Source: an uncultured Eubacterium sp.
GTDB lineage: Bacteria > Bacillota > Clostridia > Oscillospirales > Acutalibacteraceae
DNA length: 45,003 nucleotides
Direction: 5' to 3'
Assembly (NCBI GenBank): GCA_905233805.1
Contig: CAJOER010000002.1
Span: 1-45,003, forward strand
Both the position numbers and the translations under genes were made by a program. This document shows positions 1-45,003 of this stretch, piece by piece. The notes beneath the pieces are model-generated. The model searched no databases and was not told the origin of the DNA. It worked only from the letters and a program-made list of their open reading frames with translations. Each line of letters opens with the position of its first letter. Position 1 is the first letter of the stretch.

Positions 1-3000
1 TATGCGGTTTCTTCAATGTAATTGTTTTTATCTGTTCCCGAATCGTTATCCGTAGTCCAGTTATATGTGTTGGCAGTTACAAGGTTTCTTCCGAACTGAG
101 AGCCTGTTGAAACGCTGATTCTCTTTGCGCCGGATTCAATGAATTTTGAATAGTTGCCGAGGCACCAGAGACGTTTCGAGGGCTGGATATTATCGTGGTT
201 GGTTGAACTGATATAAACAAGGCTGTCGGGATAAATTCCCTTGCCGCAGGCAGTCCACCAGTCCCACTCGATAGCGTTGAGGATAGTCATATCCTGATAG
301 ATAATATCCGCCATTGCAAGGCCGTAGTCGATAGTCATACCGTTAGTGCTTCCGCCCTCTGACTGAATATGACCGAGAACGCCTGAGGAGGCGTCGTTAG
401 TCATTTGGCAGTATTCGGTAGAGCGTACCTTCTGCCCGTAGTAGTTGCCTCTGAGCGTTGTTGCTGCGGCTTCTCTGTCCGCGGTGCTTGCCCAGTAGGA
501 ATGAGCTGCAACGGTATCTACATAGTTTCTTATGTTCTTATTATTACTGTACTGCGAAGAGAAGCACTGAGCTAAAAACCTGTTCCACCAGTAGTTGTGA
601 TTAACCTGGCCCGACTCCCAGATTTCAACGTCAACCTTGCCGTTGAGCTTTGAATTGCCCGTAATTGCGGGAACCATATAAAGATTATAGAAGGTGCGCG
701 CCGTGGTTTCGGCGAAGTGGCAGCCCTCCTGGTTGCTCGACTGGGTTCCGTCGCCGTTGTACCAGCCCGACCAGTCCCACTCGGGCTCGTTAATCGGGGA
801 TACCGAGGTTACGTTATAGCCCTCGTCGATAAAGTGCTCGGCGCAGGTTGCCATATAATTTGCAAAGTTCTGGAACTTGCCCGAGGCGAGGTTTTCGGTA
901 CCCGAAACGTTACCGTTTGAATTGGTAGTAAGCGCGCCGTAGGTCTTGCCGTTTTTCGTCATAAAGTACGGAGCCGAGTTTGCGAAAAGCGTTACCCTTA
1001 AATCGGGGTTGAGGTTATTCGCAATAGCAAGGCAGTTCATCGCGCCGGGGTCGTTATTCCAGTTATAGGTTCCGTTACTCTGCATAAAGCAGTGAGTTCT
1101 CGCGTCGGCAACGTAGAGGTCGTAGTCCTGCTGGTCCTCGCTTCCGGCGCCGAGGTTATAACGGTAGATATTAAGTCCTATTCCGTCTTCCTTTGAGTAG
1201 AGAAGCGAGAGGATATCCTCCGCGTTTTCCCAGGTTCCTACCGACTGTGCCCACCACGCCGCGGAGGCGCCGAAGCCGTCAATAGTCTGATACTGAGTGT
1301 TTACGTCAAAGGTTGTTTCTTTATTTTCAAGTGCGGGGCTGTCAAGAATTCTGTTAATTCTCACAAGGTCCCTTGCGTTTATAACGCCGTCGCAGTCCAA
1401 ATCGGCTCTTCCGTCGTAGTTGGGCTGGTTATATTTTGTATTGCCCGCCGTTGCGCTTATTGCCGCGTCGAAAATCGACCTTACGCTGAGCGCGCTTTCA
1501 TAGAGATTAGTTGCTCCGCAGCGGGTGCATTCATAGTTTACGGTAAGGCTGTTTGAGCCTGTATATCTGTAATTGTGGCCGAGAGCGGGAGTGTAATTTG
1601 ATTTAACGCTTTCCGCATCGCAGAACGGGCAGGAGTAAAGGTCGTAGCCCTGCTCCGTACAGGTCGGCGCAACGGTTGAAGTCGTGTAGGAGTGAGCGTC
1701 GTTCATGCACCAGTATTTCCAGTTATATCCCTTCGCCTGATGAGTCTGAACCCAGGCGTAAACGCCTGTGCTCTTTCCGCCGACGCCGAGGAACTGCGCC
1801 CAGCCGCCCTCGCCGTTACCGAAGGCGTCTTCGCCCATCGTTACGTTTTCGCTGAAAATCTTAACGTAGTTGAAGCCCGTGTTCCAGAAGGCGTGGTCGT
1901 CTATGTAGCGGGTGTTGGCGGGAAGGTCAATCCAGAAGGTTGTACCCGAGCAGTTATTGAACGCCCACGGGTAGATATGAAGGTCGTCGTTACCCTGAGT
2001 GAAACGAATCTGGTCAATGCTCGTGTCGTTTGCAAAGGCGTAGTTCCATATCTGGTTGAGCATGGAGTCAAACTGAACGCTGCCGAGGTTAGTACACTCA
2101 GCAAATGCGCCCCAGCCGATAGCGTAAACGTTGGTAAAATCAACCTCGGTTATAGACTCTCTTCCCTGGAAAGCGGTAGTACTTACCGAGCATTTTGCAT
2201 CGGTAGTGCGGAAATCTACTTTATTTACGGCTGCCGTAAAAGCCTGCCACGGCTGAGAGCCGTTTTCATAGCTCGTCATATCGCCCGAGCCTGTGAAATA
2301 AAGCTTTGCGTTGCTTATATCAAAGTTCCAGGTAAGCTGCTGGGAGGAATAAGTATTGCTCGAGCATACGCCGCTGAGCTGGTTCGACCTGTAAACGGTA
2401 TAGGAACCCGCGGAATTAATCGAGGTGTTATCCGTAATTACCGTTTTGAGCGCAGAGCAGCCCGACAGGGTGTTCGACTCAAATCCGGTATAGGGAGTAC
2501 CCATTCTTATTACTTCAAGCGAAGAGCAGTTTTCAAAGAACCAGTCCGGAACGGTTCCGTTGGTCCACCACTTATCGCCGAGGTCAGCCCATTTAAGCGC
2601 ATAGCAGTTTTTAAATACCGCGGTATACATCCAGTTGGTGTTGCCCGGAAGGGAAACGGATTTGAGCGAGGTACAGTTTTCAAAGGCGTTATTGCCGATA
2701 GTGTCAACAGTGCCGAAATAAACCTCGGTAAGATTATTACAGTCGGCAAAGGCGTAGGCGCCGACGTTGATAACGCCGGAGCTCATTACAACCTTTTTAA
2801 TCTGCGTTCTGTAATCGTACCACTCGGGACGCGGGGAGTTGTTGTTGACGAAGTCCGCCATACGCTGCTCGTTTCCGCTGATGGTTATAACGCCGTCGCT
2901 GTCAAGTCCCCAGATAAGCGTATATCCGTCCGCACCGCAGGAACCCGACGCTATAATTTCGGCGTCAGCTTTTGCGGTAAACGTTCCGCAGGCAAGGCAG

Positions 3001-3047
3001 GACGATACAAGTATCAGGCTGAGTATAATTGATAGTACTTTTTTCAT
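1..3047 (-). CDS. Secreted modular protein: signal peptide, BspA-type LRRs, Cys/His repeat, dockerin-like repeat, GH30 glycoside hydrolase domain (3' end beyond window)
   Basis: Manual translation from ATG 3047 (upstream GGAGTG): MKKVLSIILSLILVSSCLACG...; LRR-like IGNNAFENCTSLKSVSLP; ADLDCDGVINARD (~1370-1407); QTIDGFGASAAWWAQ, LNIYRYNLGAG, SPINEP (~783-800) and STEYC (~410-425) typical of GH30. Frame consistent down to the window edge, so absent from ORF track. Confidence 0.88.
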   Translation of the reverse strand, partial: MKKVLSIILSLILVSSCLACGTFTAKADAEIIASGSCGADGYTLIWGLDSDGVITISGNEQRMADFVNNNSPRPEWYDYRTQIKKVVMSSGVINVGAYAFADCNNLTEVYFGTVDTIGNNAFENCTSLKSVSLPGNTNWMYTAVFKNCYALKWADLGDKWWTNGTVPDWFFENCSSLEVIRMGTPYTGFESNTLSGCSALKTVITDNTSINSAGSYTVYRSNQLSGVCSSNTYSSQQLTWNFDISNAKLYFTGSGDMTSYENGSQPWQAFTAAVNKVDFRTTDAKCSVSTTAFQGRESITEVDFTNVYAIGWGAFAECTNLGSVQFDSMLNQIWNYAFANDTSIDQIRFTQGNDDLHIYPWAFNNCSGTTFWIDLPANTRYIDDHAFWNTGFNYVKIFSENVTMGEDAFGNGEGGWAQFLGVGGKSTGVYAWVQTHQAKGYNWKYWCMNDAHSYTTSTVAPTCTEQGYDLYSCPFCDAESVKSNYTPALGHNYRYTGSNSLTVNYECTRCGATNLYESALSVRSIFDAAISATAGNTKYNQPNYDGRADLDCDGVINARDLVRINRILDSPALENKETTFDVNTQYQTIDGFGASAAWWAQSVGTWENAEDILSLLYSKEDGIGLNIYRYNLGAGSEDQQDYDLYVADARTHCFMQSNGTYNWNNDPGAMNCLAIANNLNPDLRVTLFANSAPYFMTKNGKTYGALTTNSNGNVSGTENLASGKFQNFANYMATCAEHFIDEGYNVTSVSPINEPEWDWSGWYNGDGTQSSNQEGCHFAETTARTFYNLYMVPAITGNSKLNGKVDVEIWESGQVNHNYWWNRFLAQCFSSQYSNNKNIRNYVDTVAAHSYWASTADREAAATTLRGNYYGQKVRSTEYCQMTNDASSGVLGHIQSEGGSTNGMTIDYGLAMADIIYQDMTILNAIEWDWWTACGKGIYPDSLVYISSTNHDNIQPSKRLWCLGNYSKFIESGAKRISVSTGSQFGRNLVTANTYNWTTDNDSGTDKNNYIEETA

Positions 3048-3068
3048 AAATATCACTCCATGCAATAC

Positions 3069-3827
3069 TTACTGGTTTTTTTCAAATATGATTCTCAGAC
3101 CGTCAATAAGAAGGTCGTTATCAATGATAATATCGTGGGCGCAGTTTTTTGCAATTGAACTACCGAGGCCGCCCGTAATAACTACTGTTGCTTTTTCGCC
3201 GAGCTCGTTTTCAAAGCGGTCGATAAAACCGTCAAGCATGGCGGCGGTTCCGATAACCGCACCCGATTTCATACTGTCAATGGAATTGGTGCCGATAATA
3301 TTTTTAGGCGCTGAAATATCAATCTGCGGAAGAAGAGCGGTACCCGTTGAAAGGGCGTTTAAAGAGGTCTTTACTCCCGTGGTGATAATACCGCCGAGGA
3401 AGTTCCCGTTTTTGTCGATTACGGAGCCTGTCGTTGCGGTTCCGAGGTCAAAAATGATAATCGGCAGGGGATATTTTTCCTTAGCGGCTACCGCGCCTAC
3501 TACAAGGTCGGCGCCGAGCTGCGCGGGGTCGTCAATTTTGATTGAAAGCCCCGTCTTTATTCCCGGGCCCACTATGAGAGAGTCGACGCCCGTCACGATT
3601 TTTACCGCGTTTTTAAGCGTGCCGATAAGGGCGGGAACAACACTTGAAATAATCGCGCTGTCAACACCCTCGATACCGTGAAGCTTAAAAAACGAGCTGA
3701 GTTTAATTGCGTATTCCTCGTCGGTCTGTTTAATATCGGTTGAAAGACGTCCCGAGGTTACGAGTTCTTTACCGTCCAGTACACCTAAAACTATATTTGT
3801 ATTTCCAACGTCAATAGCGAGTAACAT
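3069..3827 (-). CDS. coaX: Type III pantothenate kinase
   Basis: MLLAIDVGNTN, LGADLV, DLGTAT, GGIITTG motifs; start moved to ATG 3827 behind AGGAG. Confidence 0.95.
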   Translation of the reverse strand: MLLAIDVGNTNIVLGVLDGKELVTSGRLSTDIKQTDEEYAIKLSSFFKLHGIEGVDSAIISSVVPALIGTLKNAVKIVTGVDSLIVGPGIKTGLSIKIDDPAQLGADLVVGAVAAKEKYPLPIIIFDLGTATTGSVIDKNGNFLGGIITTGVKTSLNALSTGTALLPQIDISAPKNIIGTNSIDSMKSGAVIGTAAMLDGFIDRFENELGEKATVVITGGLGSSIAKNCAHDIIIDNDLLIDGLRIIFEKNQ

Positions 3828-3838
3828 CGTTAATCTCC

Positions 3839-5560
3839 TCAGATAGATATTCTGTAAACCATAACTCCGTGTTTCGGTACGGATACGGAGATAGTGTCGT
3901 GTCTTATTCTGTCGCCGCTCCACAGGTCGTGGATTTCATATCCCGTGCCGGAGCGGTTAAACTGAAGATATTTATCGTCCTTAAGCGAGTCGAGCGGGAA
4001 CTCAACCGGCTTCGGCTTTGAACTCTTGTTGAAGAAGCAGATTGCCGTATCGCCGTTTGAAAGCGGACGTGCGATAATATCCATTCCGCCCTTTCTTGAA
4101 ATAAGCTTGGCGGGTTTAACAAGCGGGTCCTGGTCAATGAGAATAAGGCTCTTATTCGTAAGTATATCAAGAATAACCGCGCTCTTTTTTGAGCCGTCGA
4201 GAAGGAGTCTTATATCGTTGCCGAGAACGAGGGGAGCCGCCATCATACACCAGAGGGTAAAGTGCGCCTTGTTTTCTTCAACGGTGAGTTTTCCGTTGCC
4301 GACTTCGAGCATATCGGGGTCGTTGACGTGGCCGGGGGAGGCGTGCTCGTAAAGCTTGATAGTTCTGTTATAAATATGAACTATGCTCTTCCACGAGGCG
4401 AAAATATCCATAGTGGTACGCCACATATTGCCCGCCTTCGAGCCCCAGTTCCACGGATGAGCAAAGCCCCATTCGCAGATTGAATAGGTAATCGGCTTTT
4501 CTTCGCTTCTTGTGTATATAGCCCACGACTTGGACGCCTCTCTGAGCGCGTCGCCCATACGCTTGTAGCAGATATATGACGAGTCAGCCATTGAGGCAAC
4601 GGGGTTCTGGAGAGTAATGGTATTTGCGCCGCTTTCAAGCTCGATTTCAAGTTGAAGTCTTGCCTCGGGAGTAAAGGAACGTCCCGCGGGGAAGTGAGCC
4701 TCATAGAGCTTTCCGTTAACGATAACCTGTAAATACTGCTTTCTGTTAAGCAGGCTTTTGTGGTTGTGGATAGTCATGGCGTAGGTTCCGCCCTCGTCAA
4801 CGTCAAAGTCGAAGGTCGCCGTGCCTGCGCCGTGATTGAGGAAGCCTATACCCTTTTTCGTTTCAAGGTCCTTACACTTTACAACTCTTGTTCTTCCCGT
4901 GAACTTAGCCTGGTGGGGGAAGAGCTGATACTGCGAGTGGTGACCTTTTTTATTGAGGTCGATATATTCGATTATCGGCGTTGAGCCGCTTAAATTCTGA
5001 TGGTGGCAGAAGTCGTATTTTAAGTATTCAACTCCCCAGGACGCAATTGTTTTTGCGTCAAGCTCTTCGTTGCCGAGAGAGGCGGGAAGGTCCTCGCAGG
5101 TGTGGGTTCCGTTAGAGGAATAAAGTCCCATTTTAAGGCCGAGGGAATTAATTCTCTTACAAAGCGCCTCCATACCCGAGGGGAAGGTTTCAAGGTCGCC
5201 CTGAAGTCTTCCGTTTTCGTCGCGCATTGAGCTTTGCCAGCAGTCGTCAATATTGACGTAGCGGTAGCCGCAGTCGGCGAGTCCCGTATCAACAAGCACC
5301 TTTGCGGTGTCATAGATTGAGTCCTCGTCAATTCTGTTTCTCAGCGTGTTCCAGCTTGACCATCCCATAATGGGCGAGGGGGATACCCTGTTGTCATACT
5401 CGTCAACGTCTTTAATGTCAATATGCAGTTTTGTTCTTCCTAAAGCCTTGAGAATACAAAGGGGGCATTTTCCGTCCGCCTTCATAGCAAAGAACCACGT
5501 CAGAAAAACTACGAGTAAAACTGCAATTATTGTGATAATAACTATTAATGCTGCTGTCAT
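3839..5560 (-). CDS. GH27 alpha-galactosidase with N-terminal membrane anchor and inserted beta-sandwich (CBM35-like)
   Basis: PIMGWSSWN, NIDDCW, YLKYDFC, SICEWG, NDPDMLEVG motifs; ~140-aa insertion after KYDFC. Confidence 0.92.
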   Translation of the reverse strand: MTAALIVIITIIAVLLVVFLTWFFAMKADGKCPLCILKALGRTKLHIDIKDVDEYDNRVSPSPIMGWSSWNTLRNRIDEDSIYDTAKVLVDTGLADCGYRYVNIDDCWQSSMRDENGRLQGDLETFPSGMEALCKRINSLGLKMGLYSSNGTHTCEDLPASLGNEELDAKTIASWGVEYLKYDFCHHQNLSGSTPIIEYIDLNKKGHHSQYQLFPHQAKFTGRTRVVKCKDLETKKGIGFLNHGAGTATFDFDVDEGGTYAMTIHNHKSLLNRKQYLQVIVNGKLYEAHFPAGRSFTPEARLQLEIELESGANTITLQNPVASMADSSYICYKRMGDALREASKSWAIYTRSEEKPITYSICEWGFAHPWNWGSKAGNMWRTTMDIFASWKSIVHIYNRTIKLYEHASPGHVNDPDMLEVGNGKLTVEENKAHFTLWCMMAAPLVLGNDIRLLLDGSKKSAVILDILTNKSLILIDQDPLVKPAKLISRKGGMDIIARPLSNGDTAICFFNKSSKPKPVEFPLDSLKDDKYLQFNRSGTGYEIHDLWSGDRIRHDTISVSVPKHGVMVYRISI

Positions 5561-6732
5561 AATAATCCTATCTCCTTAAAATAAGCGAGCTCGCGCTGCG
5601 CCTCTTTTTTACTTTCATCACTGCCGATATCCTTAGTTGCTTCCTTTACAAAACTCTTTCGGTACTTAAGGTTATAAAAAGCTCTGTATACCCACGCCGC
5701 AGGGGTGAGATAAGGCCGTCCCTCAATGAATTTAATGTAGGGGATGTCCTTTAACTTTTCGTACGGGGGGAAGAGAAGTTTAAGTTTTACCGAAAAGGCT
5801 GAGGAGTTTTCCGACTCTTCGAGCGCCTTCCTCTCAATTACCGCGCTGCGGTTTCTGTTAGAGTTACCGAACACGCCGTAGGAGAGAAGAAACTTTTCGG
5901 TTTTTTCAATATTATCAGTATATTTTTCGCCCGTGCCGAACCACTCGGCGCAGACGCTAAGAACCGTTTTTGCAAATCCGTCAAGTTTTATCTCTTCAAG
6001 CATGGAGAAGATTTTATCAAAATCAAGCTCAAAGCTTTTCTGCATAACCGCAAGGTCGTATACAAGACGGATTCCCGCGCCGTAGAACCAGAAATGGTGC
6101 GCGAGGTGGGATATAAGATAAACGAAGTGGAAGTTCGTATCAAGCTTACCGCGCATACCTTCAAACGAGGCGAAGTCCATAGCCCTTTTCATTAAGGGTT
6201 CAACGTCGGCGGTGCCGATTTTTCCGCTTATTATCTTCGTGTGCGCCTCGAGCTTTACGCCGTCTTTTTCGTAGTCGTAAACGGGACCGTTTGAGTTGAC
6301 GAGCGCATAGCCGTTTTCGATAAGAACGGCTTTTGCCGAGTCCCTGTCCTCTTCCGAGAGAAGAAGGTCGACGTCGCCCATAACTCTTGACTGAGGTACG
6401 GGGTAGTATTCGCGAAGCTCGGCGCCTTTAAAATACACGTGCTTTATTTCGTTTTCGGATAGAAGAGCGTCCGTCTCTTCAATAACGCGCCCCTGCATAT
6501 CGTAAAGCATAACCGCGTCGTAAAAAGCGCTTTTAAACATTTCAAATGCGCTTTCGGGCACGGCGTTTTTATTCTCGCTTGTATTGATTATACAGAAAAC
6601 GAGAGCGCCGAGGTTGTGCGCCGTTGAAAGAGAAAACAGCTTTTCATAATCAATGTTTTCATCGAGCCTGATACTGCCGCCGTTAAGGTGGGCTTTGCAC
6701 AGGCTGATTAGATAAGAAGCTTCTTTAATCAT
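5557..6732 (-). CDS. Nucleotidyltransferase family protein (NTP_transf_5-like)
   Basis: FKG...YP..R.MGDVDLL, E.H, HLAHH, GIRLVYD motifs. Confidence 0.8.
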   Translation of the reverse strand: MIKEASYLISLCKAHLNGGSIRLDENIDYEKLFSLSTAHNLGALVFCIINTSENKNAVPESAFEMFKSAFYDAVMLYDMQGRVIEETDALLSENEIKHVYFKGAELREYYPVPQSRVMGDVDLLLSEEDRDSAKAVLIENGYALVNSNGPVYDYEKDGVKLEAHTKIISGKIGTADVEPLMKRAMDFASFEGMRGKLDTNFHFVYLISHLAHHFWFYGAGIRLVYDLAVMQKSFELDFDKIFSMLEEIKLDGFAKTVLSVCAEWFGTGEKYTDNIEKTEKFLLSYGVFGNSNRNRSAVIERKALEESENSSAFSVKLKLLFPPYEKLKDIPYIKFIEGRPYLTPAAWVYRAFYNLKYRKSFVKEATKDIGSDESKKEAQRELAYFKEIGLL

Positions 6733-6734
6733 AA

Positions 6735-7241
6735 TTATCCGAATACCGCCGCACCGACGATAAGGCTGAGAATCGTAATAATAAGTCCTGCGATAAATAC
6801 GCCTACCGCGATAACGCCGAAACTCTTCTTTCTGTCAAGATGAAGGAGCGAGGCAAGAAGAGCGCCCGTCCAGCCGCCGGTTCCGGGAAGGGGAATTGCA
6901 ACGAAAATGAGAAGCCCCCATATACCGTACTTGTCAATTTTATCCTTCTTTTTGAGCGTGTGCTCTTCAAGCCAGTATATCGGCTTGTTGATAACGGGAA
7001 CCTTTTTCAGCAGTTCGAAAATCTTGTTTATGAGAAACAGGATAAACGGTATCGGAAGAAGGTTACCGAGAAAACTTATGATAAATCCTACGAAGGGATT
7101 CATCTGAAGCAGCACGATAGCCGTAAACATTCCGAGCCTGCACTCCAGAATCGGGAAGAGCGAAATTATAAATACAACGAGCCAGTCGGGGACGCCGTGA
7201 GCCGAAAGAAACTGCTGTATGGTCTGACAAACTTCCTGCAT
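6735..7241 (-). CDS. Putative small multidrug export (COG2426-like) membrane protein
   Basis: SLFPILECR and FVAIPLPGTGGWTGAL signature; hydrophobic. Confidence 0.85.
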   Translation of the reverse strand: MQEVCQTIQQFLSAHGVPDWLVVFIISLFPILECRLGMFTAIVLLQMNPFVGFIISFLGNLLPIPFILFLINKIFELLKKVPVINKPIYWLEEHTLKKKDKIDKYGIWGLLIFVAIPLPGTGGWTGALLASLLHLDRKKSFGVIAVGVFIAGLIITILSLIVGAAVFG

Positions 7242-7250
7242 ATATTACTC

Positions 7251-7967
7251 CTAAATATAATTGTTTTCGTTTAGAAATTCGTAGGCTGACCTGAGGATTG
7301 TTTTATCGTTTTCAAATTTGAGAAGGCTCATAGCCCTGTCGTAAGTGAGCCAGATATAATCCTCAATCTCGCTTTGCTGAATTACGGTTGAGGTGTCCTT
7401 GGTCGTTCCTACGAAAATGGAAACCTGCTTTTCGATTTTGTTCCTGATTTTGTATTTTGAAACGGACTCGTACCCCTCAATAATGCTGAGGTGGATTCCT
7501 GTTTCCTCAAGAACCTCGCGGTATGCGGTTTCCTCTTTCGTTTCGCCCTTTTCTATATGCCCCTTGGGAAAGCCCCAGTGAGCCGAGCGGCGGTTTTTTA
7601 TTAAGAGGAACCGCACCTCGCCGTGAATATCTCTGAAAACGACAGCGCCGCAGCTGCTTTCATAAAGACATTCAATTCTGTAATCGGGATAATCCCTTTC
7701 AAGATTAAGGTATTCCTTAATATCGTTGATAATGAAACGGGTGCTTTTAGGTGCTACAATCCAGATAAACTTCTGCGCCTTTTTGTCCGAGAGAATTGCT
7801 ATAATGCGTCCGTCAAAATTACGTACGGGATGATGAATTCCCATAATGAACGCATACTGGTTCTCGTATCCGTAAACTTCGCCGTAGTTAAGCGGATAGC
7901 TGCAGCCCGTCTCACCATCAGAGCCGATAGGGTTTGTAACCCTGACTCTAACGCATTTTCCGAGCAT
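7251..7967 (-). CDS. NUDIX hydrolase (Ap4A hydrolase-like) with N-terminal pyrophosphatase-like domain
   Basis: SCGAVV and WGFPKGHIEKGETKEETAYREVLEETG Nudix box; N-terminal YPLNYG...GRIIA. Confidence 0.8.
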   Translation of the reverse strand: MLGKCVRVRVTNPIGSDGETGCSYPLNYGEVYGYENQYAFIMGIHHPVRNFDGRIIAILSDKKAQKFIWIVAPKSTRFIINDIKEYLNLERDYPDYRIECLYESSCGAVVFRDIHGEVRFLLIKNRRSAHWGFPKGHIEKGETKEETAYREVLEETGIHLSIIEGYESVSKYKIRNKIEKQVSIFVGTTKDTSTVIQQSEIEDYIWLTYDRAMSLLKFENDKTILRSAYEFLNENNYI

Positions 7968-8167
7968 ATTTTCACCACCGAGATAGGGGGGAAGAAACGC
8001 GTTTGTACAGACTTCCCCAAGATAATATGTGTATATTATACATTAATTTTAAATAATATACAAGTAAAAAATATCCGTAACCTTTAAGTAACTTAAAGAA
8101 AATTTTACTTTTATATTATTTTATGATATAATACTAACTTGGAATATTCTGCAACGGAGGTAATTCT

Positions 8168-9343
8168 ATGTATAAAGCAGTAATATTTGACTTTGACGGA
8201 ACGCTGTGCGATACGGGTGAAGGTATATTCAAAAGTGCGCGTTATGCGCTTGAATCCTTCGGTTATGAGGTGCCCGAGGATGAAAATCTTTCGTACTTTA
8301 TCGGCCCGCCGCTTCTCGTAACGTTTCAGGAGCGTTTCAATACAAGCGTTACCGAGGCGGAGGAACTCGTTAAAAAGTACCGCGAGCGCTATACTAACGA
8401 GGGGCTTTACGAGTGCGAGCTTTACGACGGAATTGTCGATATGATTGCGTCCCTGAAAAAGGACGGCATAAAGCTTGCAATCGCCTCTTCCAAACCTACG
8501 ATTTATATTGAACAGCTGCTTGATAAGTTCAGCATTGCAGGCTATTTTGATTCTGTATGCGGCGTGGATTTTGCCGTTGACTGCGAACCGAAACAAAGTA
8601 TTGTTGCGAGGTGTCTTGAAGAACTCGGCGTCGAGGGGAAAGAGGCAATCGTAGTAGGCGACAGGTCTTACGATATTGAGGGCGCGTCGGCGTGCGAGGC
8701 TGACAGCGTCGGAGTAATGTGGGGCTACGGCAGCAAGTTTGAATTTATTGAAAGCGGGGCAACTTATATTGCCGAAAAGCTCGGGGATATTGAGTCGATT
8801 GCCCTCGGACTTTACGAGCGGACCGAGGAGGTTCAGGGAATATACAGCGGCCGTATTCTTACGGTGCACAAGGACGAGGTTACGCTTTGTAACGGAAATA
8901 CCGCCACGCGTGAATGCGTTGACCACCCCGGCGGAGTTGCGGTTATAGGAATTACCGACGAGGACGAAATCCTTCTTGTAAGGCAGTTCAGATACCCGTA
9001 TAAAGAAACGATATACGAAATTCCCGCGGGCAAGGTTGAAAAGGGGGAGGACCCCTTCGATACGGGCGTAAGGGAGTTTAAAGAGGAATGCGGCGCAGTG
9101 GCAGACGAGTATTTTTCACTCGGAGAAATCTATCCTTCGCCCGGTTACACGAGCGAGGTTATCCGCCTCTGGGGCGCGACGGGAATTCATTTTGAAGAGC
9201 AGGAGCTTGACGAGGACGAATTTCTTGAAGTGAAAAAGTTTAAACTCGACGTAATCGTTGATAAAATAATGAACGGCGAAATCAAGGACGCAAAGACCGT
9301 CGCCGCCGTATTCAAACTGAAAGAGAAACTTAGTAAAAAATGA
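8168..9343 (+). CDS. HAD-family phosphatase fused to ADP-ribose pyrophosphatase-type NUDIX domain
   Basis: FDFDGTL, FIGPPL, ASSKP, VGDRSYDIEGA, then HPGGVAV, RQFRYP, EIPAGK..REFKEECG, YPSPG, IKDAKT. Confidence 0.88.
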   Translation: MYKAVIFDFDGTLCDTGEGIFKSARYALESFGYEVPEDENLSYFIGPPLLVTFQERFNTSVTEAEELVKKYRERYTNEGLYECELYDGIVDMIASLKKDGIKLAIASSKPTIYIEQLLDKFSIAGYFDSVCGVDFAVDCEPKQSIVARCLEELGVEGKEAIVVGDRSYDIEGASACEADSVGVMWGYGSKFEFIESGATYIAEKLGDIESIALGLYERTEEVQGIYSGRILTVHKDEVTLCNGNTATRECVDHPGGVAVIGITDEDEILLVRQFRYPYKETIYEIPAGKVEKGEDPFDTGVREFKEECGAVADEYFSLGEIYPSPGYTSEVIRLWGATGIHFEEQELDEDEFLEVKKFKLDVIVDKIMNGEIKDAKTVAAVFKLKEKLSKK

Positions 9344-10476
9344 TTTATCTTGATAATTCGGCTACAACCGCGCCGGAAAAGGCGGTTGCAGAAAAAGTAT
9401 ATAAAATGCTGACGGATAACTTCGGCAACCCGTCAAGTTTTCACCGTGCGGGGCTTGACGCTAACGCCGAACTCAGGCACGCAAGAGAGGTAGTTGCAAA
9501 GTCGCTTTCCGCCGAAGAAGAGGAGATTTTCTTTACCTCGGGCGGAACGGAGGCAAACAACCTTGCAATCTTCGGCGCCGTACAGGCGAACCGAAGAAAA
9601 GGAAAGCGAATTGTTACTACCGCAATTGAGCACGAAAGCGTGCTTGAGGCGGTAAACGAGCTTGAAATGCAGGGCTTTGAGGTAATCCGTCTTGCACCCG
9701 ACAAAAGCGGGAAAATCAGCGAGGAGCAGCTGAAAGAGGCAATAAATAAAGACACAATTCTCGTGTCAGTTATGTACGTCAATAACGAGGTTGGCTCCGT
9801 GCTTCCCGTTAAATGCATAAAAAAGGCAGTTGAAAAGGCGGGGGCGCCTGCGCTCGTTCACATTGACTGCGTTCAGGCGTACGGGAAAATTGAGGTAAAG
9901 CCGAAAAAACTCGGCGCGGATTTGGTTACAATAACGGCGCATAAAATCCACGGACCCAAGGGAGTCGGAGCGCTCTGTATCAGAAAGGGCGCAAGGATTT
10001 TACCGAGGCAGTTCGGCGGCGCGCAGGAGAGCAAAATCCGCCCCGGAACCGAGGCAATTCCGCTTATTGCGGGCTTCGGCAAGGCGGTTGAACTTATCCC
10101 CGATTTAAAGGCGCAAAACGAAAAAATAAAGGACCTGTGTGATTATGCCAGGGCGCAGCTCAAAACGCTTGACGGCGTGATTATTAACAGTGCAGAGGAC
10201 GCGAGTCCGTATATAATCAATCTTTTCGTTCCGTCGTTTATGACGAGCCAGACCCTCGTTCAGCACCTTTCGTCAAACTACGGAATATGTATTTCAAGCG
10301 GTTCCGCGTGCGCGAAGGGCAAAAAGAGCCATGTGCTTACGGCTATGAAACTCGGCGACTCGGTAATCGAGCATTCTATAAGAATAAGTTTTTCGAGAAA
10401 CAGCACGAAAGAAGAGGTTGACGCGCTCGTAAAAGCGCTCGGCGAAACGATAGAAAAATACCCCCAAGGAAGATAA
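9340..10476 (+). CDS. iscS: Cysteine desulfurase (IscS/NifS family)
   Basis: YLDNSATT, GNPSS, TSGGTEANN, AHKIHGPKG, SSGSAC; adjacent to thiI. Confidence 0.93.
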   Translation: MIYLDNSATTAPEKAVAEKVYKMLTDNFGNPSSFHRAGLDANAELRHAREVVAKSLSAEEEEIFFTSGGTEANNLAIFGAVQANRRKGKRIVTTAIEHESVLEAVNELEMQGFEVIRLAPDKSGKISEEQLKEAINKDTILVSVMYVNNEVGSVLPVKCIKKAVEKAGAPALVHIDCVQAYGKIEVKPKKLGADLVTITAHKIHGPKGVGALCIRKGARILPRQFGGAQESKIRPGTEAIPLIAGFGKAVELIPDLKAQNEKIKDLCDYARAQLKTLDGVIINSAEDASPYIINLFVPSFMTSQTLVQHLSSNYGICISSGSACAKGKKSHVLTAMKLGDSVIEHSIRISFSRNSTKEEVDALVKALGETIEKYPQGR

Positions 10477-10481
10477 AAAAG

Positions 10482-11651
10482 ATGAAAGAAATTATCCTGA
10501 TTAAAAACGGAGAAATTGTGCTCAAAGGGCTTAACCGCAACACTTTTGAGGATATTCTCATAAAGAATATGAAAAGGGCGCTCAGTGATATCGGCGAATT
10601 CACTTTCACCAAATCGCAGTCGACGATAACGGTTGAAAACGTCGACGGGAACGCTGACCTTGACGACGCGGTTGACGCGCTTACAAAGGTGTTCGGAATT
10701 GCTGCGCTCTCCCGCGCGGCGGTTGCCGAAAAGGATATGGACGATATTAAAAGGGTAACGCTTGAATATCTAAGCGAGGCTTTGAAGGACGCCAAAACTT
10801 TTAAGGTTGAGGCTAAGAGAAGCGACAAATCGTTCCCGTATAAAACGCCCGATATTCAGCGCGAACTCGGCGGATTCATTCTCTCTCATTTCAACCACCT
10901 GAAGGTTGACGTACACAATCCCGAAATTACCGTTACCGTTGAAGTGAGGGAAGTATATGCCTTTGTAAGAGGTAATAATATAAAGGGCGCGGGCGGTATG
11001 CCCGTATCGACCAACGGCAGGGCGGCAGTACTGATAAGCGGAGGAATTGATTCTCCCGTTGCGGCTTATATGATGGCAAAAAGGGGAATTGAACTCGTTG
11101 CAATTCACTTTGCCTCGCCCCCGTACACAACCGAGCTTGCCGAAGAAAAGGTAATGCAGCTTCTGAAAAAGGTTGCTAAATACAGCGGACCGATAACCAC
11201 TTACGTCGTCGGTTTTACCGAAATTCAGGAGCAGATAAGAGATAAGTGCCCTGAGGATTATTTCACGATAATCATGAGGCGGTATATGATGAAAATAAGC
11301 GAAATTCTTGCAAAGCATCAGCACTGTTCGGCGCTTATCACGGGCGAGAGCGTGGGTCAGGTAGCAAGCCAGACCATATACGCCCTCGGCTGTACAGACG
11401 CGGCGGTTAATATGCCCGTATTCAGACCGTGCATAGGTATGGACAAGGTCGAAATCGTTGCGCTTTCAAGAAAAATTGACACCTTTGAAACCTCAATTCA
11501 GCCCTATGAGGACTGCTGCACGGTATTTACTCCCAAGCACCCGAAAACGAGGGCTAAGCTTCCCGAGGTCGAGGAGGCGGAGAGCGCGCTTGACGAGGGA
11601 CCCCTTATTCAGCGTGCGGTTGAAAATGCAAGAAGAACAGTAATTAAGTAA
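10482..11651 (+). CDS. thiI: tRNA 4-thiouridine synthase ThiI
   Basis: GEIVLKGLNR, THUMP region, SGGIDSPVA PP-loop, TGESVGQVASQT, EDCC. Confidence 0.96.
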   Translation: MKEIILIKNGEIVLKGLNRNTFEDILIKNMKRALSDIGEFTFTKSQSTITVENVDGNADLDDAVDALTKVFGIAALSRAAVAEKDMDDIKRVTLEYLSEALKDAKTFKVEAKRSDKSFPYKTPDIQRELGGFILSHFNHLKVDVHNPEITVTVEVREVYAFVRGNNIKGAGGMPVSTNGRAAVLISGGIDSPVAAYMMAKRGIELVAIHFASPPYTTELAEEKVMQLLKKVAKYSGPITTYVVGFTEIQEQIRDKCPEDYFTIIMRRYMMKISEILAKHQHCSALITGESVGQVASQTIYALGCTDAAVNMPVFRPCIGMDKVEIVALSRKIDTFETSIQPYEDCCTVFTPKHPKTRAKLPEVEEAESALDEGPLIQRAVENARRTVIK

Positions 11652-11664
11652 AGGACGGACTGCT

Positions 11665-12777
11665 ATGGATAATGATTTTGATTTTGAAGACATTTTGAAA
11701 TCGGTTAAGGACAGAGAATCTGAGCCGAGGGGTGAAAAGTCTGCGTCTCAAAGGCCTATCGCGCCCCCAAAGGCGGACCTTGAAACCCAGATGAAAACCC
11801 CTGATATTTCGGTATTTGAGGCTGAGGAGAGAATACAGTACGAGCCGGAAGAGAAGGAGGAGAAGAAGGTTAAACTTTCCTTCGCTCCGCCCGAGCCGAT
11901 TATGAACGCTTTTGAAAAAGTAAAGCAGTTCGGGCTTAAAAAGGCGGGAATAATTCTCTGCGTGGTTCTTGTTCTTATCCTCGGTATTGTCGGCGCGGTT
12001 AAAATTGCAAACTATTCAAAAACCGCTTATATTAAGAAGTACGAAAAGCAGTACAATATAACTTTACCGGCAGGAATTTTAAAAGAATTCTGCGACCTTT
12101 ACGGCGAGAACCAGAAGTTCTCGGGAATGCTTACGATAGAAGACACAAAGACGGATAGCGTAAAAGTTTATTCCGAAAAAAAGAGCGGCTGCGCGCTTCT
12201 TGAAAAGGGAAGCGACGTGAAGGAAGAACAGAAAATCCGTGCGATTGCCATAGACAAAAGCATCGGCGATATTGAAAGCGTATATTCAAGCGCGAAGGGC
12301 TTCCTTAATTCTTCGCAGAAGGTTGTTTTCAAGACTCTTTTCGCCGAAGAGGAATACAGGGTGGTTGCCGCTTATTACACCAACACAAAGCCCGAAGACG
12401 ACGACGGATATGTTTTCCCGTACAACACCTACGGCAACCTTACTAAAGGCAGTTTTTATCAGTTTACCGACAGAATAAAGAGAAAAAGCCTGTATGATAC
12501 GGGATACAAGCTTTTAAACGAAAATCATATTCTCAGCATAAGCGTGCCTAGCGACTTTATGCCTGATTTCAGATTTGTTATTGTATGCGTTAAGGCGGAC
12601 GACGGATTTGAAAAGGCGGAAAACGCTACGGTAAACAGTAAGATATATTATCCGCAGGTCTGGTACGATAAGAACAAGCAGAAAAATCCGTATTATCTTG
12701 CGGGAAAATGGTATCCCGAAATCTTTGTGAACGACAGCGGAGCAACTAAAAAGCTCACGGCAAAGGACTTTCAGTAA
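11665..12777 (+). CDS. Membrane-anchored class B sortase-like protein, catalytic His/Cys apparently absent
   Basis: Single TM; FKTLF..EYRVVAAYYTN..GYVFPY, KRKSLYDTG, RFVIV resemble SrtB; no YGH or TLSTC. Confidence 0.6.
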   Translation: MDNDFDFEDILKSVKDRESEPRGEKSASQRPIAPPKADLETQMKTPDISVFEAEERIQYEPEEKEEKKVKLSFAPPEPIMNAFEKVKQFGLKKAGIILCVVLVLILGIVGAVKIANYSKTAYIKKYEKQYNITLPAGILKEFCDLYGENQKFSGMLTIEDTKTDSVKVYSEKKSGCALLEKGSDVKEEQKIRAIAIDKSIGDIESVYSSAKGFLNSSQKVVFKTLFAEEEYRVVAAYYTNTKPEDDDGYVFPYNTYGNLTKGSFYQFTDRIKRKSLYDTGYKLLNENHILSISVPSDFMPDFRFVIVCVKADDGFEKAENATVNSKIYYPQVWYDKNKQKNPYYLAGKWYPEIFVNDSGATKKLTAKDFQ

Positions 12778-12812
12778 AAAAAGAACCTCACCGAAAGGTG
12801 AGGTTTTCTTTT
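12778..12812. terminator. Bidirectional intrinsic terminator
   Basis: AACCTCACC-GAAA-GGTGAGGTT flanked by A and T tracts between convergent genes. Confidence 0.88.
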
Positions 12813-14727
12813 AATTATCAGCGGGTTTGTAGTTGCTTATATATTTCATAAGTACTTCTCTTACGTTTTCGGGAGTTATCTGAGAAAGATCAGAGAGCAT
12901 ATTTTCAAATTTTTCCTTATTAACGTCAAGCGGCTGATTTACGAAAATCTTTTCGTTTTCGGTTTTTTCTCTCGATTCGATTTCGCTTTCCATTGAAAGT
13001 TCTTCGTAGAGCTTTTCACCCGGTCTTAAACCGACGATTTCTATTCCGATTTCGTCAACCGAATAGCCCGAAAGGCGGATAAGATTTTCGGCAAGGTCCA
13101 TAATTTTTACCGGCTCGCCCATATCGAGAACGAATACCTCGCCGCCCTTTGCAAGGCCTCCCGCCTGGCATACGAGCTGTGCAGCCTCGGGGATGGTCAT
13201 AAAGTATCTTGTAATATCGGGGTGGGTTACCTTTACGGGGCCGCCCTGTTCAATCTGTTTCTGGAAAATCGGGATAACGCTTCCGTGCGAGCCGAGAACG
13301 TTACCGAAGCGAACCGCGGTATACTTTGTGTTTTCACTCACGGTGTCCATATACTGAACGATAATTTCGGTTATCCTCTTGGTGCAGCCCATAACATTGG
13401 TCGGGTTAACCGCCTTGTCGGTTGAAAGAATAACCATCCTGTCAACCTTGTATTCGTCGGCGATAAGCGCAACGTTATAAGTTCCGAATACGTTGTTTTT
13501 AACTGCTTCGCAGGGGCTGTCCTCCATAAGGGGAACGTGCTTGTGCGCCGCTGCGTGGAATACTACCTCGGGGTGGAATTCGTCGAAAACTTCACGCAGC
13601 CTGTCGTTATCTCTTACCGAGCCGATACGCACGAAAATATCAATTTCATCGCCGTAACGGTCGTTGAGTTCGTTTTGGAGTTCAAAGGCACAGTTTTCGT
13701 AAATATCGAAAATTATAATCGACTTGGGATTGTACTTTGCAACCTGCTGGCAAAGCTCGCTTCCTATTGAACCGCCGCCGCCCGTTACGAGAACGGTTTT
13801 TCCGATAAGATAGCGGCAGACCTTTCTGTCAAGCGTAATTTCGGGACGTGAAAGAAGGTCGGCGATTTCAACGTTTCTGACCTTCTTTGAAGCGGTGTTG
13901 TCGAACATCTCTTCAACCGAAGGGCTGATTTTTACCTTTGCGCCCGTCTGGATTGCAAGGTCAATAACCTCCCTCTGGCGCGCCTTGGAGGCGGAGGGGA
14001 AGCAGATAATAATCTGGTCGATATTATATTTTTCTTTAATGCGGGGAATGTCCTCGCATTTTCCGACTACTTTAATTCCGTTGATGTTTTTGCCCTTTTT
14101 CTGGGGGTTATCGTCAACCGCGACTACGGGTACGCCACCCTTGTATTTTTCAGCCCTGAGGGCGTCTATAACGAAGTTGCCCATGAATCCCGCGCCGACA
14201 ATCATTATGCGGTTTTCTTTTCTCTTTGATAAAGAAACGATGGGATATTTTTTCAGTATTCTGAACGCAAAACGCGGAACAATAATTGAAAACGCGATAA
14301 AGAAAAATCCGAGAATATAGGCGTAGTAGGCGAGAGCGCCGTTATATCCTCTGCTCGGGAAAGCCTTGTTAAGAAGAATACGGAAAATTATTCTGTCATC
14401 TATGAACAGAAACGCAGTCTGAAGAAACGCCGATGCCATTCCGCGGATAAATTCGTCTATTCCCGCGTATGTCCACACGCTTCGGTAAAGGCCGAACAAA
14501 TAGTTAAATACAAACGAGATTATGCAAAGCGTAATTAAGTGTATGTATGAAAACAGAAGCGGGGAATAAAAGGTTTCGACCGCCTTGCCCTCGGTAAAGT
14601 AACACATTACGTAGTTGCATAAAAAGAGCAGACCCATATCGAGAATTGCGATAAAGGCATATTTTAAATATTTTGTTATCTGGTTATCGTTGAACTGTAA
14701 ATCTTCAGGAATAATCTTTTTTTCCAT
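12811..14727 (-). CDS. Nucleoside-diphosphate sugar dehydratase, CapD/PglF family
   Basis: N-terminal TMs, VTGGGGSIGSEL, FHAAAHKHVPLME, STDKAVNPTNVMG, RFGNVLGS, LRPGEKLYEEL. Confidence 0.95.
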   Translation of the reverse strand: MEKKIIPEDLQFNDNQITKYLKYAFIAILDMGLLFLCNYVMCYFTEGKAVETFYSPLLFSYIHLITLCIISFVFNYLFGLYRSVWTYAGIDEFIRGMASAFLQTAFLFIDDRIIFRILLNKAFPSRGYNGALAYYAYILGFFFIAFSIIVPRFAFRILKKYPIVSLSKRKENRIMIVGAGFMGNFVIDALRAEKYKGGVPVVAVDDNPQKKGKNINGIKVVGKCEDIPRIKEKYNIDQIIICFPSASKARQREVIDLAIQTGAKVKISPSVEEMFDNTASKKVRNVEIADLLSRPEITLDRKVCRYLIGKTVLVTGGGGSIGSELCQQVAKYNPKSIIIFDIYENCAFELQNELNDRYGDEIDIFVRIGSVRDNDRLREVFDEFHPEVVFHAAAHKHVPLMEDSPCEAVKNNVFGTYNVALIADEYKVDRMVILSTDKAVNPTNVMGCTKRITEIIVQYMDTVSENTKYTAVRFGNVLGSHGSVIPIFQKQIEQGGPVKVTHPDITRYFMTIPEAAQLVCQAGGLAKGGEVFVLDMGEPVKIMDLAENLIRLSGYSVDEIGIEIVGLRPGEKLYEELSMESEIESREKTENEKIFVNQPLDVNKEKFENMLSDLSQITPENVREVLMKYISNYKPADN

Positions 14728-14858
14728 TGAGTTTTATTCTCCCGAATTTATATTGTAAGTCAGTGAATATTATTATAATACATATTATGACTTTTAGCAA
14801 CAAGCAAATTTTACTTTTCCTTAATTATATGCTATAATCATTTCAGGGAGCTGATAAT

Positions 14859-15503
14859 ATGAACGAAATCTATACTCTTACAAGCTCAAGAAACGACAGA
14901 GTTTTTATTCACGTTATGCCGGGGCACTTCGTTTCGGCAAATAACCATATCAACTATTATATAGGAACCTCGGATATAAAGCATAACCACAACGTTGCGG
15001 TTGACGCGGCTATGCTTCTTTCGGGCTATTATATCGAAAGCGGAATCCACGTTGATACCGTGCTTTGTCTTTACGAAACGCAGACTCTCGGCGGTTACCT
15101 TGCCCACGAGCTTGCAAGGCCTAATATGTTCAGCCCGAACCCGAATGCCACGGTTTACGTTCTCGGCGCGGAATATGACGGAACGGGAAATCTTATTTTC
15201 AGAGATAACCTCAGGCGTATGATTGAGGAGCAGAACGTCGTTATTCTTATTTCCTGTATTACGAGCGGAAGAACCGTTGAAAGAGCTATGGAAAGCGTTG
15301 AATACTACGGCGGAAAAGTTGCGGGAATTTCAAGCGCTTTCAGCGCAATAGAGGAGATTCAGGGCATACACGTCAATACGATATTCAGCCTTGACGACAT
15401 ACCGCATTATAAGGCGTACCCCATGCACGACTGCCCCTACTGCCGCCAGGGAATGCCCGTTGACGCAATCTCAAACGGCTACGGCTACTCAATGCTCGGA
15501 TAA
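14859..15503 (+). CDS. Type I phosphoribosyltransferase (orotate PRT-like), atypical PRPP loop
   Basis: PGHF...HINYY, VVILISCITSGRT, C-terminal CPYC..DAISNGYGYS. Confidence 0.7.
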   Translation: MNEIYTLTSSRNDRVFIHVMPGHFVSANNHINYYIGTSDIKHNHNVAVDAAMLLSGYYIESGIHVDTVLCLYETQTLGGYLAHELARPNMFSPNPNATVYVLGAEYDGTGNLIFRDNLRRMIEEQNVVILISCITSGRTVERAMESVEYYGGKVAGISSAFSAIEEIQGIHVNTIFSLDDIPHYKAYPMHDCPYCRQGMPVDAISNGYGYSMLG

Positions 15504-15527
15504 AAATAATAATTTAACAAAAAGTTT

Positions 15528-15565
15528 ACCGTTTACAGTCTATTATCTGTAAACGGTTTTTGTTA
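15528..15565 (+). terminator. Intrinsic terminator
   Basis: ACCGTTTACAG-8nt-CTGTAAACGGT followed by T-rich tract. Confidence 0.8.
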
Positions 15566-15670
15566 TTATTTAAAAAGAATAAAAAACTTATAAAAAAGTG
15601 TAAAATTTTACCTTAGTTATGGTACAGGTAATCGAAAGGACCAAGAATAAACGATGAAGGGGGTGGTTAC

Positions 15671-16189
15671 TTGTCATACAAAAAAGAGGCTGACGAGCTG
15701 TTAAAACAGGCGTATAAGCAGTATTACAGCGATGTTTACAGGTTTGCGCTTTCATATCTTATGAAAGACAGAGCTTCGGTAGACGACGTCGTTCAGGAAA
15801 CCTTCATTGTACTTTATAACAAATATCTTGACGGTGAAGAGGTTACATATACCAAGGCTTTTCTTTTTAAGACGGCTGATAATTTTATTAAAAAGAAATT
15901 CCGTGAAATACAGCGTAACGCAAACAACATCAGCATTGACGAGATAACCGAACTGCCTTCGGAAAACGAAGACCTTGACGCCCGACTGTCCTTTGAAGAG
16001 TATTCAAGACAGATAAGCGAGGCGCTTTCGGACAGAGATGCTGAGCTGTTCAGACTCAGATATATTGACAGGTACTCTCTTGAAGAAATATCCGCTATGC
16101 TTAATGTAAGCATTTCGGCGGTTGGTACGAGAGTATACCGCCTCAGACAGAGGCTTATCAGAATAATTGAAAATAAGTTAAATAACTGA
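15671..16189 (+). CDS. ECF-type RNA polymerase sigma factor
   Basis: VYRFA...DDVVQETF region 2; LRYIDRYSLEEIS..SAVGTRVYRLR region 4. Confidence 0.92.
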   Translation: MSYKKEADELLKQAYKQYYSDVYRFALSYLMKDRASVDDVVQETFIVLYNKYLDGEEVTYTKAFLFKTADNFIKKKFREIQRNANNISIDEITELPSENEDLDARLSFEEYSRQISEALSDRDAELFRLRYIDRYSLEEISAMLNVSISAVGTRVYRLRQRLIRIIENKLNN

Positions 16190-16213
16190 CTTGTTTTCGG
16201 AAAGGAGAGATTT

Positions 16214-18316
16214 ATGCAGAAAGTCAATATCGACAGAGCCTCGTTTAACTCAATGTACAGCGAGGACATCGTTTCCGTCTTGCGGAATATGATAAGCAAC
16301 GAGCTTAATAAGCCCGACGAAAAAGTAAATACGGAATTTGTTGACGAATGCGTAAACGCTCTGCTTGAAATTGAACAGGACAGGGATAAAACCTTCGCGG
16401 TTATAGTTCCGCTTTTTTCAAGCGAGGAATTCCTCGCGGCGATAGGAGGTAAGAAGGGTTACTTCAAAAAGCTCAATAAGTTTACAAGAGCGGCGCTTAT
16501 TGCCGCGGTTGCCGCAGCGTCAAGCGTTACGGTTAACGCCGCGGTTGAGGGCGTTACGGGAGTAAACCTTTTTAAGGAAGCGGGAGTCAGAATTCAGCAG
16601 ACCTTTGAAAAGCTGAACAATGGCGGAGGCATAGAGCACGACTATGACGATTTAGACGAATTTGAGAGAACCTCAACCTCAAAGCCGACGGAAACTACTT
16701 CGCAGCAGGAGGAGAGTATGACCGAAGAGGAAAGTAGTACACCTCAGGCGACCTCTACAACCTTGCAGAGTACAAGCCCGCAGGGCACAACCGGAGGTGC
16801 CACTCAGCCGAGAGATGAGGAGACCACGCAGGCACCCTCTTCTCCCACGCAGAGTACTACCTCACAAGGCTCAACCGGCAGCACTACGCAGCAGCCGACT
16901 CAGCCGACAACGGAGGAACCGACGGCGGAAAGCACAACGAAGAAAAGCGAAAGAAATACCACAACCTCGGTTACGCCGGCAATAGAGGAACCCGACAAGC
17001 CGAAGCCGGAAAAGGTAACGCTTAAATCGCTTGAGGCGTCGTTTGATAACTTCAAATTCGATTACGTTTACGGCGAAAAGCTGAGTTACGACGGCTTAAC
17101 GCTCACGGCGGTTTATTCCGACGGTACGAGAAAGCCGGTTGCCCTGAGCGAGTGCGATTATACTCAGTCGCTCAATATGAACACCACGGCGGACTATACG
17201 CTCAGAGTTATTTACGAAAGCTGCGTGGTTAAAATCCCGATTACGGTACGTCCCGATGAGGAGACGAGAGGCAGCGACAAATGTTCAAACGACGATTTTG
17301 AATACTTCCTCACGGACAAAGGGGCGTATATAACGAAGTATAAGGGAAGCTCAAAGAACATTGACCTCTCTTCCGTCGACTCAAACGAAGTATACGCGAT
17401 AGCCGCGGGCGTATTTGAAAACAGCGATATAGAAACGCTTTACGCGCCCGACGTTAAAAAGATATTCAAAAATGCGTTTAAAAACGCAAAAGAGCTGACG
17501 GTTGCTAATACTCAAAATGCGGAATATATAGGAGAATCGGCGTTTGAGGGCTGCGAAAAGCTCGGCAGTGCAAGCTTTAGCGATAACGCTTCAACTCTCG
17601 GAGAGAGCGCATATAAGGATTCGGGAATAAAGAGCATAAGAGTTCCCGACGGCGTAAGCAGCGTTCCCAAATCGCTTTGCGAGGGTTGTACCAAGCTTGA
17701 AACGGTTGAACTCAACGGAGCAACGAAGGTTGAAAGCAGCGCCTTTGAGGACTGCGCGGCGCTGACGCAGATAAGCGGTATGGGCGCGGTTAAGGAAATC
17801 GGCTCCTTCGCCTTCTACGGAGACGAGCTTGCAGAGATTGACGAGGCGCCGTCAGGGCTTGAAAAAGTCGGCGAAAGCGGACTCGCTTATTGTAAAAAGA
17901 TGGCGATTAAGTCGCTGCCCGATACCTTGAAAGAAATCGACGAATACTCGTTTATGTACGTAACTAAGCTTGAAACGGCTGAAATTAAAAACGGGATAAC
18001 GGTTATTCCCGCAGGCGCTTTTCAGGGCTCGCACATTAAAACGCTTACTCTCCCCGAGGGCTTAACCGCTATTGAGCAGGCGGCGTTTATGAGCACGGTT
18101 ATAAAAGAGGTTACAATCCCGAAAACTGTTAAACGAATTGAAAGCAGAGGGCTTTACGCCTTAACAAGACTTACGGTAAAATTTGAGGGCAATCCCGAAT
18201 ATATCGACGAGGACGCCTTCTATAACTACCGATATTTAAAGTTCCTTGCACACAGGGACACTAAACCCATAGAATATGCCGAGGAACATGATATAGATTA
18301 TGAAATTATTGAATAG
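16214..18316 (+). CDS. Putative anti-sigma factor with Ser/Thr linker, Ig-like domain and extracellular BspA-type LRRs
   Basis: Directly follows ECF sigma; short N-terminal domain, hydrophobic segment ALIAAVAAASSVTV, S/T/Q/E-rich linker, YVYGEKLSYDGLTLTAVYSDG (Big_3-like), IGESAFEGC repeats. Confidence 0.72.
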   Translation: MQKVNIDRASFNSMYSEDIVSVLRNMISNELNKPDEKVNTEFVDECVNALLEIEQDRDKTFAVIVPLFSSEEFLAAIGGKKGYFKKLNKFTRAALIAAVAAASSVTVNAAVEGVTGVNLFKEAGVRIQQTFEKLNNGGGIEHDYDDLDEFERTSTSKPTETTSQQEESMTEEESSTPQATSTTLQSTSPQGTTGGATQPRDEETTQAPSSPTQSTTSQGSTGSTTQQPTQPTTEEPTAESTTKKSERNTTTSVTPAIEEPDKPKPEKVTLKSLEASFDNFKFDYVYGEKLSYDGLTLTAVYSDGTRKPVALSECDYTQSLNMNTTADYTLRVIYESCVVKIPITVRPDEETRGSDKCSNDDFEYFLTDKGAYITKYKGSSKNIDLSSVDSNEVYAIAAGVFENSDIETLYAPDVKKIFKNAFKNAKELTVANTQNAEYIGESAFEGCEKLGSASFSDNASTLGESAYKDSGIKSIRVPDGVSSVPKSLCEGCTKLETVELNGATKVESSAFEDCAALTQISGMGAVKEIGSFAFYGDELAEIDEAPSGLEKVGESGLAYCKKMAIKSLPDTLKEIDEYSFMYVTKLETAEIKNGITVIPAGAFQGSHIKTLTLPEGLTAIEQAAFMSTVIKEVTIPKTVKRIESRGLYALTRLTVKFEGNPEYIDEDAFYNYRYLKFLAHRDTKPIEYAEEHDIDYEIIE

Positions 18317-18331
18317 AAAGGAGAAGAGAAA

Positions 18332-21300
18332 ATGAAGAGGATTATTTCAATACTCCTGTCGTTAATACTTGTATTCTCTGTAATGCCGGTAAGCGCAACG
18401 GCATTTGCAGACGATACGGTAACGCTCGGAAACTCAGGCACCTGGGAAAACGGTACGTGGGAGTATAAAAAGGTTGAGGGCGCATACCGCCTTGAAATAT
18501 CGGGCGACGGCTATATGGACTCAAACGTCATTACCGATGCCAACGGAAACGAGTCAACCTTTGCCGAGTATATGGTGCAGAAAGGTGTACAAATACTCGT
18601 TGTAAAAGACGGCGTTAAATCCGTCTGCGACGATTTTATGTATATTGACGACGATACGAGCGTTCCCGTTGAGATGATTCTTTTACCTAATGACCTTGAA
18701 AGCATAGGCGAAAACGCATTCAGAAAAACTCGGTTAAGTATGCTAATGACCGAAGAGTTTTATAATGCTTTGGTAGGAATAATCAGAAGCAGAATCAGTA
18801 TGTGGATTAGTTTGACAGGCGGCGTTGACGCGGCTATCCTTAGAGCAGGGGTGAGTCTTCTTGGAAACAATGCGCAGTGCGCTATGATTCCCGGTTTTGT
18901 TACTCATATCGGAAAGTACGCCTTTGCTCAAACGACAAATTTTTACAGTCCTAATTTTATATTGCCGAAAACATTGACAGAAGTTAGTGAAGGTCTGCTT
19001 TACGGCTCAGCTGTAAAAGGTGTAATAGGATATGAGGGAATAAGGAAAATAAACAAAAAAGCTTTTGCAAACTGCCAAAGACTTGAATCATTACAAGCTT
19101 TCAGTCCGAATACCGAAATATATGAGGACGAGGATAATCCGAGCGATAACGCTTTCGGTTACAATGCCGACGGAAGCTTAAATACAAAGCTTATGCTGTT
19201 ATGTCTTGAGGGCTGGACAGCCGACGATTACGCAACGAGGCATAATTTAAAAACCAAGAGAGACAGGGCATTACCTTCGGACGAGGGGAAAATAAAGTCC
19301 GAAACCTCTGAAAACTCGCTCGCGTGGCACTACTACAAAGACGAAAACATAGTTTTTTATGAACTCTCGGATACGGATAATTCCACTGTTCGGTCTCAGT
19401 TCCGTTCCGACGCTGCTATCGTTACGGAAAGCTACGATATGTATTCTCATCTGGACGTAGATAAGGATTTAAAAGGAAACATTATAGGCATAACGCCCGT
19501 AACTATTCCTCTTGACAATGCACAGTATAACGTTGATGTGCTGTATCTTAAAGACGGTATTGAAACGCTTATGGTATCCGACGTATTTCAGGCGTTTAAC
19601 CCGAGGGCGGTAGTTCTTCCCGACAGCTTAACGACTATCGACTATGACGTATTCGGAAACTGTACGCGCCTGAAGAGCGTAACTATTCCCGATTCGGTAA
19701 CGACTATCGGCTCAAAGGTATTTATTAACTGTCCCGCGCTTGAGGGTGTAGACCTCGGTAACGGAATAACGGTTATTCCGAAGGATTTATTCTATAACTG
19801 TAAATCCCTTAAAGCGGTAAGAATAGGAACGTCAACCGAAACAATTTCACGCCGTGCGTTTTCAAACTGCGTAGGGCTTGAAAAAATCGAAATCCCCGAT
19901 AACGTTAATACCGTTGGCGTTGAGGCGTTCAACAACTGCGTTAATGCGCTTACAATAAAAATCGGCAGCGGAGTTACGAGAGTTGACAAGGACGCATTTT
20001 CGGATTGTATCAACGCCGAAAAAATATACGTGAACTCCGAGTTTTCGGCAAGAAGTAACGGTAAATATGCGTTTAACGGTACGGGAAGCTATACCGACGG
20101 CGCGGAGCTTATTTTCGGCGACAACGTAAACAAAGTTGATTTCAGCTTTTTCAAGGGCGCTAACATTAAAAGCGTAACCCTCGGCAAAAACGTAACTGAA
20201 ATTACGGGAATAGAAGACCTTGATTACCTTGAAGAGATTAAGGTTGACGATGAAAACGAAACGTTTTACGTTGAAAACGGTATACTCTACGAGGGAACGA
20301 AGCTCGTGCTTGCACCGAGAATGCTTACCGATATTATCGTTAAGTCAGGTACTACCGAAATCGGCGACGCGGCGTTTTATAAAACTCACGCAAAGAGCGT
20401 AAAGCTCCCGCAGGGAGTAACCAAAATTGGCAATTGCGCTTTCTCACAGAGCGAATACCTTAAGAGCGTAACGCTCAACAGAGGAGTAACGTCAATAGGC
20501 GAGTGCGCGTTTGAGTTCTGCACAAAGCTCAGGGCAATATATATGCCGAGTGGACTTAAAACTATCGGACGCTGCGCCTTTGAGGGCTGTACAATCCTTG
20601 CGAGCGTAATTCTTAACGAACAACTTGAGGTTATTGATTTTGATGCGTTCCGCGGCTGCGAGGCACTCAGGGGTATCGTTATTCCTCAATCGGTTCAGAG
20701 AATAGGCATCGGTGCTTTTGAGAATTGCTCGACTCTTGAATATGCCTATATATGGGACAGCGTAATTGAAGAGGACGCTTTCGCGGGTGACGAGCTCGTT
20801 GAAATCTTTACGATGCTTGCTTCAAGTCCCTACGAGTACGCAAAGTTGAACGGCATTAAATATACGTCTTATACAGACGAGGACGCGTTCTTTACCGAAG
20901 CTGCGCTCAAGCTTGACGCTGAGGCGGGATACGTAGGTTACTGCAACGGCGAGCACGGCGATATAGAATGGATTACAGTATATGAATCTGACTGCGAAAA
21001 CGACGGCTATATGATAGGCGTCTGCGAATATTGCAGCGAGGTTCTTGAGGAAAGACATATTGACGCATATGGCCACGACTACAAAAAAGTTTATGAAACC
21101 GCGCCTACCGAAACCGTAAGAGGCGGCGCTCTTTACACCTGTACTCGCTGCCACTGCTCAAAATATGAGTATTCAGGCGAACCCTCACCGAGCGGACAGA
21201 CAATTTCTACTCAGACTGTTACGGGAAGCGTTATTATTGCCAACAACAGCAACGCAACCACAGGCAGAAGCCCTGCTAAAAAAGCGTGGATAATGAACGG

Positions 21301-21682
21301 CGACAACAAACTCGCCGAAACGGATGAAAACGGTAATTTCTCGCTTACGCTTGAAAGCGGCGTATATTATCTTAAAATTCATTACGCCTTCGGTTTTGAC
21401 AGGTACTTTACCGTAGTTGTCGAGGACGAGGATATTGATTGCGGTAATATAGCAATCATAGGTGCCGACTTTAACAAAGACGGCGAAATAAACGACGAGG
21501 ATACAAGACTGTTCAGGATTGTACTCTCGGCTGTAAGAGACGACCCGTCGTATCTTGAGTACGTCGACCTTAATAACGACGGAACGATTAACGCGAAGGA
21601 TTTGGTAATCCTTAAAAATTGCAGCGGACTTAATGCTTCGGAATACGAGTATGAGGAACTGCTGTTTAAAAAGACTGCTTAG
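18332..21682 (+). CDS. Secreted BspA-type LRR protein with C-terminal dockerin-like domain
   Basis: Signal peptide; many I.P.SVT.IG..AF..C repeats; CEYC/CTRC repeats; DFNKDGEINDED and DLNNDGTINAKD paired Ca-binding loops. Confidence 0.88.
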   Translation: MKRIISILLSLILVFSVMPVSATAFADDTVTLGNSGTWENGTWEYKKVEGAYRLEISGDGYMDSNVITDANGNESTFAEYMVQKGVQILVVKDGVKSVCDDFMYIDDDTSVPVEMILLPNDLESIGENAFRKTRLSMLMTEEFYNALVGIIRSRISMWISLTGGVDAAILRAGVSLLGNNAQCAMIPGFVTHIGKYAFAQTTNFYSPNFILPKTLTEVSEGLLYGSAVKGVIGYEGIRKINKKAFANCQRLESLQAFSPNTEIYEDEDNPSDNAFGYNADGSLNTKLMLLCLEGWTADDYATRHNLKTKRDRALPSDEGKIKSETSENSLAWHYYKDENIVFYELSDTDNSTVRSQFRSDAAIVTESYDMYSHLDVDKDLKGNIIGITPVTIPLDNAQYNVDVLYLKDGIETLMVSDVFQAFNPRAVVLPDSLTTIDYDVFGNCTRLKSVTIPDSVTTIGSKVFINCPALEGVDLGNGITVIPKDLFYNCKSLKAVRIGTSTETISRRAFSNCVGLEKIEIPDNVNTVGVEAFNNCVNALTIKIGSGVTRVDKDAFSDCINAEKIYVNSEFSARSNGKYAFNGTGSYTDGAELIFGDNVNKVDFSFFKGANIKSVTLGKNVTEITGIEDLDYLEEIKVDDENETFYVENGILYEGTKLVLAPRMLTDIIVKSGTTEIGDAAFYKTHAKSVKLPQGVTKIGNCAFSQSEYLKSVTLNRGVTSIGECAFEFCTKLRAIYMPSGLKTIGRCAFEGCTILASVILNEQLEVIDFDAFRGCEALRGIVIPQSVQRIGIGAFENCSTLEYAYIWDSVIEEDAFAGDELVEIFTMLASSPYEYAKLNGIKYTSYTDEDAFFTEAALKLDAEAGYVGYCNGEHGDIEWITVYESDCENDGYMIGVCEYCSEVLEERHIDAYGHDYKKVYETAPTETVRGGALYTCTRCHCSKYEYSGEPSPSGQTISTQTVTGSVIIANNSNATTGRSPAKKAWIMNGDNKLAETDENGNFSLTLESGVYYLKIHYAFGFDRYFTVVVEDEDIDCGNIAIIGADFNKDGEINDEDTRLFRIVLSAVRDDPSYLEYVDLNNDGTINAKDLVILKNCSGLNASEYEYEELLFKKTA

Positions 21683-21737
21683 TAAAATAACTTTTTCCAC
21701 TTTCGGTTATTTACTTTGATAGTATCAGGGCACAAAG

Positions 21738-21774
21738 AAAAGGACACAGCGGAGAAATCCGCTGTGTTCCTTTT
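21738..21774. terminator. Bidirectional intrinsic terminator
   Basis: ACACAGCGGA-GAAA-TCCGCTGTGT with A/T flanks between convergent genes. Confidence 0.85.
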
Positions 21775-21777
21775 GGT

Positions 21778-22224
21778 TTATTTTTCTCTTAACTTTTTAA
21801 AGAATTCACTGAGGAGGGCGGAGCACTCGTTTTCCATAATTCCGCCGAGGATTTCGGGTTTATGGTTATACGGAATACGGTTGAAATCCGCAACCGAGCC
21901 GAAGGAGCCCGCCTTGTCGTCGTATGCGCCGAAGTATACGGTTTTAATCCTTGAATTTATTATTGCTCCCGCGCACATAGGGCACGGCTCAAGGGTTACG
22001 TATAAGTCGCAGTCAAAGAGCCGCCAGCCGCCGAGCGCCTTACAGGCGTTATTAATCGCTTCAAGCTCCGCGTGGCAGAGCGCGTTTTTCTCTTTCTCGC
22101 GGCGGTTGCGCCCCGTGGTGATAATTTCGCCATTTCTGACGATTACCGCGCCGACGGGTATTTCACCCTCGTTTTTACTTTTTTCAGCCTCGCAGAGCGC
22201 GGCGCGCATATACTTATTTTCCAT
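21778..22224 (-). CDS. tadA: tRNA adenosine(34) deaminase
   Basis: EIPVGAV, HAE, TLEPCPMCAGAI. Confidence 0.92.
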   Translation of the reverse strand: MENKYMRAALCEAEKSKNEGEIPVGAVIVRNGEIITTGRNRREKEKNALCHAELEAINNACKALGGWRLFDCDLYVTLEPCPMCAGAIINSRIKTVYFGAYDDKAGSFGSVADFNRIPYNHKPEILGGIMENECSALLSEFFKKLREK

Positions 22225-22227
22225 AGT

Positions 22228-23286
22228 CTATTTATGCTTAATATAGAAGGTTGTGAGATAAATCAGCATTCCGAACGGAAGCGCAAAGCCCGGAAGAAGA
22301 CAGAGGAATTTTATTCCGAGCGAAACCTCGTAAGGCTTGTTCTCCCCGTTGTTCATTTTGGGGAGAAATTCTTTTTTTACAAGAAGATAAATTAGCGAGA
22401 TTACTGCGCAGACCGCTATTGCAATTGTTATAGCGCCGGTTACGTAAGTCGCGATTTGCTTCCCCGAAAAATAGAGGACGGCGTCATTGATAACCGAAAG
22501 GCTGTTGTTGCCCGCGTGAATTATCATAGCGGGGATAACGTTATCGGTAACTATAGTGATATAGCCGAGAACAAGGCCGACCATAAATGCAAAAATGAAC
22601 TGAATTATATTTCCGTGAATAAGGCCGAAAACTATGCTTACCGCAACTACGGCAAAGCCTTTCCCGTATTTTTTGAGAACGCCGAGCGTGCAGCACCTGA
22701 GTGCATATTCCTCAAATATTCCGGGAACTAACGCAATTGCGAAAAATGAAACCACAATTGCAAGAACGCTGTCGGGCTTTTTAAGTTCGGGCTGAGACAG
22801 CTCGTAGCCGAGCACCTCTACAAAACGGATTACGTAATTTGTAATTATATTTGCACATAAAGACGCGCCGAGTCCGAGCGCAACCCATGCGCTCATTTTA
22901 GCCGCGCCGAGCTTTTTCGTCGGAATTAACGGCCCGATGAAGCGGTTTTTCAGAATAAGCGCCATAATTGAAAACGGAACGCCGAGGGAAAGAACGTGAA
23001 CGGTAATTATGTTAAACGCGTTCTGGAATATTCCCGACTCCTCATACAGTGAGTAAAGCGAAGATTTCTGAAATGCAACGACTATCACCGACTGCACTAA
23101 AAGGAAGGCGAGGATTGCCGCGCCTATAACAACGCCGTTGACAATAAGCTCGCTGATTTCTTTTCGGCGGAGCCTGTTGATTTCAAGTTGACGGCGCATA
23201 TATTCGTTATATTGCTGTTGCTGATACGGGTTCACTCCGTTTTGGTACGGATAGTTCCCGTTTTGATTATAGGGGTATTGATACAT
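22228..23286 (-). CDS. CPBP family intramembrane metalloprotease
   Basis: EEYALR, FGLIH, HAGNN motifs; multiple TMs; Q/Y/N-rich N-terminus. Confidence 0.88.
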   Translation of the reverse strand: MYQYPYNQNGNYPYQNGVNPYQQQQYNEYMRRQLEINRLRRKEISELIVNGVVIGAAILAFLLVQSVIVVAFQKSSLYSLYEESGIFQNAFNIITVHVLSLGVPFSIMALILKNRFIGPLIPTKKLGAAKMSAWVALGLGASLCANIITNYVIRFVEVLGYELSQPELKKPDSVLAIVVSFFAIALVPGIFEEYALRCCTLGVLKKYGKGFAVVAVSIVFGLIHGNIIQFIFAFMVGLVLGYITIVTDNVIPAMIIHAGNNSLSVINDAVLYFSGKQIATYVTGAITIAIAVCAVISLIYLLVKKEFLPKMNNGENKPYEVSLGIKFLCLLPGFALPFGMLIYLTTFYIKHK

Positions 23287-23299
23287 TGTTTTTCCTTAC

Positions 23300-24166
23300 T
23301 CAGATTTCTAAATTATTAAGGTATTCTCTTAATTTATCCTTGATTTCGGGGTGGGAAAGACCGACCTCAATATTCGCCTGAAGAATACCGAATTTATTGC
23401 CCATATCGTAGCGCGTGCCCTCGTAATCGACGGCGATAACGCCCTTCGTCTGTGCGAGCTCCTTCATAGCATCGGTGAGCTGAAGTTCCCCGCCTGCGCC
23501 CTTGGGCGTGTGCTCAAGAATTGAAAAGATTTCCGGGGGCATAACTACTCTTCCGAGAATAGAGAAATTGCCCATAATCTCTTCTTTCTTCGGCTTTTCA
23601 ATCATATCGTCGCAGAGGTGGCAGTTGCCCTCAAGGGGAGTTGTGTGAAGCGAGCAGTATTTCATAATATCGTCGCCGAGCACCTCTTTTACGCCAACCG
23701 CGCCCTTGCCGTATTTTTCATACGCGTCAATAAGCTGCTTAGTAACGGGGTTTTCGGATATGATTACGTCGTCGCCGTAGAGAACCGCAAACGGCTCGTC
23801 GCCTACAAAATTCTTTGCGCAGAGTACGGCGTGGCCGAGACCGCCCGTTTCCTTCTGCCTGAGAAAATATACGTTGCCGAGTTTTGCAGGGGCGATAACG
23901 TCCTTTAATAAATCCGCTTTGTCGGGATTTTCGGCAAGCTTTGTTTCAAGCTCAAAGGCGTGGTCAAAATGGTCCTCAATAGCTTCCTTGCCTCTGTTCG
24001 TAATAATAAGAACCTCTTCAATTCCGCTGTTGAACGCCTCTTCAACTATATACTGAATTGCGGGCTTATCAACTATATTGAGCATTTCCTTTGGAACAGC
24101 CTTTGAAGCGGGGAGAACTCTTGTTCCGAGCCCTGCCGCGGGAATTATAGCTTTTCTTACTTTCAT
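23300..24166 (-). CDS. galU: UTP--glucose-1-phosphate uridylyltransferase
   Basis: KAIIPAAGLGTRVLPASKAVPKEML, GLGHAV, IEKP, GELQLTDA. Confidence 0.95.
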   Translation of the reverse strand: MKVRKAIIPAAGLGTRVLPASKAVPKEMLNIVDKPAIQYIVEEAFNSGIEEVLIITNRGKEAIEDHFDHAFELETKLAENPDKADLLKDVIAPAKLGNVYFLRQKETGGLGHAVLCAKNFVGDEPFAVLYGDDVIISENPVTKQLIDAYEKYGKGAVGVKEVLGDDIMKYCSLHTTPLEGNCHLCDDMIEKPKKEEIMGNFSILGRVVMPPEIFSILEHTPKGAGGELQLTDAMKELAQTKGVIAVDYEGTRYDMGNKFGILQANIEVGLSHPEIKDKLREYLNNLEI

Positions 24167-24178
24167 AATTCTTCTCCC

Positions 24179-25123
24179 TTAAATCAGATTTAAAAGCATC
24201 TCAACCGCAAGAAACGCAATCAGCGGCGCAAAAATATTTACTCCGCCCTTGCTCGAAAGATAGAGCCTTCTCATCTGTTCCTGAGAGAGGTTCATATTTT
24301 CTGTATTTGCCATAGGCGAGCTGAAGGCGGCGCCGTTATCAAGCTGAATACGTACGCGCTTTATTATTGCGGTTACGGTTGATTTGTATATTTTATCGGC
24401 GGCAAGCGCCTCGGCTATACGAAGTATGAGGAGCAGTCCCATAAACGAGTACGTAATGATTACCGCCTTGTTATAATCGGTGGCAGACTGAAGAGAAAGC
24501 AGCGTGTTCTGCGCTTCAGTTGCATTGTTCTGAGCCATAAGCTCCGCAGCCTTTGTCATTATTTCCATGGTTTTCGGCGCGAATTTTGAAATTGCAAATT
24601 CCGAGCCGACAACAAGCATTACCGTAAGCGATATGAGCGAAACCGCCTGACGGTAAATCTTTCTGTAAAAATAGTAAAGCGAGCCGAAAAAGAAGGCGCC
24701 CCAGTTCCACGAAAGCTTTTTGCTTCCGTCTTCGAGCTTTTTGAATATTTTTACAAAACGGGGAGCGTTGTTCCTTACCGTTGCGGCAACGTCGCCGACG
24801 CTTTCGCCGTCGATGGTCTGGGTATCCGAATCGTAAACGGACGCAAACTGAGGTATTACAACGGTTGCGGGGGCAGGACTTTCCTGCGATTCACTCTGTT
24901 TTACCGCCTGTTTTACGGCGCTTACAAAATCGGTTTCCTTTTTATTTTCTTCGGTAAAATCAAATCCCGTTTTGTGAAGTCCTTTGTTTACGCAATGTCC
25001 GACGTAATTATAACACTCGCGGTGGTGCGGTGTGCCGCAATCGGGGCAGACTACTATATCGTCCCCGTCCTCAAAAAACTTTTTACATACCGGACATTCG
25101 ATATTTTCGTATCTTGACATCAT
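24179..25123 (-). CDS. Prokaryotic RING-finger / DUF2628-like membrane protein
   Basis: CPVC...VVCPDCGTPHHREC...C; SWNWGAFFFGSLYYFYRK. Confidence 0.75.
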   Translation of the reverse strand: MMSRYENIECPVCKKFFEDGDDIVVCPDCGTPHHRECYNYVGHCVNKGLHKTGFDFTEENKKETDFVSAVKQAVKQSESQESPAPATVVIPQFASVYDSDTQTIDGESVGDVAATVRNNAPRFVKIFKKLEDGSKKLSWNWGAFFFGSLYYFYRKIYRQAVSLISLTVMLVVGSEFAISKFAPKTMEIMTKAAELMAQNNATEAQNTLLSLQSATDYNKAVIITYSFMGLLLILRIAEALAADKIYKSTVTAIIKRVRIQLDNGAAFSSPMANTENMNLSQEQMRRLYLSSKGGVNIFAPLIAFLAVEMLLNLI

Positions 25124-25205
25124 ATTCTCCTTCTGAAAATTATAAGATACACCTTAGTCTTTATATTATATAATCATAAACGCAAAAAATCAATACTTTT
25201 TAATC

Positions 25206-25234
25206 TTGAAAAAGTCAATATAATGTTATATAAT
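25206..25234 (+). promoter_or_regulatory. sigmaA-type promoter for prfB
   Basis: TTGAAA-17-TATAAT. Confidence 0.6.
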
Positions 25235-25265
25235 TATTTATTATAAATTTATTCGGAGTTATACA

Positions 25266-26384
25266 ATGTTATTTTACGAAGAGCTTAAACAGAGGCTGCT
25301 CGGCTTTGAAGGAGCGGTTGACAATATAAAAGAAGCGCTTAATATCGAGTCGCTCAGGGGAGAGGTTGAAGAGCTTGAAAAACTCAGCGCCGCTCCCGAT
25401 TTCTGGGACGATATGGAGAAAAGCCAGAAGACGATGCAGAAAATCGGTTCGCTTAAAGCGAAGATTGCGTCCTACGACGAACTCAGGCGCGACTATGACG
25501 ACGCCCTCGTTATGATTGAACTTGCGGACGAAGAGGAGGACGAGAGCCTTCAGGACGACTGCAAGGAGAGCGTTGACGAACTTGAAAAGAGAATTGAACA
25601 GCTCACCCTTACAACTATGCTCAGCGGTGAATTTGATTCAAACAACGCGATTTTGACCTTCCACGCGGGCGCGGGCGGAACCGAGGCGCAGGACTGGGCG
25701 GAAATGCTTTTCAGAATGTATAACCGCTGGGGTGAGCGCCACGGATACAAGGTTTCAACCCTCGATTATCTTGACGGCGACGTTGCGGGAATTAAGAGCG
25801 CAACTATCCTTGTTGAGGGTGAAAACGCCTACGGCTACCTTCACGGAGAAATGGGAATTCACCGCCTTGTGCGCGTAAGCCCGTTCGACTCCTCGGGAAG
25901 GCGCCACACCTCGTTTGCCTCCCTTGAGGTTATGCCGGAAATCAACGACGACGTTGAAATTGAAATCCGCGAAGAGGATATAAAAATGGACGTATACCGC
26001 GCCTCGGGCGCAGGCGGTCAGAAGGTAAATAAAACCTCGTCTGCCGTACGTCTTACCCATGTTCCTACGGGAATAGTAGTATCCTGCCAGATTGAGCGCT
26101 CCCAGCATCAGAACCGCGAGGTTGCGATGCGTATGCTTAAATCAAAGCTTGTTGAAATCAAGGAACGCGAAAACCTTGAAAGAATTGAAGATATTAAGGG
26201 CGAGCAGAAGGAAATCGCCTGGGGTTCGCAGATTCGTTCCTACGTCTTTATGCCCTATACTATGGTAAAAGACCACAGAACAAATTATGAAATGGGTAAT
26301 ATCACCGCCGTTATGGACGGCGACCTTGACGGTTTTATAAACGCCTACCTTAAAATGAAAAGTATAGAAAGCAGTGAGAAATAA
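25266..26384 (+). CDS. prfB: Peptide chain release factor 2 (no frameshift)
   Basis: GAGGTEAQDW, SPF motif, GAGGQ; continuous ORF. Confidence 0.97.
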   Translation: MLFYEELKQRLLGFEGAVDNIKEALNIESLRGEVEELEKLSAAPDFWDDMEKSQKTMQKIGSLKAKIASYDELRRDYDDALVMIELADEEEDESLQDDCKESVDELEKRIEQLTLTTMLSGEFDSNNAILTFHAGAGGTEAQDWAEMLFRMYNRWGERHGYKVSTLDYLDGDVAGIKSATILVEGENAYGYLHGEMGIHRLVRVSPFDSSGRRHTSFASLEVMPEINDDVEIEIREEDIKMDVYRASGAGGQKVNKTSSAVRLTHVPTGIVVSCQIERSQHQNREVAMRMLKSKLVEIKERENLERIEDIKGEQKEIAWGSQIRSYVFMPYTMVKDHRTNYEMGNITAVMDGDLDGFINAYLKMKSIESSEK

Positions 26385-27133
26385 TGGTTGAATTAATGAC
26401 TCAGTACAGCGTAAGTACGCAGGAAGGCTTTTTCGTGCATCTTATTGTTGCGATTGTGCTCGGCGCCCTGATAGGTCTTGAAAGACAGGTGTCGCGCCAT
26501 CCTGCGGGTATTCTTACAAACCTTATAGTATGTCTCGGAGCGTACGCGTTTACGGCGTTCAGTTTTCTTGTGAACCCCGCCGAAATAAAGGATATTACGC
26601 GTGTTGCAGCCCAGGTTGTATCGGGAATCGGTTTCCTCGGTGCGGGCGTAATTATGCGTGAGGGCGGCAACGTAAGAGGACTTAACACGGCGGCGACGGT
26701 ATGGGCAAGCGCAGCGGTCGGAATACTCTGCTGCGTAAACGATCTCATTTACGCGTGCCTTGTTGCGGCGGCTATCGTAGTGCTTCACCTTGTGCTTCAT
26801 CCGATTTCACATAAAATTGACAAAATCAGGAAGTACGACAAGAGCGATAAGAGAATGAACGAGGAAGCGATTTACAGAATTTCGGTAGTGTGCCCCGAGG
26901 ATGTTGAACTCGACGTAAGAAAGAACATTATGCACATAATCAAGCATGAGCCGGAGGCTCTTCTTCACACGCTTGAAACCGTAAGCGCTCACGACGATGA
27001 AAACAATAAAAAAATCCGCGCGTTTATTACAACGAAAACCGATAACGACGCGCTTATTGAAAACCTTATAACTCAGGTCGGCAAAAACGACCAGATAATT
27101 TCAGCCGGCTGGAAAATCGAACACGACAATTAA
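26384..27133 (+). CDS. MgtC/SapB family protein
   Basis: LGALIGLER, RVAAQVVSGIGFLGAG, GLNTAATVW. Confidence 0.92.
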   Translation: MVELMTQYSVSTQEGFFVHLIVAIVLGALIGLERQVSRHPAGILTNLIVCLGAYAFTAFSFLVNPAEIKDITRVAAQVVSGIGFLGAGVIMREGGNVRGLNTAATVWASAAVGILCCVNDLIYACLVAAAIVVLHLVLHPISHKIDKIRKYDKSDKRMNEEAIYRISVVCPEDVELDVRKNIMHIIKHEPEALLHTLETVSAHDDENNKKIRAFITTKTDNDALIENLITQVGKNDQIISAGWKIEHDN

Positions 27134-27192
27134 ATTTTTACAATAATATTATTTCTCCTCTGTCAAAAAATAAGACAGAGGAGGATTTTTTT

Positions 27193-27993
27193 ATGAAAAA
27201 AATTATTGTTTCTTTATTGATAACGGTTTTTCTCAGCGGCTGTACCGTAAACGTAAGTCAGCCGTCGGAGACCGAAAATAATACTGAGAGTAATATTTCC
27301 GAAAGCGAAACTACGCTCTCTGCAAACAAGGTTGTCTGGGGGTTCGGGAAGGTTGTTGAACACCGCAGGCCCGAGGAGCCTTCTTCGCTCAATGAAAAGT
27401 ATTCTTTCCTTGGAGCAAGCTGGTTTATAAACGGCGAAAAAACTATCTGCCTCACCTTCGACGAAGGCTATGAAAACGGCTATACGCCGTCGATTTTAGA
27501 TACTTTAAAAGAAAAGGGAGTCAGGGCGGTTTTCTTTGTAACGTATGACTTTGCCAAGGATAACGGAAAGCTTATAAAACGTATGATTGACGAGGGGCAC
27601 GTGGTCGGAAATCACTCGTATCACCACTACTCCATGGACGAACTTGATACCGATACCGCAAAGGAGGAGGTAACCTTCCTGCACGACTATATAAAGGATA
27701 AGTTCGGTTATACAATGAGTTATTTCAGATTTCCCAAAGGCGAGTTTTCCGAGCGCTCGCTTGCAATAGTTCAGTCGCTCGGATACAAAAGCGTTTTCTG
27801 GTCGTTTGCGTATGCGGACTGGGATACTTCTTCCCAGCCTGAGGAGAACGCGTCGTTTACAAATATCTGCGAGTCGACTCACGACGGGGAAATACTTCTT
27901 CTTCACGCGGTGAGCAAAACCAACGCCGATATTCTTCCGAAAGTGATTGACGATATAAAAAAGCAGGGATATGAGTTTTCTGTCAATATTTAG
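27193..27993 (+). CDS. Polysaccharide deacetylase (PdaA-like lipoprotein)
   Basis: LSGC lipobox; LTFDEGYENG, GNHSYHH, FRFPKG, LLHAVS. Confidence 0.88.
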   Translation: MKKIIVSLLITVFLSGCTVNVSQPSETENNTESNISESETTLSANKVVWGFGKVVEHRRPEEPSSLNEKYSFLGASWFINGEKTICLTFDEGYENGYTPSILDTLKEKGVRAVFFVTYDFAKDNGKLIKRMIDEGHVVGNHSYHHYSMDELDTDTAKEEVTFLHDYIKDKFGYTMSYFRFPKGEFSERSLAIVQSLGYKSVFWSFAYADWDTSSQPEENASFTNICESTHDGEILLLHAVSKTNADILPKVIDDIKKQGYEFSVNI

Positions 27994-28062
27994 TGTATGA
28001 AGTCGTCGGTTGTACTAACAGTCGGCGATAATTTAATAAATTTTTAATTATTAATTTGTCTA

Positions 28063-28091
28063 TTGAGATTGACATTATGATATTATATAAT
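28063..28091 (+). promoter_or_regulatory. sigmaA-type promoter of mre operon
   Basis: TTGAGA-17-TATAAT. Confidence 0.6.
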
Positions 28092-28105
28092 ATATTTCTA
28101 AAAGT

Positions 28106-29017
28106 TTGATTTTAAATAATTCGACTACGCTGCTTACGGACAAAAGAGGGCACATCCTTATTAATGAGCCCAGCGTTGTTGCGCTTGACATCAAAACAAA
28201 ACAGGTTCTTACCACGGGTAACGAAGCCAAAAAAATGATAGGCAGAACGCCGGGGTCCATTGTCCCCGTAATGCCGATTAGAGGCGGCGTTATTGCCGAT
28301 TTTGATATGACGGCCGATATGCTCCACAGCTTTATGCAGCGTTCAAGCAAGAGAAATATGTTCACCAAAACGAGCGTTGCGGTTAGCGTGCCCTCGGGAG
28401 TTACCGAGGTTGAACGCCGTGCGGTTGAGGACGCCGTGAGAGCGGCGGGCGCTCAGGACGTTGAACTTGTCGAAGCTCCTATGGCGGCGGCTCTCGGCGC
28501 GGGGCTTCCCGTATATGAGGCAACCGGCTCAATGATAATCGACTTCGGCGGCGGAACCTGCGATATTGCGGTTGTAACCCTCGGACGCGTAGCCTCCTGC
28601 AATAGCGTAAAAATCGGCGGCGACGCAATTAATGAGGCGATTGTAAACTACCTTAAAAAAGAACACGGACTTCTTGTCGGAGAGAAGACGGGCGAGGACA
28701 TTAAACTGAAAATAGGCTCGGCTTCGGAATATGACGGCGAGGCGGCTATGGAGATTAAGGGAAGGCGCGTTGAGGACGGGCTTCCCGGCTCTGCGGAGAT
28801 AACCTCGGCGGATATAAGAGAAGTAATCAACGTGCTTATTGACGAAATAATTGATATACTCGACAGGGGAATCTATCTCACGGGCGGCGGCGCCAAGCTC
28901 AGAGGCCTTAAAGAAAAACTCGAAAGGGATATTAAAATACCCGTAATCGTTCCCAACGCTCCCGAAACCTGCGTTGCTCTCGGAACGTCGGTATGTCTCA
29001 AAAGAGGTTTTAAATAA
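28106..29017 (+). pseudogene. mreB: MreB homologue, N-terminally truncated and with an internal in-frame deletion
   Basis: NEPSVVA, GVIADF, VPSGVTEVERRAV, DFGGGT, GIYLTGGG; lacks IDLGT motif, RBS and the TPPEL segment. Confidence 0.7.
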
Positions 29018-29034
29018 TTTTTCCGGAGAAATAA

Positions 29035-29862
29035 ATGAAATCGTTTTTTACCAACAGCCGCTTTAAGCTTGTTGCGGCAATAATTGCGCTCCTTCTTGCA
29101 GGCGCTTTGCTTGCGGGACTTACCGGGCGCAGCGAAACTGTTCAGTCCTCTGTGGTCGGAACGGTTTTATCTCCTTTACATTTTGTTGCCCAGAAGATAA
29201 GCGACGGTTTTGACACCGCCTTCGGCAACGTTAAGCCCCACGCGGCTTATGAAAAGAAAGTCAGGGACCTTGAAGAGGAAAACGGGGACCTTAAAGCTAA
29301 GCTTGCCGACTATGAGGATATGAAAAAGCAAAACGAAATGTATAAGGATGTTCTTGAACTGAAAGAGGAAAAAGCGTCTTATCAGTTTGTTGAGGCGTCG
29401 GTTATCGCAAGAGACAGCGCCGATATTTATAAATCGTTTTCAATCAGCAAGGGTTCCGTAAGCGGAATCAAGGTCGGCAACGCAGTTATCTATAAAAAGA
29501 ACCTTATCGGAATAATCGATAAGGTCTACCCCGATTACAGCGTTGTTAAAACTATACTTAACCCGAAATTCAACGTATCCGCGTATGAGATTATTTCGGG
29601 TGAAATATCATACGTTACGGGTAACGCAAGGCTTGCAAGAGATGGGAAATGCAAAATGTCAAACCTCTCTTCTACGACTCACGTTGCCTACGGTTCAATT
29701 ATCTGTTCGGCAGGTATAGGCGATAAGATACCCAAAGGCCTTGTTATCGGCACCGTTGACGAGGTTGCGGACGAGCCTGCGGATATTTCTTCTTATGCGA
29801 GAATTGTACCCGAGGTTGAAATTGATGAAATCTCTCAGTGCTTTGTAGTTACAGATTTTTAG
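29035..29862 (+). CDS. mreC: Rod shape-determining protein MreC
   Basis: N-terminal TM, coiled coil, A.VIAR, KGS..GI, PKGLVIG; operon position. Confidence 0.92.
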   Translation: MKSFFTNSRFKLVAAIIALLLAGALLAGLTGRSETVQSSVVGTVLSPLHFVAQKISDGFDTAFGNVKPHAAYEKKVRDLEEENGDLKAKLADYEDMKKQNEMYKDVLELKEEKASYQFVEASVIARDSADIYKSFSISKGSVSGIKVGNAVIYKKNLIGIIDKVYPDYSVVKTILNPKFNVSAYEIISGEISYVTGNARLARDGKCKMSNLSSTTHVAYGSIICSAGIGDKIPKGLVIGTVDEVADEPADISSYARIVPEVEIDEISQCFVVTDF

Positions 29863-29870
29863 GTGAATAA

Positions 29871-30401
29871 ATGGAATTGTCATACAGAGATAAGACAATT
29901 AAATACGGTTTATATGCGGCAGTGATTCTTACCGCGGCACTTTTACAGAATATCGGCGGCGCATGGTTTTCGGTATTCGGAGCAAGGTGCTTTTTCCTGA
30001 TACCCGTTTGTGTTCTTATGGGCCTCGGCGAGGACGAAAGAGCAGCGGCGTTTCTCGGACTTTTCGGCGGGATATTATGGGATATGATAAGCTCGCAGCA
30101 CAGGATTTTTGCTGCCGTATTTCTCTCTTTGGTATGCTATATTAGTTCATATCTTGTAACCCGTCTTTTCAGAAACACCTATCACTTCGGCGTTATTGCG
30201 TCGGCGGTATCCGTATTCGCTTTCTGTATAATTTACTGGATTTGCTATGTTCTTATCGGGGGCGAAGACGGCAGGCTTGCGGCACTCGGATTCTTCTATA
30301 TCCCGTCGTTTATTTATACTTCGCTTATGGCATTCCCGCTTTATCTTGTTTTAAGACCGCTTAAAGCAAAACTTAACAAAACCGCTCTTTCGGTAGACTG
30401 A
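29871..30401 (+). CDS. mreD: Rod shape-determining protein MreD
   Basis: Hydrophobic 176 aa, GLFGGILWD; between mreC and PBP2. Confidence 0.8.
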   Translation: MELSYRDKTIKYGLYAAVILTAALLQNIGGAWFSVFGARCFFLIPVCVLMGLGEDERAAAFLGLFGGILWDMISSQHRIFAAVFLSLVCYISSYLVTRLFRNTYHFGVIASAVSVFAFCIIYWICYVLIGGEDGRLAALGFFYIPSFIYTSLMAFPLYLVLRPLKAKLNKTALSVD

Positions 30402-30433
30402 GCGATTAATAACTTTGTGCGAAAGGAGGAAAT

Positions 30434-32473
30434 ATGGGTAAGATATATAAAAGCTCGCGGACTACGCTCGCGGTAATACTTATTGTTGCGACTATCCTCG
30501 GCTTCGGCTATAAACTCTATGATATCCAGATTGTCAATAACGAGATTTATGCCGCTCAGAATAATACCGTAAAAACCTATACTGTTCCTCTTCGCGCTGC
30601 AAGAGGGGATATCGTTGACAGAAACGGAAATCCCCTTGTAACCAACCGTCAGGGAAACAGCGTCGTATTAAACGCCGCATATTTCCCCCCGGCTGATAAC
30701 AATGATGAAAGAAACGCAGTTGTTCTCAACCTTATTACGCTTTTCAGAAAGAACAAGGAGGAATACGTACATAACCTCCCGCTTAAACTTGATAAAAACA
30801 ACAATCCCGTTTTCTTTACAAAAAAAGATGACGAAAAGTTTGAAAGCGCAATAAAAACGATGAAAAGCAGGGATATGTTCAACCTGCAGGAATATGCGAC
30901 CGCTCAGAACTGCTTTGACGCCATGATTGAAAAATACGGGCTTGAAGCGTATGCCGAAAAGGGTGATTACAGGACTGCGCTTGAAATAGGCAATATAAGA
31001 TACGAACTTACGAGGCTTTTGTTTTCGGTTTCAAATCCCGTTGCGATTGCCGATGACGTAAGCGACAAAACGATTGCCGAAATTAAGGAAAACTACGATT
31101 ATTACGAGGGCGCGGACGTTCAGGTTGTAGCGTACCGCGAGTACGCCGATTCAACCCTCGCGCCGCATATACTCGGAACGGTAAGAAAGATTAACGCCGA
31201 AGAATTTGCCGCGCTTAAAGACAAGGGATACAGCATTACCGACGAAATAGGAGAGTCGGGAATTGAAGCCGCTATGGAGGAATTCCTCAGAGGCACGGCG
31301 GGAGAAAAAACCGTAACGATTGACTCTGACGGTAACGTTACCGAAGAGATTACGAAGGAACCCGCGCAGGGCGATACAATTGTTCTTACAATAGACAAGG
31401 ACTTACAGAAGGTCGCTCAGAGGAAACTTGAAACAACCTGTAAGGGCGTTGATTATTATAATTCAACGGGCGCTGTTGTGGTAGAGAACTGCAACAACGG
31501 CGAAGTGCTTGCCGCGGCAAGTTATCCCGCGTTTGACCTTGACGATTATTACAAGCATTATAATGAACTTGTGAAAGATAAAAACACTCCGCTTTATAAC
31601 CGTTTTGCCATGGGTACGTACGCCCCCGGCTCAACGTTCAAGCCTATGATGGCGGTTGCGGGTCTGCAGTCGGGCGTAATCAGCGAAGACACGTATTTTG
31701 AGTGCAATAAGTATTTCAAGGTGCGCGATATGGAATTTAAGTGTACCGATTACCACGGCGGCGAAAACGTAAGAACGGCGATAAGGGATTCGTGTAATAT
31801 CTTCTTTTACAATACTGCGCAGAGGCTCGGAATTGCGAGAATGAATCTTTACGGTTCAATGTTCGGCCTCGGCGAGAAGACGGGAGTTGAAATCCCCGAG
31901 GCAAAGGGAATTCTGGCAGGTCCCGAATACAGGAAGAAATTTGATATGACCTGGCGTCCCGGCGATACGGTTCAGGCGGCTATCGGTCAGTCGGACAACC
32001 TGTTCACGCCGCTTCAGCTCTGCAATTACTGCGCTACAATTGCAAACGGCGGAACAAGATATCAGCTCCATTTCGTAAAATCAAGAATTTCGAATTCAAC
32101 GGGAGTTGTAAGCGAAACCGGCTCTAACGCGCTTAAAACGCTTGAAGTAAGCGCAAATAACATCAGTATCGTTCAGGAAGGTATGAGGCTTGTTGCGACT
32201 CAGGGCGGTCCGGCAGGGGTTTTCTACTCGCTCGGAACCAAGGTTGCGTGTAAGACGGGTACCTCTCAGGTAAGGGTAAACGGCGCTATTCACAATAACG
32301 GTTTTCTTATTACTTACGCTCCGTATAACAACCCCGAATTAAGTATTGCTTCGGTTATTGAACTTGCGGGTTCGGGTACTTCAACCGCCAAGATAACCTA
32401 TTCAATTATTGACTACTACTATTCTCATAACACCAATGAGAAAAAAGCCCAGAAGGACGGAACGCTTTTATAA
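30434..32473 (+). CDS. mrdA: Class B penicillin-binding protein (PBP2)
   Basis: RGDIVDRNG, PGSTFK, SCN, KTG motifs. Confidence 0.92.
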   Translation: MGKIYKSSRTTLAVILIVATILGFGYKLYDIQIVNNEIYAAQNNTVKTYTVPLRAARGDIVDRNGNPLVTNRQGNSVVLNAAYFPPADNNDERNAVVLNLITLFRKNKEEYVHNLPLKLDKNNNPVFFTKKDDEKFESAIKTMKSRDMFNLQEYATAQNCFDAMIEKYGLEAYAEKGDYRTALEIGNIRYELTRLLFSVSNPVAIADDVSDKTIAEIKENYDYYEGADVQVVAYREYADSTLAPHILGTVRKINAEEFAALKDKGYSITDEIGESGIEAAMEEFLRGTAGEKTVTIDSDGNVTEEITKEPAQGDTIVLTIDKDLQKVAQRKLETTCKGVDYYNSTGAVVVENCNNGEVLAAASYPAFDLDDYYKHYNELVKDKNTPLYNRFAMGTYAPGSTFKPMMAVAGLQSGVISEDTYFECNKYFKVRDMEFKCTDYHGGENVRTAIRDSCNIFFYNTAQRLGIARMNLYGSMFGLGEKTGVEIPEAKGILAGPEYRKKFDMTWRPGDTVQAAIGQSDNLFTPLQLCNYCATIANGGTRYQLHFVKSRISNSTGVVSETGSNALKTLEVSANNISIVQEGMRLVATQGGPAGVFYSLGTKVACKTGTSQVRVNGAIHNNGFLITYAPYNNPELSIASVIELAGSGTSTAKITYSIIDYYYSHNTNEKKAQKDGTLL

Positions 32474-32563
32474 AATACTTGTTTTGATTTATTATTTATG
32501 ATAATATAAGACTATAATCTTCTAATCGGTAAACCCAGGGCGAATAATCCACAGGAGGGAAAT

Positions 32564-32974
32564 ATGAATATTGCTTTAATTGCTCACGATGCGAAAAAAG
32601 AACTGTTAGTTCAGTTCTGTATAGCGTATTGCGGAATAATAAGCCGCCACGACGTATGCGCGACGGGAACTACGGGCAAACTCGTAAAAGAGGCAACCGG
32701 GCTTGATATCAACTGCTTTTTAAGCGGCTCTCAGGGCGGCGGACAGCAGATTGCAAGCCGTATTGCGTGTAACGAGATTGACCTGCTTATCTTCTTCCGC
32801 GACCCGCTTTCGGCAAAACCGCACGAGCCTAACGATAACGACTTACTGCGCCTGTGTGACGTTCACAATATTCCGTTTGCAACTAATATTGCTACCGCCG
32901 AGGCGCTTATCAGAGGCGTTGAAAGAGGCGACTTTGAGTGGAGAGAAATTGTTAATCCACGCTATAACAGATAA
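32564..32974 (+). CDS. mgsA: Methylglyoxal synthase
   Basis: [35 protein letters not shown]. Confidence 0.93.
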
Positions 32975-33022
32975 ATAAAATGCGGAGCGTTACTGCTCCG
33001 CATAACACATATAGGAGACATT

Positions 33023-34363
33023 ATGGCATTGATAACGAAGGCCGTAAAGGGCACTAATGACGTTTTACCGTCAGAGGTACATAAAAACCAGTATATTGAG
33101 GCAACCTGTCTTTCGGTTGCCGGAAACTTCGGATATAAAGAGATGAGAACGCCCGTGTTTGAACACACGGAGCTTTTTCAGCGCGGAGTAGGCGATACGA
33201 CCGACGTCGTTCAGAAAGAGATGTATACTTTTGACGACAAGGGCGGACGTTCCATTACCCTTCGTCCCGAGGGAACGGCGGGCGCGGCGCGCGCCTTCCT
33301 TGAAAACGGACTTTCAAACGGTGCTCTGCCGCAGAAAATCTGTTACCTCACTTCCTGCTACCGTTATGAAAAACCTCAGGCGGGAAGACTGCGCGAGTTC
33401 CACCAGTTCGGCATAGAGTGCTTCGGCGCGTCCTCTCCTCTTGCGGACGCTGAAATAATCGCCCTTGCAAAGCAGATTTTCGATACTCTCGGCATAACCG
33501 ATTTACACCTTGAGATTAATTCTATCGGCTGTCCCGAATGCCGCGCGAAATATCACGAGGCGCTCAAAGAATACTTTTCGCAGTATAAGGAGCAGCTTTG
33601 CAACACCTGTCAGGAAAGGCTTGAAAGAAACCCGATGAGGCTTCTTGACTGCAAGAGCCCCGAGGATAAGGCGATAGCCGAAAACGCTCCCGAAATTCTT
33701 GATTATCTCTGTGACGAGTGCAAAGAGCATTTTGAAAGCGTAAAAAAATATCTCGGCGCTATGAACATTGAATTTACTGTCAATCCCCGTATTGTAAGAG
33801 GACTTGACTATTATACAAAGACGGTATTTGAATTTATCGCTGATTCAATCGGCGCGCAGGGAACGGTCTGCGGCGGCGGACGTTACGACGGACTTATTGA
33901 AGAACTCGGCGGACAGAAGACTCCGTCACTCGGCTTCGGCATGGGACTTGAAAGGCTTGCGCTTGTTATGGACGCGCAGGGCTGTGAATATCCCGAGGCG
34001 GAGGTTCCCGATTTATTCATAGCGGCAATAGGCGAAAAAGCAAAGCTCAAAGCCGTTGAAATTGCAAAGGATATGCGCGACGAGGGCTTCTCGGTGGTTT
34101 ACGATTTGAACGAGCGTTCGGTAAGAGCGCAGATGAAGTATGCCGACAAACTCGGCGCAAAATACAACATAGTAATCGGCGACAGCGAGGTTGACGAAAA
34201 TAAAGCCGTGCTCAAAAATATGAAAAACGGCGAACAGGCTGATATAAGCCTTGTTACATTCGTTTCGGAATACTATTCAATTACTCTTAAAGAGCAGCTT
34301 GAGGATATTGAAATCAACGGCGAGGCTCTTGATTTTAACTCGCTTTTCGGTATAGGAGAATAA
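33023..34363 (+). CDS. hisS: Histidine--tRNA ligase
   Basis: LRPEGTA, RYEKPQAGRLREFHQ, VRGLDYY, GGGRYD. Confidence 0.98.
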   Translation: MALITKAVKGTNDVLPSEVHKNQYIEATCLSVAGNFGYKEMRTPVFEHTELFQRGVGDTTDVVQKEMYTFDDKGGRSITLRPEGTAGAARAFLENGLSNGALPQKICYLTSCYRYEKPQAGRLREFHQFGIECFGASSPLADAEIIALAKQIFDTLGITDLHLEINSIGCPECRAKYHEALKEYFSQYKEQLCNTCQERLERNPMRLLDCKSPEDKAIAENAPEILDYLCDECKEHFESVKKYLGAMNIEFTVNPRIVRGLDYYTKTVFEFIADSIGAQGTVCGGGRYDGLIEELGGQKTPSLGFGMGLERLALVMDAQGCEYPEAEVPDLFIAAIGEKAKLKAVEIAKDMRDEGFSVVYDLNERSVRAQMKYADKLGAKYNIVIGDSEVDENKAVLKNMKNGEQADISLVTFVSEYYSITLKEQLEDIEINGEALDFNSLFGIGE

Positions 34364-34364
34364 T

Positions 34365-36152
34365 ATGGCGGAAACAATTAAAGGACTGAAAAGAACGGCG
34401 TACTGCGCCGAATTCAATATGAAAAATGTGGGTGAGGAGATTACCGTTTTTGGCTGGGTTCAGCGTCAGCGCGACCTCGGAAACCTCATTTTCATTGATA
34501 TTAGAGACAGAAGCGGAATTATCCAGCTTTCGTTTAACGAAGCCACGGACGCTGAAATATTTGAAAAAGCCAAGGCGACGAGAACCGAGTGGGTTGTCGC
34601 CGCAAAGGGCGTTGTTGCCGAAAGGGAGAGCAAAAACAAGGAAATCCCGACCGGCGACATCGAGGTTATGGTTAACGAATTCCGCATTATTTCAAAGGCT
34701 CAGACGCCTCCGTTTGAGGTTGAAAAAAGCGATACGGTAGGCGACGACGTCAGACTGAAATACCGTTATCTTGAACTGAGGAACGAAAAGCTCACGAAAA
34801 ATATAATAATGCGCCATAATATCGCAAAGATTGCAAGGGAGTATTTTTACGATAACGGTTTTATCGAAATAGAAACCCCTATGATGATAAAATCAACCCC
34901 CGAGGGCGCGCGCGACTACGTTGTTCCCTCGAGAATTCAAAACGGCAAGTTTTACGCGCTTCCGCAGTCGCCTCAGATATACAAGCAGCTTACTATGATT
35001 GCGGGCTTTGACAGATATATTCAGCTTGCGCGCTGCTTCAGGGATGAGGACTTGCGTGCGGACCGTCAGCCCGAGTTTACTCAGATAGACCTTGAAATGT
35101 CCTTCGTCGAGTGCGTAGACATTATGAATATGTGCGAGGGATTTATCAAAAAGCTGATGAAAGAAACGCTTGACGTTGATATTCCCGAAAAGCTTCCGCG
35201 AATGACCTTTGAAGAGGCGATGAACAGCTACGGCAGCGACAAACCCGACACCCGTTTTGATATGCTTAGTCAGGATATATCCGACTGGGCTGACCAGACT
35301 GATTTTGTCGTATTCAAAAGCGCAATTGCAGACGGCGGCTCGGTTAAGGCGTTCGTTGCAAAGGGCGGAGCCGAGGCATATTCAAGAAAGAAAATCGACA
35401 AGCTCACAAATCACGCCAAGGGCATAGGCGCAAAAGGACTTGCGTATATCCGCTGGGCTGAGGAGGAGCCCAACTGCTCGTTTGCAAAGTTCCTCAGAGA
35501 GGGCGAGCTTGACGCGTTAATCAAACAGCTCGGCGCCGAAAAGGGCGACGTCGTGTTTATTATTTCCGACAAGACGAGAAAGGCGCTCACGATTATGGGC
35601 GCGCTGAGGCTTCTCGCCGCTAAGGAGCTCGGAATTATCCCCGAAAACAAATGGAATTATCTCTGGATTACCGAAATGCCGTTCTTTGAACCCGACGAAG
35701 AGACGGGTGAATACGTAGCGGCGCACCATCCGTTTACTATGCCTATGCAGGAGAGCGTTGAATTTCTCGATACCGACAAATCCAAGGTTAAGGCACAGGC
35801 GTTTGACCTCGTGTTAAACGGAACCGAACTCTCATCGGGCTCGATGAGAATTACCGACTGCGCTTTGCAGAATAAAATGTTTGAACTGCTGGGTATGACT
35901 CAGGAGGAAATCGACGCAAAATTCGGCTTCCTCGTTGACGCATATCAGTATGCAGCGCCGCCTCACGGCGGTATGGGAATAGGTCTTGACAGACTTGCTA
36001 TGCTTATCTGCGGCGCGGAGTCTTTAAGAGACGTTGTTGCTTTCCCGAAATTACAAAACGCAAGCGAGCTTATGAGCGGCGCGCCGTCATATATTGACGA
36101 CGTTCAGCTCGAAGAGCTTGGTATAAATTTAATTAACGAAAAGGAGAGTTGA
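34365..36152 (+). CDS. aspS: Aspartate--tRNA ligase
   Basis: STPEGARDY, ALPQSPQ, FRDEDLRADRQPEF, HHPFT, PPHGG. Confidence 0.98.
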   Translation: MAETIKGLKRTAYCAEFNMKNVGEEITVFGWVQRQRDLGNLIFIDIRDRSGIIQLSFNEATDAEIFEKAKATRTEWVVAAKGVVAERESKNKEIPTGDIEVMVNEFRIISKAQTPPFEVEKSDTVGDDVRLKYRYLELRNEKLTKNIIMRHNIAKIAREYFYDNGFIEIETPMMIKSTPEGARDYVVPSRIQNGKFYALPQSPQIYKQLTMIAGFDRYIQLARCFRDEDLRADRQPEFTQIDLEMSFVECVDIMNMCEGFIKKLMKETLDVDIPEKLPRMTFEEAMNSYGSDKPDTRFDMLSQDISDWADQTDFVVFKSAIADGGSVKAFVAKGGAEAYSRKKIDKLTNHAKGIGAKGLAYIRWAEEEPNCSFAKFLREGELDALIKQLGAEKGDVVFIISDKTRKALTIMGALRLLAAKELGIIPENKWNYLWITEMPFFEPDEETGEYVAAHHPFTMPMQESVEFLDTDKSKVKAQAFDLVLNGTELSSGSMRITDCALQNKMFELLGMTQEEIDAKFGFLVDAYQYAAPPHGGMGIGLDRLAMLICGAESLRDVVAFPKLQNASELMSGAPSYIDDVQLEELGINLINEKES

Positions 36153-36154
36153 TT

Positions 36155-37636
36155 ATGAAAAAAACACTGTCGGCTGTATTAGCGCTTGTTATGCTTTTAA
36201 CCTCTTTTGCCGCGTTTTCATTCACTGCTGACGCAGCAGAACCAATGGAAAAGCACATTAAGGGCGTAAACTATGAGTATGTCATCAAAAATGACAAGGT
36301 AACAATTCAGTACGCCTTCATTTCGGGCAACTCCGCAGGCAAAACGATTACAATCCCGTCAAAAATCGACGGTAAAAAGGTCGTAGCGCTTGAATGTATG
36401 GGAATGGAAGAGAAGAACACCAAAACAACTACTCTTGTAATTCCGGATACAGTTGAAAAGCTCGGCGGAATATATGAAGGCGGCGGTTACAAGACAATTG
36501 ATTGCACCAATCTTGCAACCGTTAAAATCGGTAAAAACCTCAAATCAATGAGCTATAACCCGTTTATGTCTTCGGTAAAGAAGTTTACTGTTAACAGCAA
36601 AAACAAGTATTTTACCACTGTTAAGGGCGTTCTTTACAACAAGAAAAAGACGAAGCTTGTAGCTTATCCCGCAAAGAAAGCAGGCAAGAGCTTTACGGTA
36701 CCCGCAAGCGTTAAGACTTTAGGTACGAGAAGCTTCTACTACGTTTCAAAGCTTAAAACCTTAAAGACGAATAAGGTTGTAACGGTTGCCGACGAGACTT
36801 TCTATTATTCGGGAATTAAAACGATAAATTTCGGCAAGCCGCTTAAGACTATAACGGGCGAATCCTTTGCTCTTCCCTCAGGTCTTAAAAAGATTACCGT
36901 CGCAAAAGGGAATAAGTATTTTACAGTAAAGGACAATGTTCTTTTCAACAAGAAAAAGACAAAGCTCGTCTACTTCCCTTATAATAAAAAGCTTTCAAAA
37001 TACACCGTTCCGAAGAGTGTAAAAACCGTAGGAAGATATGCGTTCTTCTATAATGCTACTAAAAAAGTAGTTGTTCCTGCGTCGGTTAAAACCGTCGAGG
37101 AAGGGGCATTTATGGTCTTCCAGGGAAAGGTCAACGTTCCGTCAAAGGTAGTTAAAATTGAAGAAGAGGCATATTTAGGCGCTGACGTAGGTAAGTCTTT
37201 GACCTTACCTTCGACGCTTAAGACAATCGGAAAATATACTTTCTTAAATGCCGATTTTGAAAGCGTTGATTTGTCGAAAACAAAGTTAACTCAGATTCCC
37301 GAAGGCGCATTCTCATCATGCGCGAAGCTTGCCGCTGTCAAACTCCCGTCGACTCTTAAAACTATCGGTATGTCTGCATTCACCGATACTGCTGTCACAA
37401 GTCTTGTGCTTCCGGCAAGCGTTACGAAGGTCGGCGCGTATGCGCTCTGGTGCGAAAGCCTTAAAGAACTTACCGTTAAAGGTGCGGACACTGCGTTAAA
37501 CGAAGATGCAATTATGCAGTACGAGGACGACAATGCAGAAGCAGGAATCATTAACACAATCGTTATTAAAGCTCCTGCAGGCTCAAAGGCTGAGACCTAT
37601 GCAAACGAAAAAGGATTCACATTCGAAGCACTTTAA
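36155..37636 (+). CDS. Secreted Lys-rich BspA-type LRR protein
   Basis: ATG 36155 behind GGAG; signal peptide; NKYF..KGVLYNKKKTKLV.YP twice; LPSTLKTIG repeats. Confidence 0.85.
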   Translation: MKKTLSAVLALVMLLTSFAAFSFTADAAEPMEKHIKGVNYEYVIKNDKVTIQYAFISGNSAGKTITIPSKIDGKKVVALECMGMEEKNTKTTTLVIPDTVEKLGGIYEGGGYKTIDCTNLATVKIGKNLKSMSYNPFMSSVKKFTVNSKNKYFTTVKGVLYNKKKTKLVAYPAKKAGKSFTVPASVKTLGTRSFYYVSKLKTLKTNKVVTVADETFYYSGIKTINFGKPLKTITGESFALPSGLKKITVAKGNKYFTVKDNVLFNKKKTKLVYFPYNKKLSKYTVPKSVKTVGRYAFFYNATKKVVVPASVKTVEEGAFMVFQGKVNVPSKVVKIEEEAYLGADVGKSLTLPSTLKTIGKYTFLNADFESVDLSKTKLTQIPEGAFSSCAKLAAVKLPSTLKTIGMSAFTDTAVTSLVLPASVTKVGAYALWCESLKELTVKGADTALNEDAIMQYEDDNAEAGIINTIVIKAPAGSKAETYANEKGFTFEAL

Positions 37637-37642
37637 TTCTTT

Positions 37643-38230
37643 ATGAAAAACTACAATTTTTTCGCCATGGTCAATCGGATGAAACTGATTGACCGTTGGG
37701 CGCTTATGCACAATTCTTCAAAAGAGAATATTGCTGAGCACAGCCACACCGTGGCTGTGCTCTCTCACGCCCTTGCGGTGATAGGCAATAAAGAATTTGG
37801 CAGGAATTACAACGCCGAAAGAGCGGCTGCTCTTGCGCTTTATCACGATACTACCGAGGTTATTACGGGCGATATGCCTACCCCGGTTAAGTATTATAAC
37901 GACGATATTAAAAACGTTTATAAAGAGATTGAAAAAGTTGCGGGCGAGAGGCTTATAAATATGCTTCCCGACGGGTATAAAAGCGATTATCTTCCTTTTT
38001 TTGAAAAGAAAGAAGGGGACGAAGAGCTGTGGAAACTCGTCAAAGCCGCGGATAAAATCAGCGCGCTTATAAAATGCATTGAGGAAACGAGAACGGGCAA
38101 CAGAGAATTTGAAATTGCCCTGAAATCTCAGGAAGAAAAGATTAAGAAAATCGACCTACCCGAGGTTAAATTCTTCTGTGAAAACTTTCTTCCCGCATAT
38201 TATAAAACGCTTGATGAACACACAAAATAA
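37643..38230 (+). CDS. HD-domain 5'-deoxynucleotidase (YfbR-like)
   Basis: RW, ENIAEHS, HD, TGDMPTPVKY, KAADK. Confidence 0.92.
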   Translation: MKNYNFFAMVNRMKLIDRWALMHNSSKENIAEHSHTVAVLSHALAVIGNKEFGRNYNAERAAALALYHDTTEVITGDMPTPVKYYNDDIKNVYKEIEKVAGERLINMLPDGYKSDYLPFFEKKEGDEELWKLVKAADKISALIKCIEETRTGNREFEIALKSQEEKIKKIDLPEVKFFCENFLPAYYKTLDEHTK

Positions 38231-38256
38231 ACGGTTGCAGATGCAACCGTTTTTTT
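38229..38256. terminator. Bidirectional intrinsic terminator
   Basis: AAACGGTTGC-AGAT-GCAACCGTTT plus T tract. Confidence 0.8.
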
Positions 38257-38419
38257 AATAATCATCCTCATCCTGAATAGGCTCGTTTTCTATGCCCTCA
38301 TAATAGTATTCGTTGGGCATACCCATATAGGCGCCGTTTTCGTCGGGCATGGTCATATCGCTTCTTAAAAAGCGTCTTAAATCAATAATTTCCTTTTTCT
38401 TCTTTTTATTCTTACTCAT
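38255..38419 (-). CDS. 54-aa small protein below ORF-track cutoff, possibly sporulation-expressed
   Basis: GAGGTG RBS; MSKNKKKKKEIIDLRRFLRSDMTMPDENGAYMGMPNEYYYEGIENEPIQDEDDY; ends at terminator. Confidence 0.7.
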   Translation of the reverse strand: MSKNKKKKKEIIDLRRFLRSDMTMPDENGAYMGMPNEYYYEGIENEPIQDEDDY

Positions 38420-38628
38420 AAAAACACCTCTGCACTTATTATGTGCATATCATAAGGGGAGTATTCAAACTGAATAGGAAAAAGAGATGGGAATGCAAAA
38501 TTGCATTCCCTTTTCTTATACTAAATAAAACCGCTTTCTGATAAAAACAATAATTAAAGGGTTCGGAAATTTGTCTGGACTTTGGCGGTTGGTTGTGATA
38601 ATTGTTGTGTTGAAAGGAGGTCCTTGAT

Positions 38629-39249
38629 ATGACCAAAATAGTTTCAATCTCAATGGCAATAATCATTATGCTGACGGCAGGTGTAACGGCTCCGAAAACT
38701 CACGCCACAGTGCCGCAGACAATTACTTCAAGCGTAAAAGCGAAATCTTCTTCCCACACGAATAAAAAGAAGAAAAAGCATAAACACAGTATGCCGAAAG
38801 GCAATATGGGCAAATGGTTTAAGTCAAAGAAAGCGCTCAGGAAATATGTAAACAAGGTTATGAAAAAATACAGCCGTCAGTATGAGAACGGCGAAATCAC
38901 CTGAGACGAATATGTACGCCACTGTCCTTACGGTTACGAAGCGTGGTCGTGCTCGTGCGGTAAGTGGTCAGGCAACTTCAAATATCATAAGGTCAGGAGC
39001 ATAGACATAAAATACTACATAAAATATGCCAAGTCTTACGCAAAGCAAATCGGGCTTGAATACGATAAGACCGCAACGGACTGCTGGGATAATCCGATAA
39101 CCGTAACAACGAAAAACAAAAAGGCTGTTGAGCGGGATATCAAATCACGGCTTAATCGCTATAAGAATTTCGAAGGCTTTGAAGGAATATGCATCTGGGT
39201 GCATACTGACAGCAGCGATAAGTATCTGCTCTATATCGGATACTGTTAA
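38629..39249 (+). pseudogene. Secreted basic hypothetical protein interrupted by one in-frame TGA (38902-38904)
   Basis: AAGGAGG RBS, signal peptide; frame continues GEIT*DEYVRHCPYGYEAWSCSCGKW...LYIGYC to TAA 39247-39249. Confidence 0.75.
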
Positions 39250-39261
39250 GGCGGTGATAAT

Positions 39262-39522
39262 ATGACTGTACTTGAAAATCTATACAACGGCAATATTGAG
39301 CCAACGGATTCAGAGAGCCTGAAAAACAATATGCGGTACAAAGAAGGACTCAGACTTGTCGGCAGACTGCAGGAAGAATTGTCTGCAACGCTGAACGAAG
39401 AACAAAAAGCAATATTTGAAAAATATCTCACTGCGGCGAATGAATTATCCATTGTCATTAACGAAGAAACCTTCAAAACAGGCTACCGCCTGGCAACGCA
39501 AATAATGATAGAATGTATGTAA
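39262..39522 (+). CDS. Small hypothetical protein (DUF6809-like)
   Basis: LENLYNGNI.P...L...LNEEQK...F..G..LA pattern. Confidence 0.75.
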   Translation: MTVLENLYNGNIEPTDSESLKNNMRYKEGLRLVGRLQEELSATLNEEQKAIFEKYLTAANELSIVINEETFKTGYRLATQIMIECM

Positions 39523-39524
39523 AA

Positions 39525-39562
39525 GCCGCCCTGCTGCCTTGAACAGCAGGGCGGTATTTTCT
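39525..39562 (+). terminator. Intrinsic terminator
   Basis: CCGCCCTGCTG-7nt-CAGCAGGGCGG then TATTTTC. Confidence 0.8.
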
Positions 39563-39816
39563 TCAAAAAATAACCTTTTCAATTCACACACTTTTTCGTC
39601 AAAAAGTCCATGAAGCGGTTTTCGTGACAGTTTGGCGGTTCTGACAAATTTAAAAAGTGAGTGTTTGCAAGGGCTTCGGGACTTCGGACAGGCGAAAAAC
39701 CGAACTGATTCGATAGAAATTCTTGAAACAACCAGTACCCCGTCCGAAAAATTCTGGTCGGCTAATATGCCGATTTCACAGTAACAGCATAGAAAATTTA
39801 GCTTGAAATTATAATG

Positions 39817-39845
39817 TTGATAATTTTAAAACACTATGATATAAT
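39817..39845 (+). promoter_or_regulatory. Strong sigmaA promoter with extended -10
   Basis: TTGATA-17-TATAAT with TG at 39837-39838; predicted TSS ~39851-39852. Confidence 0.75.
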
Positions 39846-39850
39846 ATGAT

Positions 39851-39984
39851 TGCTAAATATCATTCAAATTAAATAAGCCCATCTGCTGTAATTTTGCAGC
39901 AACTACGTGCGTGTATTTTTATTATGTTAAAAATACAGGCTCTTATTCACGCATGTTTTTAGATGGGTTGAATGATGTTTAGCA
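39851..39984 (+). ncRNA. Putative structured ncRNA / leader (candidate RNA antitoxin)
   Basis: 17-bp closing stem 39851-39867/39968-39984, stems 39878-39884/39961-39967, 39885-39900, 39905-39913/39948-39956, 39912-39921/39928-39937; mismatches are G-U. Confidence 0.65.
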
Positions 39985-40039
39985 GCAAGTGAGCTATGTA
40001 TTTTATTGCGTAGCTTAACGGCTGCGCATTTTTTGTTTT
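39982..40039 (+). terminator. Terminator-like hairpin between structured RNA and HEPN gene
   Basis: GCAGC...AGCTATGTA-TTTTAT-TGCGTAGCT...GCTGC followed by ATTTTTTGTTTT. Confidence 0.5.
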
Positions 40040-40052
40040 GAGGGGTGAGAAT

Positions 40053-40598
40053 ATGGCAAAAAGAATGCCGCTAAAAAAATGCAAACACCAAGCGGAAAAC
40101 TACCATCCATATCTTGTCGTTCCTTTAAATGCAAAGGTTAAGAATTTCAATAGGATTGTTAGATACTTTCAGTATGAAGCACCTGAAATAGATTGTGTGC
40201 ACTCTTCTGGGCCGTTATTAGATGAACAAACAGTAAATGATATCTTTTCTGAAATGATGCAAAGAGCAAAAATGCAAAATCAATTTATTTTTATTCAAAA
40301 GCTTCAGCCCAACAGTTTGAACAGGTTTCATTTAGAAGGTAATAATATTTGTCTTAAGTGTCCTCGAATGGTGTGTAAAATAAGGAAAGATGAAACTGAA
40401 CTATCTGCTCTATTAAGACATATAAGAAACACTTTTGCACATGGTCGAACTTATGTAAAGGGAACTAAGAGCAACACATATATCGTTTTGGAAGATTTGG
40501 AAAGAATAAAAGGTAAAGAAAAAATCACAGCAAAAATAGTTGTTACTAAATCGATTTTGGAAAAATGGAAAGCGATACTTGAAAACCTAGTTTTATAG
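40053..40598 (+). CDS. HEPN-domain putative RNase (181 aa)
   Basis: ATG 40053 behind GAGGGG; LLRHIRNTFAHG gives R125-x4-H130, followed by beta strands and a C-terminal helix. Confidence 0.72.
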   Translation: MAKRMPLKKCKHQAENYHPYLVVPLNAKVKNFNRIVRYFQYEAPEIDCVHSSGPLLDEQTVNDIFSEMMQRAKMQNQFIFIQKLQPNSLNRFHLEGNNICLKCPRMVCKIRKDETELSALLRHIRNTFAHGRTYVKGTKSNTYIVLEDLERIKGKEKITAKIVVTKSILEKWKAILENLVL

Positions 40599-40644
40599 GA
40601 TAATTTATGAATATACATAGATAAAAATGAGGGGGTGAAATTAC

Positions 40645-40920
40645 GTGGGTTCGTTTAGGGGATGCATTGCTGTTCCGTTAGAAAACTACTGCAAAAAATA
40701 TCTTGACGGAAAATACAGCGCAGATGAAATCGAGTTAAGCGAGTTTTATGAAGCAATGCTATCAATAATTGATAAATTGAGTCTTAACGGCAAAGCAGAT
40801 ATTGAAGATTTCAAATCGAAGTATTTTGAAATACAAAAAAAGAGTTATACCGAGTTGAACTTAGAAGAATGTATTAAAATTTTTGAAGAATTTAAGAGAA
40901 TTACAGGAGTAAAGCTATGA
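40645..40920 (+). CDS. Small acidic helical hypothetical protein (possible immunity/antitoxin)
   Basis: GTG start behind GAGGGGG; 91 aa; stop overlaps next ATG (ATGA). Confidence 0.6.
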   Translation: MGSFRGCIAVPLENYCKKYLDGKYSADEIELSEFYEAMLSIIDKLSLNGKADIEDFKSKYFEIQKKSYTELNLEECIKIFEEFKRITGVKL

Positions 40921-43900
40921 AAAAATTTATAAGTTTATTTTTATCACTAATGATGCTGTTGAGCGTTACGGCGGGGCTGGATTTATCGGCTTATGCAGCG
41001 GATGATTTTACGGAAATCAGAACTGTAAGCGATTTATACAGAATCCGTTATGACCTTGACGGTAACTATATATTGATGAACGATATAGACTTAACCGCAG
41101 CTACCTCGGAAAACGGCGAATGGAGTTATAATAAACAAGGTTGGAGACCAATCTGCACAACAGATGGTAATGATATAATTACTGAAGGTTTTACTGGAGT
41201 TTTTGACGGAAACGGATATACCATTTCAGGATTAAACCTATCTTCGGTAGGTACAAAAGATTCGTCAAATAGAACCTATCCTGTTTCAGGACTATTTGCA
41301 ACAAGTTCTGGAACAATAAAGAACCTAACTATGTCCAATTTTGATTTTTCATTTAAAAATGGATATCATGCACCATTAGTTGCTATTAATTCCGGTAATA
41401 TTATCAATTGTAAATCTATTGATGGAACAATTGATGCAAAAGCTAACATAGGTTCAAATGAAAATGCCAGTTATACTGGAGGAATATGTGCAGTTAATAA
41501 TGGAACAATGAAATACTGTTATTCTAATTGTTCTTTAACGGCTACCGCATACAGCCATTATGTAAGTGGTCAAGGCTATTCTGTATATGCATATTATTAT
41601 CAAGGTGGTATTTCAGGAAGCAACAGTGGTAGCATTATCTGTTCATATTCACAATCGGAATTGCTGACCGTTGTTCCCCAAAGTGGTTATTCTATAGATG
41701 GTGGACGAGGTGGTATAACTGGAAGAGGGGGTAACATCCAAAACTGTTACAGTTTTGAAAGAATAAGTGGAAATGGAGGAGCCATTAGTACATCTTATTG
41801 TAGAAAAGGCACACCTGGTGGAACGGCAACCGATTGTTATTATTTGTCTGGACAAGGTTCTCAAGCAGGATGCACTCCTCTCACCGAAGAACAAATGAAA
41901 ATGGACTTTATGTATCAGGGCTTTGACTTTGATAACGTATGGTACATTGATGAAGACAGCGATTATCCTTATCCTCAGTTAAGGATACCGAACACAAAAA
42001 CAGTTGAAAAAATAACCATCAAAAAGCAGCCGAAGAAAACGGTTTATGTAACGAATGAAGCGATTGAAGCGGCTGATGGCGTTCTGAATGTAAAATACAT
42101 TGACGGAACGTTTGAAGACGTGCCGATGAAAGACGATATGCTTTCAGGCTATGATATTGCAACCGCAGGCACTCAGACCGTTATCGTTACATATGAGGAT
42201 AAAACGGCAACCTTTGATATTCTTGTTAAAGATGAAACTAATATTGATAGTTTAGTTATTCAGTCACAGCCGAATAAAACAACATTTGTTAAAGGCACAA
42301 AATTTGATTTTACGGGCTGCGTTGCAAGAATAACTTATTCCGATACAACTTATGATGATATTGATATTACAGCCGATATGACAAGCGGCGGCGATATTAA
42401 TACAGTAGGAACACAGACAATATCCTATTCAGTAGGCGGAAAGACCGCAACCTTTGACGTTGAGGTTGTTCCTGTTGTTATGGACAGAATTGTCGTTACT
42501 TCTGCTCCCGACAAGGTTGACTATCTTCCCGACGAAGAACTTGATACAACAGGTCTTGTTGTTAAAGCGGAATACAACAACGGAAAGATTAAGGAGATTA
42601 CAAACTATACGCTTTCCGGTTTCGGCGACACAAACGAGGTTAACCCGATAACCGTAAGCTACGATGAAAAAGAAACTACATTTAATGTTACTATTCATAC
42701 TCCCGATGAAGAATGGACAACAATAACAGAAGCAAACTGTACCGTTCAGGGAGAAAAGGTTAAGTATTGTAAAACCTGCGGTAATGTCGTTATTAGAAAT
42801 GTTGTTGACCCGAAAGGACATACGCCTGTAACAGACGATGCTGTTGCGGCTACCTGTACTAAGATAGGACTTACGGAAGGCAGTCATTGTTCTGTTTGCG
42901 GAGCTGTATTAACTGCACAGCAGGTAGTTAATGCCAAAGGACATAGCTATACATCAAAAACTTTAACGGCTGCTTCCTGTACGCAAAAGGGCATTAAATC
43001 ATATACTTGTTCAACCTGCGGCGACACTTATACAACAGAACTTGAGATGACAGCTCATACTATTGTTGATGACAATGCTGTTGCGGCAACTTGTACTAAT
43101 GCAGGCTTAACTGCAGGGCGTCACTGTTCTGTGTGCGGATATGTTATAGCAGCACAGGAAGTAGTTAACGCAAAGGGACACACTTATACATCCGTTGTTA
43201 CCACTCCTACTTGTAAGGACCAGGGATATACAACTTATACTTGTACAAACTGTGGTGAAAGTTATAAGGCCGACTTTACAGCCGTAACGGACAACCACGA
43301 TTACAAGTCAATAGTTACTATTCCCGCAACCTGTACTGCAAAGGGCGTAAAGACTTATACCTGTTCCATCTGCGGTGATAATTATACTGAGGATATTCCG
43401 GCTACGAACAATCATACTTATACAGAAATCGTTGTAACTCCTGCTTCTTGTACAACGACAGGATTAAAGGAATATACCTGTACGCTTTGCGGAGATAAAT
43501 ACACTGAAGTTATTTCAAAGGCGGCTCATACTCCCGAGATTGAAGCTGCGGTTGAGCCGAAATGTGAAACTACCGGTTTAACCGAAGGCAGCCGCTGTTC
43601 AGTTTGCGGTGCAGTTTTAGTAGAACAGCAGGTGCTGAAAAAAACAGGTCATACATTTGTTGAAAACGTAAGTGATGACGGCAAGATTAAAACAATTACC
43701 TGTTCAAATATTAACGGAGTTCATCCCGAGGAAAGAACAAAAACATTACCTTCAAGCACTTATCCCGAATCAGCGCACAATTATGCTAATAATACTTCCG
43801 TTACCTACCCATTTACATATGTAGGCGCAAAGAAGCTTGCTATTACATTCTCGTCTTCAACGAAGACTCAGGCAAGCTACGACTACATATACATTTACAA

Positions 43901-45003
43901 TAGCGCGGGTACTCAAATAGGCAAGTATTCTGGAACTACATTAGCTAATCAGACGATTACAATTTCGGGTGACAGCTTCAGCATTAAGCTCACTTCAAAT
44001 GCTTCAACCGTATATTACGGCTTCAGCCTTTCTTCAATCGTTGCAACATATGATGAAGAAGTCGGCACACAGTGCGATTACTGCCAAGAAATTGAGCTTG
44101 AACATGATTACAAAGAGGTTGTAACAACTCCTGCAACCTGTACTACTAAAGGTCTCAAGACTTTCACCTGTTCTTACTGTGGTGATAAGTACACGGAAGA
44201 TATTGATATGCTTGAGCATACGCCTGTAACGGACGCGGCGGTTGCGCCTACCTGTACAAAATCAGGATTAGCCGAAGGCAGTCATTGTTCGATATGCGGA
44301 ACTACTCTTGTTGAGCAGGATGTTGTAAAAGCAAAAGGACATACATATACAAGCGTTGTTACTGCTCCGACCTGTAAAGAGCAGGGATATACAACTTACA
44401 CTTGTTCGGTATGCGGCGACAGTTACAAGGGCGATTTTACAGCGGTAACTACAAACCACGATTACAAGTCAACAGTTACTACTCCCGCAACCTGTACGGC
44501 GAAGGGCGTTAAGACTTTCACCTGTTCAGTATGCGGCGATAAGTACACAGAAGATATAGATATGCTTGCGCATACGGCGGTTACTGATAAAGCAGTTGCC
44601 GCTACCTGCACAAAGTCGGGACTTACAGAAGGCAGTCACTGCTCGGTATGCGGTACTGTTATTGTTGAACAGACCGTAATTCCTGCAAATCAGCATCAGT
44701 ATACGCCTGTTGTAACTGCTCCGACCTGCAGAGATAAAGGCTATACAACATATACCTGCTCCGTTTGCGGTGATTCTTACAGAGCGGACTATACAGAAAA
44801 AACCAACGACCATGATTATAACGGCGTTGTAACAAAATTACCGACATGTACGGCAAAGGGAATAAAGACCTTTACCTGCTCCGTATGCGGAGATACATAT
44901 ACAGAGCCTGTTGAAAAGCTCGCACATACTCCTGCTGAAGCGGTAAAAGAAAATGAAAAAGCCGCAACCTGCACTGCAACGGGTTCATATGACAGCGTAG
45001 TTT
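40917..45003 (+). CDS. Very large secreted/surface protein: GLUG-like beta-helix, three Ig-like domains, His/Cys repeats, CUB-like domain (3' end beyond window)
   Basis: ATG 40917 behind AGGAG; MKKFISLFLSLMMLL signal; NYILMNDIDL..FTGVFDGNGYTISGL; Big_3-like repeats ~42000-42700; H..ATC..G...CSVCG repeats; PESAHNY..YDYIYIY..YYGF ~43760-44040; frame checked at several points to window end. Confidence 0.9.
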   Translation, partial: MKKFISLFLSLMMLLSVTAGLDLSAYAADDFTEIRTVSDLYRIRYDLDGNYILMNDIDLTAATSENGEWSYNKQGWRPICTTDGNDIITEGFTGVFDGNGYTISGLNLSSVGTKDSSNRTYPVSGLFATSSGTIKNLTMSNFDFSFKNGYHAPLVAINSGNIINCKSIDGTIDAKANIGSNENASYTGGICAVNNGTMKYCYSNCSLTATAYSHYVSGQGYSVYAYYYQGGISGSNSGSIICSYSQSELLTVVPQSGYSIDGGRGGITGRGGNIQNCYSFERISGNGGAISTSYCRKGTPGGTATDCYYLSGQGSQAGCTPLTEEQMKMDFMYQGFDFDNVWYIDEDSDYPYPQLRIPNTKTVEKITIKKQPKKTVYVTNEAIEAADGVLNVKYIDGTFEDVPMKDDMLSGYDIATAGTQTVIVTYEDKTATFDILVKDETNIDSLVIQSQPNKTTFVKGTKFDFTGCVARITYSDTTYDDIDITADMTSGGDINTVGTQTISYSVGGKTATFDVEVVPVVMDRIVVTSAPDKVDYLPDEELDTTGLVVKAEYNNGKIKEITNYTLSGFGDTNEVNPITVSYDEKETTFNVTIHTPDEEWTTITEANCTVQGEKVKYCKTCGNVVIRNVVDPKGHTPVTDDAVAATCTKIGLTEGSHCSVCGAVLTAQQVVNAKGHSYTSKTLTAASCTQKGIKSYTCSTCGDTYTTELEMTAHTIVDDNAVAATCTNAGLTAGRHCSVCGYVIAAQEVVNAKGHTYTSVVTTPTCKDQGYTTYTCTNCGESYKADFTAVTDNHDYKSIVTIPATCTAKGVKTYTCSICGDNYTEDIPATNNHTYTEIVVTPASCTTTGLKEYTCTLCGDKYTEVISKAAHTPEIEAAVEPKCETTGLTEGSRCSVCGAVLVEQQVLKKTGHTFVENVSDDGKIKTITCSNINGVHPEERTKTLPSSTYPESAHNYANNTSVTYPFTYVGAKKLAITFSSSTKTQASYDYIYIYNSAGTQIGKYSGTTLANQTITISGDSFSIKLTSNASTVYYGFSLSSIVATYDEEVGTQCDYCQEIELEHDYKEVVTTPATCTTKGLKTFTCSYCGDKYTEDIDMLEHTPVTDAAVAPTCTKSGLAEGSHCSICGTTLVEQDVVKAKGHTYTSVVTAPTCKEQGYTTYTCSVCGDSYKGDFTAVTTNHDYKSTVTTPATCTAKGVKTFTCSVCGDKYTEDIDMLAHTAVTDKAVAATCTKSGLTEGSHCSVCGTVIVEQTVIPANQHQYTPVVTAPTCRDKGYTTYTCSVCGDSYRADYTEKTNDHDYNGVVTKLPTCTAKGIKTFTCSVCGDTYTEPVEKLAHTPAEAVKENEKAATCTATGSYDSVV
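42700..45003 (+). repeat. Intragenic tandem His/Cys (TC..G..CxxCG) repeats with 354-bp higher-order period
   Basis: AAGAC(T/C)TT(C/T)ACCTG at 44157, 44511, 44865; related copy ~43170-43390. Confidence 0.85.

Follow-up and report, generated by a model that had tools for sequence, protein, structure and literature searches.

Transcription attenuators that choose among an anti-antiterminator, an antiterminator and a terminator are well known in Firmicutes, and include the pyr leader of Bacillus subtilis with its regulator PyrR and the expression platform of the S-box. Among transcriptional riboswitches, ZTP and c-di-GMP-II form pseudoknots in which a loop pairs with the 3' tail beside the terminator. 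The anti-antiterminator type of attenuator is defined in general terms in PMC8632103. A different arrangement is described for RCd22/AbiF of C. difficile, where the leader of a type III toxin-antitoxin system also attenuates in cis (bioRxiv 10.1101/2025.04.15.648962); AbiQ/ToxIN and AbiV serve as further type III systems for comparison (PMC13064643). In addition, the table rows of Fremin and Bhatt (2021, PMC8040213) list two 49-51-nt Clostridia candidates, HMP2_2359 and HMP2_3994, near LRR_5 and HTH_XRE genes.

Our study concerns an RNA that we consider likely to be a conserved promoter-leader-terminator transcription attenuator, judging by its sequence features. As in the pyr and S-box attenuators, three competing helices make use of a common switching strand, and its upstream capture lets the terminator form. 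Unlike in those systems, the anti-antiterminator is here a long-range pseudoknot formed by the tip of a rod that measures ~30 bp and varies in sequence, there is no Rfam-matching PyrR-type loop or aptamer, and every copy has its own promoter and accessory surface or defence targets. With the preQ1-I riboswitch it has in common that a loop pairs with the 3' tail beside the terminator and that folding is likely pause-dependent; it differs from preQ1-I, ZTP and c-di-GMP-II in its helix of 13-16 bp, its toehold, its displaceable mask, the absence of an evident conserved pocket and the lack of an Rfam match.

The window, by which we mean the whole analysed stretch of 45,003 nucleotides of an uncultured Eubacterium sp., carries the RNA near its right-hand end, with all of the following features on the forward strand. 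A sigma-A-type promoter (39817..39845: TTGATA, 17 nt, extended -10 TG-n-TATAAT) matches the consensus at 11 of 12 positions, and 139 of 146 homologues have the same elements, always equally far from the RNA. From the spacing, transcription is predicted to start at G39852, 7 nt past the -10 box; at this column, 83% of the 146 copies of our first alignment (set 1) have G and 16% have A, and 96% of the 88 copies of our second (set 2) have G. The predicted start is the first base pair of the closing helix P1. This helix of 16-17 bp (39851-39867 with 39968-39984), identified by folding and covariation, is separated from the P2 rod by an AU-rich 5' bulge of 10 nt, the hinge (39868..39877), which has a median length of 5 nt in homologues and contains AUA in 113 of 144. 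P2 spans 39878..39967 and has 7 + 8 bp (39878-39884/39961-39967 and 39905-39912/39949-39956); across homologues its median is 17 bp and its sequence varies. The side hairpin within it (39885-39900) is absent from most homologues. At the tip, P3 (39913..39936), a weak U/A hairpin that sits beside an 11-12-nt 3' bulge, masks segment Y (39930..39942), composed of an A-tract, TACA and an exposed toehold, GGCTC (39938-39942). Downstream of the rod lie an alternative hairpin H (TGTT/AGCA with loop TAGC; 39976..39987), whose formation competes with the P1 foot, and the switching strand X (39990..40004), which ends in an invariant U-tract and has as partner either Y, in the pseudoknot, or Z, in the antiterminator. 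The antiterminator hairpin X:Z occupies 39990..40017 (11 bp, 39990-40000/40007-40017), and the intrinsic terminator, a 9-bp stem followed by U6, occupies 40007..40034. The folded stretch 39851-39984 is the 5' part of this ~185-nt promoter-RNA-terminator unit (39817-40034).

The first gene behind the leader (40053..40598), preceded by a Shine-Dalgarno-like sequence between it and the terminator, encodes a pEK499_p136-like HEPN protein of 181 aa (PF18736, 27.2 bits against a cut-off of 26.6). It is followed by a gene for a 91-aa protein (40645..40920) with a weak phage gp38-like match below the cut-off (PF22130, E 0.0015) and by the gene for a large secreted protein with Big_3 domains, recognised by domain match and open at the contig end (40917..45003). 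Terminator prediction up to 41000 gave none between the genes behind the leader. Immediately upstream of the leader, a DUF6809 gene (39262-39522, forward strand) has a strong terminator of its own; a DUF6809 gene is also the first downstream gene of the RNA at two other loci (L263 and L284). Further upstream, 38629-39249 (forward strand) is a frame of 206 codons for a predicted secreted lysine-rich protein, with one in-frame TGA at 38902-38904 and open beyond it, and is likely a pseudogene or an assembly error.

The original prediction had proposed nested stems in 39851-39984, and all of the segments that it listed are present where it placed them. This stretch folds at -51.6 kcal/mol (z -8.86), a value reached by 0 of 200 shuffles and, among 134-nt windows sampled along the contig, by 0 of 180; its reverse strand is weaker (-42.2, z -7.23). 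Selection on the forward-strand RNA, likewise proposed, is borne out by the family alignments: G-U outnumbers A-C by 83 to 8 in P1 and 171 to 3 in the terminator, and by 62 to 2 for P1 in the other alignment, which is why we take the forward strand to be the selected one. The inner helices do exist, but with 8 + 9 bp and not the proposed 9 + 10, because ACGTGCGTG (39905-39913) and TGTATTTTTA (39912-39921) overlap by two bases. AATAAG and CTTATT, suggested as pseudoknot partners, are complementary at this locus but do not form a conserved pseudoknot. Their pairing is worth just -2.9 kcal/mol and they are separated by 15 bp of helix; across 144 homologues, the energy of cognate hinge:loop pairs was no better than that of swapped ones (64 of 200 permutations as good), and the advantage in run length was marginal (12 of 200 as good). 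The complementarity reflects the A-richness of the hinge and the U-richness of the loop. A pseudoknot there is, but its partners are the rod tip, 39930-39942, and the tail, 39991-40004. The conserved form of the downstream hairpin is 39990-40017; the extension that overlaps P1 at 39982-39984 is seen in the single-sequence minimum-energy fold and lies outside the set of conserved helices tested. A switch or attenuator role had been offered as an alternative, and it gains strength from the covariation of the antiterminator and the terminator.

A BLAST comparison of the leader matched other genomes of the family over long stretches, and 25 sequences were used to build a model, R1; a pattern scan gave at least 120 genome loci and 15 viral-contig loci. 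Set 1 comprises 146 non-redundant rows from 162, after one truncated row and rows more than 92% identical were dropped; 117 of them were found via the pattern, which fixes Y and the P1 foot, and 29 are pattern-free. Set 2 comprises 88 of the 91 rows found in the genus by the model alone. Pairing was compared with that of row shuffles, which ignore kinship. In set 1, the observed and shuffled percentages of paired cells were 95.8 and 77.0 for P1, 94.8 and 93.1 for P3, 88.0 and 83.9 for the toehold, 97.9 and 94.5 for the rest of Y:X, 92.8 and 89.7 for the antiterminator, and 99.2 and 89.9 for the terminator. The corresponding values in set 2 were 98.9 and 73.3, 91.2 and 86.1, 83.5 and 78.5, 92.2 and 89.0, 90.4 and 88.7, and 99.9 and 90.3. 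For each of these six elements, in both sets, 0 of 500 shuffles did as well; among the 29 pattern-free rows, between 0 and 9 of 500 did. It is important to note that, because the shuffles ignore kinship, the small margins of the antiterminator and P3, many of whose columns hardly vary, are suggestive only. P1, the terminator and Y:X show many double changes besides their margin over the shuffles; in the P1 core, where 98.9% of cells are paired, double changes occur at 12 of 13 pairs. Covariation among homologues, which the original prediction had called for, is strong in the nested stems.

Further comparisons concern the two competing states. Among 92 matches found by the model alone, the off-state structure is paired in 98.4% of cells, against 84.5% in shuffles and 31-52% in slid controls, with double changes at 25 of 34 pairs; the alternative helices (P3, H and the antiterminator) are paired in 91.1% against 87.0%, with double changes at 15 of 25 pairs. 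Hairpin H is paired in 92.5% of cells against 83.0% in the 88 copies of set 2 (0 of 1000 shuffles; double changes at 4 of 4 pairs); set 1 is uninformative on this hairpin (47 of 1000 shuffles over all rows, and every one of 1000 when the 29 pattern-free rows are taken separately). The columns of Y:X rank at the top in an unsupervised analysis of mutual information (z 15.6 and 11.2). Cognate Y:X pairs average -15.3 kcal/mol and swapped pairs -12.4 (275 unique copies, with 12 of 290 rows unparsed); for the antiterminator X:Z the values are -12.3 and -10.4. Inside tandem arrays, the cognate Y:X is better in 24 of 34 comparisons and unfavoured in the other 10, including 5 ties, of which 4 are due to identical X. 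Several long variants are devoid of P3 and keep a Y:X of 14-16 bp written in wholly different letters, so we regard Y:X as the core and P3 as a dispensable mask. By sequence and covariation together, the unit consists of the promoter, the ~30-bp rod P1-hinge-P2, the Y:X pairing, the antiterminator X:Z and the terminator, with a gene starting ~20 nt behind it.

We propose that the long rod would fold first and bend at the hinge, and that the emerging X would dock on the exposed toehold and displace the weak P3. This exchange may take place while transcription pauses at the invariant U-tract. While X is held by Y at the rod tip, the terminator would be free to form, so that the default would be off and the main product a ~180-nt RNA. 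Were X to pair with Z, the terminator's own 5' arm, the antiterminator would form and RNA polymerase would read on, which would require Y to be kept away from X. A protein binding the tip or the conserved P1 foot would most likely be what withholds Y; a small ligand or a purely kinetic, leaky (stochastic) partitioning would be alternatives. As Y starts with an A-tract and X ends in the invariant U-tract, the Y:X helix may in its own right be a pause or a first terminator. A strict equal-arm fold-back of the rod was considered and is unsupported, since the lengths of P1 and P2 show no positive correlation (rho -0.27). At this locus, the leader would throttle the HEPN gene, the small gene and the large surface protein.

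In the window, the rod and P3 combined with the antiterminator (-64.2) are equal in energy to the rod and P3 combined with the terminator (-64.4), and Y:X (-13.8) outweighs P3 (-7.3). Y:X exceeds P3 in 122 of 125 copies (median -13.5 against -5.5 kcal/mol), and the terminator exceeds the antiterminator in 107 of 125. By these helix energies the attenuator is probably off by default; this is an estimate, because the pseudoknot penalty and the hinge bend are left out of them.

Model R1 has matches in 29 of the 41 genomes that represent the genus (0-15 copies per genome) and in 40 of 151 sampled Clostridia genomes at E<=1e-6; at E<=1e-12 it matches 25 of 150 genomes other than the window's own. 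Six weak, long matches were inspected and all are true members, and the named carriers among the matches listed are mostly gut and rumen Clostridia. The own genome holds a second copy (L047; G000:C54:13158-13327, reverse strand) ahead of a gene for a SHOCT-domain protein. Rfam 15 at the gathering threshold gave no match in the window and left the RNA unmatched at 18 other loci, and a relaxed threshold around the RNA gave only noise (E>3). A BLAST search with one homologue returned 0 plasmids and 2 unannotated phage records, and PADLOC gave only weak matches on the window. Our literature search, which included passages of PMC11109978, returned no description of this RNA; the alignments of PMC8040213 lay outside the comparison, so it may have been listed there earlier as an unnamed candidate. 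HMP2_2359 and HMP2_3994, compared by their table rows alone, may be fragments of it; unlike our RNA they are short, and those rows contain no switch model. Judging from its distribution, the RNA is a widespread, uncatalogued leader of gut Clostridia. About a quarter of the sampled Clostridia genomes, mostly metagenome-assembled from gut or rumen where named, carry it, often in 5-15 copies before surface and defence genes, and it is likely a major unrecognised control of commensal surface display and of the restraint of risky nucleases. Its architecture, in which a rod delivers a toehold-initiated strand exchange as anti-antiterminator, is unusual, and the trigger, once found, would reveal a new signal or regulator.

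An ORF led by a Shine-Dalgarno sequence follows the RNA in 119 of 146 copies, within 40 nt in 87, at a median of 22 nt past the U-tract, and 74 of 117 downstream proteins are signal-peptide-like by a crude hydrophobicity rule. Among 114 first downstream genes scanned, 19 encode BspA-type LRR_5 proteins, 5 XRE-type HTH proteins and 1, the window's own, this HEPN family. A scan of 60 further proteins (59 from first genes and one PIN7 control) added LRR_5, CHAP, subtilase, EcoRI-type and MmeI methyltransferases, YspA SLOG, DUF6809, TM2 and SHOCT proteins. Genes behind the RNA encode mostly surface or membrane proteins, along with XRE regulators, methyltransferases and PIN7 nucleases; those behind different copies are unrelated to one another and share no common metabolic theme. 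Helical proteins of 50-65 aa follow the RNA at six loci (L148, L150, L025, L112, L322 and L323), with no Pfam match among the four scanned; this family is a candidate for an autoregulated trans factor. XRE proteins of 63-64 aa stand behind the RNA at three loci (L032, L093 and L118), and in L032 and L093 that RNA is the second of two tandem copies.

A purely cis role has to be reconciled with the 27 of 146 copies that have no Shine-Dalgarno-led ORF within 150 nt and with upstream tandem copies that are gene-less. One alternative is that the terminated ~180-nt RNA works in trans, as a decoy for a regulator or as a type III-like antitoxin, for example of a short clade of PIN7 proteins, with attenuation as a second role, as in RCd22/AbiF. 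Whole promoter-RNA-terminator units stand in tandem in at least 13 arrays. In a four-copy array, the arms of the gene-less copies are only 46-64% identical and yet complementary, whereas tails are 90-95% and spacers 80-89% identical, so the rods are kept despite their divergence; against this, faster change of the rod is also expected from a constraint on structure only, and one array junction fits simple tandem duplication. Most copies, moreover, precede surface proteins. The array at L232 (2864-3833 of G419:C60) has four tandem units ahead of a PIN7 gene, and each of its spacers carries a similar 16-codon ORF with no evident Shine-Dalgarno sequence that ends in the -35 box of the next promoter. 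At another locus (L314), the Rfam 'drum' RNA lies at 391-508, ~200 nt upstream of a three-copy array.

PIN7 itself occurs in 12 of the 41 genomes of the genus, with 20 matches, 17 of them parsed as whole genes, and its residues D7/E9/N10/D70/D95 are invariant. Each of the 12 short PIN7 genes is preceded by the RNA (immediately in 10 cases, after a ~200-nt insert in one, and with the terminator alone visible in one), compared with 2 of 5 long ones; as a lineage, this PIN7 subset alone resembles a type III layout. The short clade (L241, L245-L255 and L258) consists of stand-alone proteins of 123-130 aa, up to three per genome, mostly with one common terminator sequence. On the other side, PIN7 was not found in the window's own genome (G000, 78% complete) or in G416, G417, G402 and G426, four genomes that are 97% complete and carry 4-15 copies of the RNA. 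PIN7 as a required trigger is unsupported on this account, and we regard it as a target and not a requirement. We hold a role in trans to be rather unlikely, and give it some weight because gene-less arrays keep the structure and short PIN7 genes always stand behind the RNA. Slightly more credence, still as an unlikely proposal, goes to a combined scheme in which the leader would gate both surface antigens and defence enzymes, and the terminated RNA, abundant and multiplied by gene-less tandem arrays whose stems have diversified, would either titrate the controlling protein or act as antitoxin to PIN7 proteins as a new type III-like family of toxins.

Compared with the attenuator that we favour, a metabolite or ion riboswitch of a new class, with its ligand site where hinge, P1 foot and tip meet, seems quite improbable. 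The pseudoknot and expression-platform layout would suit it, as would the invariant C-G pair and conserved linker at the P1 foot and the AUA hinge; the many copies per genome ahead of surface genes are also a habit of riboswitches for signalling molecules. However, Watson-Crick partners explain nearly all of the invariant bases, which lie mostly in the alternative helices; the AUA hinge and the CA linker remain. A conserved multi-helix junction or purine-rich loop is also absent, there is free variation in P3 and in the loop, and no cyclase or biosynthesis genes appear among the Pfam matches of the 114 + 60 downstream proteins.

It is very improbable that the element acts as DNA and shuffles gene cassettes, either as a recombination site of folded single strands or as a MITE-like repeat, its RNA features being incidental. 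Its multi-copy, patchy occurrence (0-15 per genome), its variable neighbours on both sides and the tolerance of G-T, which also fits single-stranded DNA, would agree with such a role, but the beginning of the stem coincides exactly with the transcription start predicted for a conserved promoter, the element is closed by a U-tailed terminator that overlaps an antiterminator, the arms are not conserved in sequence, and the Pfam matches of first downstream genes include no recombinase or transposase.

That the RNA serves the neighbouring HEPN RNase as its dedicated type III antitoxin, acting through an AAUAAG/CUUAUU pseudoknot, is hardly credible: the order of promoter, RNA, terminator and HEPN gene is that of RCd22-abiF and the RNxxxH motif is intact (R125, N126 and H130 invariant in 66 of 66 aligned relatives), but the RNA is found at 0/7 plus 0/19 loci with HEPN relatives, that pseudoknot is unconserved, no direct repeat family among 20 listed falls within 39851-40034, no Rfam model matches, abiF included, and different cargo takes the same place in a related genome. 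In that genome, G416, a homologue of the window's surface protein (51% identity) is encoded two genes behind a close copy of the leader, and an unrelated predicted membrane protein replaces HEPN. These two observations, the 0 of 26 loci and the unrelated gene between leader and surface-protein gene in G416, leave the type III antitoxin raised by the original prediction unsupported at this locus. With RCd22/AbiF, the locus does share a SigA promoter, a structured RNA, a terminator, a promoter-less predicted RNase gene and probable cis attenuation; it differs in that the RNA is untied to the HEPN family, lacks an abiF motif and internal repeats, and precedes mostly non-toxin genes.

The closest leader copies in three further genomes (G202, G253 and G403) also precede other genes. 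As far as gene neighbourhoods can tell, the HEPN gene is exchangeable cargo, and the large Big_3 surface protein is likely the leader's long-term target. HEPN as a partner of the RNA was rejected on the 0 of 26 relative loci, their BREX-1 neighbours and the other cargo in G416. The structure model of the HEPN protein has a pLDDT of 96, and a fold search of 48,161 chains yielded no clear counterpart, the best hit having Z 3.3 (rmsd 6.1, 84 aligned); no HEPN relatives were confirmed in viral contigs. At all 8 loci tested among the 19, the neighbours of the HEPN relative are BREX-1 PglX or PglZ, which makes it a candidate accessory effector of BREX-1. These relatives lie inside BREX-1 loci (L184-L202; for example L190, L191, L193, L195 and L197), often between two pglX pieces or beside pglZ.
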